A DNA stretch of 32,000 nt from Candidatus Saccharimonadota bacterium (GTDB lineage: Bacteria > Patescibacteriota > Saccharimonadia > Saccharimonadales > Saccharimonadaceae), in NCBI GenBank assembly GCA_000503915.1, contig CP006915.1, positions 510,001 through 542,000 on the forward strand, in the 5' to 3' direction. The notes under the pieces are model-generated. The model ran no database searches. It was given only the letters and a program-made list of their open reading frames with translations, and was not told the DNA's origin. This document shows, piece by piece, positions 1 through 32,000 of the stretch (its first letter is position 1; the number at the start of each line of letters is the position of its first letter). A program made the position numbers and the translations under genes.

Positions 1-1
1 T

Positions 2-139
2 GAGGCAAATCCGGTCGAAGGTAAGGTCTCCGACCAGTCACCGATTGGACAAGCGCTGCTTGGCAAAAAAGTGGGTGAAAAAGCCACCGTCAGCACGCCC
101 AAAGGGGATATCCACTATCAGATAGTACGCGTGGGCTAA
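2..139 (+). CDS. greA: Transcription elongation factor GreA, C-terminal fragment (5' end lies outside the window)
   Basis: The frame is open from the window edge to TAA at 137-139. It translates to EANPVEGKVSDQSPIGQALLGKKVGEKATVSTPKGDIHYQIVRVG, which matches the conserved GreA/GreB C-terminal domain (SPIGxALLGKKVGD...). An intrinsic terminator follows. Confidence 0.8.
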   Translation, partial: EANPVEGKVSDQSPIGQALLGKKVGEKATVSTPKGDIHYQIVRVG

Positions 140-147
140 TCTGTACG

Positions 148-744
148 TTATCTAAACAGCGGGCGATCAGAAATATCGCCCGTTTTTCTTACTTGCTCGG
201 CAATAACAGGACCAGGTTGAGAGGGCTCAAAGAGGTATTCGTACGCTGCGTGTGGTGCATCGGGCCTTTCCGGGTCAGGAGATGGACGCGGCACAACGCT
301 AGGCTGAGTAGTGTTTAGTTCGCGCACTGCTTCTTCGAAAGGTAAGTCTGCGTCAAGTGAGAGCTGAAGTGCATCGATAGTAAATTCGAGAGATTCCGGA
401 TGTGAGGCATGAAAAGCGGCGCTAAGAGCATTACGCACTAATTCAGAGCGTCGCTCGGGAACAAAATCTGAGGCATGCCCAAGCAGGGCAAGTGTATGCG
501 GGGTAATATCGTCCGGTTGTGATAATCCGAGAAGCTGCTCCGCTGTATTGAATATATCTCGCTTCACTTTACGGGGTATATGCCTCGTATTATCAAGCTC
601 AGCAGTAAGTTGCTTAAGTGTGCTGATGCCTGCCCCTACGCTAATAAGAGCTTGAGCTCCAGTCTTTCTATGGAGGGTGGGTAAGTCAAGTACAAGAGGC
701 TTTTCTAACCGATGTCTACCGTGTTCAAGCGCTTGTGTACTCAT
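148..744 (-). CDS. Hypothetical protein (198 aa), no recognisable family
   Basis: This is the only long ORF in the interval and its composition resembles its neighbours. It has a Pro/acidic-rich C-terminal third. I recognised no motif and saw no clear SD. Confidence 0.5.
   Translation of the reverse strand: MSTQALEHGRHRLEKPLVLDLPTLHRKTGAQALISVGAGISTLKQLTAELDNTRHIPRKVKRDIFNTAEQLLGLSQPDDITPHTLALLGHASDFVPERRSELVRNALSAAFHASHPESLEFTIDALQLSLDADLPFEEAVRELNTTQPSVVPRPSPDPERPDAPHAAYEYLFEPSQPGPVIAEQVRKTGDISDRPLFR
160..190 (+). terminator. Rho-independent terminator of greA
   Basis: An 8-bp stem pairs CGGGCGAT (160-167) with ATCGCCCG (175-182) around a 7-nt loop, followed by TTTTTCTT (183-190). It lies inside the last codons of the convergent minus-strand ORF 148-744. 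Confidence 0.7.
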
Positions 745-888
745 GCTATTTACCGAATTGTTTATGTTTATTATTACAAGTTGATGTGGTCATTAAAGCA
801 CATAGCATGGTATTTCGCAATACCTTTTATGCTTATATGCATGAGTCGTAGCGTCTTTCTTGACAATACGCTATACTAACTAACAGAT

Positions 889-2409
889 ATGGCGACACTT
901 AAAGAACTACGCGACGAGAGACTACGGAAACTAGAAGAGTTAAAAAAGCTGGGGGTTGACCCATACCCGGCAACGTCTGCACGCACACACACAAACCAGG
1001 AAATCATTGATAAATTTGAAACGCTGTCGGGTCAGACGGTTACCGCAGTAGGCCGGATTGCTGGCATTCGCAAGTTTGGCCAACTTGCCTTTATTGTACT
1101 GAGGGACATGAGCGGTTCATTGCAGTTATTCATGAAAGCCGATACGGTAGACCCATTGAAGCCCGACGAAAGCCAGCTCGGCATGAACGAACTCCCGCTC
1201 CTTGATATTGGCGATTTTGTGCAAGCTACAGGGCCGGTCATCAAGACCAAGACAGGGGAGGTGTCGATTGACGTACGGCAGCTGAGACTACTCACGAAAA
1301 GTCTTCGACCGATGCCGACGAAGCAGGACGGTTTTACCAACAAAGAAGAGCGTATGCGCCGTCGCTATGTCGATATGAACGTCAACGATGATGTTCGCCA
1401 GCGTTTTATACGCCGTTCAAAGTTCTGGCAGGCAACCAGGAATACGTTGCTCGATGAAGGATTTTTAGAGATCAATATCCCGGTACTTGAAAGTATTGCC
1501 GGTGGCGCTGATGCGAACCCATTTGTCACACATATGGACGCACTCGACCAAGATTTTTATCTGCGCATTAGTCATGAGCTACCACTTAAGCGGCTACTTG
1601 TTGCCGGTTATGAAAAAGTCTTTGATATCGGTCCGCGTTTTCGTAACGAAAATTATTCTGAAGAACACCTGCCAGAGCATATCGCTATGGAGTGGTACTG
1701 GGCCTATGCCGACTGGGAAATGGGTATGGAGTTTACCGAACGTATGATGCGGCGAATCGTCGACGAAACATGGGGGACGCGTCAATTTACGCTTTCAGAC
1801 GGAAAGCAGGTGGATTTCGGTAAGGACGGTGAACATTTTTCCCGCATCAGCTTTGTTGAGGTGTTGAAGAATGAATATAATATCGATGTTTTCGCCTCTT
1901 CGATGGATGAAATTCAGGCAGCACTGAAGTCAAATCAGCTGGAAGTGGAAAAGGCGGACAATCGTCAACGCTCACTCGACAAGCTTTGGAAGAAATATCG
2001 CAAGACCTTGGCCGGTCCAGTTTTCCTTATCGACATGCCGACCTTTATGCAGCCGCTCGCTAAAATCCAGCCAGGTAACCCGAAGCTGACTGAGCAATTC
2101 AACCTTGTTTTTGGCGGTAGCGAGATGTGTAAAGCCTTTAGCGAACTGAATGACCCAATCGACCAGTATAACCGCTTCAAGGAGCAGCAGGCTATGCGTG
2201 ATGCTGGTGATGAGGAAGCGCAGATGATGGATATTGACTATGTCGAAGCACTCGAATACGCTATGCCGCCGGCCTGTGGTTTTGGTTTCTCAGAACGCGT
2301 TTTTTGGTCGCTTGAAGGAGTAACGGCACGTGAAGGTGTGCCGTTTCCACAGTTGCGTCAGGAGATCGACGAAATCACCAAAACTATCTATCCTGACCTC
2401 AGGCTCTAG
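889..2409 (+). CDS. lysS: Lysyl-tRNA synthetase, class II
   Basis: 506 aa with an N-terminal OB-fold region and class II motifs (GPRFRNENYSEEHLPEHIAMEWYWAY; GFGFSERV). TATACT at 872-877 lies 11 nt before the ATG. Confidence 0.95.
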   Translation: MATLKELRDERLRKLEELKKLGVDPYPATSARTHTNQEIIDKFETLSGQTVTAVGRIAGIRKFGQLAFIVLRDMSGSLQLFMKADTVDPLKPDESQLGMNELPLLDIGDFVQATGPVIKTKTGEVSIDVRQLRLLTKSLRPMPTKQDGFTNKEERMRRRYVDMNVNDDVRQRFIRRSKFWQATRNTLLDEGFLEINIPVLESIAGGADANPFVTHMDALDQDFYLRISHELPLKRLLVAGYEKVFDIGPRFRNENYSEEHLPEHIAMEWYWAYADWEMGMEFTERMMRRIVDETWGTRQFTLSDGKQVDFGKDGEHFSRISFVEVLKNEYNIDVFASSMDEIQAALKSNQLEVEKADNRQRSLDKLWKKYRKTLAGPVFLIDMPTFMQPLAKIQPGNPKLTEQFNLVFGGSEMCKAFSELNDPIDQYNRFKEQQAMRDAGDEEAQMMDIDYVEALEYAMPPACGFGFSERVFWSLEGVTAREGVPFPQLRQEIDEITKTIYPDLRL

Positions 2410-2433
2410 GTACCTATTTACCCGAAAAACTAG

Positions 2434-2439
2434 TATACT
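2434..2439 (+). promoter_or_regulatory. Putative -10 box (TATACT) embedded in the 12-bp palindrome CTAGTATACTAG (2430-2441)
   Basis: The sequence was read directly. It lies about 24 nt upstream of the ATG at 2463 and is followed by the strong SD GAAGGAGGTGA. Confidence 0.45.
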
Positions 2440-2462
2440 AGAGGGAGAAGAAGGAGGTGAGC

Positions 2463-2633
2463 ATGGAGCTGGTCTATGAGTTTGATGGCGTGCTATATAA
2501 GTCAGTTGGCGAATACCTGGATGCGGTCGCGCATGAGTACAAACACGGCGACAAAGATCTGGCAAAAACCTCTCTGGAAGACTATGGGTTTAGTGTGAGC
2601 GACATTAACGTAAATAGGGACGAGGACAACTAA
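2463..2633 (+). CDS. Small hypothetical protein (56 aa), absent from the ORF track because it is under 60 aa
   Basis: The ATG at 2463 is preceded by GAAGGAGGTGAGC. It translates to MELVYEFDGVLYKSVGEYLDAVAHEYKHGDKDLAKTSLEDYGFSVSDINVNRDEDN. Its stop TAA (2631-2633) overlaps the ATG of the next gene as TAATG. Confidence 0.6.
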   Translation: MELVYEFDGVLYKSVGEYLDAVAHEYKHGDKDLAKTSLEDYGFSVSDINVNRDEDN

Positions 2634-2935
2634 TGAAAGCAATCTGGCAAGGTGCGGTCGTGGCTGAGGCACCAAAAGAAAATCTGATCAGGATTGAGGG
2701 CAACTGGTATTTTCCGCCTAACTCAATCAAAAAAGAATATTTTTCTCCGAGTGATCTCCACACCGAATGTATCTGGAAAGGCACTGCCAGCTACTACGAC
2801 ATTACCGTTGGTGGTGACGTAAATGACGGTGCTGCGTGGTATTATCCGATTCCAAAAGCGGGGTCGGTCGAGCGAGTCAAAAAGGATTTCAAAGATTACG
2901 TCGCATTTTGGCGCGGAGTTGAAGTAACAGAATAG
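2633..2935 (+). CDS. DUF427 domain protein (100 aa)
   Basis: The sequence pattern (IRIEGNWYFP..., CxWKGxASYYD, AWYYPxP) matches my memory of the DUF427 family. It is translationally coupled to the upstream small ORF. Confidence 0.75.
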   Translation: MKAIWQGAVVAEAPKENLIRIEGNWYFPPNSIKKEYFSPSDLHTECIWKGTASYYDITVGGDVNDGAAWYYPIPKAGSVERVKKDFKDYVAFWRGVEVTE

Positions 2936-2936
2936 T

Positions 2937-3437
2937 CTACTGTGCCTCTAGGTTTTTCTTGAGCTGCTTGATGTCCTGGCGATTTTTGCGAGCGTGGGAG
3001 CGAGCCATAGCTTCGAGAGCTAGCTCGGCTGTCAGATAGTGCCAACCCTCATCTGTTTGGGGTAGGTTGGCCATCTCCTGCTGGAAGAGCTCATCCAACA
3101 CTTCATCCGTACTTAGAAAATCGGCAGGACGAGTAATGTCAAGTGACATGACACCCTGTGGTCGGTACACGGCATACAACCAGGGGCGGTCAGTGTGGAA
3201 TAAGGGCTTCAGTGGAATGCCGCTGGGGGTTGCAAGCTGGTCATGCAAAGTCTCGAACTCTTGTGGCGATACCAGGACGTCGATATCTCGCGGTGCTCTG
3301 ATATTGACGCAGGCAAGGCAGCAACTGCCAATGAGAACGGTCGAGTTCCTGTCGAGACCATAAGTATCAAGTGAGCGGTGCATATGGTCGAGTGAGACTT
3401 GTATATCCTGGGACTGCCGGTGATGCCGAAAACTCAT
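2937..3437 (-). CDS. Nucleotidyltransferase-fold protein (Pol-beta superfamily-like), 166 aa
   Basis: It has a GS...(12 aa)...DIDVLV motif plus a later LDI aspartate, resembling the G[SG]-x(n)-DxD signature of MNT/Lnu/ANT-type nucleotidyltransferases. It is convergent with the DUF427 gene with a 1-nt gap. Confidence 0.45.
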   Translation of the reverse strand: MSFRHHRQSQDIQVSLDHMHRSLDTYGLDRNSTVLIGSCCLACVNIRAPRDIDVLVSPQEFETLHDQLATPSGIPLKPLFHTDRPWLYAVYRPQGVMSLDITRPADFLSTDEVLDELFQQEMANLPQTDEGWHYLTAELALEAMARSHARKNRQDIKQLKKNLEAQ

Positions 3438-3493
3438 ACACTAGATTAAATCATTTTTATAAATATTTACAATAGCTGAGATAAAAGCGAATC

Positions 3494-3502
3494 TGCTACA
3501 AT
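3494..3502 (+). promoter_or_regulatory. Extended -10 (TGcTACAAT) 6 nt upstream of the serS ATG; predicts a leaderless mRNA
   Basis: The sequence reads TGCTACAAT-aaaacc-ATG. There is no SD in the gap. Confidence 0.55.
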
Positions 3503-3508
3503 AAAACC

Positions 3509-4804
3509 ATGTTAGATATCCGTTATATTCGGGAGAATGCCGACAAAGTCCAGGAGGTCGTTAAAAGTAAGGGCTATGACGTTTCGATCGCTGAGCTACT
3601 GAAACTCGATGATGAGCGCCGCAGTCTGCAGCAGCGAGTCGACGAACTGCGCGAAAAACGCAACACCAATGCAGCGAAGATGAAGGATGGTAGGCCGGAG
3701 CAATCACTGATTGACGAGGGTAAGCAGATTAAAATTGAACTTGCCGAGCGTGAGGGCTATTTGACCAACACTGATGCCAAGTTTGCTGAGCTTCTCAAGA
3801 GAGTTCCAAACATGCCGTGGAATGATGTACCGTTTGGTGCGAGTGAGGATGAAAATGTTGAAGTGAAAGTTGTGGGTGAAAAACCACAGTTTGATTTTAC
3901 GCCAAAAAACCATTATGAGATCGCTGAGGCTAAGGGCTGGCTCGACAAAGAGCGTGCCGCCAAAGTAGCTGGTGCTCGCTTTGCCTATGTGATGGGTGAT
4001 CTAGTGAAGCTGCAGCTGGCGATCGAGCACTTTGTGATAAACGCGCTCACCGATGAAGTTGTTTTGAAGAAGATCGCCGGAGAAGCGGGGCTAAGTGTCA
4101 GCACACGCCCATTTGTACCAGTATTGCCGCCGCTGATGATCCGCACCGAATCGTACGATCAGATGGATCGTCTCGAACCGCGCGACGATCGCTACAAGAT
4201 TGAAGGCGAAGAGTTGTGGCTGCAAGGTAGTGCGGAGCACGTCCTCGGCAGCATGCATGCCGGTGAAATTTTCGAAGCCGAGCAACTGCCACTTCGCTAT
4301 CTGGGTTTTGCCACCAGTTTCCGTAAAGAAGCGGGCACCTACGGTAAAGATATGGAAGGTCTCATCCGCATGCACCAGTTTGATAAATTGGAGATGGAGA
4401 GTTTCACGACAGGCGAGAAGAGTTTTGATGAACATCTGTTCTTTATCGCGATTCAAGAATATCTCTTACAACAACTTGGTTTGCCGTATCACGTGCTGAT
4501 GAAATGTACGGCTGACATCGGTAAGCCGAATGCCCGAGGTGTTGATATGGAGGTCTGGCTGCCGGGGCAGGGCAAGTACCGTGAGACGCATACGGCTGAC
4601 TATATGACCGATTACCAAGCGCGACGGCTGAATACGCGCGTGCGCACTGAAAATGGATTAGAGCTAATTCATACCAACGATGCAACGGCCTTTGCGCTGG
4701 GTCGTGCTATGGTTGCAATCATTGAAAACTACCAGACCGCCGAAGGGGATGTGCGTGTGCCAGAAGCGTTGCGACCATATCTTGCAGGCCGTGAGATTTT
4801 GTAA
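3509..4804 (+). CDS. serS: Seryl-tRNA synthetase
   Basis: 431 aa with an N-terminal coiled-coil arm and class II motifs (FRKEAGTYGKDMEGLIRMHQFDKLE; TNDATAFALGRAMVAIIENYQ). Confidence 0.95.
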   Translation: MLDIRYIRENADKVQEVVKSKGYDVSIAELLKLDDERRSLQQRVDELREKRNTNAAKMKDGRPEQSLIDEGKQIKIELAEREGYLTNTDAKFAELLKRVPNMPWNDVPFGASEDENVEVKVVGEKPQFDFTPKNHYEIAEAKGWLDKERAAKVAGARFAYVMGDLVKLQLAIEHFVINALTDEVVLKKIAGEAGLSVSTRPFVPVLPPLMIRTESYDQMDRLEPRDDRYKIEGEELWLQGSAEHVLGSMHAGEIFEAEQLPLRYLGFATSFRKEAGTYGKDMEGLIRMHQFDKLEMESFTTGEKSFDEHLFFIAIQEYLLQQLGLPYHVLMKCTADIGKPNARGVDMEVWLPGQGKYRETHTADYMTDYQARRLNTRVRTENGLELIHTNDATAFALGRAMVAIIENYQTAEGDVRVPEALRPYLAGREIL

Positions 4805-4849
4805 AAACATCTTCTAAAATTTCGATAGATTCAAAAACTTAGGTGATGT

Positions 4850-4889
4850 CCCGACCGGCACCGGAGGTTGAGGTCCAGTGCCGGTCGGG
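4850..4889. terminator. GC-rich perfect hairpin between convergent serS and the high-GC ORF
   Basis: CCCGACCGGCAC (4850-4861) pairs with GTGCCGGTCGGG (4878-4889), giving a 12-bp stem and a 16-nt loop. There is no clear U-tract on either side. GGTTGAGG occurs both in the loop and immediately 3' of the stem. Confidence 0.6.
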
Positions 4890-4896
4890 TTGAGGA

Positions 4897-5289
4897 TCAG
4901 TCGCGAGTCCTGAAGTACATCCACGTCGATCCGGCGAGGTAGTCGCTGGACGGCGCGTCGAACATGACGATCGCTCGGCCCGGGTACGAGTTGGCCGTGG
5001 CACGGGTGAGCTTGTCGAGCGGGAACTGGTAGTCCGTGTTCCAGCCCTCGCGGATCACCTCCACGTGTCCGCCACGCGGGTAGCGGAGCTCAGTCTTGAG
5101 CTCGTCGACCGCGAAGTTGACGATCGTGTTGCCACGCTCGTTGAAGTAGGCGATCACCTCCGTGCAGATGCCCGACTCGACCAGGAGGACGCTGTCCTTG
5201 AGGCCGAGATGGGGCTTGTTGTGCACGGTGACGTGCTTGCCGATGAGGGTGTTCGCGATGTTGCTGATCTTCTCGATGTTGCTGGTCAT
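4897..5289 (-). CDS. Hypothetical protein (130 aa) with Actinomycetota-like codon usage
   Basis: Only 9 of 130 sense codons end in A/T (hand count, GC3 about 93%). The SD GAGGAG lies 7 nt upstream of the ATG and an in-frame TGA lies 4 codons upstream. I recognised no family. The plus-strand ORFs 5065-5373 and 5162-5485 are high-GC shadows. Confidence 0.75.
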   Translation of the reverse strand: MTSNIEKISNIANTLIGKHVTVHNKPHLGLKDSVLLVESGICTEVIAYFNERGNTIVNFAVDELKTELRYPRGGHVEVIREGWNTDYQFPLDKLTRATANSYPGRAIVMFDAPSSDYLAGSTWMYFRTRD

Positions 5290-5386
5290 GATGACTCCTC
5301 AGAAGTTGATGTACGGGTTGCCCCGTACGCTTCTTCGGAGTACACGACCATGTACACGAACGGGAGTTTTTAGTCGATGGAAGTTA

Positions 5387-5431
5387 TTAGAACTCCATCG
5401 CCCGTCCGGACTTCCATGCGTACCAGTACAT
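5387..5431 (-). CDS. Candidate upstream/leader ORF, 14 aa (MYWYAWKSGRAMEF)
   Basis: The ATG at 5431 is preceded by AGGAGGTGAAGCCAG, and 12 of 14 codons end in G/C, like the downstream gene. It ends within an imperfect hairpin (5374-5398). Confidence 0.35.
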   Translation of the reverse strand: MYWYAWKSGRAMEF

Positions 5432-5471
5432 CTGGCTTCACCTCCTAGGGTAATCCCGCTGGAATTTTTAT

Positions 5472-5500
5472 ATTATAATGAATAAATATAAAAAAGTCAA
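5472..5500 (-). promoter_or_regulatory. Near-consensus sigma-70-type promoter TTGACT-N17-TATAAT pointing into the high-GC island
   Basis: On the minus strand the -35 TTGACT is plus 5495-5500 and the -10 TATAAT is plus 5472-5477, with a 17-nt spacer. The promoter lies in AT-rich, host-like sequence. Confidence 0.55.
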
Positions 5501-5520
5501 TAGTAAACCTAATTACGAGG

Positions 5521-5529
5521 TGCTATAAT
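5521..5529 (+). promoter_or_regulatory. Extended -10 (TGcTATAAT) for hpf
   Basis: TGCTATAAT is followed by a ~31-nt leader carrying the SD AAGGAGGG (5550-5557) before the ATG at 5561. Confidence 0.55.
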
Positions 5530-5560
5530 AGAAGTACCGAACCTAACAAAAGGAGGGTAC

Positions 5561-5935
5561 ATGATCCACTCTATCAGCCTAACGGGTGTTCATCTGGACA
5601 TCGACGCGCCGACGAAGAAATATGTACTGAAGAAAATAGGTCGTCTTGATCGGTTTCTGCCAAGACACGCGCGTAAAAGCGTCAGCGCAGAAGTGATTCT
5701 AAAAGAGGTGAACCGGGAGCACGGTAATAAATACGAAGCGGAAGTAATCCTCATCGTTCCCGACAAGCAGTTAACAGCCAAAGATTCCACCATGAATATG
5801 CTCGCCGCGGTTGATATCGTCGAGGCGAAACTAGCCAGTCAGCTACGCAAGTACAAAGACAAGAAGATGAGACACATTGGCAAGACGCGCGCGGCGCTCA
5901 GTCGCTTTAAGCGCAGCTACGCTCGCGAGCTTTAG
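5561..5935 (+). CDS. hpf: Ribosome hibernation promoting factor / RaiA family, short form (124 aa)
   Basis: The N-terminal pattern (I.ltG.hldid...k.Yv.kKi.rL.rf) is typical of the sigma-54 modulation/S30EA family. It has a strong SD and a terminator downstream. Confidence 0.8.
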   Translation: MIHSISLTGVHLDIDAPTKKYVLKKIGRLDRFLPRHARKSVSAEVILKEVNREHGNKYEAEVILIVPDKQLTAKDSTMNMLAAVDIVEAKLASQLRKYKDKKMRHIGKTRAALSRFKRSYAREL

Positions 5936-5952
5936 TCTCGGATCTATAAAAT

Positions 5953-5985
5953 GAGGCGTTTGTCACGTAAATCGCCTCTTTTTTA
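5953..5985 (+). terminator. Rho-independent terminator of hpf
   Basis: GAGGCG (5953-5958) pairs with CGCCTC (5973-5978), followed by TTTTTTAT. Confidence 0.6.
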
Positions 5986-6051
5986 TGTGGGGTAAACAGC
6001 GTATAATGTAAGGAGTTTTTACAGAAATTCAGTTCGAGACGAGGGGAATGA

Positions 6052-8679
<2,628 letters not shown>

Positions 8680-8718
8680 ACACGCGAGAGTTAATGGTGG
8701 GCAGAAGGATACGAGCAA

Positions 8719-10005
8719 GTGAAACATACGACCCAAGAAGTACGACTGAAAAACGGCGCGCGCGGCCTGCTCGTGGATGTGCCTGGTGCAACGGTAATGA
8801 GTTTTCAATTCCAGTTTCGAGCCGGCAATCGCTACGTTAAACACAAGGATATTTACGAGACTGCCCACATCATGGAGCATATGGCGTTCGGCGCTAATGC
8901 ACAGTTCAAGAGCGAGCACGATTATGAAGCCGAGTTTACCAAAAACGGAGCCTACCACAATGCCTTTACGAGCGATCTTTCAATGGTCTACGTGGCTGAC
9001 TGTGCCGACTTTGAATGGGATCGGATTCTCAGCTTACAGCAGGTCGCAATCTGCCAGCCAAAGTTTAACAATGCCGAGCTCGAGGCTGAAAAAGGGAATG
9101 TCAGAAGCGAATTAACTGGCTTTTTAAATAATCACAGCCGGGTACTTTGGCCAAAGATTCAACAGCTGCTCGGCGAAGATATCCTCACGTTTTGGCAACG
9201 GATCCAGACGATCAACAATGTATCGCTCGCCGACATCAAAGAACACTATCGGCGCACGCATACGGCCAGTAATATGCGTTTCGTCATTGCCGGTAAGCTC
9301 TATGGCCGCAAGAAAAAGATTATTGAAATGCTAGAGAACTGGGAGTTCGAGAAGGGTGAACGATTCAAGGTGCCACGCGATGAGCTCTCAAGTGGTAATC
9401 CGACATTGATCCGCCGCAAAGAAGCGTCAAACATTACCTTTGGCCTCAGTATGATGGTGCCGCGCGAGCTCGATGACACTGAACTGGAGGCGATGAATGC
9501 GCTTGATCATATCCTGACGGGCACGATGCACTCGCGTATTTACGGCGCGGCACGTGCAAAAGGCTTGGCGTACGGTATATTCTCTGATACAACTGCTGGT
9601 TTTTATGACAGTAGCTGGGACTTTGGCGGCCAGGTCAACCATGAAACGGCTGGTGCATTATTTGATATCATCGTGCGCGAGATGCAAGCAATCATGGATG
9701 GCAAGATAGATGAAAAAGAGCTTGAAGCCGCCAAATCATACGCCCTCGGTCGCTACCAGATGGGTGCCCAGACGGTGTCGCAGATCAGCAACTTCTATAC
9801 CAATCGCTACTTTGCCGACGGGGTTGTCAAAGAGTACGAGAAAATACCAGATGCGATCCGTGGCGTTACTTGCCAGCAGATGATAAACACCGCCAAAGAA
9901 TTCATCGATGCAAACACCTGGGTACTGGCTGCCGTCAGTAAGCAGGAAAAAGATGACATTGTAGTACTTTCAGAGCGCATTGAGACGCTTTTTGACGTAC
10001 AATAA
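8719..10005 (+). CDS. M16 (pitrilysin/insulinase) family zinc peptidase
   Basis: It has a GTG start and the HxxEH motif within AHIMEHMAF. The two-domain length (428 aa) is typical of M16B. Confidence 0.8.
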   Translation: MKHTTQEVRLKNGARGLLVDVPGATVMSFQFQFRAGNRYVKHKDIYETAHIMEHMAFGANAQFKSEHDYEAEFTKNGAYHNAFTSDLSMVYVADCADFEWDRILSLQQVAICQPKFNNAELEAEKGNVRSELTGFLNNHSRVLWPKIQQLLGEDILTFWQRIQTINNVSLADIKEHYRRTHTASNMRFVIAGKLYGRKKKIIEMLENWEFEKGERFKVPRDELSSGNPTLIRRKEASNITFGLSMMVPRELDDTELEAMNALDHILTGTMHSRIYGAARAKGLAYGIFSDTTAGFYDSSWDFGGQVNHETAGALFDIIVREMQAIMDGKIDEKELEAAKSYALGRYQMGAQTVSQISNFYTNRYFADGVVKEYEKIPDAIRGVTCQQMINTAKEFIDANTWVLAAVSKQEKDDIVVLSERIETLFDVQ

Positions 10006-10010
10006 GCTAT

Positions 10011-11246
10011 ATGAAGATTGCACTGGCCGGTTTTGGACTTGAAGGCAAGGCGAGTTACGACTACTGGAATACGCCTGGCAACGAAGTAGTGATCGTTGAT
10101 GAGCGAGAACAACTTGAAGATCTACCTCCGGGCGCGAAGACGCTGCTTGGATCGGGAGTACTCTCTGGTCTAGCCGGCTTTGACTTGGTGATTCGTACTC
10201 CTGGCTTGAGGCCAGATAAGATTATCACAACCGGCAAAATCTGGTCGAGTACCAATGAGTTCTTCCTTAAATGTCCAGCGCCGATCATCGGTGTCACCGG
10301 GACGAAGGGGAAGGGTACGACCAGCTCGTTGATCACTAATATGCTGCGGGCTGCCGGTAGAACCGTGCACCTGGTCGGAAACATCGGCACGCCATCCCTT
10401 ACCGAACTGGGAAAGATCCAGTCCGACGATGTCGTGGTGTTTGAGCTCAGTAGCTTTCAACTCTGGGACCTTGAAAAAAGCCCGCATGTCGCCGTGGTAC
10501 TCGGCATTGAGCCCGACCATCAGGACGTACATACTAGCATGGAAGAGTACGTTGAAGCGAAGGGAAACATCGCTAGGTATCAGACCGAAGATGATATTAT
10601 CGTTTTTAACGATACAAACGATCTGTCAAAGAAGATTGCCGGTTACTCTAAGGCAAAACCTGAGCCGTATCCGTTTGCTATTGACGATCTAAAATCGGCA
10701 CTCCAGATTCCTGGCGAGCACAACGTTGAAAACGCCTCGGCAGCTGTCGCAGCCGTCAAGGAATATGTGACCGATCCCGCGCTGCTACGCGAAGGATTGA
10801 GTGCATTTACGGGATTACCGCACCGGCTGAAGTTTGTTCGTGAAGTCGGGAGGGTACAGTATTATGACGATAGTATTGCTACTACAGCGGGAAGTGCGCT
10901 GGCGGCAGTTCGTAGCTTTACGCAGCCGAAGCTGATACTTCTTGGTGGTCATGAAAAAGGCGGCGACTATACGGAGTTGATGAAAGAATGCGCCAAAGGA
11001 AACGTCCGCATTATTGCCTATGGTGCAAATCGCCATATGCTAAAGCAACTAAGCGAAGAATATGGCGTTTTGTGCGACGTTAATAATGGTGATATGAGTG
11101 CTGTTGTAGCAGCAGCGGCGGCACGAGCGCGCCCGGGCGATATTGTAATTCTCAGCCCGGCGGCTGCCAGTTTTGATATGTTTAAAAATTATGCTGATCG
11201 CGGCAACCAGTTTATTACTGCGGTCGGACGTTTAAAAGCCGAGTGA
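10011..11246 (+). CDS. murD: UDP-N-acetylmuramoylalanine--D-glutamate ligase
   Basis: It has the Mur ligase P-loop GVTGTKGKGTT, and its 411-aa architecture is typical of MurD. TACAAT (9998-10003) lies 7 nt before the ATG. Confidence 0.9.
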   Translation: MKIALAGFGLEGKASYDYWNTPGNEVVIVDEREQLEDLPPGAKTLLGSGVLSGLAGFDLVIRTPGLRPDKIITTGKIWSSTNEFFLKCPAPIIGVTGTKGKGTTSSLITNMLRAAGRTVHLVGNIGTPSLTELGKIQSDDVVVFELSSFQLWDLEKSPHVAVVLGIEPDHQDVHTSMEEYVEAKGNIARYQTEDDIIVFNDTNDLSKKIAGYSKAKPEPYPFAIDDLKSALQIPGEHNVENASAAVAAVKEYVTDPALLREGLSAFTGLPHRLKFVREVGRVQYYDDSIATTAGSALAAVRSFTQPKLILLGGHEKGGDYTELMKECAKGNVRIIAYGANRHMLKQLSEEYGVLCDVNNGDMSAVVAAAAARARPGDIVILSPAAASFDMFKNYADRGNQFITAVGRLKAE

Positions 11247-11856
11247 CCTGCTGAGCGACAGCCGTGGTAGGCTCGAGTATTTTTACGCCAGGAAATAGCT
11301 CGGCGAGACGAGGGATAAGTGCGATATAGTGCGTGCAGCCAATAATAATTACGTCGCTGCCCGCCTTCACACTCGTTGCAACTTCTGTTAGCTCGACTTC
11401 ATCGACGCTCTCTTTGTCAATGAGCGTCGCCCAGCCGAATGTTGCTGGTACGTCGACAATGAGGTTGGACGCATAGGTGGTGATTAGCTCCTCAGTGCGT
11501 TGGCTGTGGGCAGTAGCCTTGGTAGCGAGAAGGGTAATATGGTCAGACTTTGTCTCGAGTGCTGCAGGTTTTATCATTGGCTCGAAGCCGATGAACGACG
11601 TGTTTGGATGGCTGTTGCGTAGGTACTCGATAGCTGCCACGGTAGCGGTATTGCAAGCAATGATGATGAGATCGCAGGTGAGCAACGGTTGAATGGCAGT
11701 TTCAGTAAGTTGACGAATTTCCTCATATGAGCGCTCGCCGTACGGTGCGTGAGCGAGGTCGTTGACAACAGTGTATTCGTGCCCCGGGAACGAAGCCTTC
11801 AACTTTTCTGCAACTAATTCACCGCCGCGACCAGAATCAAAAATACCAATATGCAT
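11215..11856 (-). CDS. murI: Glutamate racemase (short, 213 aa)
   Basis: Motifs are IGIFDSGRGG, PYG, the catalytic ACNTAT and GCTHY. Its 3' end overlaps murD convergently by 32 nt. Confidence 0.85.
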   Translation of the reverse strand: MHIGIFDSGRGGELVAEKLKASFPGHEYTVVNDLAHAPYGERSYEEIRQLTETAIQPLLTCDLIIIACNTATVAAIEYLRNSHPNTSFIGFEPMIKPAALETKSDHITLLATKATAHSQRTEELITTYASNLIVDVPATFGWATLIDKESVDEVELTEVATSVKAGSDVIIIGCTHYIALIPRLAELFPGVKILEPTTAVAQQVTRLLNVRPQ

Positions 11857-11893
11857 TTAAAGTAAGTATAGCGTGGATGGTACAATAGGAGCA

Positions 11894-12973
11894 ATGCAAC
11901 CTCTAAAAAAACGTGTGGCGGAGTTAGCTAACAGTATTGCCGAAGCGATGGTGCGACTTGATGTTGCGTCCAAAAAACGTCAGCTGGCCGAACTCGACCA
12001 ACAGCTGGCAGTGCCAGAGGTCTGGAATAATCCCACTCGGGCTCAGGAGCTCAGCAAACAAGCGGCAAATGTACGCAACGTGATTGAACCGTGGGAGACC
12101 TTACAGGCCCAGGCAGCCGACATCATTGAACTTATGGAGCTTGGCGACGATAGTTTGCAGGGAGAGTTTGAAGCCCAGATCGGTGCTTTAGAGGAAGAGT
12201 TTGCCGCGCGTCGGAAAGAATTATTATTTGATGGGCAATATGACGACCACGACGCAATTGTTCGTATTTCGGCTGGTGCTGGTGGTACCGATGCCCAGGA
12301 CTGGGCACAGATGCTTGAACGTATGTATCTACGCTGGGCAGAAAAAAGCCAGATTGAGGCAAGGAATGTCGAACGCTCAACCGGAGAAGAAGCCGGTATC
12401 AAGACGAGTGTCCTTGAAATGAGCGGGCCATATGCCTATGGCAAGCTTCGTAGTGAGCACGGCGTCCATCGCCTGGTACGCCTCAGTCCATTTAACGCCG
12501 ACAATCTCCGTCAAACAAGCTTTGCACTCGTGGAAGTCTTGCCGAAAATTGATGCCCCCGATGAGGTCGAAATTGATGATGGCGACCTAAAGATCGATGT
12601 CTATCGCGCGGGCGGCCACGGTGGGCAGAGCGTCAACACGACGGACTCAGCGGTTCGCATCACGCACTTACCAACAAATACCGTCGTGGCCATCCAAAAT
12701 GAGCGCTCGCAGCTGCAAAACAAAGAAACCGCTCTGAAGATTTTACGCTCAAAGTTAGCCCAACTGCAGCTAGAACAACATGCCAGTAGCCTGAAAGATT
12801 TAAAGGCTGGTGAGTCCGCTAACTGGGGTTCGCAAATCCGCAATTATGTGCTCCATCCATACACCCTCGTCAAGGATACGCGTACAAAATATGAAGACAA
12901 AGACGCCGGGAAGGTGCTCGACGGTAAACTGGATGGGTTCATGCAAAGCTATCTAGAAGCCCCGGTTGAATAA
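11894..12973 (+). CDS. prfB: Peptide chain release factor 2, encoded without a programmed frameshift
   Basis: It has the SPF tripeptide (RLSPFNA) and the GGQ motif (GGHGGQSVN), and the ORF is continuous. I prefer the ATG at 11894 (TGgTACAAT-aggagca-ATG) over the in-frame GTG at 11873 listed in the track. Confidence 0.92.
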   Translation: MQPLKKRVAELANSIAEAMVRLDVASKKRQLAELDQQLAVPEVWNNPTRAQELSKQAANVRNVIEPWETLQAQAADIIELMELGDDSLQGEFEAQIGALEEEFAARRKELLFDGQYDDHDAIVRISAGAGGTDAQDWAQMLERMYLRWAEKSQIEARNVERSTGEEAGIKTSVLEMSGPYAYGKLRSEHGVHRLVRLSPFNADNLRQTSFALVEVLPKIDAPDEVEIDDGDLKIDVYRAGGHGGQSVNTTDSAVRITHLPTNTVVAIQNERSQLQNKETALKILRSKLAQLQLEQHASSLKDLKAGESANWGSQIRNYVLHPYTLVKDTRTKYEDKDAGKVLDGKLDGFMQSYLEAPVE

Positions 12974-13025
12974 GCCGCTTACAGTTGTAGCCTTATAGCA
13001 TAAGCATGCTATAATAACCACAGCA

Positions 13026-13721
13026 ATGATTCTATTAGATAGGGTAACAAAAACGTACGGCAAGAGCACCAAACCTGCACTCAGCCGCATCAGCTTGCAT
13101 GTTGAGCCGCGCGAGTTTGTGATACTCGTGGGAACCAGTGGGGCGGGTAAATCCACGCTGCTAAAGCTATTGACGCGCGAAGAGAAGCCGACCAGCGGCA
13201 AGATCGTTGTTGGCGGTATTGATTACGATACGCTCAAAGATCGCCACATTCCATTACTGCGCCGCAAGATCGGCGTGGTGTTTCAAGATTTCAAGCTGTT
13301 GCCACAGCGCACTGTATTTGAGAATATCGCGTTTGCACTCGAGATTGCTGGCATGACCAATCGCGAGATTAAGACGACTGTGCCAAAAGTCATCGAGCTG
13401 GTTGGGCTGAGTGGCAAGGAAAAAAGCTTTCCACACCAACTGAGCGGCGGTGAACGCCAGCGCGTGGCTATCGCCCGTGCCGTTGTGCGCCAGCCGAAAA
13501 TTTTGATCGCCGATGAGCCGACTGGCAACCTCGACCCACGTCACAGCTGGGATATCGTGCGTCTGCTTGAGAAGATCAACCGTTATGGTACGACCGTACT
13601 ACTGACGACACATAATGTCGATATCGTGAACCGTTTACAACGCCGCGTTGTAACGCTTGACCATGGAAAAATAACCGGTGACCAAGCGCAGGGGAGCTAT
13701 CGCCAAGGCGGAGTCGTATGA
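13026..13721 (+). CDS. ftsE: Cell division ABC transporter ATPase FtsE
   Basis: It has Walker [10 protein letters not shown], the signature LSGGERQR and Walker [13 protein letters not shown]. Its stop overlaps the ftsX start as ATGA. Confidence 0.93.
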
Positions 13722-14701
13722 GTGCAAAGCGAAAACTAGACGCAAAGCAATTTGCCTTGCAAAAAAAGAAGCACCGCCAGTGGCTGACATTTGTGCGCAT
13801 GTGCCGCTACGGGGTCAACAATTTTTCTCGAAATACGTGGCTAACAGTAGCCGCTACGGCAGTAATGACGATTACACTGCTTTCTATCTTTATGACGATG
13901 GTAGCACGTGATGTGCTGGTAAATACTGTTGACGAAGTGCAAAAACGCGTTGATCTGTCGATCTATGTTAAAACTGATGTATCCGATGAAGCAGTGGCGA
14001 CTATCAAGCAAAATCTCTCAAAGCTTTCGTCGGTCGAAAAGGTGACTTATGTTAGTCCCGAAGCAGCGCGTAAAGATTTTGCCGAAAAGAACAAAAAAGA
14101 CGTCAATTCACTCAATGCATTAAACGAAGCCACCAACAAGCTTCCCGGCACGTTCAAGGTGTTGGTGAAAGACATTAACGACACCTCGCAACTTGAAACC
14201 TTTACGAAAAACGACAAGACCTACCTCGAAAATCAAGATCCGAATCGTGAGCCATCATTTAAGGGCGGTGGGCGCCAGACAATTCAGACGATTGGCAGTT
14301 GGGTCAGTTTTGCCGAGCAGGTCGGTTACATACTGAGTGCGATCTTTGTGGCGCTTTCCTCGTTGATCATCTTCAATACTATTCGTATGGCTATCTTCAA
14401 TCGTAAGGAAGAGATTCAGATGATGAAATTGATTGGTGCTGACCGTCAGTTTATCCGGGGGCCATTCGTTGTCGAGGCCATTGTCTACGGCTTTATCGCG
14501 GCGGTCGTCGCTACAGTGCTTGGCGTCGTGGTGCTAGTCGGCTCACAAAAGAGCCTAAACGACTTTGGTGTCTCAATCGATCCGACAATTGACAGCGTGG
14601 TTGCCTATATAGGATTTGTTCTACTCGGTATGATACTACTTGGCGGCGTCATCGGTACGATCTCATCACTCCTCGCAACACGCAAATATCTGAAAATTTG
14701 A
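13718..14701 (+). CDS. ftsX: Cell division permease-like protein FtsX
   Basis: 327 aa with an N-terminal basic region, a first TM, a large extracytoplasmic loop and three C-terminal TMs. It sits directly downstream of ftsE. Confidence 0.9.
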   Translation: MSAKRKLDAKQFALQKKKHRQWLTFVRMCRYGVNNFSRNTWLTVAATAVMTITLLSIFMTMVARDVLVNTVDEVQKRVDLSIYVKTDVSDEAVATIKQNLSKLSSVEKVTYVSPEAARKDFAEKNKKDVNSLNALNEATNKLPGTFKVLVKDINDTSQLETFTKNDKTYLENQDPNREPSFKGGGRQTIQTIGSWVSFAEQVGYILSAIFVALSSLIIFNTIRMAIFNRKEEIQMMKLIGADRQFIRGPFVVEAIVYGFIAAVVATVLGVVVLVGSQKSLNDFGVSIDPTIDSVVAYIGFVLLGMILLGGVIGTISSLLATRKYLKI

Positions 14702-14745
14702 CGGATCTCTTGACTGGTGGTACGGCGCGTGCTACCATAAGCGTA

Positions 14746-15939
14746 ATGAAGCGCCTGTCCACCACACCGGTTTCATCATCATTCGCTAAGCGTGCTGTAA
14801 TCATGGCAGCGACGGTTCTGTTGATAGTGGCCAGTGCAATCCAGTTTATGCCGACGGCAAGAGCCGACAGGTATGATGAGCAGATTGCCGCCTTGCAGCG
14901 TGAAATCGATCAATACGAAGCTCAGGCTCGGAAATTCCAAAACCAGGCAAACAACATCCAACAGAAACTCCAGGGGCTAACCCTTCAGAAACGGCATATT
15001 CAAAGCCAGATCGATATTAGTGAGGCTAAGTACAACAAGCTACAGCAGCAGATCAAAGAAACCGAACAAAAGATTGCCGACAATCGTGAAGCTCTTGGCG
15101 AGACGATCGCCGACCTCTATATCGAAGGTAAAACTTCGCCACTCGAAATGCTCGCAAGTAGCAGTACAATCGGCGACTATATTGACAAGCAGGAGTACCA
15201 GTCGTCAATTCGTGATCAGCTAACCTCTACGATCAAAGAGATCAAATCACTAAAGGAAAAGCTGGAAATCCAAAAGAAGGACGTTGAGCGTGTGCTGGCC
15301 GACCAAAAGAATTCGCGTAAAGCGCTGGCTGCCAAAGAGGCCGAGCAACAAAGCATTCTGGCGGCGACAAAGGGTCAGCAATCGGCGTATGAGCAATTGT
15401 CGGCAAAACAGAAGGCGGAACAATCACAGATTCGCGAGGCTCAGCAAGCAGCCATCGCTGCACGTATTGCTTCGACTGGTGGCGCTACCGTTATTGCAAG
15501 CGGAGCTGACGGTGCCTACCCATGGAACGATAGCAATTGCCGTATGGTAGGCTACTTCTCAACCGGCGGCGCCGATGGTAACGGTGGTGATGGCTATGGC
15601 TATGGTTGTCGCCAGTGTGCGAGCTATGGTGCATGGCGCGTCGCCAAGGAGACGGGCTACTATCCGGTTAACTGGGGTAACGCTACTAACTTTCCTGCGA
15701 GTGCCCGTTCTGCCGGCTATAAAACTGGCTATACGCCTCGTGCCGGATCACTGGCTGTTATGCATGCCTTTAGTGCCGGTGTCCCAGAAGGTCATACTGG
15801 CTGGGTAGAAGCAGTTGTTGATGGCGGAGCAAGTATCATTGTCAGCCAGTACAATTACAATTACGGTGCCGGCTACGGCATGTACAGCAAGATGAAGATG
15901 TCGGCCAGCGCTTTTGACGAATACGTCTACATCAAGTAA
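14746..15939 (+). CDS. Coiled-coil / CHAP-domain peptidoglycan hydrolase (PcsB/CwlO-like)
   Basis: It has an N-terminal membrane anchor, a ~200-aa Gln/Lys/Glu-rich coiled coil and a C-terminal CHAP domain (GCRQCASYGAWRV ... EGHTGWVEAV). The start is ambiguous: ATG at 14746, or an in-frame TTG at 14698 that overlaps the ftsX stop. Confidence 0.8.
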   Translation: MKRLSTTPVSSSFAKRAVIMAATVLLIVASAIQFMPTARADRYDEQIAALQREIDQYEAQARKFQNQANNIQQKLQGLTLQKRHIQSQIDISEAKYNKLQQQIKETEQKIADNREALGETIADLYIEGKTSPLEMLASSSTIGDYIDKQEYQSSIRDQLTSTIKEIKSLKEKLEIQKKDVERVLADQKNSRKALAAKEAEQQSILAATKGQQSAYEQLSAKQKAEQSQIREAQQAAIAARIASTGGATVIASGADGAYPWNDSNCRMVGYFSTGGADGNGGDGYGYGCRQCASYGAWRVAKETGYYPVNWGNATNFPASARSAGYKTGYTPRAGSLAVMHAFSAGVPEGHTGWVEAVVDGGASIIVSQYNYNYGAGYGMYSKMKMSASAFDEYVYIK

Positions 15940-16006
15940 GCCCACCACACTAACTACAACAGTTTTTATGGCGCGTTACATACTGATTACGCTATACTAA
16001 TACATA

Positions 16007-17191
16007 ATGAAACAAAAGGTAGAATTGTCTCGCAATATCTTGCTGCTAGCGGGATTGGTGGTTTTGGCGGTTGGCTTTGTGGCCGGTACACGCAGTGAAC
16101 AAATCTATGGTGCAGTTGGACCGCTCCTCGGTTTCCGTGTTGATACCAGTAAGCTGGATCTTTCATCGGTTCAGCATACCTATCAGGCGCTAAAAACGCA
16201 CTACAACGGTTCACTCAATACAGACAAGCTCATTGCCGGTGCCAATAAGGGACTCGTCGAGGCTATCGGTGATCCGTATACCGTTTATATGGACAGCAAA
16301 GAAGCTGCTCAGTTCAATGATGAGCTGTCCGGTGACATCGGTGGTGGGATCGGTGCAGAAATTGGCCTGAGAGGCAAGCAGCCGACCATTATCCGTACGC
16401 TACCTGACAACCCAGCGGTAAAGGCTGGCCTAAGGGCTGGTGATGTCATTACGGCTGTCAATGATGAGCCGATGGTGGGCCAGAGTGTGGAAAAGACCGT
16501 CAAGGCAATTAAAGGCGAGGCGGGTACGACGGTAAAGATAGCGGTCATAAGAGCCGGCGAGAATCGAACATTTACGATGACACGCCAGATTATCAATAAT
16601 CCAAGCGTGACGAGCGAGGTGAAAGACGGTGTCGGTATTATGACAATCAGCCGTTTTGATGAAGGTACTGTCAGTCTGGCTCGCAAAGCCGCCAGCGCCT
16701 TTAAGGCGCAAAACGTCAAAGGCGTTGTCGTCGATCTACGCGGCAATGGCGGCGGCTACTTAGACGCAGCGCCTGGTGTCGCCGGTCTATGGCTGAAAAA
16801 TGACAAAACCGTCGTCAGTGTCCGCGGTAATGGTGGCAACGAAACCTACAAAGCCGAGGGTGAGCCGGTATTAGCCGGAGTGAAATCGATCGTCTTGGTT
16901 GATGGTAATACCGCGAGCGCCGCTGAGATTGTCGCTGGCGCACTTCAGCAGCAGGGGGTCGCCACACTATTAGGCCAAAAAACTTTTGGTAAAGGGACGG
17001 TTCAAGAGATTATCCCACTCGGCGACGGTAGTCAGCTAAAAGTTACGATTAAACGCTGGTATCTACCGAAGGGGCAGAATATTACTGGAGACGGCATTCA
17101 GCCGGACATAAAGGTTGAGTTGACTCAGCAGGATCTTGATAGGGGACACGATAGGCAGATTGAACGGGCAAAGCAGTTGCTCGTACGGTAA
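16007..17191 (+). CDS. S41 family C-terminal processing peptidase with PDZ domain
   Basis: It has a PDZ segment (AGLRAGDVITAVND) and S41 catalytic motifs (DGNTASAAEIVAGAL; TFGKGTVQ). TATACT (15993-15998) lies 8 nt before the ATG. Confidence 0.88.
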   Translation: MKQKVELSRNILLLAGLVVLAVGFVAGTRSEQIYGAVGPLLGFRVDTSKLDLSSVQHTYQALKTHYNGSLNTDKLIAGANKGLVEAIGDPYTVYMDSKEAAQFNDELSGDIGGGIGAEIGLRGKQPTIIRTLPDNPAVKAGLRAGDVITAVNDEPMVGQSVEKTVKAIKGEAGTTVKIAVIRAGENRTFTMTRQIINNPSVTSEVKDGVGIMTISRFDEGTVSLARKAASAFKAQNVKGVVVDLRGNGGGYLDAAPGVAGLWLKNDKTVVSVRGNGGNETYKAEGEPVLAGVKSIVLVDGNTASAAEIVAGALQQQGVATLLGQKTFGKGTVQEIIPLGDGSQLKVTIKRWYLPKGQNITGDGIQPDIKVELTQQDLDRGHDRQIERAKQLLVR

Positions 17192-17233
17192 AACAGTTGT
17201 GCTTTTTATAGGTTCGCGCTAGGATAGAAGTAT

Positions 17234-17653
17234 ATGGATAACAAAAAGAAAATCTTACTGGTCGAAGACGACACGGCGCTGATTGGCGTCTACCAATCAC
17301 GGCTTGAGCTTGAAGGCTTTGATGTCAAGGCGGTCAATAATGGCGAGGATGCACTAAGTGCAGCGATCTCGTATAAGCCTGACCTTGTTTTGCTCGACGC
17401 TATGATGCCGAAGATCAGTGGTTTTGATGTGCTCGATATCCTCCGCAATACACAGGAGACAAAAGATATTCGCGTCATTATGCTTACCGCCTTGAGTCAG
17501 CCAAAAGACAAGGAACGTGCCGAAAACCTCGGGGTTGACGACTATCTCGTGAAATCTCAAGTTGTTATCGGTGACGTGGTAGAACGAGTGCGATATCATC
17601 TTGGCATGGACGTAGCACCGGCTGCTGCCGATAGTGCCGCCATAAACCAGTAG
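17234..17653 (+). CDS. Stand-alone response regulator receiver protein (139 aa, no output domain)
   Basis: It has the acidic pocket VEDD, the phospho-acceptor LLDAMMP, T in MLTA and K in LVKS. No DNA-binding domain is present. Confidence 0.85.
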   Translation: MDNKKKILLVEDDTALIGVYQSRLELEGFDVKAVNNGEDALSAAISYKPDLVLLDAMMPKISGFDVLDILRNTQETKDIRVIMLTALSQPKDKERAENLGVDDYLVKSQVVIGDVVERVRYHLGMDVAPAAADSAAINQ

Positions 17654-17683
17654 AAGAAAGTACATAACCTAAGCGTAAGCTTA

Positions 17684-17712
17684 TTGACAAGTGTGTAATA
17701 ATTTGCTATTAT
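17684..17712 (+). promoter_or_regulatory. Consensus sigma-70-type promoter TTGACA-N17-TATTAT with a TGn extension
   Basis: TTGACA is at 17684-17689, the spacer is 17 nt and TGcTATTAT is at 17704-17712. It lies 37 nt upstream of the ATG at 17749. Confidence 0.65.
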
Positions 17713-17748
17713 ATGATTATACTAATCTTAAATAGGATAAGATAAATC

Positions 17749-18480
17749 ATGACCGAACAAGGACCTCCAGAACGTATATATACTGATGCTGAAACTGATG
17801 AGCCTATTGTTCATCCTGCGGGTACGTTCGAGACTCATCCTACGGAACCAGGTAGGATCGGTTATACGCATGAGGGAGCCTCTGTGACAGCACTAGAACA
17901 TGAGGTAAAGGTAAAAGGCATTGGTGATACCGATCAGACAGGCGCGCCAGCTGTTCTTGGAGGCTCAGAGCAGGATTTAAGCCAGGAAGCATCCTCGGTA
18001 GAGGCAGAACTCGTCGACTTATCCGGCGATGTATTTTATAAGCGTTCCAATGGTGACATCGTTAAAGCGAAGGCTATGAAGGCGCCAGAATATAGCGACA
18101 AAGCATATATTGTAGTTTATACGATACAGGGGCAAACACTAAGCAGGCCTTTTGAAAAAGGAGAACTCGAAGCAATGCAGGTAGAAATTGCGAAGAGATT
18201 GGCGGACGGTGACACGGTTATTAGTGTAAAAACAGATAAGGAAGAGTCTGATCAATCAGATAGCGATAATCTTATCACTCATGTACCAGGAATGCCGCCA
18301 TACGAGGGTCATTTGCCAAGCCGGGAGGTTGTAACAATCCCAATCGAGGATTATAAGGGCGATCTAACACGCATAAAAGGTCATCCATCCAATCCAGCCT
18401 CACAAATGATGCAGGCATACTCAGACCATTTACGTACAGGTTCCGACGCAACAGCAAATGAGGAAGACTCTCAGAAGTAA
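17749..18480 (+). CDS. Hypothetical acidic protein (243 aa), probably largely disordered
   Basis: This is the only long ORF between a consensus promoter and a perfect hairpin. It is Asp/Glu/Ser/Thr/Pro-rich, with no signal peptide or TM segment and no family I recognised. Confidence 0.6.
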   Translation: MTEQGPPERIYTDAETDEPIVHPAGTFETHPTEPGRIGYTHEGASVTALEHEVKVKGIGDTDQTGAPAVLGGSEQDLSQEASSVEAELVDLSGDVFYKRSNGDIVKAKAMKAPEYSDKAYIVVYTIQGQTLSRPFEKGELEAMQVEIAKRLADGDTVISVKTDKEESDQSDSDNLITHVPGMPPYEGHLPSREVVTIPIEDYKGDLTRIKGHPSNPASQMMQAYSDHLRTGSDATANEEDSQK

Positions 18481-18490
18481 AAGTTCTGCC

Positions 18491-18528
18491 GCATTAAAAA
18501 TAGCCCGAACCAAGGCTATTTTTAATGC
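18491..18528. terminator. Bidirectional terminator hairpin between convergent genes
   Basis: A perfect 15-bp stem pairs GCATTAAAAATAGCC (18491-18505) with GGCTATTTTTAATGC (18514-18528) around an 8-nt loop. The A/T runs inside the stem can supply U-tracts in both directions. Confidence 0.7.
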
Positions 18529-18538
18529 ATGAAGTCCC

Positions 18539-18811
18539 TTATTGTACGGATACTTGCGTGCGTGGGGCAGTCTTGCCGGTAAACCGGCGAGTTTTTACCT
18601 TAGTAAATTCTACGATACCGTCTTTGGCAGCATGAATCGTGTAGTTACGGCTCATAAATGTGCCTGGGCCGGCAACCTTCGTGCTGCCAGTTTGACGCAC
18701 GAGGACTTCACCAGTGGAGACTTTTTGGCCACCAAAACGCTTTACGCCAAGACGCGCACCAGCATTGTTGTGGACGTTCTTGCTTGAACCGCCAGCTTTG
18801 ACGTGTGACAT
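18539..18811 (-). CDS. rpmA: 50S ribosomal protein L27
   Basis: The sequence MSHVKAGGSSKN...RLGVKRFGGQ...VRQ.G matches the conserved L27 N-terminus. The SD AAGGAG lies upstream. There is no Prp-type N-terminal extension. Confidence 0.92.
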   Translation of the reverse strand: MSHVKAGGSSKNVHNNAGARLGVKRFGGQKVSTGEVLVRQTGSTKVAGPGTFMSRNYTIHAAKDGIVEFTKVKTRRFTGKTAPRTQVSVQ

Positions 18812-18850
18812 AGCCTTACTCCTTACAGTTAGTATTTAACAATCTGTTCG

Positions 18851-18879
18851 ATTATAGCGAAAAATCTGTTCTTGGTCAA
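18851..18879 (-). promoter_or_regulatory. rpmA promoter TTGACC-N17-TATAAT
   Basis: On the minus strand the -35 is plus 18874-18879 and the -10 is plus 18851-18856, with a 17-nt spacer. It is flanked by the 9-nt direct repeat GAACAGATT (plus-strand AATCTGTTC at 18841-18849 and 18863-18871). Confidence 0.65.
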
Positions 18880-18883
18880 GGGG

Positions 18884-20044
18884 TTAGTGGCGTTTTAAAA
18901 TCAGTAGCTGTCGGGCGACAACTTGGTCTTCGCGGAAATAAGCAAGATGCCTTACATCAACATGCTGTAAGGGTTGAAATTCGTATCCCAGATTACCGAT
19001 ATTATCAATCAATGGCAGTTGCGTAAGACGCCCATTAGCGTCTCGCCAGGCGGGAACAGCTAGACAAAGCGGTGTACCCGGCTTGAGTTGAGAGTGAAGA
19101 TTCTTTAGGAAGCTGGTGATGATGTGATCACAGTTTCGTACAACTTCCTGTAGCTTTGCAGGTGAAGGAGGTGCCGAGAAGGGTTGGCCAAGGTATGTTT
19201 CACCCACGACACAATCAATCGGCTGTTGCCATTGGGTGGTAGTCGCATCACCTTCATGAAGGTACCAGTCGAAAGAGTTGTGACGGAAATCTTGAAGCCA
19301 GTTAAGGTTGTCGCGCGTATAGCGAATCATTTTTTCAGAGAGGTCGGTACCATAAACAGAGTATCCAAGAAGTGCCGCTTCTTGGAGTACAACGCCAGTT
19401 CCACAGAATGGGTCAAGGATACGACTTGTGCTAGAAGGATGAGCCATATTGATCATCATTAACGCTAGTTTTGGCGGTAGCATACCGACAAACGCATCAC
19501 GCTTTGGCCTCCCCTGGTCGCGGCGGGCAAGCGCGGTGATGTTTTGTGCGCCGGTGCTCTCGGCGATGACGACTTTATTCTTTCCGTAAGCAACGAGCAG
19601 TTCAATCTTATTATCTGATAGGCCGAGTTTGTTGTGGTGGGAAGTGGCGGTGCCAAGGATGGCGTCATCATTTGGGACGAGACGGAGGCTTCCATCGCGT
19701 GCTTTGGTGGCCTGTTTCAGCTTGAGGCCAGCCATCTGAATAGCTTTTGGCGAAACGTTTTCACCGTAGACGCTAATACCAAGGGTGATTTTTCCCGCTC
19801 GTTGTAAAAACGAGGCTGTGTAGTAATGAACAATTTCGTTGCTCAAGCTTTGCCAGTTTTGACGGGGAAACTCTGCCACGACCTGGCCAGCTTTCAGAAT
19901 GCCACCCAGTGTCTCGATAGAAAAATCATCGCTCGTCAGGAGCGCCACTTCGGGCGAAAAGGGCAGCACGGCGTCACTGCCGAAGCGCTGCTCCAGCTCA
20001 GCCAGGCTGAGTTCGGGCTGGCGCCCAAGTATACATAAGATCAT
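18884..20044 (-). CDS. Putative RNA (or DNA) methyltransferase, UPF0020/Trm11-RlmL-like class I SAM-dependent
   Basis: It has the SAM motif I ILDPFCGTGVVLQEAALLG preceded by LPPKLALMMINMA, as in the UPF0020 family. TATACT (plus 20051-20056) lies 6 nt before the ATG. Confidence 0.65.
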   Translation of the reverse strand: MILCILGRQPELSLAELEQRFGSDAVLPFSPEVALLTSDDFSIETLGGILKAGQVVAEFPRQNWQSLSNEIVHYYTASFLQRAGKITLGISVYGENVSPKAIQMAGLKLKQATKARDGSLRLVPNDDAILGTATSHHNKLGLSDNKIELLVAYGKNKVVIAESTGAQNITALARRDQGRPKRDAFVGMLPPKLALMMINMAHPSSTSRILDPFCGTGVVLQEAALLGYSVYGTDLSEKMIRYTRDNLNWLQDFRHNSFDWYLHEGDATTTQWQQPIDCVVGETYLGQPFSAPPSPAKLQEVVRNCDHIITSFLKNLHSQLKPGTPLCLAVPAWRDANGRLTQLPLIDNIGNLGYEFQPLQHVDVRHLAYFREDQVVARQLLILKRH

Positions 20045-20116
20045 ACGACTAGTATACGATGAACGGAGCTGGATGTATAACTGTTCTATCGAAGCGTACG
20101 TAGTATAATAGAGCTA

Positions 20117-21157
20117 ATGTCGGCAAAAGCAATCCTTAGCTGGGTAACGTTGGGACTAGTTGTTCTAATTGTCTTTTTTTCACGCCACGAATTGGTGCAT
20201 GCCTGGGCATTGCTGCAGAGCATAAATTTGGCGGTGTTGTTACTCCTTATTCCGATGCAGCTGGTGGCGTACTATGCGGCCGGTGAGACGATTTTTAGCT
20301 ACATTCGAAACAGCAAGAAGTCTTTTAATCGAGTTTCTCGCCCTGAGCTCGCACGAATGGCGCTCGAACTCAACTTCGTCAACCATATCTTGCCGAGTGG
20401 CGGAGTAAGTGGACTCTCGTATATGAGTTGGCGATTGGGTAGGTTTGGCGTCAGTCCCGGACGGGCAACTGCCGCCCAAGCGGTGCGGTATATCGCCGGC
20501 TTTATCGCATCGATTATTCTGATTCTTATTGCTGTTATTGCCGTGACGATCGATGGCCATATTAACCGTTGGATTATCCTGGTTAGCTCTGGCATCGTCT
20601 TTTTCATGATCGTCGGGACGATGGCTATGGTATTTTTGGTAAGCAACGAAAGCCGGATGACGCGCTTTGCACACTGGCTGACGAAGACACTCAACCACTG
20701 GGCATACAAGCTGACGAAGGGGAAGAGGCGGGTGATCGTCCATGAAGCGCCGTTACTGGTCTTCTTCGGCGAGATGCACGAAGACTACCGGGAGCTGCAA
20801 GGCAACTGGCGGGTGCTAATCAAGCCACTACTCTGGGCACTACTATTCACGGTAGCGGAGGCGGCATTGTTTGTAATTACATTTTGGGCGCTCGGCACAC
20901 CGGTAAACCCGGCACCGATCTTGATTGCCTACTGCTTGGCATCGGTCGCGGGATTTATTGTCGTAACTCCGGGTGGGGCGGGAGCGTACGAGGCGATTAT
21001 GGTAGCATTTCTGACGGTGGCTGGCATCAGCTCTGGAGTGGCAATCGCCGGTATCGTGCTGTCACGCGTCGTCATTCTACTGACAACAATTGGCTGCGGC
21101 TATATCTTTTATCAACATACCTTACTACGCTATGGAAAAAACAAAACCACGTTTTAG
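20117..21157 (+). CDS. Integral membrane protein, UPF0104 / lysylphosphatidylglycerol-synthase-TM-like (flippase-like) family
   Basis: It has about 8 predicted TM segments and the family-typical PGGAGAYEA motif near the C-terminus. TATAAT (20104-20109) lies 7 nt before the ATG. Confidence 0.7.
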   Translation: MSAKAILSWVTLGLVVLIVFFSRHELVHAWALLQSINLAVLLLLIPMQLVAYYAAGETIFSYIRNSKKSFNRVSRPELARMALELNFVNHILPSGGVSGLSYMSWRLGRFGVSPGRATAAQAVRYIAGFIASIILILIAVIAVTIDGHINRWIILVSSGIVFFMIVGTMAMVFLVSNESRMTRFAHWLTKTLNHWAYKLTKGKRRVIVHEAPLLVFFGEMHEDYRELQGNWRVLIKPLLWALLFTVAEAALFVITFWALGTPVNPAPILIAYCLASVAGFIVVTPGGAGAYEAIMVAFLTVAGISSGVAIAGIVLSRVVILLTTIGCGYIFYQHTLLRYGKNKTTF

Positions 21158-22229
21158 TGTCAGCGATTTTATAGCGCTGACCAACCAGACACTCGAGTAC
21201 GCTTATCCGAGTGTCGAGATTGAAGGTGAGGTGGCTAGCTTCAAGGTCAACCAAAATAAATACGTCTTTTTTGATCTCAAGGATGATGCTGGTAGCCTAG
21301 GCTGTTTTATGACGGTTTGGCAGCTGCGGATGCCGATCGAAGACGGTATGAAAGTGGTGGTGACGGCGACGCCGAAGCTGACCAACTGGGGCAAGTTTAG
21401 TCTAACTGTGCGAGCCTTGCGTCCGAGTGGCGAGGGAAGCCTAAAAAAGAGCTTCGAGTTGCTGAAGGCAAAACTGGAAAAAGAGGGGTTGTTTGCTCCC
21501 GAGAGAAAACGACTGCTGCCGGCTTTGCCGCGACACATCGCGGTTATTAGCAGTACACAGGCTGCTGGCTATGCCGACTTTATAAAGATTCTGGACGATC
21601 GCTACGGCGGACTCACTATTGAGGTTGCGCATGTGCAGGTACAGGGGGAGGTAGCGCCAGACCAGATAATCCGAGCGTTAAAGTATTTCAATACTGCCCA
21701 AACACCGGCCGAGGCGATTGCACTGATTCGTGGCGGAGGAAGTGCTGACGACCTAAGCGCATTTAACGATGAGCAGCTCGTCCGTGAAATCGCTGCCAGC
21801 CGCATCCCGGTACTAACGGGTATTGGACATGAAATCGATGTTACACTTGCCGACATGGTGGCGGATGTACGGGCGGCGACGCCCAGCAATGCGGCACAAC
21901 TGCTGGTGCCGGATCGCCGCGAGCTTATTGCTGGCGTGCGAGCCTCTATTAACTTATTGATCCCACGTCTGGAGTATTCAATTGAGCGGACACAGCAGAC
22001 GGCAGCCGATCTGGTAGCGGAGGGGTATCAGGCAATTGTTGACTCGATTGGCCGCTATGAACATGAATTAGCACTGACCGCTAGAGTGGTCGGTGAATTC
22101 GATCCTGCTCGCGTGCTGTCACGCGGCTACGCGATCGTACGTGGCTTGGTGCAGGATGGAGGTAGAATAGAGATAGAACGACGAGCAGATATTATTGAAG
22201 CGGAGGTGCGAAATGTCAGGAAAAAGTAA
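21132..22229 (+). CDS. xseA: Exodeoxyribonuclease VII large subunit
   Basis: The N-terminal OB fold (VEIEGEVASFKVNQNKYVFFDLKD) and catalytic core (IRGGGSADDL) are present. I prefer the ATG at 21132 (MEKTKPRFSVSDF...) to the track start at 21090. It overlaps the upstream gene by 26 nt. Confidence 0.88.
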   Translation: MEKTKPRFSVSDFIALTNQTLEYAYPSVEIEGEVASFKVNQNKYVFFDLKDDAGSLGCFMTVWQLRMPIEDGMKVVVTATPKLTNWGKFSLTVRALRPSGEGSLKKSFELLKAKLEKEGLFAPERKRLLPALPRHIAVISSTQAAGYADFIKILDDRYGGLTIEVAHVQVQGEVAPDQIIRALKYFNTAQTPAEAIALIRGGGSADDLSAFNDEQLVREIAASRIPVLTGIGHEIDVTLADMVADVRAATPSNAAQLLVPDRRELIAGVRASINLLIPRLEYSIERTQQTAADLVAEGYQAIVDSIGRYEHELALTARVVGEFDPARVLSRGYAIVRGLVQDGGRIEIERRADIIEAEVRNVRKK

Positions 22230-22416
22230 AACAGTCGAAGAAAAAATGAGTGAACTACGCAAGATGGTTGCTTGGTTTGAAAGCGAGGATTTCGTACTGG
22301 AACAAGCCAGTGAAAAGTTTACGGCTGCAGCAACACTTGCCAAAGAAATCGAAAAGGATCTTAGCGAACTAAAAAATACTGTCACGGTACTAAAAGCCTC
22401 GTTTGAGGAAAAGTAA
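22213..22416 (+). CDS. xseB: Exodeoxyribonuclease VII small subunit
   Basis: It is a 67-aa helical protein directly overlapping the xseA end. The SD GGAGGTG (22203-22209) precedes the ATG at 22213. Confidence 0.8.
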   Translation: MSGKSKTVEEKMSELRKMVAWFESEDFVLEQASEKFTAAATLAKEIEKDLSELKNTVTVLKASFEEK

Positions 22417-22419
22417 CCA

Positions 22420-22944
22420 GTGCTGGTCTGGACTGTGACGGCGCTCGTGCTCCTCGGTGGTTTTATGGTCGCATTTGGAGCGCCGTATGTGCCAACCAGG
22501 CCTAGAGAGCTACGCCGTGCATTCGGCGAACTATATAGCGTGAAGCCGACAGACTGTCTGGTTGATATCGGGTCGGGGGACGGCGTCGTATTGCGAGCAT
22601 TTATACGTTTAGGTGGAAGGCGCGCCGTAGGCTACGAGATCAATCCGGTTCTTGTCTTTGTGAGTAAAATTATTTCTCGCCATCATCCTGCCATCGAAAT
22701 TCACCTGGCTAATTTTTGGCGTGCTGAATTTCCCGCTGATACGACTGTTGTCTACGTGTTTGGCGACAGTCGGGATATCCGGCGTATTCAGCGAAAAGTA
22801 CAGGCAGAGGCAAGCCGCCTTGGACGGCCGCTCCATTTGATCAGTTATGGCTTCCAACTGGCCGACCAAAAGCCCATCAAGCAACGCGGTGCACACTTTT
22901 TATATACCGTCACGCCTTTACAGGGTAAGAAAGCACAAGTATAA
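22420..22944 (+). CDS. Small membrane-anchored class I SAM-dependent methyltransferase
   Basis: It has a GTG start, an N-terminal hydrophobic helix and the SAM motif I VDIGSGDGVVL. Confidence 0.6.
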   Translation: MLVWTVTALVLLGGFMVAFGAPYVPTRPRELRRAFGELYSVKPTDCLVDIGSGDGVVLRAFIRLGGRRAVGYEINPVLVFVSKIISRHHPAIEIHLANFWRAEFPADTTVVYVFGDSRDIRRIQRKVQAEASRLGRPLHLISYGFQLADQKPIKQRGAHFLYTVTPLQGKKAQV

Positions 22945-22952
22945 TCCATCGT

Positions 22953-23612
22953 ATGAATACGCACTACTCTCAGAAAAATCAAGCCGGGAGCGCCACGGTC
23001 GTTCTACTCGTCGTCCTATCAGTTACGACAGTGTTGTTCGGCGCCGGTGCTGTCTATGCTTTCGTCAACTACGTCGATCAGAAATCGAATGTTGATGCTC
23101 GTGTTGGCCAGGCGGTTGCGACTGCCGAGCGCCAGCAGGCAGAGAAAGACCAGGCGGACTTTATCGAAAAAGAGAAGTTGCCAAACCGTGAATACGTTGG
23201 TCCGAGTGACTACGGCAGTGTCAGTTTTAGCTATCCGAAGACTTGGAGTGTTTACGTAGCGAATGACGGATCGAACGGTGAGGAGTTCAAGGCGTACCTT
23301 AACCCGGTGGTGGTGCCGCCTGTAGATAAAGAGAGTCAACGCTTTGCCCTGCGGGTATTAGTCACGAATACTCAATATGACCAAGCTATCCAGCAGTACC
23401 AGGGTCTAGTGCAACAGGGTGACCTCAAATCGTCTGCTATCCGCATCAACGGACACGACGGGACGCGACTTGACGGCAAGTTTAGCGAGGATATTCGCGG
23501 TGCAGCCGTGCTATTCAAAATCCGTGACAAAACCTTGGTTGTTCGAACCGATGCCGATACCTTCAAAACCGATTTTACAAAAATCATCAAGACGCTCGAC
23601 TTCAACCAGTAA
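22953..23612 (+). CDS. Hypothetical membrane-anchored extracytoplasmic protein (219 aa)
   Basis: It has a single N-terminal TM (ATVVLLVVLSVTTVLFGAGAVYAF) followed by a beta-rich soluble domain. TATAAT (22940-22945) lies 7 nt before the ATG. Confidence 0.6.
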   Translation: MNTHYSQKNQAGSATVVLLVVLSVTTVLFGAGAVYAFVNYVDQKSNVDARVGQAVATAERQQAEKDQADFIEKEKLPNREYVGPSDYGSVSFSYPKTWSVYVANDGSNGEEFKAYLNPVVVPPVDKESQRFALRVLVTNTQYDQAIQQYQGLVQQGDLKSSAIRINGHDGTRLDGKFSEDIRGAAVLFKIRDKTLVVRTDADTFKTDFTKIIKTLDFNQ

Positions 23613-23644
23613 TTTCTTACCCAGCGTGCTACACTAGATGTAGT

Positions 23645-24373
23645 ATGGAAGCTGCGAGGGAGAAGCGCATAAATGGGGGGCAGCCTTCAGGCATTACACC
23701 TGTCGTAGTGGCAGCGCATGAGCTAAAATCCCCGCTTGCACTCATTCGTCAGTTGCTCTTAGATCTTGATTCAACTCCTGCCGATCATAGGGAGCGCCAG
23801 CGCCTGATCGATCAAATGGTGCAGGTGAGTGAAAAGGCCCTCCGTCTAACGAGTGATATTACCAAGGCCGAGACGGCACAGCAGGCGCTCTTTGAGCTTT
23901 CGCCGGTAAATCCTCTGACGGTTTGTGAAGATGTCGTGACAGAGCTTGAACGGCTGTACTCACTCCACAATTGTTCCCTCAAAATCGGTCGCCAGCGACA
24001 CATACCATCAGTAGTTGCCAATCGTGATCTATTGCGTAGAATCTTACTTAATTTTGCCGACAACGCACTGCATTATGCGGATCTAGATGGAGTGGTGGAA
24101 CTTCAGGCACACTTGATTCGTGAGCGGCAGACCGTCCGTCTGAGCGTTCGTGACTATGGCCCGCATCTTCCGATCGGCCAGTGGCGCAGTATGCTTCGCT
24201 CGCTCGGTGAACAGCAGCCGGTACATGCTCGCCCTCAGAGCAGTGGCCTCGGTCTCTATATTTCGCATCAGTTTGCCTCCGCTATGAACGGGCGTATCGG
24301 CGCGACTCGTCACCGCGACGGCGCTTCATTCTTCGTCGAGTTACCTATCTCCCGCCAGTTGTCACTATTATGA
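23645..24373 (+). CDS. Histidine kinase core (HisKA + HATPase_c) without TM or sensor domain
   Basis: It has the H-box AAHELKSPLALI, the N-box LLNFADNALHYA and the G2 box SSGLGLYISHQFA. Only about 20 residues precede the H-box. Confidence 0.85.
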   Translation: MEAAREKRINGGQPSGITPVVVAAHELKSPLALIRQLLLDLDSTPADHRERQRLIDQMVQVSEKALRLTSDITKAETAQQALFELSPVNPLTVCEDVVTELERLYSLHNCSLKIGRQRHIPSVVANRDLLRRILLNFADNALHYADLDGVVELQAHLIRERQTVRLSVRDYGPHLPIGQWRSMLRSLGEQQPVHARPQSSGLGLYISHQFASAMNGRIGATRHRDGASFFVELPISRQLSLL

Positions 24374-24741
24374 ATAAGCCCCAGCTCATTATTGTCGAGG
24401 ATGACCAATGGCTGGCGGAGCATTATCGTCGCGTGCTCGAGCGCGAGGGCTATGAGATATACCACGCGCCGCACGCGCTGGCTGCTATCGATTTGATCGA
24501 CGATGTCCGGCCGCAAGCCATCATTTTGGACGTGCTACTGACTGGTACAAATGCACTGGCGTTGCTTCACGAGCTTCAGTCGCACACGGATCTGGCAAAG
24601 ATTCCAGTGATTTTGGCAACCAATTTGGCCGACCAAATTATGCTTGATGATGTCCAGTCGTACGGTGTGAAACGTATCTTAAATAAGGCGACGATGCATC
24701 CAGAAGATATCATTACTGCGGTGCGGAGTGTGTTGCTGTGA
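24370..24741 (+). CDS. Stand-alone response regulator receiver protein (123 aa)
   Basis: It has the acidic pocket VEDD, the acceptor ILDVLL, T in ILATN and K in LNKA. An ATGA overlap links it to the kinase and a GTGA overlap links it to recO. Confidence 0.85.
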   Translation: MNKPQLIIVEDDQWLAEHYRRVLEREGYEIYHAPHALAAIDLIDDVRPQAIILDVLLTGTNALALLHELQSHTDLAKIPVILATNLADQIMLDDVQSYGVKRILNKATMHPEDIITAVRSVLL

Positions 24742-25415
24742 GAACGATCCGTACCAAAGCCATCGTCCTACGCCGCACGAATTATGGTGAAGCCGACCGA
24801 GTCGTGCAATTTCTGACGCCGAGCGAAGGAAAACTGAGCGTTATGGCACGTGGTGTCCGACGCGAAAAGAGTAAATTGGCAGGGGGAATAGAACTTTTTG
24901 CTCGCTGCGATGTGACCGTGGCGACCGGCAGGGGTGAACTCGGCATCCTAACTGGCTCGCGGCTGGAAATATTTTATTCGCATATCATGAGTGACTATGA
25001 CCGGTTGCAGTTTGGCTACGATGCGATCAAGCAGCTATCAAAAGCGGCTGATAATATGGACGAGCCAGCTTTTTTTGATCTGCTCGACCAATGTTTTGCC
25101 TCGCTCAATGACGTGAATGTTCTGCTTGAGATTACGAAGGCCTGGTTTTGGTTGCAGCTAGCGATTTTGCTCGGTGTGGGCTTGAATCTTTCGACTGATG
25201 CTGAGGGTATGAAGCTGGTAGAAGACGCGACGTATAATTTTTCTGAGCATGACCACGCTTTTGTCTTTCACGAAGGCGGCAATTTTACTAGCGACCATAT
25301 CAAAGTTTTGCGGGTTCTCAGTGCGCAGTCGCCAAAGGTTGCTGCTCAGGTGCAGGGAGTGGGGAGATTAATCACAGATTGTCTTTGGGTGGCTGAACGC
25401 GCCGTCGCACACTAA
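24738..25415 (+). CDS. recO: DNA repair protein RecO
   Basis: It has the N-terminal OB-fold signature (AIVLRRTNYGEADRVVQFLTPSEGKLSVMARGVRR.KSK). The start is GTG. Confidence 0.85.
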   Translation: MRTIRTKAIVLRRTNYGEADRVVQFLTPSEGKLSVMARGVRREKSKLAGGIELFARCDVTVATGRGELGILTGSRLEIFYSHIMSDYDRLQFGYDAIKQLSKAADNMDEPAFFDLLDQCFASLNDVNVLLEITKAWFWLQLAILLGVGLNLSTDAEGMKLVEDATYNFSEHDHAFVFHEGGNFTSDHIKVLRVLSAQSPKVAAQVQGVGRLITDCLWVAERAVAH

Positions 25416-25426
25416 GAAAGGGAAGA

Positions 25427-25448
25427 CCCCGCCATGTTTCAGGCGGGG
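25427..25448. terminator. GC hairpin between convergent recO and the 236-aa ORF
   Basis: CCCCGCC (25427-25433) pairs with GGCGGGG (25442-25448) around an 8-nt loop. A U-rich run occurs only on the minus-strand side (CUUCCCUUUCUU). Confidence 0.5.
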
Positions 25449-25457
25449 GTGTAGAGG

Positions 25458-26168
25458 TTACTCCCTTCGAAATAGTGAGCGCAGAAGCTTTGCCGTCAGC
25501 ACGACATTGATATCGAATACCAGACGAGCCGACGAACTAGCGAGACTACGGAGCTCACGTCGCCGGGCAGATATTTCAATCCGCCGAAGCAAAAGCTGCT
25601 GCCTTTGCGACCCTTGGGCGTATGGCAGAGCAGCGTCGATGGCAATCCGCTGTTCGCGGATATGACAATCTGCCGCACTCAGCGCAAACTCGATGAGGTT
25701 TCCGATCGTTTCCTGATCTGGCTGTTTCATCAGTTGGATACGCCAGAGGTAACTCTGAGTAATACGTTGCTGACGTAAGCCCTTGGCATTGCTCATGTCC
25801 TGTTCATGCAGCCGCAATGCTTTCTCGACAAGCGCGAGGCCTGCGTCGATATCTTCCGTCTGTGCCAAAAGCAGCCCGTAGTCTCTGAAGACACGGGCAA
25901 GCCCGAGTACCTCATCTTTGCGGAATGACTCGGTTGCCAGTCCAAAGTAACGCTTTGCCTGCATCGTCTCGCCTCGCCACCAAGCACGTAGCGCTAGCTG
26001 ATGGAACAGCTCGCCCCGCCATGCCAGTACCTGAGCGTCACGATTGAACGTGACGGCAATGCGGACACTGTTTTCGTATGCACTAAGCTCGGTGCTGTCG
26101 AAATTCTCTTTAAACTCCTTGAGTACCTCGCGTGCTGGAGTATCCTTGGGGCGGAATGGAATGCCCAA
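25458..26168 (-). CDS. Hypothetical all-helical (TPR-like?) protein, 236 aa
   Basis: It is a long ORF with a TTG start preceded by GAGAGGA. A TATAAT on the minus strand lies at plus 26218-26223. The repeated helical Ala/Leu/Arg-rich segments are suggestive of TPR repeats, but I cannot verify that. Confidence 0.55.
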   Translation of the reverse strand: MGIPFRPKDTPAREVLKEFKENFDSTELSAYENSVRIAVTFNRDAQVLAWRGELFHQLALRAWWRGETMQAKRYFGLATESFRKDEVLGLARVFRDYGLLLAQTEDIDAGLALVEKALRLHEQDMSNAKGLRQQRITQSYLWRIQLMKQPDQETIGNLIEFALSAADCHIREQRIAIDAALPYAQGSQRQQLLLRRIEISARRRELRSLASSSARLVFDINVVLTAKLLRSLFRRE

Positions 26169-26288
26169 CCTGCCATCATCCTCTCACGTGCGGATTCGAA
26201 AAGAGCACCAGCCTGTCATTATACAGGAGCAAGCCTGAGAAATGACTGAATAGTGCAGATTACTACTGTCTGTTATATACTGTTACTA

Positions 26289-27620
26289 ATGGAAAACAAC
26301 GTAAAACTTGAAGATATTGTCAGCCTCGCGAAAAGGCGTGGATTTATATTCCAGGCCTCGGAGATTTATGGCGGTTTGGCTGGATTTTATGATTACGGCC
26401 CACTCGGTGTTGAGATCCTCAACAAATTAAAAGCAGAGTGGTGGAAAGCGGTGGTCACCGAAGCCGATAACATTTTTGGTGTTGACGGTGCGATCATCCA
26501 AAATCCGAAGCTGTGGGAGGCGAGTGGGCATGTGGCTGGCTTTACCGACCCGATGGTCGAAGATGTCGTCACGCACAAGCGCTATCGAGCCGATCATTTG
26601 GCAGGCGTTGATTCTACCGACCTCGATGAGCTAAAAGAATTACTCAAAGGTAAAAAATCACCAGATGGCAACGAGCTGAGTGAGCCACGCTTTTTCAACA
26701 TGATGATGCAAACATGGGTCGGGGCAGTGCAGGACGAATCATCAGTCGCGTACCTTCGCCCGGAGACAGCCGGCTCGATCTTTACGAACTATATGAACGT
26801 GAAAGACACGATGCGTGCGAAGCTGCCGTTTGGTATCGCACAGATCGGTAAAGCGTTTCGTAATGAGATCAGTCCTCGCGACTTCATCTTCCGGGTTCGT
26901 GAGCTCGAGCAAATGGAGATGCAGTATTTCATCAATCCGAAAGACCAGTCGGTGACGTACGAGTACTGGCGCGAATTTGCCTGGAGGTTCCTCGTCGAGC
27001 GACTTGGTATCGCAGAGGAAAATCTGCAGTGGCACGAGCACGACGAAAATGAGCGAGCGCACTACGCGGCAGCAGCTCATGACATCTACTTTAAGTTCCC
27101 ACAAGGATTTAAAGAACTGTGGGGTACGCATAATCGCACCGATTTTGACCTAAAGAATCATCAGCGTGTCAGCGGCAAGGACTTTACCTATAAAGATCTC
27201 GAGAGCGGGGAAGAGTTCACGCCGCACGTTATCGAAAGCTCGGTTGGTCTTGGCCGTATGCTACTGGCAGTACTCGTCGATGCGTACCGAGAGGAAGAAA
27301 TCAACGGCGATAAGCGTGTCGTACTGAAGCTAGAGCCAGAGCTGGCGCCATATCGCTATGCGGTCTCGCCGCTACTGAAAAACAAGCCGGAGCTCGTTGA
27401 GAAAGCCCGTGAAGTGTACAAAATGTTGAAGAAAAAATACGGTGCGGTCATGTGGGACGACAACGGCAACATTGGTAAACGCTACCGCCGCCAAGACGAA
27501 ATCGGTACGCCATACTGCGTGGTGATCGATTTTCAGACGCTTGAAGATGGCACTGTAACTGTGCGTGATCGTGATACAACTGAACAAATTAGAAAAAATA
27601 TCAATAAGATCGAGGAATAA
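26289..27620 (+). CDS. glyQS: Glycyl-tRNA synthetase, alpha2 dimeric type
   Basis: It has the motifs YGGLAGFYDYGPLG, LRPETAGSIF and FRNEISPR, plus a C-terminal anticodon-binding domain. I prefer the ATG at 26289 (TATACT-7 nt-ATG) to the GTG at 26253 in the track. Confidence 0.93.
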   Translation: MENNVKLEDIVSLAKRRGFIFQASEIYGGLAGFYDYGPLGVEILNKLKAEWWKAVVTEADNIFGVDGAIIQNPKLWEASGHVAGFTDPMVEDVVTHKRYRADHLAGVDSTDLDELKELLKGKKSPDGNELSEPRFFNMMMQTWVGAVQDESSVAYLRPETAGSIFTNYMNVKDTMRAKLPFGIAQIGKAFRNEISPRDFIFRVRELEQMEMQYFINPKDQSVTYEYWREFAWRFLVERLGIAEENLQWHEHDENERAHYAAAAHDIYFKFPQGFKELWGTHNRTDFDLKNHQRVSGKDFTYKDLESGEEFTPHVIESSVGLGRMLLAVLVDAYREEEINGDKRVVLKLEPELAPYRYAVSPLLKNKPELVEKAREVYKMLKKKYGAVMWDDNGNIGKRYRRQDEIGTPYCVVIDFQTLEDGTVTVRDRDTTEQIRKNINKIEE

Positions 27621-27624
27621 CTAA

Positions 27625-28194
27625 ATGCAACCTACGCTACATTCCTGGAATGGTGTGCTGTGGCGAATCAAGAATAGCGAGGTTGCATTCGCACACTGTC
27701 CAACACACCAGGGCATACAACTCGATATCTTAAGTAACGACGGTCGCCCTGTCGATCAAGCAAGAATGAAATATATCTTGAGTAGTACTCGTTTTGTGTG
27801 CCCAATGGATAATAAAATGTTTAGTATTGAGAACGACTATTTTACTTTAAGACGAAGAGTGATAGCAATTACGAAGTCTGAGGCATATAAGGATGCGAAG
27901 ATTATAGATATAGATAACATATACACACCTATTCTAAGAGTTGCACCGAAGCCTAAAGATGATAGGTACTCTGTCCAGGTTGAGATTGACGAGACACCTA
28001 ATGGAAAAAAGCTTGTTATTTATGCTATAGATCGTAAAAATCCTGATGAGAAAACTCAGATTTTTATAGACCCACAGTTTGATAAGATCAGCTTCGATGG
28101 GAGAGGCGACCTACACCCAAATATGATATTTTCCAAAGTAATCGCATACTTTAAGGACGAAAAAAAGGCCACCCTAGAGAGGAAGGAAGACTGA
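27625..28194 (+). CDS. Hypothetical protein (189 aa), AT-rich gene
   Basis: It starts 4 nt after the glyQS stop, with GAGGAA upstream. It contains two CP-x-[HD] pairs (HCPTH, VCPMD) that could form a small metal-binding knuckle. I recognised no family. Confidence 0.55.
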   Translation: MQPTLHSWNGVLWRIKNSEVAFAHCPTHQGIQLDILSNDGRPVDQARMKYILSSTRFVCPMDNKMFSIENDYFTLRRRVIAITKSEAYKDAKIIDIDNIYTPILRVAPKPKDDRYSVQVEIDETPNGKKLVIYAIDRKNPDEKTQIFIDPQFDKISFDGRGDLHPNMIFSKVIAYFKDEKKATLERKED

Positions 28195-28200
28195 GATATT

Positions 28201-28578
28201 ATGAGTATGAAAAAAGAAATTGGGACAGACAATGTAGGCACAGCACCAACGTTGTCGCAGGCAATCGAAACGAACGGAATGGTATTTGTATCTGGGCAGA
28301 TTCACGCAGATAAAAACTGGAAACTACAGGGCAAAACAGTAAAGGAAAAACTCGACGTAATTTTTGAGAATATCCGGCTGATACTTGTGGTCGCTGAACT
28401 GGAGCTGAACGATATCGTAAAAGCGACGATTTACGTAACAGACATGGCGCAAATTCCCGAGCTAAATCAACACTATTCAAGTTACTTTTCTGGCGTGCTA
28501 CCAGCACGTGAAGCGGTGTGTGTAAAAGAGCTCCCGCTCGGTGCGACAATCGAAATTAGCGTGATTGCTGCGAGGTAG
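28201..28578 (+). CDS. RidA/YjgF/TdcF (L-PSP) family protein
   Basis: 125 aa with family-typical segments (VFVSGQI, IVKATIYVTDM, ARE.V.V..LP.GA.IEI). Confidence 0.8.
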   Translation: MSMKKEIGTDNVGTAPTLSQAIETNGMVFVSGQIHADKNWKLQGKTVKEKLDVIFENIRLILVVAELELNDIVKATIYVTDMAQIPELNQHYSSYFSGVLPAREAVCVKELPLGATIEISVIAAR

Positions 28579-28583
28579 AAAAT

Positions 28584-28910
28584 ATGGATATTGAATACAA
28601 CTTCTCAGGTTCTATAAAAGTTACGTTAGACTACTCTGATCTTTCAATGATTCAGTCACATGGCTATGCGGTTGAACGCGAAGGTTTTGCCGGCATTGAA
28701 AACAAAACGTGGGTTCGGCTAGGTCATAATAGAGACCCTATGGCGATCATCGATGACGATGGTGATCTGAACGTTTGGATACCACGTGATGTAGTCTCTC
28801 CAGTTGAGATTCCTCGCAAAAGTATCCATGCCAGTAGTAGCGCTCTTGGGGATATTGTTGAACATTACCTTGGTGAAGACGGTAACGTGACAGTGGATTG
28901 GCCAAGTTAA
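28584..28910 (+). CDS. Hypothetical protein (108 aa)
   Basis: It starts 5 nt after the RidA-family gene with GAGGTAG upstream, and is the third gene of an apparent operon. I recognised no family. Confidence 0.5.
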   Translation: MDIEYNFSGSIKVTLDYSDLSMIQSHGYAVEREGFAGIENKTWVRLGHNRDPMAIIDDDGDLNVWIPRDVVSPVEIPRKSIHASSSALGDIVEHYLGEDGNVTVDWPS

Positions 28911-28941
28911 TGACTGATCAAAACTTGATATCTCTGGCGAT

Positions 28942-29385
28942 CTATAGATAGTTTCCTATGCCGTCGATAGACTCTGCGCCTGTACTTCTTTGCAGCTCGT
29001 TTTTTAATGCACGTTTGAATTTTTCCATGCCGTTCTTGTCATCTTCATTAATTAGCTCCGGGTTGCCGTGCGGTCCGTACAATAAGATAGCGATAGAGGC
29101 GACTGTCCCCAGCTCCGCTACTCTTCTGGCAATTGGTGGAACAGCTTCCTCCAGCGTATCTGTGCCAAAGCTGCTCGTAGGATCGCTCAAGAAGCCAGAC
29201 TCATCCATATCAGGCATACCGTCTGCCGCAACAAATAATTCACCGACCCGAACAGTTTTCGAAAAACCTATGTCGGTAAGCCCAATGTGACGAGAAAGAA
29301 TAAGACCGCTTGGTGTATTTGTCTCTTCGGTGTGTTGAACCAGGAAGTGATTGTATGATTCATGAATCTCATGTCTGTACGTCAT
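28942..29385 (-). CDS. Hypothetical protein (147 aa from the ATG at 29385)
   Basis: The track start at 29499 would overlap the divergent sigma gene. The internal ATG at 29385 is preceded by TATAAT (plus 29392-29397) with a 6-nt spacer, matching the leaderless pattern seen elsewhere. I recognised no family. Confidence 0.5.
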   Translation of the reverse strand: MTYRHEIHESYNHFLVQHTEETNTPSGLILSRHIGLTDIGFSKTVRVGELFVAADGMPDMDESGFLSDPTSSFGTDTLEEAVPPIARRVAELGTVASIAILLYGPHGNPELINEDDKNGMEKFKRALKNELQRSTGAESIDGIGNYL

Positions 29386-29444
29386 GCTGAAATTATATGC
29401 CTCGCACCCTTGGGTGCAAGCATTAGCCGTATATCGCCCATGCT

Positions 29445-29472
29445 TTGACCGCAATAGACTTAAGAGTATTAT
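29445..29472 (+). promoter_or_regulatory. Promoter TTGACC-N16-TATTAT for the sigma factor gene
   Basis: TTGACC is at 29445-29450 and TATTAT at 29467-29472. The ATG follows 11 nt downstream. Confidence 0.55.
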
Positions 29473-29483
29473 GAACTCTAGAT

Positions 29484-30110
29484 ATGTCGATAGATTCATT
29501 TCCTATTGTAGGTGCTGGTTCCTACACCGAGCTTAGCTATGATGATTTGGCAGTGCGGTATCAGCAAGGCGACCCTCAAGCTCTCGAGGAGGTTTGTACA
29601 CGTCAATATAGAAGAATTGAGGGCATACTTATTCATAACGGGGTTGATTCACAGGATGTTGCTGATGTAGCTCAGCAAGTAGTAGAAAAGATGATAGGAG
29701 CGCTAGATAAGTTTGAGCCGGGCGGATTTAACGCCTGGGTGGGAAGGATTGCTCACAACTGTGCCATGGATTATCATCGCAGGAATAGGCATAGGAAATC
29801 GAAAATTCTTAATTGTGACGGTGAGATTGCGGATCAGATAGTGGAATCGCATAATGAGATCGAAGACCTCAATGCGATCTGGATAGTGGACGATATTATC
29901 GATCAATTGAGAGAATTTGATGGAGCGGGTTTTGATTCAAAGGATCTCGGTGAAATATTGAAGCGTTTAGCTCTCGGTGAGAAAAATATTGAGATTGCTG
30001 AAGATATGGGACTGAACCACCTCACAGTTGCAACACGTATTTCGCGTTTGAGAGCTCGTCTAGCGAAAGCATCTTTCACGCGTGAGTCTGTCGATCGCCT
30101 GATACAATAG
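29484..30110 (+). CDS. Sigma-70 family RNA polymerase sigma factor, ECF-like (208 aa)
   Basis: Region 2 is recognisable (FNAWVGRIAHNCAMDYHRRNR), as is the region 4 HTH (GEKNIEIAEDMGLNHLTVATRISRLRARL). They are separated by an acidic linker. Confidence 0.8.
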   Translation: MSIDSFPIVGAGSYTELSYDDLAVRYQQGDPQALEEVCTRQYRRIEGILIHNGVDSQDVADVAQQVVEKMIGALDKFEPGGFNAWVGRIAHNCAMDYHRRNRHRKSKILNCDGEIADQIVESHNEIEDLNAIWIVDDIIDQLREFDGAGFDSKDLGEILKRLALGEKNIEIAEDMGLNHLTVATRISRLRARLAKASFTRESVDRLIQ

Positions 30111-30114
30111 AAGT

Positions 30115-30131
30115 ATGAAATACGAAGGCAC
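30115..30131 (+). repeat. Direct repeat copy 1: ATGAAATACGAAGGCAC
   Basis: It is an exact 17-nt match to 30614-30630. Both copies begin at a start codon and encode MKYEGT. Confidence 0.9.
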
Positions 30132-30537
30132 ACCGAAGTTCCTCGGCCTTTTAAAAGCTATGCAAGATTCATGGGGCCCTGAAACAAGTCTGGCCGGTGA
30201 CAAATTGCCAAGTGATAACCCGGCACGGGGACAGTGTGTCGTTTCTTCGTTGGTGGTGCAGGACTTCCTAGGCGGCGATATCGTACGCGTGCATGTGACT
30301 GGTGATGGCATTGATGAGAACCACTACTTTAATAAACTTGCCGACGGTACAGCCATTGATGTCACGCGCAAACAATATGAGGATAAGCCGATTACCCTAG
30401 TAGATCATCCACCCGACCTAGAAAGTAACGGCTATTCTTCAATGCGAGAGCGCTGCTTGGCTGATGACGATACGCGTCGTAGGTACATGTTGCTCAAAGG
30501 CATGGTAGACCAAAAGCTCGCAGAACTTCAAGGTTAA
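30115..30537 (+). CDS. Hypothetical protein (140 aa), possibly YunG-like
   Basis: The segment ARGQCVVSSLVVQDFLGG ... HYFNKLADGTAIDVTRKQY resembles my recollection of the YunG family (low certainty). TGaTACAAT (30100-30108) lies 6 nt before the ATG. Its first 17 nt are identical to the start of the FKBP gene. Confidence 0.55.
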   Translation: MKYEGTPKFLGLLKAMQDSWGPETSLAGDKLPSDNPARGQCVVSSLVVQDFLGGDIVRVHVTGDGIDENHYFNKLADGTAIDVTRKQYEDKPITLVDHPPDLESNGYSSMRERCLADDDTRRRYMLLKGMVDQKLAELQG

Positions 30538-30613
30538 ATGCGATAATAGAAAGTGAAGGGCAAAAAGTTACCAACAAGTGAGATAAGTGATATGAAAGTT
30601 CTAAGGAGGATAC

Positions 30614-30630
30614 ATGAAATACGAAGGCAC
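30614..30630 (+). repeat. Direct repeat copy 2: ATGAAATACGAAGGCAC
   Basis: It is an exact 17-nt match to 30115-30131. Confidence 0.9.
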
Positions 30631-30997
30631 GAAACTACCAGATTTTGAACCGCGCGACGAAGTAAAAGAACTTGAGATTATCGACGTAGAAGTCGGAAAT
30701 GGAGAGGAAGTGAAAGCCGGCGCGACAATCACTGCGCACTATACCGGTGCACTGTGTAAAAACAGCATTATTTTTCAAAGCAGTCACGACTTTGGAAAGG
30801 CGATTACCTTTGGTCTCGACCAAGTCATCAAAGGCTGGACACTCGGTGTACCCGGCATGAAAGTTGGAGGTACGCGCCGGCTGATCATCCCAGCTGAAAT
30901 GGCATACGGTGAAGCCAGTCCAGCGCCAAACATTCCAGCAAACAGCGACCTGGTGTTTGACATCGACTTGGTGGCGATTCCACGAAACGGAGCATAG
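30614..30997 (+). CDS. FKBP-type peptidyl-prolyl cis-trans isomerase
   Basis: It has FKBP_C motifs (TAHYTG, VIKGWTLGVPGMKVGGTRRLIIPAEMAYG, LVFDIDLV). The SD AAGGAGGA lies upstream. Confidence 0.88.
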   Translation: MKYEGTKLPDFEPRDEVKELEIIDVEVGNGEEVKAGATITAHYTGALCKNSIIFQSSHDFGKAITFGLDQVIKGWTLGVPGMKVGGTRRLIIPAEMAYGEASPAPNIPANSDLVFDIDLVAIPRNGA

Positions 30998-30998
30998 G

Positions 30999-31634
30999 GT
31001 GGACGTGAAGGCTGGAAGCCCGTGGCAGAGACATTTCGGTCTAGAATGGACGCTCAGCGCTGTCGTAACACTAATAGCTCTGATCGCGTGGGTAACAACA
31101 CGACATATTGGCCAGCAGCCGCTCGGTGTCTATGATGTGTTCCCGATCTTTGGGCTGATCGCATTTAGCTGGATGTGGGTGGTGTATGTCAGCGGGGCAG
31201 CCAGGCGGCTTCTCAAGCTAGGAAAACCGCACGGTCATTTGTACTGGAGTGTGTCCTCAGGACTTATATTGGTAGCTATAATCATCCATCCACTACTCGT
31301 AAGTAGTGGCTTGGCCTGGGACGGTCTAGGATTACCGCCAGGTAGCTATTTTGCGGCCTATCAATCGCTTGGTTGGTTCCTCTTGCTAGGTTCAGCCGCA
31401 CTACTTGTCTTTTTATCATATGAGTTGAGACGGTGGTGGGGGAAAGCCAGCTGGTGGAAGTGGGTAGAATCCGCTCAAAAGCTGGCAATGGTAGCTATTT
31501 TCATCCATTCGCTCGTACTTGGCCGCGAGTTAACAGTCGGTTGGTTTAAGACTATCTGGTGGCTCTATGGCCTAACACTTATGGCTGCATGGGTATATAA
31601 TTATTACTATGATAAAAGAAGGGTCGGGAGGTGA
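30999..31634 (+). CDS. Hypothetical integral membrane protein (about 6 TM) with intramembrane histidines
   Basis: I prefer the GTG at 30999, just after the FKBP stop, because the track start at 30909 overlaps the FKBP gene by 89 nt. His residues sit in predicted TM helices (AIIIHPLL, AIFIHSLV). Any likeness to ferric-reductase/MsrQ-type haem b proteins is speculative. Confidence 0.55.
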   Translation: MDVKAGSPWQRHFGLEWTLSAVVTLIALIAWVTTRHIGQQPLGVYDVFPIFGLIAFSWMWVVYVSGAARRLLKLGKPHGHLYWSVSSGLILVAIIIHPLLVSSGLAWDGLGLPPGSYFAAYQSLGWFLLLGSAALLVFLSYELRRWWGKASWWKWVESAQKLAMVAIFIHSLVLGRELTVGWFKTIWWLYGLTLMAAWVYNYYYDKRRVGR

Positions 31635-31637
31635 GAC

Positions 31638-32000
31638 ATGCATGTGAACAATAGGGTAATAGTAGGATTGTTGATCGCAGCGGTGCTGATAGTTATCGCA
31701 GCGGTAGCCTACGTGGTATTAATGCTACCAGGGGTCCGGCAGACATCTACAGCCGGTAAAGCGGAAAAGGGCCCTATAACTATCGTCTATACGGATAACG
31801 GTTTCCAGTCTCCAACGTATAAAGTAGCTAAAGGTGAGACAGTAACTGTTACCAACAAGTCGACCGGTGATTTGCAGTTTTCTTCTGGTAACCACCCAAC
31901 CCACTTAGAAGAACCCGAATTGAATATGAATATTCTAGCACCTGGCGAAAGCGCCAAATTTACTCCGACCAAAATCGGTACATGGACTTTCCATGACCAT
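31638..32000 (+). CDS. Membrane-anchored cupredoxin-like fold protein, 5' part (runs off the window)
   Basis: The ATG at 31638 is preceded by GGGAGGTGA. An N-terminal TM is followed by a beta-sandwich-like segment (ITIVYTDNGFQSPTYKVAKGETVTVTNKS...GTWTFHDH). It is absent from the ORF track because no stop lies in the window. Confidence 0.5.
   Translation, partial: MHVNNRVIVGLLIAAVLIVIAAVAYVVLMLPGVRQTSTAGKAEKGPITIVYTDNGFQSPTYKVAKGETVTVTNKSTGDLQFSSGNHPTHLEEPELNMNILAPGESAKFTPTKIGTWTFHDH

Follow-up and report, generated by a model that had tools for sequence, protein, structure and literature searches.

The DNA between serS and hpf in Candidatus Saccharibacteria bacterium RAAC3_TM7_1 is a cassette that was inserted there in the RAAC3 lineage. 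It carries one gene (RAAC3_TM7C00001G0577, here called X) with strongly G/C-biased third codon positions, and we conclude with good confidence that this bias is a selected trait of the X family and not a donor signature. We consider it highly probable that the region is a mobile Saccharibacteria cassette inserted at serS-hpf. Our fuller reading, to which we assign a probability of roughly 0.5, is that it is a self-contained accessory cassette, about 0.7 kb long and restricted to Saccharibacteria, with an mRNA that is structured and masked and third positions that are under selection.

A cassette inserted between serS and hpf

The features discussed here are listed in Table 1 by their positions in the window, the 32 kb stretch of DNA that was analysed. 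An earlier note on this DNA, made from the letters alone, had supposed, correctly, that its source is of Saccharibacteria type, and had read the flanking genes as serS and hpf, with which Pfam agrees. The sister-genome comparison that it had suggested gave an empty junction. In two sisters (L140 and L141), whose SerS proteins are 86-87% identical to that of the window, hpf-secA comes straight after serS, separated from it by 36 and 109 nt, and X is missing from both. The hpf promoter and 5' UTR of these genomes (GTGCTATAATAGARGTAC...AAAAGGAGGGTAC) are common to window positions 5520-5560. Since nothing but a short gap parts the two genes in the sisters, the DNA between them in the window is an insertion, and the earlier description of a single-gene island holds. 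More than 120 SerS clusters were found at 79-94% identity, and X clusters number only 11 altogether.

Table 1. Features of the cassette and its serS-side border (window coordinates)
Feature	Position	Strand	Description
Whole cassette	4805-5520		~716 bp between the stop codon of serS and the -10 box of hpf; defined against sister genomes
serS, last ~53 nt	4752-4804	+	possible recombination tail, imported with the cassette
3' hairpin 2	4808-4848	-	17-bp AU-rich stem, then U5 (4807-4803) abutting the serS stop codon
3' hairpin 1	4850-4889	-	16-bp GC-rich stem with one U.G pair, 8-nt loop
CDS X	4897-5289	-	130 aa, GC3 0.93; predicted N-terminal helix and 7 long beta strands
Masking hairpin	5284-5349	-	anti-SD ACUCC with GAGGAG (5300-5295); GGUCGUG with CAUGACC start region
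5' leader	5290-5465	-	~175 nt, highly structured
uORF	5387-5431	-	MYWYAWKSGRAMEF then stop; strong own SD AGGAGG (5446-5441)
Promoter	5472-5500	-	-35 TTGACT (5500-5495), 17-nt spacer, -10 TATAAT (5477-5472)

The insertion may have altered the end of serS as well. Across the serS tail, identity to the sisters falls from 72-78% to 49% (Fisher p = 3e-4 and 6e-3), and identity to L005, a distant genome that carries X, rises from 56% to 68%, a change that alone is not significant. The SerS C-terminus reads ..AGREIL in the window and ..GGREVL in L005, as against ..GGKKVL and ..GGKSLL in the sisters. The tail thus appears mosaic and is possibly a recombination tail that was imported together with the cassette.

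Judged from comparison of the loci, the transferred unit comprises a sigma-70-type promoter, the leader, the 130-codon ORF and two conserved 3' hairpins. The near-consensus promoter of host type that the earlier note had assigned to the island agrees with the consensus at 11 of 12 positions, and homologous loci carry a promoter at the equal position (TTGACA-N17-(TG)CTAnnAT) in which the hexamers are kept and the spacer is not. The sole other promoter-like site is weak (9/12) and lies on the + strand at the serS-side edge (4791-4820); the promoter scan found no antisense promoter inside the cassette.

X is rare. The family consists of 11 protein clusters among 5.8 billion, with 12 distinct copies, so few that generalisations about it rest on few lineages; an exhaustive scan of 1.84 billion representatives gave 4 clusters at 50% identity. 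Relatives were present in 3 of 185,579 species genomes, two of them named Saccharibacteria/Saccharimonadales and one titled 'uncultured bacterium'. Beyond this small family neither the protein clusters nor the representatives nor the species genomes held a homologue, and phage, plasmid and IMG/VR collections gave no match. All contexts with visible flanks are Saccharibacteria-like, with about 47-53% GC, and X sits in at least four different ones.

By the same kind of comparison, the cassette has passed horizontally among deeply diverged Saccharibacteria. The X proteins of the window and L005 are 85% identical, with a dS of 0.13 and a third-position identity of 0.90, while their backbones are far apart (SerS 52-53% and LysS 64% identical; dS saturated). 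L006 and L013 present the opposite case, in which M50 is 81% and L28 79-83% identical, yet X only 52-53% at one and the same locus. Synteny is nevertheless kept within sublineages, as M50-X-L28 in L006 and L012-14 and as a NUDIX-family gene upstream in L001 and L007, which argues that X is resident and is not constantly re-arriving.

In L001, L007 and L018, X lies within an array of small accessory genes, each followed by a repeat of about 32 nt and all in one orientation, and the gene content of the array varies between these related genomes. X is in this respect a unit like those of integron-like arrays, including arrays that lack an integrase. The repeat, however, has by eye neither the imperfect palindrome nor the GTTRRRY/RYYYAAC core of attC, integron cassettes are promoterless whereas X has its own conserved promoter, and no integrase was found among the annotated neighbours. 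The window copy of X is without the repeat; kinship between the repeat and the window hpf promoter was considered and dropped, as the sister genomes show a plain conserved hpf promoter. A search of the literature on Saccharibacteria with GC3, HGT or integrons returned nothing relevant.

The X protein

X is, as modelled, a real protein with a helix and a long-stranded beta-sheet, an orphan fold that is predicted confidently. The SD, the start and the length (128-131 aa) are conserved among the copies. The AlphaFold and Foldseek check that had been suggested gave a confident AF2 model from an 11-sequence alignment (pLDDT 87.6, pTM 0.79); with only the 9 close sequences the model was unusable (pLDDT 36), and adding the two distant members brought it to the value given. 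Foldseek found nothing at E<=1e-3, the best TM being 0.38 (top-list values up to 0.44). The earlier note had recognised no family for the product, and X had no match in Pfam, PHROG, NCBIfam or PADLOC.

Several candidate relationships were set aside. Kinship with RsfS was rejected, the best PDB profile match having E=1, which is not significant, and Pfam RsfS being absent. Two giant repeat proteins with C-terminal motif matches (P0012 and P0013) were judged spurious because their score is a short GST.V.Y/F motif summed over 8-11 repeats. Calycin, nitrobindin and erythrocruorin-linker barrels top the Foldseek list and share with X the topology of one helix and long antiparallel strands. However, TM between X and beta-barrel or hot-dog-like ligand-binding proteins is at most 0.38-0.44 and a sequence signal is absent, which leaves membership of X in these groups unsupported. 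Values of dN/dS for X range from 0.3 to 0.9 and are hard to read because codon bias depresses dS. The fast, mosaic evolution and patchy spread of X fit an accessory role, for example in conflict or host interaction.

Leader, uORF and 3' hairpins of the X message

The untranslated regions of X are mostly more conserved than its coding sequence. Leaders are 76-88% identical between loci whose coding sequences share only 67-73% nucleotide identity, with the exception of L006 (59-64%). That the leader is structured, as the earlier note had proposed, was borne out by an MFE of -77.3 kcal/mol (z = -5.85 against shuffles). Rfam gave no gathering-score match in the window and nothing relevant at E<=10 for the cassette and three other loci. 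A guanidine-III/ykkC-like riboswitch, brought to mind by CCGGACG...GGUCAGG motifs, was rejected on this account, as Rfam was empty even at E<=10. A metagenome scan with the leader 16-mer TGGAAGYCCGGACGGG produced 120 chance matches on GC-rich contigs and no true leaders.

The leader contains a short uORF, which was found in 9/9 fully readable leaders with 11-18 codons, an SD and a conserved M-x-W-[KRT]-x-G start; peptides from other leaders include MAWKSGRAMERHI, MSWKSGRAMEF, MCWKPGRGGLERLP and MTWTSGRGFWAGVRICCA. X has its own GAGGAG SD, as had been read earlier, and this SD and the AUG are predicted to be masked in the MFE structure of 9/9 leaders. The masking helix is pairing-competent in 98% of cells, versus 23-68% in slid controls; it is mostly invariant, with a single compensatory double change. 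When the uORF was forced single-stranded in silico, the probability that the SD is unpaired was 0.33 before and after. A simple thermodynamic switch of the erm type is therefore unsupported. A four-segment erm-like switch (R0-R3) likewise found no thermodynamic support; co-changes in L015 and L006 are suggestive of it by eye.

Downstream of the X stop codon lie two hairpins. The first had been described as a perfect 12-bp GC-rich hairpin; the hairpin stands, and its stem is longer and imperfect (Table 1). It is paired in 99.4% over 11 loci with compensatory double changes at 3 pairs, and hairpin 2 is paired in 90% with such changes at 8 pairs and a GC content of 0.23-0.42. The covarying pairs number 11 in all, a covariation that none of 500 shuffles matched. 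Their U.G pairs suit the sense RNA only. Hairpin 1 has no adjacent U-tract and is therefore not a canonical intrinsic terminator; a scan for intrinsic terminators found none, hairpin 2 being AU-rich, and the U5 that follows it is unique to the window copy. Pairing between the 5' and 3' UTRs and anti-SD-like motifs in the 3' UTR were not conserved across loci.

This organisation resembles two known kinds of regulated message. Like the leader-peptide attenuators of ermC, ermB, cat and cmlA, it places a short uORF with a strong SD before a hairpin that sequesters the SD and start, and here too the whole unit moves with its gene on mobile DNA. The X leader peptide (M-x-W-K-x-G-R...) bears, however, no relation to known leaders, the SD stays buried when the uORF is covered in silico, and the product is no recognisable resistance enzyme. 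With hok/mok/sok it shares a highly folded mRNA, a buried main RBS, an upstream frame with its own SD and strong terminal hairpins, and the cassette is likewise small, patchy, mobile and selfish-looking. In contrast to those toxins, which are small membrane peptides, X is predicted to be a soluble, beta-rich protein of 130 aa, and its uORF does not overlap the main ORF. Type I systems have a cis antisense RNA, whereas neither an antisense RNA nor a promoter for one was found in the cassette; X thus departs from type I toxin-antitoxin systems in both the small hydrophobic toxin and the cis antisense RNA.

We propose that the X mRNA is made to persist and would be compact, nuclease- and Rho-resistant, and translationally silent. 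The uORF and leader would act as a gate that opens translation on some signal. A likely route is co-transcriptional or ribosome-dependent refolding, in which CUGACC just past the uORF stop would compete for GGUCAG, the segment by which the start codon is masked; this CUGACC segment occurs in most copies and is missing from the window copy. The structure of the ORF body would be supplied by G/C-ending codons.

Origin of the third-position bias

The GC3 outlier that the earlier note had reported is real. By codon position the GC content of X is 0.53, 0.40 and 0.93, whereas GC3 is 0.33-0.63 in the other window ORFs of at least 100 aa and reaches at most 0.68 when ORFs of at least 80 aa are included. 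An exact count agrees with the 9 A/T-ending sense codons given earlier, and the odd regional composition was also confirmed, with 0.59-0.64 G+C in 300-nt windows over the ORF and 0.43-0.44 upstream. Third positions are C in about 0.6 and G in about 0.3 of codons, and the two-fold boxes end in C or G in 94-100% (AAG 59/59, AAA absent). For Leu, CTC is far commoner than CTG; AGG accounts for 19% of the Arg codons and CCT for 22% of the Pro codons. On the contigs that carry X, the ribosomal-protein, IF3, hpf, ClpB and HSP20 genes have a GC3 of only about 0.5-0.68.

The bias extends to the whole family. GC3 was 0.87-0.95 in 12/12 distinct copies (protein identity 38-100%), and X is the highest-GC3 ORF at every locus that bears it. 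Same-codon identity between distant pairs is 0.64-0.75, and the expectation at saturation from codon bias alone is 0.67; older copies show no amelioration though the deep branches are saturated. Because every known relative keeps about 90%, GC3 is a trait of the family and not a mark left by recent theft from a high-GC host. It survives full synonymous turnover in genomes of about 50% GC, the non-coding parts of the cassette are AT-rich (GC 23-42% in hairpin 2, 23-32% in the promoter and pre-SD stretch) and the amino-acid composition is native-like, and we therefore conclude that selection acts on the third positions. None of 134 reference ORFs with a GC3 of 0.87-0.97, drawn from the GC-rich metagenome contigs that TGGAAGYCCGGACGGG had matched, had both GC1 and GC2 as low as X.

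As to what is selected, mRNA compaction or stability is a possible reason for the GC3, which we put forward tentatively. In 11/11 copies the fold of the X coding sequence is more stable than that of its synonymous-codon shuffles, with modest z-scores (-0.7 to -3.3) from related copies, so that the tests are not independent.

Selection on codons through translation, independent of mRNA folding, would account for a bias that is strictly third-position and confined to the ORF, and for the near-exclusive C/G endings of the two-fold boxes; we regard it as rather unlikely. It could possibly take the form of avoidance of A/U-ending codons cut by a ribosome-dependent mRNA interferase, or of reliance on a tRNA subset still available in starvation. 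Translation of X would, on the modelled structure, be tightly gated, and hpf adjoins X here, perhaps by coincidence. However, native highly expressed genes lack such a preference, an argument from tRNA charging has no force for those NNY boxes that a single tRNA reads, and neither a partner toxin nor a signal for transfer was identified. The most exotic form is a fit to a high-GC host tRNA pool with the gene expressed in the host, against which stands the AT-rich sigma-70 promoter of the epibiont's own type.

It is also quite improbable that the family has its home in an unsampled reservoir of high GC content, be it a plasmid, a phage or a rare organism, where it would diversify and from which each copy would be a separate recent arrival. 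The X phylogeny is uncoupled from the genome backbone, the insertion contexts are many and an ameliorated copy was never seen, all of which such a source would explain. However, the conserved promoter, hairpin 2 and some of the leader are AT-rich, a character that a high-GC background would erase, and GC1 and GC2 are unshifted. The empty phage, plasmid and IMG/VR searches and the synteny of the sublineages also speak against it.

GC-biased gene conversion, in which the cassette would be a recombination hotspot whose conversions push third positions to G/C, strikes us as decidedly improbable. Recombination and allele exchange are clearly evident, the conserved cassette ends could serve as homology arms, and Saccharibacteria are naturally competent. 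Conversion would, however, need to end at the ORF boundaries, since hairpin 2, about 9-50 nt past the stop, stays at low GC; this hairpin evolves through A-U to U-A and G.U swaps. Neither GC1 nor GC2 is elevated although the protein constraint is weak, and the effect (0.93 versus 0.55) is far above that reported for bacterial GC-biased gene conversion.

The earlier note had proposed that X was recently captured from an Actinomycetota host of high GC and that its GC3 is the mark of the donor, not yet ameliorated. This fails by the conditions for refutation that the note itself had set, and we hold it to be very improbable. The hosts of Saccharibacteria are Actinomycetota, the gene is missing from the sister genomes, and a GC3 of 0.93 with exclusively G/C-ending two-fold codons does look high-GC. 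But the suggested search for best matches in Actinomycetota found none in proteins, representatives or species genomes, homologues are confined to the small family, and all contexts that can be judged are Saccharibacteria-like. Relatives in other Saccharibacteria lineages have an equal GC3, down to 38% protein identity and at saturated synonymous divergence. Nor does X look like a gene of a high-GC genome, given its native-like GC1 and GC2 and the AT-rich DNA that accompanies it (promoter, hairpin 2 and some of the leader); its CTC, AGG and CCT usage for Leu, Arg and Pro is atypical for Streptomyces-type genes.

We give hardly any credence to X being an epibiont effector written in a 'host dialect', its third positions fitting the tRNA pool of the actinobacterial host into which the cassette, as DNA or RNA, or its message would be delivered for translation. 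That the third positions are constrained by an antisense gene or RNA overlapping X on the + strand (e.g. ORF 5065-5373) is barely credible: the codon-aligned frame is stop-free in 9/12 copies, but it has a stop codon in 3/12, is open by construction because A-ending codons are rare and translates to a typical low-complexity 'shadow' sequence, while the sense protein folds confidently and no antisense promoter was found in the cassette.

GC outliers are routinely read as recent HGT from a donor of matching GC. X shares with such atypical islets its single gene, its absence from sisters and its deviant GC3, but its deviation never ameliorates, is common to all members across saturated divergence and is restricted to the third position, with GC1, GC2 and the co-transferred non-coding DNA unaffected. 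Although X is mobile, its GC3 does not record a donor, and X offers a concrete counter-example for methods of HGT detection. The bias is held against an AT-rich background, in organisms with no comparable codon bias in their ribosomal-protein genes, and points to strong mRNA- or codon-level selection in ultra-small epibionts. In a phylum of which very few accessory genes have been characterised, the analysis describes a new conserved leader with its uORF and SD/AUG mask, a covariation-backed 3' UTR and an orphan protein fold modelled with confidence. Leader, 3' UTR and protein are open to reporter tests, as Saccharibacteria are now transformable. If selection on the mRNA itself is the cause, which we advance as a possibility, X would be the first documented family of a reduced-genome epibiont in which synonymous sites are about 90% G/C by direct mRNA selection. 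Selection would then armour a stored, translationally masked transcript, and a gene could be a GC3 outlier without being foreign.

The serS-hpf locus and the mobility of X

The product of the minus-strand ORF between serS and hpf (X, a name used also for its gene and family) is 100% identical to RAAC3_TM7C00001G0577, and the window belongs to Candidatus Saccharibacteria bacterium RAAC3_TM7_1. The earlier note had described the locus as a single-gene island, and an empty junction in two sister genomes agrees with this. In these genomes, with SerS 86-87% identical to that of the window, hpf-secA-M16 comes straight after serS, 36 nt away in one and 109 nt in the other. The empty junctions, and an hpf promoter and 5'UTR (GTGCTATAAT...AAAAGGAGGGTAC) that the window has in common with them, delimit the inserted segment (Table). 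The compositional description was also reproduced: the GC3 of about 93% and the nine A/T-ending sense codons were recovered exactly, and G+C in 300-nt windows reaches 0.64 over the ORF and 0.43 upstream. GC3 was 0.33-0.63 in all other ORFs of at least 100 aa in the 32 kb, and the second-highest value among ORFs of at least 80 aa, after X, was 0.68.

The hpf promoter and 5'UTR (window 5520-5560) are highly conserved among the window and the sister genomes. In one sister, L140, the -10 box (GTGCTATAAT) overlaps the final serS codons and stop codon (5285-5335). The X and hpf promoters lie back to back in the window, about 20 nt apart.

Between the window and L005, a distant X-carrying locus, X is 85% identical with a dS of 0.13 and a third-position identity of 0.90, and the backbone (SerS 52-53%, LysS 64% identical) is saturated in dS. 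Synonymous sites are saturated even between the window and its sisters, and the third-position identity of 0.90 therefore reflects recent shared ancestry of the cassette and hence horizontal exchange among Saccharibacteria. Two further X loci, L006 and L013, are 81% identical in M50 and 79-83% in L28, but only 52-53% in X at the same locus. The history of X is decoupled from genome history. Over the serS tail of the window, identity to the sisters drops from 72-78% to 49% (p = 3e-4 and 6e-3). This tail is more like that of L005, and SerS ends in ..REIL in the window and ..REVL in L005, the sisters having ..KKVL and ..KSLL. Such a mosaic suggests that the cassette arrived by homologous recombination, carrying the serS tail along.

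Some other genomes carry X within arrays in which a same-orientation repeat separates small accessory genes, and these arrays look like a cassette system. By eye the array repeat AAGTTCGAAGTACGTCCAnTAGGGGCACCAAG shows nothing like attC, and the annotated neighbours included no integrase. Array genes include 2'-5' RNA ligase, Ser hydrolase, TauE, NUDIX, X, LMWPc, AAA kinase, GATase and small membrane proteins; their content varies from one related genome to another, and a conserved PAS-HisKA/response-regulator/Zn-peptidase block lies downstream. A different direct repeat brackets X in a Saccharibacteria MAG (L019), perhaps as a duplicated recombination site, and L007 has a related sequence on the upstream side of X (about 743-780). 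Neither type of repeat is present in the window. We put at roughly 85% the probability that X is carried by a mobile Saccharibacteria cassette inserted at serS-hpf in the window.

Table. Coordinates of the X cassette and associated features (window positions unless a contig is named)
Feature	Position	Strand	Remarks
X promoter TTGACT-N17-TATAAT	5500..5472	minus	11/12 consensus positions
Window uORF MYWYAWKSGRAMEF	5431-5387	minus	in-frame 9-nt insertion relative to other copies
X CDS	4897-5289	minus	130 aa; GC1 0.53, GC2 0.40, GC3 0.93
3' hairpin 1	4850-4889	minus	16-bp GC-rich stem, no adjacent U-tract
Inserted segment	about 4805-5520		spans exactly X promoter to second 3' hairpin
Mosaic serS tail	4752-4804		last ~53 nt, ~17 codons
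Accessory-gene arrays	L001:7289-12419; L007:578-2570; L018:121-2930	one orientation	repeat AAGTTCGAAGTACGTCCAnTAGGGGCACCAAG (~32 nt) after each gene
Direct repeat TTTCGAGCRAGCGGAGAAGGCTTYAGSCGCKATCCCTCC bracketing X	L019:5706-5745 and 6502-6541		~39 nt; Saccharibacteria MAG; differs from ~32-nt repeat

The X family and its protein

Among 5.8 billion proteins the family formed just 11 clusters at 90% identity, and an exhaustive scan of 1.84 billion representatives gave four at 50% identity. More than 120 SerS clusters fall at 79-94% identity in the database, and X is therefore rare and patchy even inside the lineage. In a profile-guided scan, three of 185,579 species genomes carried a family member, two of them Saccharibacteria or Saccharimonadales MAGs. 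These three collections contained no homologue beyond the family, and phage, plasmid and IMG/VR searches gave no match. All placeable relatives have Saccharibacteria-type neighbours, on contigs with a GC content of about 47-53%.

As the earlier note had found, X belongs to no recognisable family: Pfam, PHROGs, NCBIfam, PADLOC and PDB profile searches were negative. An AlphaFold2 model from 11 sequences (pLDDT 87.6, pTM 0.79) predicts an N-terminal helix (residues 2-15) and seven long antiparallel strands. Foldseek returned nothing at E<=1e-3 against PDB and BFVD; the best TM-score was 0.38, and the top entries were loosely calycin-like, nitrobindin-like or hot-dog-like. The dN/dS of 0.3-0.9, inflated by suppressed dS, together with allele mosaicism indicates fast protein evolution.

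Two tandem-repeat giants, P0012 (3420 aa) and P0013 (1024 aa, resembling a hyalin-repeat (HYR-type) array), gave scores over the last ~45 residues of X. The similarity rests on a recurring short motif, 'F/Y..GST.V.Y/F', which may mark a shared beta-hairpin element; as relatives of X they were judged probably spurious.

Third-position composition

GC3 was 0.87-0.95 in 12/12 distinct X copies, down to 38% protein identity, and in every case X had the highest GC3 of all ORFs on its contig. On deep branches the same-codon fraction at identical residues was 0.64-0.75, compared with 0.67 for independent draws from family codon usage. Synonymous sites have therefore turned over wholly, with GC3 still at about 0.9.

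Ordinary translational selection is unlikely to lie behind this bias, since GC3 is no higher than about 0.5-0.68 in the ribosomal-protein, IF3, hpf, ClpB and HSP20 genes of X-bearing contigs. Nor would the bias be explained by a donor footprint, a high-GC reservoir, local mutational bias or GC-biased gene conversion, as each of these would pass ORF boundaries and affect codon positions 1 and 2. GC1 and GC2 of X match native genes, and 0/134 ORFs with GC3 of 0.87-0.97 from GC-rich contigs (a rough set that includes some spurious frames) had both values as low. GC content is 23-32% in the promoter and pre-SD segment and 23-42% in the second 3' hairpin, despite free evolution of the latter by compensatory changes. 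The proposal of recent capture from an Actinomycetota host thus fails: there is no outside homologue, the relatives share the GC3, GC1 and GC2 are native-like, and the non-coding DNA that travels with the gene is AT-rich. The bias is best read as selection specifically on third positions of the X ORF, and its GC3 is very probably a selected family trait, not a donor signature. We know of no established explanation for a G/C bias that persists at third positions alone in a mid-GC lineage with reduced genomes, and found no earlier description of one in the literature.

An antisense gene over X was rejected: the codon-aligned frame is open in 9/12 copies, because A-ending codons are rare in X, and contains stop codons in three.

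Five window ORFs have unusually low GC3 (0.37-0.40; window median 0.54): 148-744(-), 17749-18480(+), 27625-28194(+), 28584-28910(+) and 29484-30110(+). The first two have no Pfam match. These outliers, opposite in kind to X, may be AT-rich acquired or fast-evolving genes. A methyltransferase-domain gene (DNA/RNA; UPF0020, N6_N4_Mtase) at 18884-20044(-) adjoins the orphan 17749-18480, and its region may be what remains of a restriction-modification system or another mobile element.

RNA architecture of the cassette

Flank alignments gave a conserved order of promoter, uORF, masking hairpin, ORF, GC-rich hairpin and AU-rich hairpin. The near-consensus promoter and structured leader of the earlier note both held, the leader being exceptionally stable (z = -5.85). 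The family promoter has the form TTGACA-N17-(TG)CTAnnAT, with a spacer that is not conserved. In distant pairs the leader is 76-88% identical, the hairpin region 77-96% and the CDS 65-73% at the nucleotide level; the UTRs are thus more conserved than the CDS, except for the L006 leader. At the X locus L015 the protein is just 38-39% identical to window X and the UTRs are near-identical. No Rfam family matched the cassette at any threshold.

The uORF, 11-18 codons long and with a strong SD of its own, begins with the conserved M-x-W-[K/R/T]-x-G. Within the long leader hairpin ACUYC pairs with the GAGGAG SD, and GGUCAG with the start codon region AUGACC. This helix is 98% pairing-competent yet almost invariant, and its support is therefore conservation, not covariation; the predicted mask over SD and start codon is conserved and computationally robust. 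When the uORF was forced single-stranded in silico the SD stayed masked. Just past the uORF stop, most copies carry CUGACC, a potential competitor for the GGUCAG over the start codon; such competition would permit a kinetic or ribosome-position-dependent switch. The window leader lacks this segment, and its uORF has an in-frame 9-nt insertion (TAC TGG TAC; MYWY-AWKSG... versus MAWKSG...), so regulatory details may differ in this genome.

The hairpin that had been noted after the stop codon is real, with a stem of 16 bp rather than 12 bp, and is followed by an AU-rich 17-bp hairpin. In the two, 94.5% of cells are paired, versus 24-45% in slid controls; 11 pairs show double compensatory changes, 0/500 shuffles match the observed covariation, and the U.G pairs work on the sense RNA only. 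Both hairpins are strongly supported by this comparative evidence. A weak promoter-like site (GTGAGA-18-TAAAAT, 4791-4820(+), 9/12 matches) at the serS end would direct antisense transcription into the 3' UTR of X and is probably a chance match.

The X CDS folds more stably than its own synonymous-codon shuffles in 11/11 copies (z -0.7 to -3.3). The transcript may be built to persist untranslated. Untranslated RNA would be open to attack by Rho and by endonucleases specific for AU-rich sites, and G/C-ending codons could supply compact structure in the ORF body, which agrees with the folding of the CDS. Compaction or stability of the mRNA is a tentative, rather doubtful candidate for the selective reason behind the GC3.

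X thus belongs to a mobile unit with its own promoter, uORF leader, 3' hairpins and a long-kept, family-specific third-position G/C bias. Tested against known riboswitches, canonical terminators, integron cassettes and known protein families or folds, the cassette was a member of none. It would be closest in working to leader-peptide-controlled inducible genes of the erm and cat type and resembles hok-like inert mRNAs in RNA architecture, but shares just part of what defines either. We rate it as an accessory cassette that is mobile, has an attenuator-like leader and carries an unusual, unexplained compositional trait.

Follow-up and report, generated by a model that had tools for sequence, protein, structure and literature searches.

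A low-GC patch behind glyS in a Saccharibacteria genome: a probable mosaic of small genes with a partner-less ECF-type sigma factor

Directly after glyS, which encodes a single-chain, dimeric-type glycine--tRNA ligase, a ~845-kb Saccharibacteria genome carries a run of small genes of low G+C content. Within the 32,000-nt stretch of this genome analysed here (the window), an earlier note had read six of these genes as a foreign, self-contained and separately regulated module with its own orphan sigma factor. Does this patch represent one imported unit, or have its genes been gained and lost individually? The features concerned are:

26289..27620, plus strand: glyS (NF003211, E = 1e-176)
27625-28194, plus strand: gene A, 189 aa
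28201-28578, plus strand: RidA, 125 aa
28584-28910, plus strand: gene C, 108 aa
28942-29385, minus strand: gene D, 147 aa
29386..29483: divergent intergenic region between D and the sigma gene, 98 nt
29484-30110, plus strand: sigma gene, 208 aa
30115-30537, plus strand: YunG, 140 aa
30614-30997, plus strand: FKBP (PF00254, E = 1e-25)
28195..30603: cargo segment (RidA, C, D, sigma, YunG), ends from blastn
30115..30131, plus strand: left copy of a direct repeat, exact 17 nt, ATGAAATACGAAGGCAC, at the YunG start
30614..30630, plus strand: right copy of the repeat, 17 nt, at the FKBP start

Layout and composition of the patch

ORF calls reproduced the coordinates of all six patch ORFs and also their spacings (glyS/A 4 nt, A/RidA 6 nt, RidA/C 5 nt, sigma/YunG 4 nt), apart from a slip of 1 nt: YunG does lie close behind the sigma gene, at 4 nt instead of the 5 nt first given. 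Judging from the 4-6 nt spacings, glyS-A-RidA-C probably form one transcript. The low-GC composition was likewise confirmed, the patch having a GC of 0.44 against ~0.50 and no other 3 kb of the window being as low (minimum 0.439, start 27701; mean 0.497, sd 0.019). In 500-nt windows, GC is 0.40-0.45 from 27501 to 30000 and mostly ~0.47-0.55 in the rest of the window, where a few windows reach 0.44-0.46. For 27781-27960 we measured 0.344, inside the 32-38% counted by hand before, and RidA and sigma are indeed low in GC, at 44.5-45% and not at 40-43%. By gene, GC is 0.398 in A, 0.450 in RidA, 0.437 in C, 0.466 in D, 0.445 in sigma, 0.492 in YunG, which is thus not low-GC, and 0.497 in FKBP; the 28 upstream genes have a mean of 0.512 (sd 0.027). 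GC3 of the five genes from A to sigma is 0.37-0.47 vs. a core mean of 0.55, which makes it possible that RidA-sigma came as a whole from a relative of lower GC.

Four patch proteins had been left without a family. For A, C and D this stands, as profile searches of Pfam, NCBIfam, PHROGs and PADLOC were empty; in Foldseek, the AF2 model of A (pLDDT 80) has no significant match in PDB or BFVD, and the AF2 model of D (pLDDT 50) is unusable. A sequence scan of A, C, D and YunG detected neither a TM-grade hydrophobic stretch nor an HxxxCxxC motif. Gene C had no homologue in PDB sequences, 1.63 Mb of fetched loci, phage records or viral contigs, and is an orphan 108-aa ORF among the family profiles and these sets; its GC by codon position is 0.57/0.38/0.37, with GC1 > GC2 as in neighbouring genes. 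Gene D encodes a soluble protein whose conserved N-terminus is rich in His (MTYRHEIHE...H13...H18...H33). An alternative ORF of 185 aa is longer than the called frame of D, and the 147-aa start was chosen because public gene calls and the sole homologue, which also starts with MTYRHE, agree on it. RidA is assigned to PF01042 (E = 2e-27), scores 101.8 bits against TIGR00004, slightly below the cutoff of 106.25, and shows the 'PAR' arginine motif, so that this RidA-family (YjgF/L-PSP) protein is probably an enamine/imine deaminase. YunG is assigned to PF24585 (E = 1e-27) and keeps all family-invariant residues (DNPARGQC 34-41, H70 and D82; 62-sequence alignment).

Backbone and cargo behind glyS

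The locus was compared among 80 species-level relatives. RecO-GlyRS synteny is kept in most of them, and RecO-GlyRS with 8 kb upstream is conserved, the order breaking past the glyS end: locus pairs have a common homologue in 76% of cases in the 3 kb upstream of glyS vs. 20% in the 3 kb downstream, and DNA similarity to the set stops at ~27589-27601, within the final 30 nt of glyS. glyS is the final gene of a conserved syntenic block and the left anchor for a variable zone. None of A, RidA, C, D, sigma, YunG, FKBP and the next membrane-protein gene occurs within 8 kb downstream of glyS in any of the 80 relatives, and the patch genes are thus accessory, as had been proposed. The closest backbone relative, L004, has an unrelated set of small enzymes in its post-glyS slot. 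Pif1/GH1/CofD are reached 0.06-4.5 kb past glyS in relatives vs. ~9 kb here, where the variable zone continues for ~6 kb past FKBP, to the Pif1 gene, beyond the window end.

Gene A has 19 matches including the query (the relatives being 49-76% identical), all labelled or placeable ones being Saccharibacteria, and it adjoins glyS (gap 4-6 nt, or 4-nt overlap) in L084/85, L091/92 and L178-180. In its protein, the N-terminal domain varies but keeps CPxH...CPxD, and the C-terminal beta domain is highly conserved. The copies of L084 and L178 are low in GC too (0.39-0.41), a trait of the gene A family. A is not cargo but part of the backbone, specific to Saccharibacteria and physically coupled to glyS. 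FKBP lies further downstream of glyS-A in L084/85 and L091/92, with different cargo between; this FKBP-type peptidyl-prolyl isomerase has 82-84% identity to its L084 and L091 counterparts and is the right backbone anchor, common to glyS-A genomes. The patch boundaries drawn before therefore do not hold, since on the left A is glyS-linked backbone and on the right the non-conserved zone passes 30613. The block between glyS and FKBP is absent from all 80 relatives, but it is not a single inserted unit: it is an A/FKBP backbone with varied cargo. Blastn similarity to L084 and L178 is lost at ~28180 and regained at 30604, the slot between A and FKBP holds nine different genes in L084 and four different genes in L091, and the slot after A in L179 opens with Ser_hydrolase and His_Phos_1.

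Parts of the cargo recur in other arrangements. The order is RidA (81%) - membrane protein - sigma (38%) - cupredoxin-like in L173; GlyRS - DUF998 - sigma (39%) - LOR (65%) - cupredoxin-like - KwaB (66%) - Pif1 (74%) - GH1 - CofD in L174; and GlyRS C-terminus - 191-aa protein - sigma (28%) in L176. In L089, RidA (78%) - Ldh_2 - membrane protein is followed by the only homologue of D (P0022, 54-55% identical) on the opposite strand and then LOR; P0022 is convergent with the RidA string and divergent from the LOR gene, no sigma gene adjoining it. RidA, D and sigma thus keep the same relative order in a few related Saccharibacteria while the genes between them differ, in keeping with common ancestry and later differential loss, gain or local recombination. 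The cargo is not a recent arrival, RidA DNA being only 71-72% identical to the nearest copies. The full six-gene set was found together in no other genome, against the self-contained module that the earlier note had in mind: A, RidA/D and sigma each occur with other partners, and the A-RidA-C arrangement, read there as an operon, is not conserved elsewhere.

YunG is a late addition. No other genome was found with YunG at the post-glyS locus. Its homologues start with M-x-K-P-T-L, and their alignment with the window YunG begins only at residue 7 or 12. The 17-nt repeat has 2 matches in the window (0/100 shuffles), and FKBP orthologues open with MKYEGTKL or MAYEGTKL, encoded by the same DNA. These sequences show that the right copy is native to FKBP and that the first six YunG codons were borrowed from it, the direct repeat being the junction scar.

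Taken together, the patch is likely a mosaic whose small genes have come and gone singly in a fast-turnover stretch, not one imported or co-regulated module. Such a stretch would start at the glyS end in Saccharibacteria and extend here for ~9 kb, to the conserved Pif1-GH1-CofD block, the patch forming the first third of this lineage-specific region. Strain-specific cargo (RidA, C, D, sigma, YunG) lies between the backbone genes A and FKBP, and the direct repeat marks where YunG was fused to the first 17 nt of FKBP.

The sigma factor and rival explanations

The ECF-like identity proposed for the sigma protein was borne out by two curated cutoffs, PF04542 (35 bits, cutoff 24) and TIGR02937 sigma70-ECF (52.5 bits, cutoff 42.9; residues 34-196), and its best PDB sequence matches are AlgU/RpoE/SigW/CnrH. 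A word-indexed search of 5.8 billion proteins returned the self match alone; an exhaustive search of 1.84 billion representatives gave two clear relatives (38-39% identity, E = 1e-35 and 1e-31), after which the remaining matches were generic ECF sigmas (<=59 bits). Judged by these matches, it is an intact, bona fide ECF-type (group 4) factor of a very small Saccharibacteria clade. In three genomes the gene is linked to glyS (the window, L174 and, more distantly, L176), and it occurs in relatives without D, C or YunG. No co-transcribed partner is conserved with it across the four genomic contexts found (homologue samples n = 3 for sigma and n = 1 for D, mostly on short contigs), and the description of the factor as orphan is upheld. 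Since no neighbour is conserved with it, stand-alone action, without a co-transcribed anti-sigma, is most likely; an anti-sigma may be encoded elsewhere in the genome. The factor would then be controlled through how much of it is made or turned over, with no co-transcribed anti-sigma involved.

The divergent region between D and sigma holds:

29445-29472, plus strand: best sigma-70-like site, TTGACC-16-TATTAT (consensus match)
29397-29392, minus strand: TATAAT, 6 nt ahead of the start codon of D (read from sequence)
29404-29417: inverted repeat GCACCC-TT-GGGTGC (read from sequence)

A promoter scan gave 6 sites vs. 6.6 expected from shuffles, i.e., no enrichment, and such promoter-like matches are therefore no evidence of function. 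The region has no unusual RNA fold (z = −0.26) and no Rfam match. It has no motif in common with the upstream regions of the three other sigma genes, nor is a promoter motif shared within the patch. Going by the consensus match, the sigma gene would probably be transcribed from a housekeeping-type promoter in this region as a nearly leaderless mRNA, and YunG, by its spacing, would probably be translationally coupled to it.

That the patch is a foreign, self-contained six-gene island whose own orphan sigma controls the island genes is improbable and largely refuted by the comparative contexts. The GC dip, the absence of the six genes at the locus in the 80 relatives, the tight packing and the lack of an anti-sigma candidate would all suit such an island. 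However, the set occurs together nowhere else, A is low-GC in every genome examined and belongs to the glyS backbone, no promoter motif is common within the patch, and the non-conserved zone reaches well past 30613. A sigma factor dedicated to a separately regulated patch is also hard to reconcile with L174 and L176, where the gene has this locus but entirely different neighbours. Family profile searches found no integrase or transposase domains in the patch, which has no tRNA and no att-like or flanking repeats. The foreign origin itself is doubtful, as the sigma gene occupies this locus in two or three relatives and all placeable homologues of A, D and sigma lie on Saccharibacteria-type contigs, that is, contigs on which relatives of the window's glyS or neighbouring genes are present, or which carry that source label. 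Even less probable is a role of D or YunG as a new soluble anti-sigma or partner. Their position would be apt, sigma partners usually being divergent or translationally coupled, and the conserved His-rich N-terminus of D and an ECF-like ORF adjoining YunG in 2-3 of 80 YunG loci could be read in its favour. Yet neither protein accompanies the three sigma relatives, in L089 the homologue of D lies divergent from a LOR gene and not from a sigma gene, YunG is a late addition with its junction scar, its invariant Cys41-His70-Asp82 resembles an enzyme active site, and the ECF neighbours of YunG elsewhere are about at chance level and reversed in order, none of them lying upstream on the YunG strand as in the window.

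An intra-phylum exchange, in which RidA-C-D-sigma recombined into this hotspot as one piece from a lower-GC Saccharibacterium and was not inherited vertically, has somewhat better prospects, though it too is unlikely. Segment GC (0.44-0.47) is close to that of the contigs with the closest RidA, D and sigma copies (about 0.43-0.46; L173 0.427, L089 0.425, L174 0.455), the glyS-A...FKBP backbone relatives have GC ~0.49, and backbone identities are discordant, RecO, A and FKBP being nearest to L084/L178 and GlyRS, HK and RR nearest to L004. Against this, identity to the putative donors is low (sigma 38%, D 54%, RidA DNA only 71-72%), so that any transfer would be old or its donor unsampled, and the sigma locus is conserved in L174 and L176. 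Least probable of these is a phage-defence island or prophage remnant. A KwaB-family gene lies ~4.5 kb downstream of the patch end, outside the window, RidA matches the C-terminal domain of PADLOC PD-T4-2_B (E = 9e-13), and sigma matches phrog_1740 (E = 1e-18). However, the PD-T4-2_B match covers the common RidA domain only (profile positions 182-292 of 294), PD-T4-2_A and other PADLOC matches are absent, as are structural or integration genes, and C and sigma have no tblastn match in 50,697 phage records and none in IMG/VR. The mosaic reading accommodates these observations best.

Comparison with known systems

The one patch gene of note is this rare, partner-less alternative sigma factor at the post-glyS spot in a few related genomes. 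With group 4 ECF factors (E. coli RpoE, P. aeruginosa AlgU, B. subtilis SigW, C. metallidurans CnrH) it shares sigma2 plus sigma4 and a length of ~200 aa. It differs from them in lacking a co-transcribed anti-sigma, as do the clade members with readable context, in sigma4 Pfam models that stay under cutoff, in a long acidic sigma2-sigma4 linker of ~40 aa, in the clade motif (F/Y/H)DG..F(D/E) before sigma4, in having no recognisable AAC/CGT-type self-promoter, and in belonging to a clade of only 3-4 known sequence clusters. Published ECF classifications describe groups that have no anti-sigma and are controlled by transcription or other inputs. The window sigma gene likewise stands alone with variable neighbours, but it has no C-terminal extension and no adjacent two-component system or Ser/Thr kinase; the nearest HK/RR pair (23645-24741) belongs to the conserved block upstream and also occurs in genomes without a window-type sigma gene. 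A more widespread ECF-type sigma of the same phylum, between efp and recA (L060, L063, L065, L066, L078), also lies a few kb downstream of glyS in its own genomes. It is only 22-29% identical to the window sigma, sits in a housekeeping block (MetRS, TatD, S6, SSB, EF-P, RecA), and overlaps with a small ORF behind it, a candidate anti-sigma gene.

As a locus, the post-glyS zone resembles flexible genomic islets or plasticity zones in its sharp synteny break at a housekeeping gene, its mildly deviant composition and its per-genome content of small accessory or house-cleaning genes (RidA, NUDIX, CYTH, His_Phos, GNAT, YaaA and others). Unlike such islets, it has no integrase, tRNA or att-like flanking repeats, and several of its cargo genes keep their order across genomes, which is more like differential loss than cassette insertion.

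Gene content of the locus and the break in gene order after glyS

Between glyS and an FKBP isomerase gene lie six open reading frames, for which the earlier note had proposed a low-GC, foreign module (27625–30613) equipped with its own orphan ECF sigma factor. The coordinates and spacings it gave for these six reading frames were all borne out.

Genes from glyS to the FKBP isomerase gene, with the source of each assignment
26289–27620: glyS, single-chain glycine–tRNA ligase, left flank (Pfam/NCBIfam)
27625–28194: A, without a match in Pfam, NCBIfam, PHROGs or PADLOC
28201–28578: RidA-family protein (Pfam and NCBIfam)
28584–28910: C, without a match in Pfam, NCBIfam, PHROGs or PADLOC
28942–29385, minus strand: D, without a match in Pfam, NCBIfam, PHROGs or PADLOC
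29484–30110: ECF-type sigma-70 family protein (PF04542 and TIGR02937, both over curated cutoffs)
30115–30537: YunG-family protein (Pfam)
30614–30997: FKBP isomerase, right flank (Pfam/NCBIfam)

The claimed dip in GC is real, with values of 0.40–0.45 in 500-nt windows across 27501–30000, and no 3-kb stretch of the window is lower in GC than the one that begins at 27701 (0.439 versus a mean of 0.497, sd 0.019; z about −3). The stretch 27781–27960, previously put at 32–38%, has a GC of 0.344, while the RidA and sigma genes, previously put at 40–43%, are indeed low in GC but at a slightly higher 0.445–0.450; YunG, at 0.492, is not a low-GC gene. A, C, D and YunG all lack both a membrane-grade hydrophobic segment and the HxxxCxxC motif. 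A, C and D did not turn out to be ordinary housekeeping families by any test run; PHROGs and PADLOC searches matched none of the unknown proteins and returned only shared-domain matches to RidA and the sigma factor.

Gene order was compared in 80 species-representative genomes whose GlyRS is 58–85% identical, with 8-kb flanks fetched around glyS; the labels of these 80 closest loci are nearly all Saccharibacteria or Saccharimonadales. Upstream of glyS, the order from window position 18539 through the histidine kinase (HK), response regulator (RR) and RecO genes is kept almost everywhere. Downstream, none of the 80 flanks carries A, RidA, C, D, sigma, YunG, FKBP or the next membrane-protein gene, so the six genes are accessory at this locus, as the earlier note had held, and lineage-wide conservation was not seen. 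Nucleotide similarity to the relatives stops inside the final 30 nt of glyS, and the proportion of genome pairs with a common homologue is 76% in the 3 kb before glyS versus only 20% in the 3 kb after it. A block of Pif1, GH1 and CofD genes, which begins 0.06–4.5 kb past glyS in many relatives, lies about 9 kb past it in the window genome, where the gap from glyS to Pif1 holds 16 genes: the six, followed by FKBP, a membrane protein, a cupredoxin-like protein, peptidase S51, LOR, GNAT, an RrnaAD-type methyltransferase, KwaB and two pilin-like genes. In L004, the locus of the nearest backbone relative, the same slot is filled by YaaA, an M78 peptidase, CYTH, RNase H, a DNA-alkylation repair protein, TrmB and FMN reductase. 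Given this break and the different downstream genes in each relative, synteny breaks off sharply at the end of glyS throughout the phylum, and a zone of gene turnover follows. The right boundary proposed at 30613 finds no comparative support, since the non-conserved zone continues past FKBP toward Pif1.

A second, smaller variable slot was seen between RecO and glyS, where the TPR-like gene at 25458–26168 (minus strand) has no homologue in any fetched relative and unrelated minus-strand genes occur in three relatives (L004, L084 and L178). Relatedness of the backbone to these three is discordant over 24738–27620. RecO (58–62%), A (66–72%) and FKBP (82%) are nearest L084 and L178, while GlyRS is 85% identical to that of L004 versus 51–53% to those of L084 and L178, and HK and RR are also much nearer L004; in the L084 GlyRS, an identity of 75% is limited to the C-terminal 121 aa. 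These identities suggest mosaic ancestry or recombination around glyS. Further along, the fetched locus L002 carries a KwaB-family gene (PF16162; 7484–8461, outside the window, about 7.6 kb beyond the offset of the window end) with no obvious KwaA upstream, and a KwaB-family gene occupies the same relative position in L174, L091 and L011.

Gene A, the strain-specific cargo and the YunG junction

A search with A returned 19 proteins including the query, the relatives being 49–76% identical and all labelled or placeable ones belonging to Saccharibacteria. In three other genomes A directly follows glyS, with a 5–6 nt gap or a 4-nt overlap, and is itself followed by Ser_hydrolase and His_Phos_1 genes (L178/179), by nine unrelated enzymes and then FKBP (L084/85), or by four unknown genes and then FKBP (L091/92); in three further genomes it is located elsewhere. 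A is thus a glyS-coupled, clade-specific gene. It is also the lowest-GC gene in those other genomes (0.39–0.41 versus 0.46–0.52 in neighbours), and its low GC is therefore a family trait rather than a sign of import. Similarity to L084 and L178 extends through A to about 28180 and starts again at 30604, 10 nt before the FKBP start, which places A and FKBP in the backbone and leaves 28195–30603 as strain-specific cargo. The structure of A predicted from an 18-sequence alignment (pLDDT 80, about 90 or above over residues 1–90) has an N-terminal beta-rich domain with a conserved CPxH...CPxD motif and, at the C terminus, a beta domain in which conservation across the family is highest. Foldseek searches with this model gave no match with E below 1e-3 in PDB or BFVD, and a profile search with A gave none in PDB.

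Within the cargo, RidA is assigned by PF01042 (E = 2e-27), scores 101.8 bits with TIGR00004, just under the subfamily cutoff of 106.25, and has the Rid fold domain together with the arginine in '...LPAREAVCV...', which we take to be the archetypal RidA arginine. Its DNA is only 71–72% identical to the nearest copies, which means that nothing at the locus was recently transferred from a sampled genome. Fetched loci totalling 1.63 Mb, phage records and IMG/VR contained no homologue of C. D has one homologue, 54–55% identical, on a 3.6-kb contig (L089) that reads 150-aa protein, RidA (78%), Ldh_2, membrane protein, D in convergent orientation and LOR (63%) divergent from D, with no sigma gene beside the D homologue. 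The predicted model of D is unusable (pLDDT 50), and searches of PDB with the sequences of C, D and YunG returned nothing under E = 0.09. Two contigs that are otherwise 43% GC, L173 (1954–2370) and L089 (300–700), share a small, GC-rich ORF whose product, about 70–80 aa long and very basic, ends in ...RRAR.GK, and beside this ORF lies a near-identical (96%), GC-rich, hairpin-forming element of 55–75 nt; both are absent from the window and from all other fetched loci.

YunG is a clear member of its family (PF24585, 96.9 bits versus a cutoff of 27), and W20, DNPARGQC at 34–41, G54, H70, D82 and Q87 do not vary among the 62 aligned sequences, of which the window copy is one. The Cys-His-Asp pattern looks like the active site of a hydrolase or transferase, which would count against a role as an anti-sigma factor. 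The beginning of the window YunG is unusual. An exact 17-nt direct repeat, ATGAAATACGAAGGCAC, covers the YunG start (30115–30131) and the FKBP start (30614–30630) and was never seen in 100 shuffled versions of the window, and both proteins begin with MKYEGT. Since FKBP orthologues start with MKYEGTKL or MAYEGTKL, encoded by the same DNA, the motif is native to FKBP. YunG homologues, by contrast, start with M-x-K-P-T-L, and their alignment to the window protein sets in only at residue 7 or 12; the six N-terminal residues of the window protein are foreign to the family, and the YunG start is therefore borrowed. The 499-nt unit bracketed by the repeat (30115–30613) is the mark left by an illegitimate join through which YunG came to lie between sigma and FKBP, a recombination scar. 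Upstream of the FKBP orthologues, a generic GGAGG is the sole common element.

A glyS-linked ECF-type sigma factor

For the sigma factor, the sigma2 domain (regions 2.1–2.4) is matched by PF04542 at 35.3 bits versus a cutoff of 24, and PDB matches are to the sigma2 of RpoE, AlgU and SigW at about 31 bits. Sigma4 with its HTH is covered by TIGR02937, which aligns end to end (residues 34–196 versus model positions 3–164 of 165; 52.5 bits versus a cutoff of 42.9). The Pfam sigma4 models alone are under cutoff (r4_2 15 bits versus 25.7, GerE 22.6 versus 23.5), and the HTH segment aligns with other ECF sigma factors. Regions 1.1 and 3 are absent from the 208-aa protein, which has no r1 or r3 matches and a sigma2–sigma4 linker of about 40 aa. 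The protein is an intact two-domain ECF-type (group 4) sigma factor.

Close relatives of this protein are few. A word-indexed protein search returned only itself, and an identical copy lies on contigs of a sediment metagenome (SRR944699, PRJNA167727). An exhaustive search of 1.84 billion representatives gave two clear relatives (38–39% identity, E = 1e-35 and 1e-31), and all other matches were generic ECF proteins that scored no more than 59 bits; the 59-bit match, P0025, is on L176, and a next-best match, P0026, is on an 827-nt contig that offers no gene context. The context in L173 is RidA (81%), membrane protein, sigma and cupredoxin-like. L174 reads GlyRS C-terminus (67%), DUF998, sigma, LOR (65%), cupredoxin-like, KwaB (66%), 170-aa protein, Pif1 (74%), GH1 (63%) and CofD (86%), and is the same locus in another Saccharibacterium. 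In L176, the GlyRS C-terminus (76–80%) is followed by a 191-aa protein, sigma and a TM beta-propeller protein. Each of the four contexts hence gives sigma different neighbours (D and YunG; membrane and cupredoxin-like proteins; DUF998 and LOR; 191-aa and TM beta-propeller proteins), and with no neighbour conserved across them, and neither a TM segment nor an HxxxCxxC motif in D or YunG, the 'orphan' status first assigned by inspection is now backed by comparison as well. Pairing of sigma with YunG likewise lacks support from 80 metagenomic YunG loci (394 kb), of which just two or three have an adjacent ECF-like ORF, in no case upstream and on the YunG strand. The sigma proteins of the window and L174 share 39% identity, compared with 63–86% for the flanking proteins, indicating that sigma is evolving fast.

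More distant Saccharibacteria carry another ECF sigma factor, 22–29% identical, whose gene lies about 6 kb past glyS, with efp and recA on either side (L060, 15285–16272; L063, 14631–15561; also L065, L066 and L078). It is followed by an overlapping small ORF, which has no Pfam family and is a candidate anti-sigma factor. The partner-less status is therefore a trait of the glyS-linked sigma clade and not of the phylum. Among the papers searched, none dealt with ECF sigma factors in Saccharibacteria, RAAC3 sigma factors or YunG function.

The top-ranking sigma-70-like site of the region, TTGACC-16-TATTAT (29445–29472), falls in the 98-nt stretch between D and sigma (29386–29483), 11 nt before the sigma ATG, although such sites are consensus matches only and are not enriched (6 versus 6.6 in shuffles). 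No Shine-Dalgarno sequence precedes the sigma ATG, and a minus-strand TATAAT ends 6 nt before the D ATG; the two divergent genes both look nearly leaderless. A 6+6 inverted repeat, GCACCC-TT-GGGTGC, at 29404–29417 sits where the −35 element of D would be and is a possible operator for that reason. The RNA fold of the 98-nt stretch is unremarkable, and Rfam gave no family on 25000–32000 (E up to 1) or on the whole window (gathering threshold). Alignment of the four sigma upstream regions, which are few and diverged, revealed no common motif beyond shuffle level, and an 8-mer search with one mismatch in ten intergenic regions from four loci, including those beside the syntenic LOR and cupredoxin genes, found nothing above shuffled controls. 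We infer that the likeliest mechanism is a stand-alone sigma factor that would be made from a housekeeping-type promoter on a nearly leaderless mRNA, and whose activity would be set by its own level.

The sole hint on its targets is the cupredoxin-like gene, which is downstream and co-oriented in three genomes. A bolder proposal, which we consider rather unlikely, is that the glyS-linked sigma represents a new, Saccharibacteria-restricted ECF group without anti-sigma factors, acting as a rare switch in an episymbiont genome of about 845 kb. It would control co-oriented, syntenic flexible genes (the His-rich cupredoxin-like membrane protein and LOR; window, L173 and L174), and its fast divergence (38–39% versus 63–86%) would reflect adaptation to host or environment. 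We also observed that the cupredoxin-like gene (31638–32000), whose relatives downstream of sigma in L173 and L174 have His-rich N-terminal regions, begins 3 nt after a gene (30999–31634) for a multi-pass membrane protein without a Pfam family that is rich in His and Trp within its predicted TM segments; the two may form a redox or copper-handling pair.

Origin of the locus and comparison with known systems

The central idea of the earlier note, a self-contained foreign module with its own regulator, is wrong, although its components are accessory, lower in GC, mostly unnameable and include a sigma factor without a partner, as it had said. The six genes do not travel as one unit, because A, D and sigma each have other neighbours elsewhere. 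Parts of the order glyS, (A), RidA, (D), sigma, cupredoxin-like, LOR, KwaB, Pif1 are found again in relatives, with other genes filling the gaps (in L174, LOR precedes cupredoxin-like), which fits an ancestral arrangement rather than a six-gene module: an ancestral gene order after glyS would have been eroded and then refilled differently by each lineage. Arrival as an integrative element agrees with the low GC and patchy occurrence, but the 32-kb window has no tRNA gene and no integrase, recombinase or transposase domain (Pfam, NCBIfam), and the sole significant repeat brackets YunG alone instead of flanking the island. A phage or viral origin was rejected, since neither C nor sigma had a tblastn match in 50,697 phage records, and scans of IMG/VR were likewise negative. 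The same holds for an anti-phage PD-T4-2 system, to which RidA matches only through the C-terminal RidA-like part of PD-T4-2_B (182–292 of 294), with no match to PD-T4-2_A. We conclude that the locus, made up of A, 2.4 kb of strain-specific cargo and the YunG junction scar, is the glyS-proximal portion of a turnover zone in Saccharibacteria whose starting point is the glyS stop codon.

Elsewhere in the window, a 130-aa ORF (4897–5289, minus strand) just downstream of a 431-aa ORF for a putative seryl-tRNA synthetase (3509–4804) has a GC of 0.618 and a GC3 of 0.924 versus a genome GC3 of about 0.55. Its sequence is protein-like and has no Pfam family, and we speculate that it could have been acquired from a high-GC organism, possibly of the actinobacterial host lineage.

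The genomes of Saccharibacteria and other CPR bacteria are very small and hold few regulators, and where accessory genes are stored and exchanged, and whether alternative sigma factors exist, bear on how these episymbionts adapt. In the turnover zone described here, a single sub-lineage has retained a rare ECF-type sigma factor that has no partner, and this one gene with a handful of candidate target genes offers a small, concrete target for transcription studies in cultivable relatives; its importance would rise if the regulon turned out to govern accessory genes related to host or stress.

Compared with a classical genomic island or integrative element, the locus has deviant composition (GC 0.44 versus 0.50, with the low GC of A intrinsic to its family) and sporadic distribution (absent at this locus in 80 of 80 relatives), whereas an integrase, a tRNA/att target and flanking repeats were not found in the window. 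The nearest solved relatives of the sigma factor are AlgU, RpoE, SigW and CnrH, but it lacks the co-transcribed cognate anti-sigma factor that is typical, if not universal, in the ECF family, and its clade is set apart by a long acidic sigma2–sigma4 linker and a (F/Y/H)DG..F(D/E) motif before sigma4. ECF sigma factors and flexible genomic regions are both known kinds, and the locus reveals no new kind of system; its most notable element is this tiny, fast-evolving, glyS-linked clade of ECF-type sigma factors.
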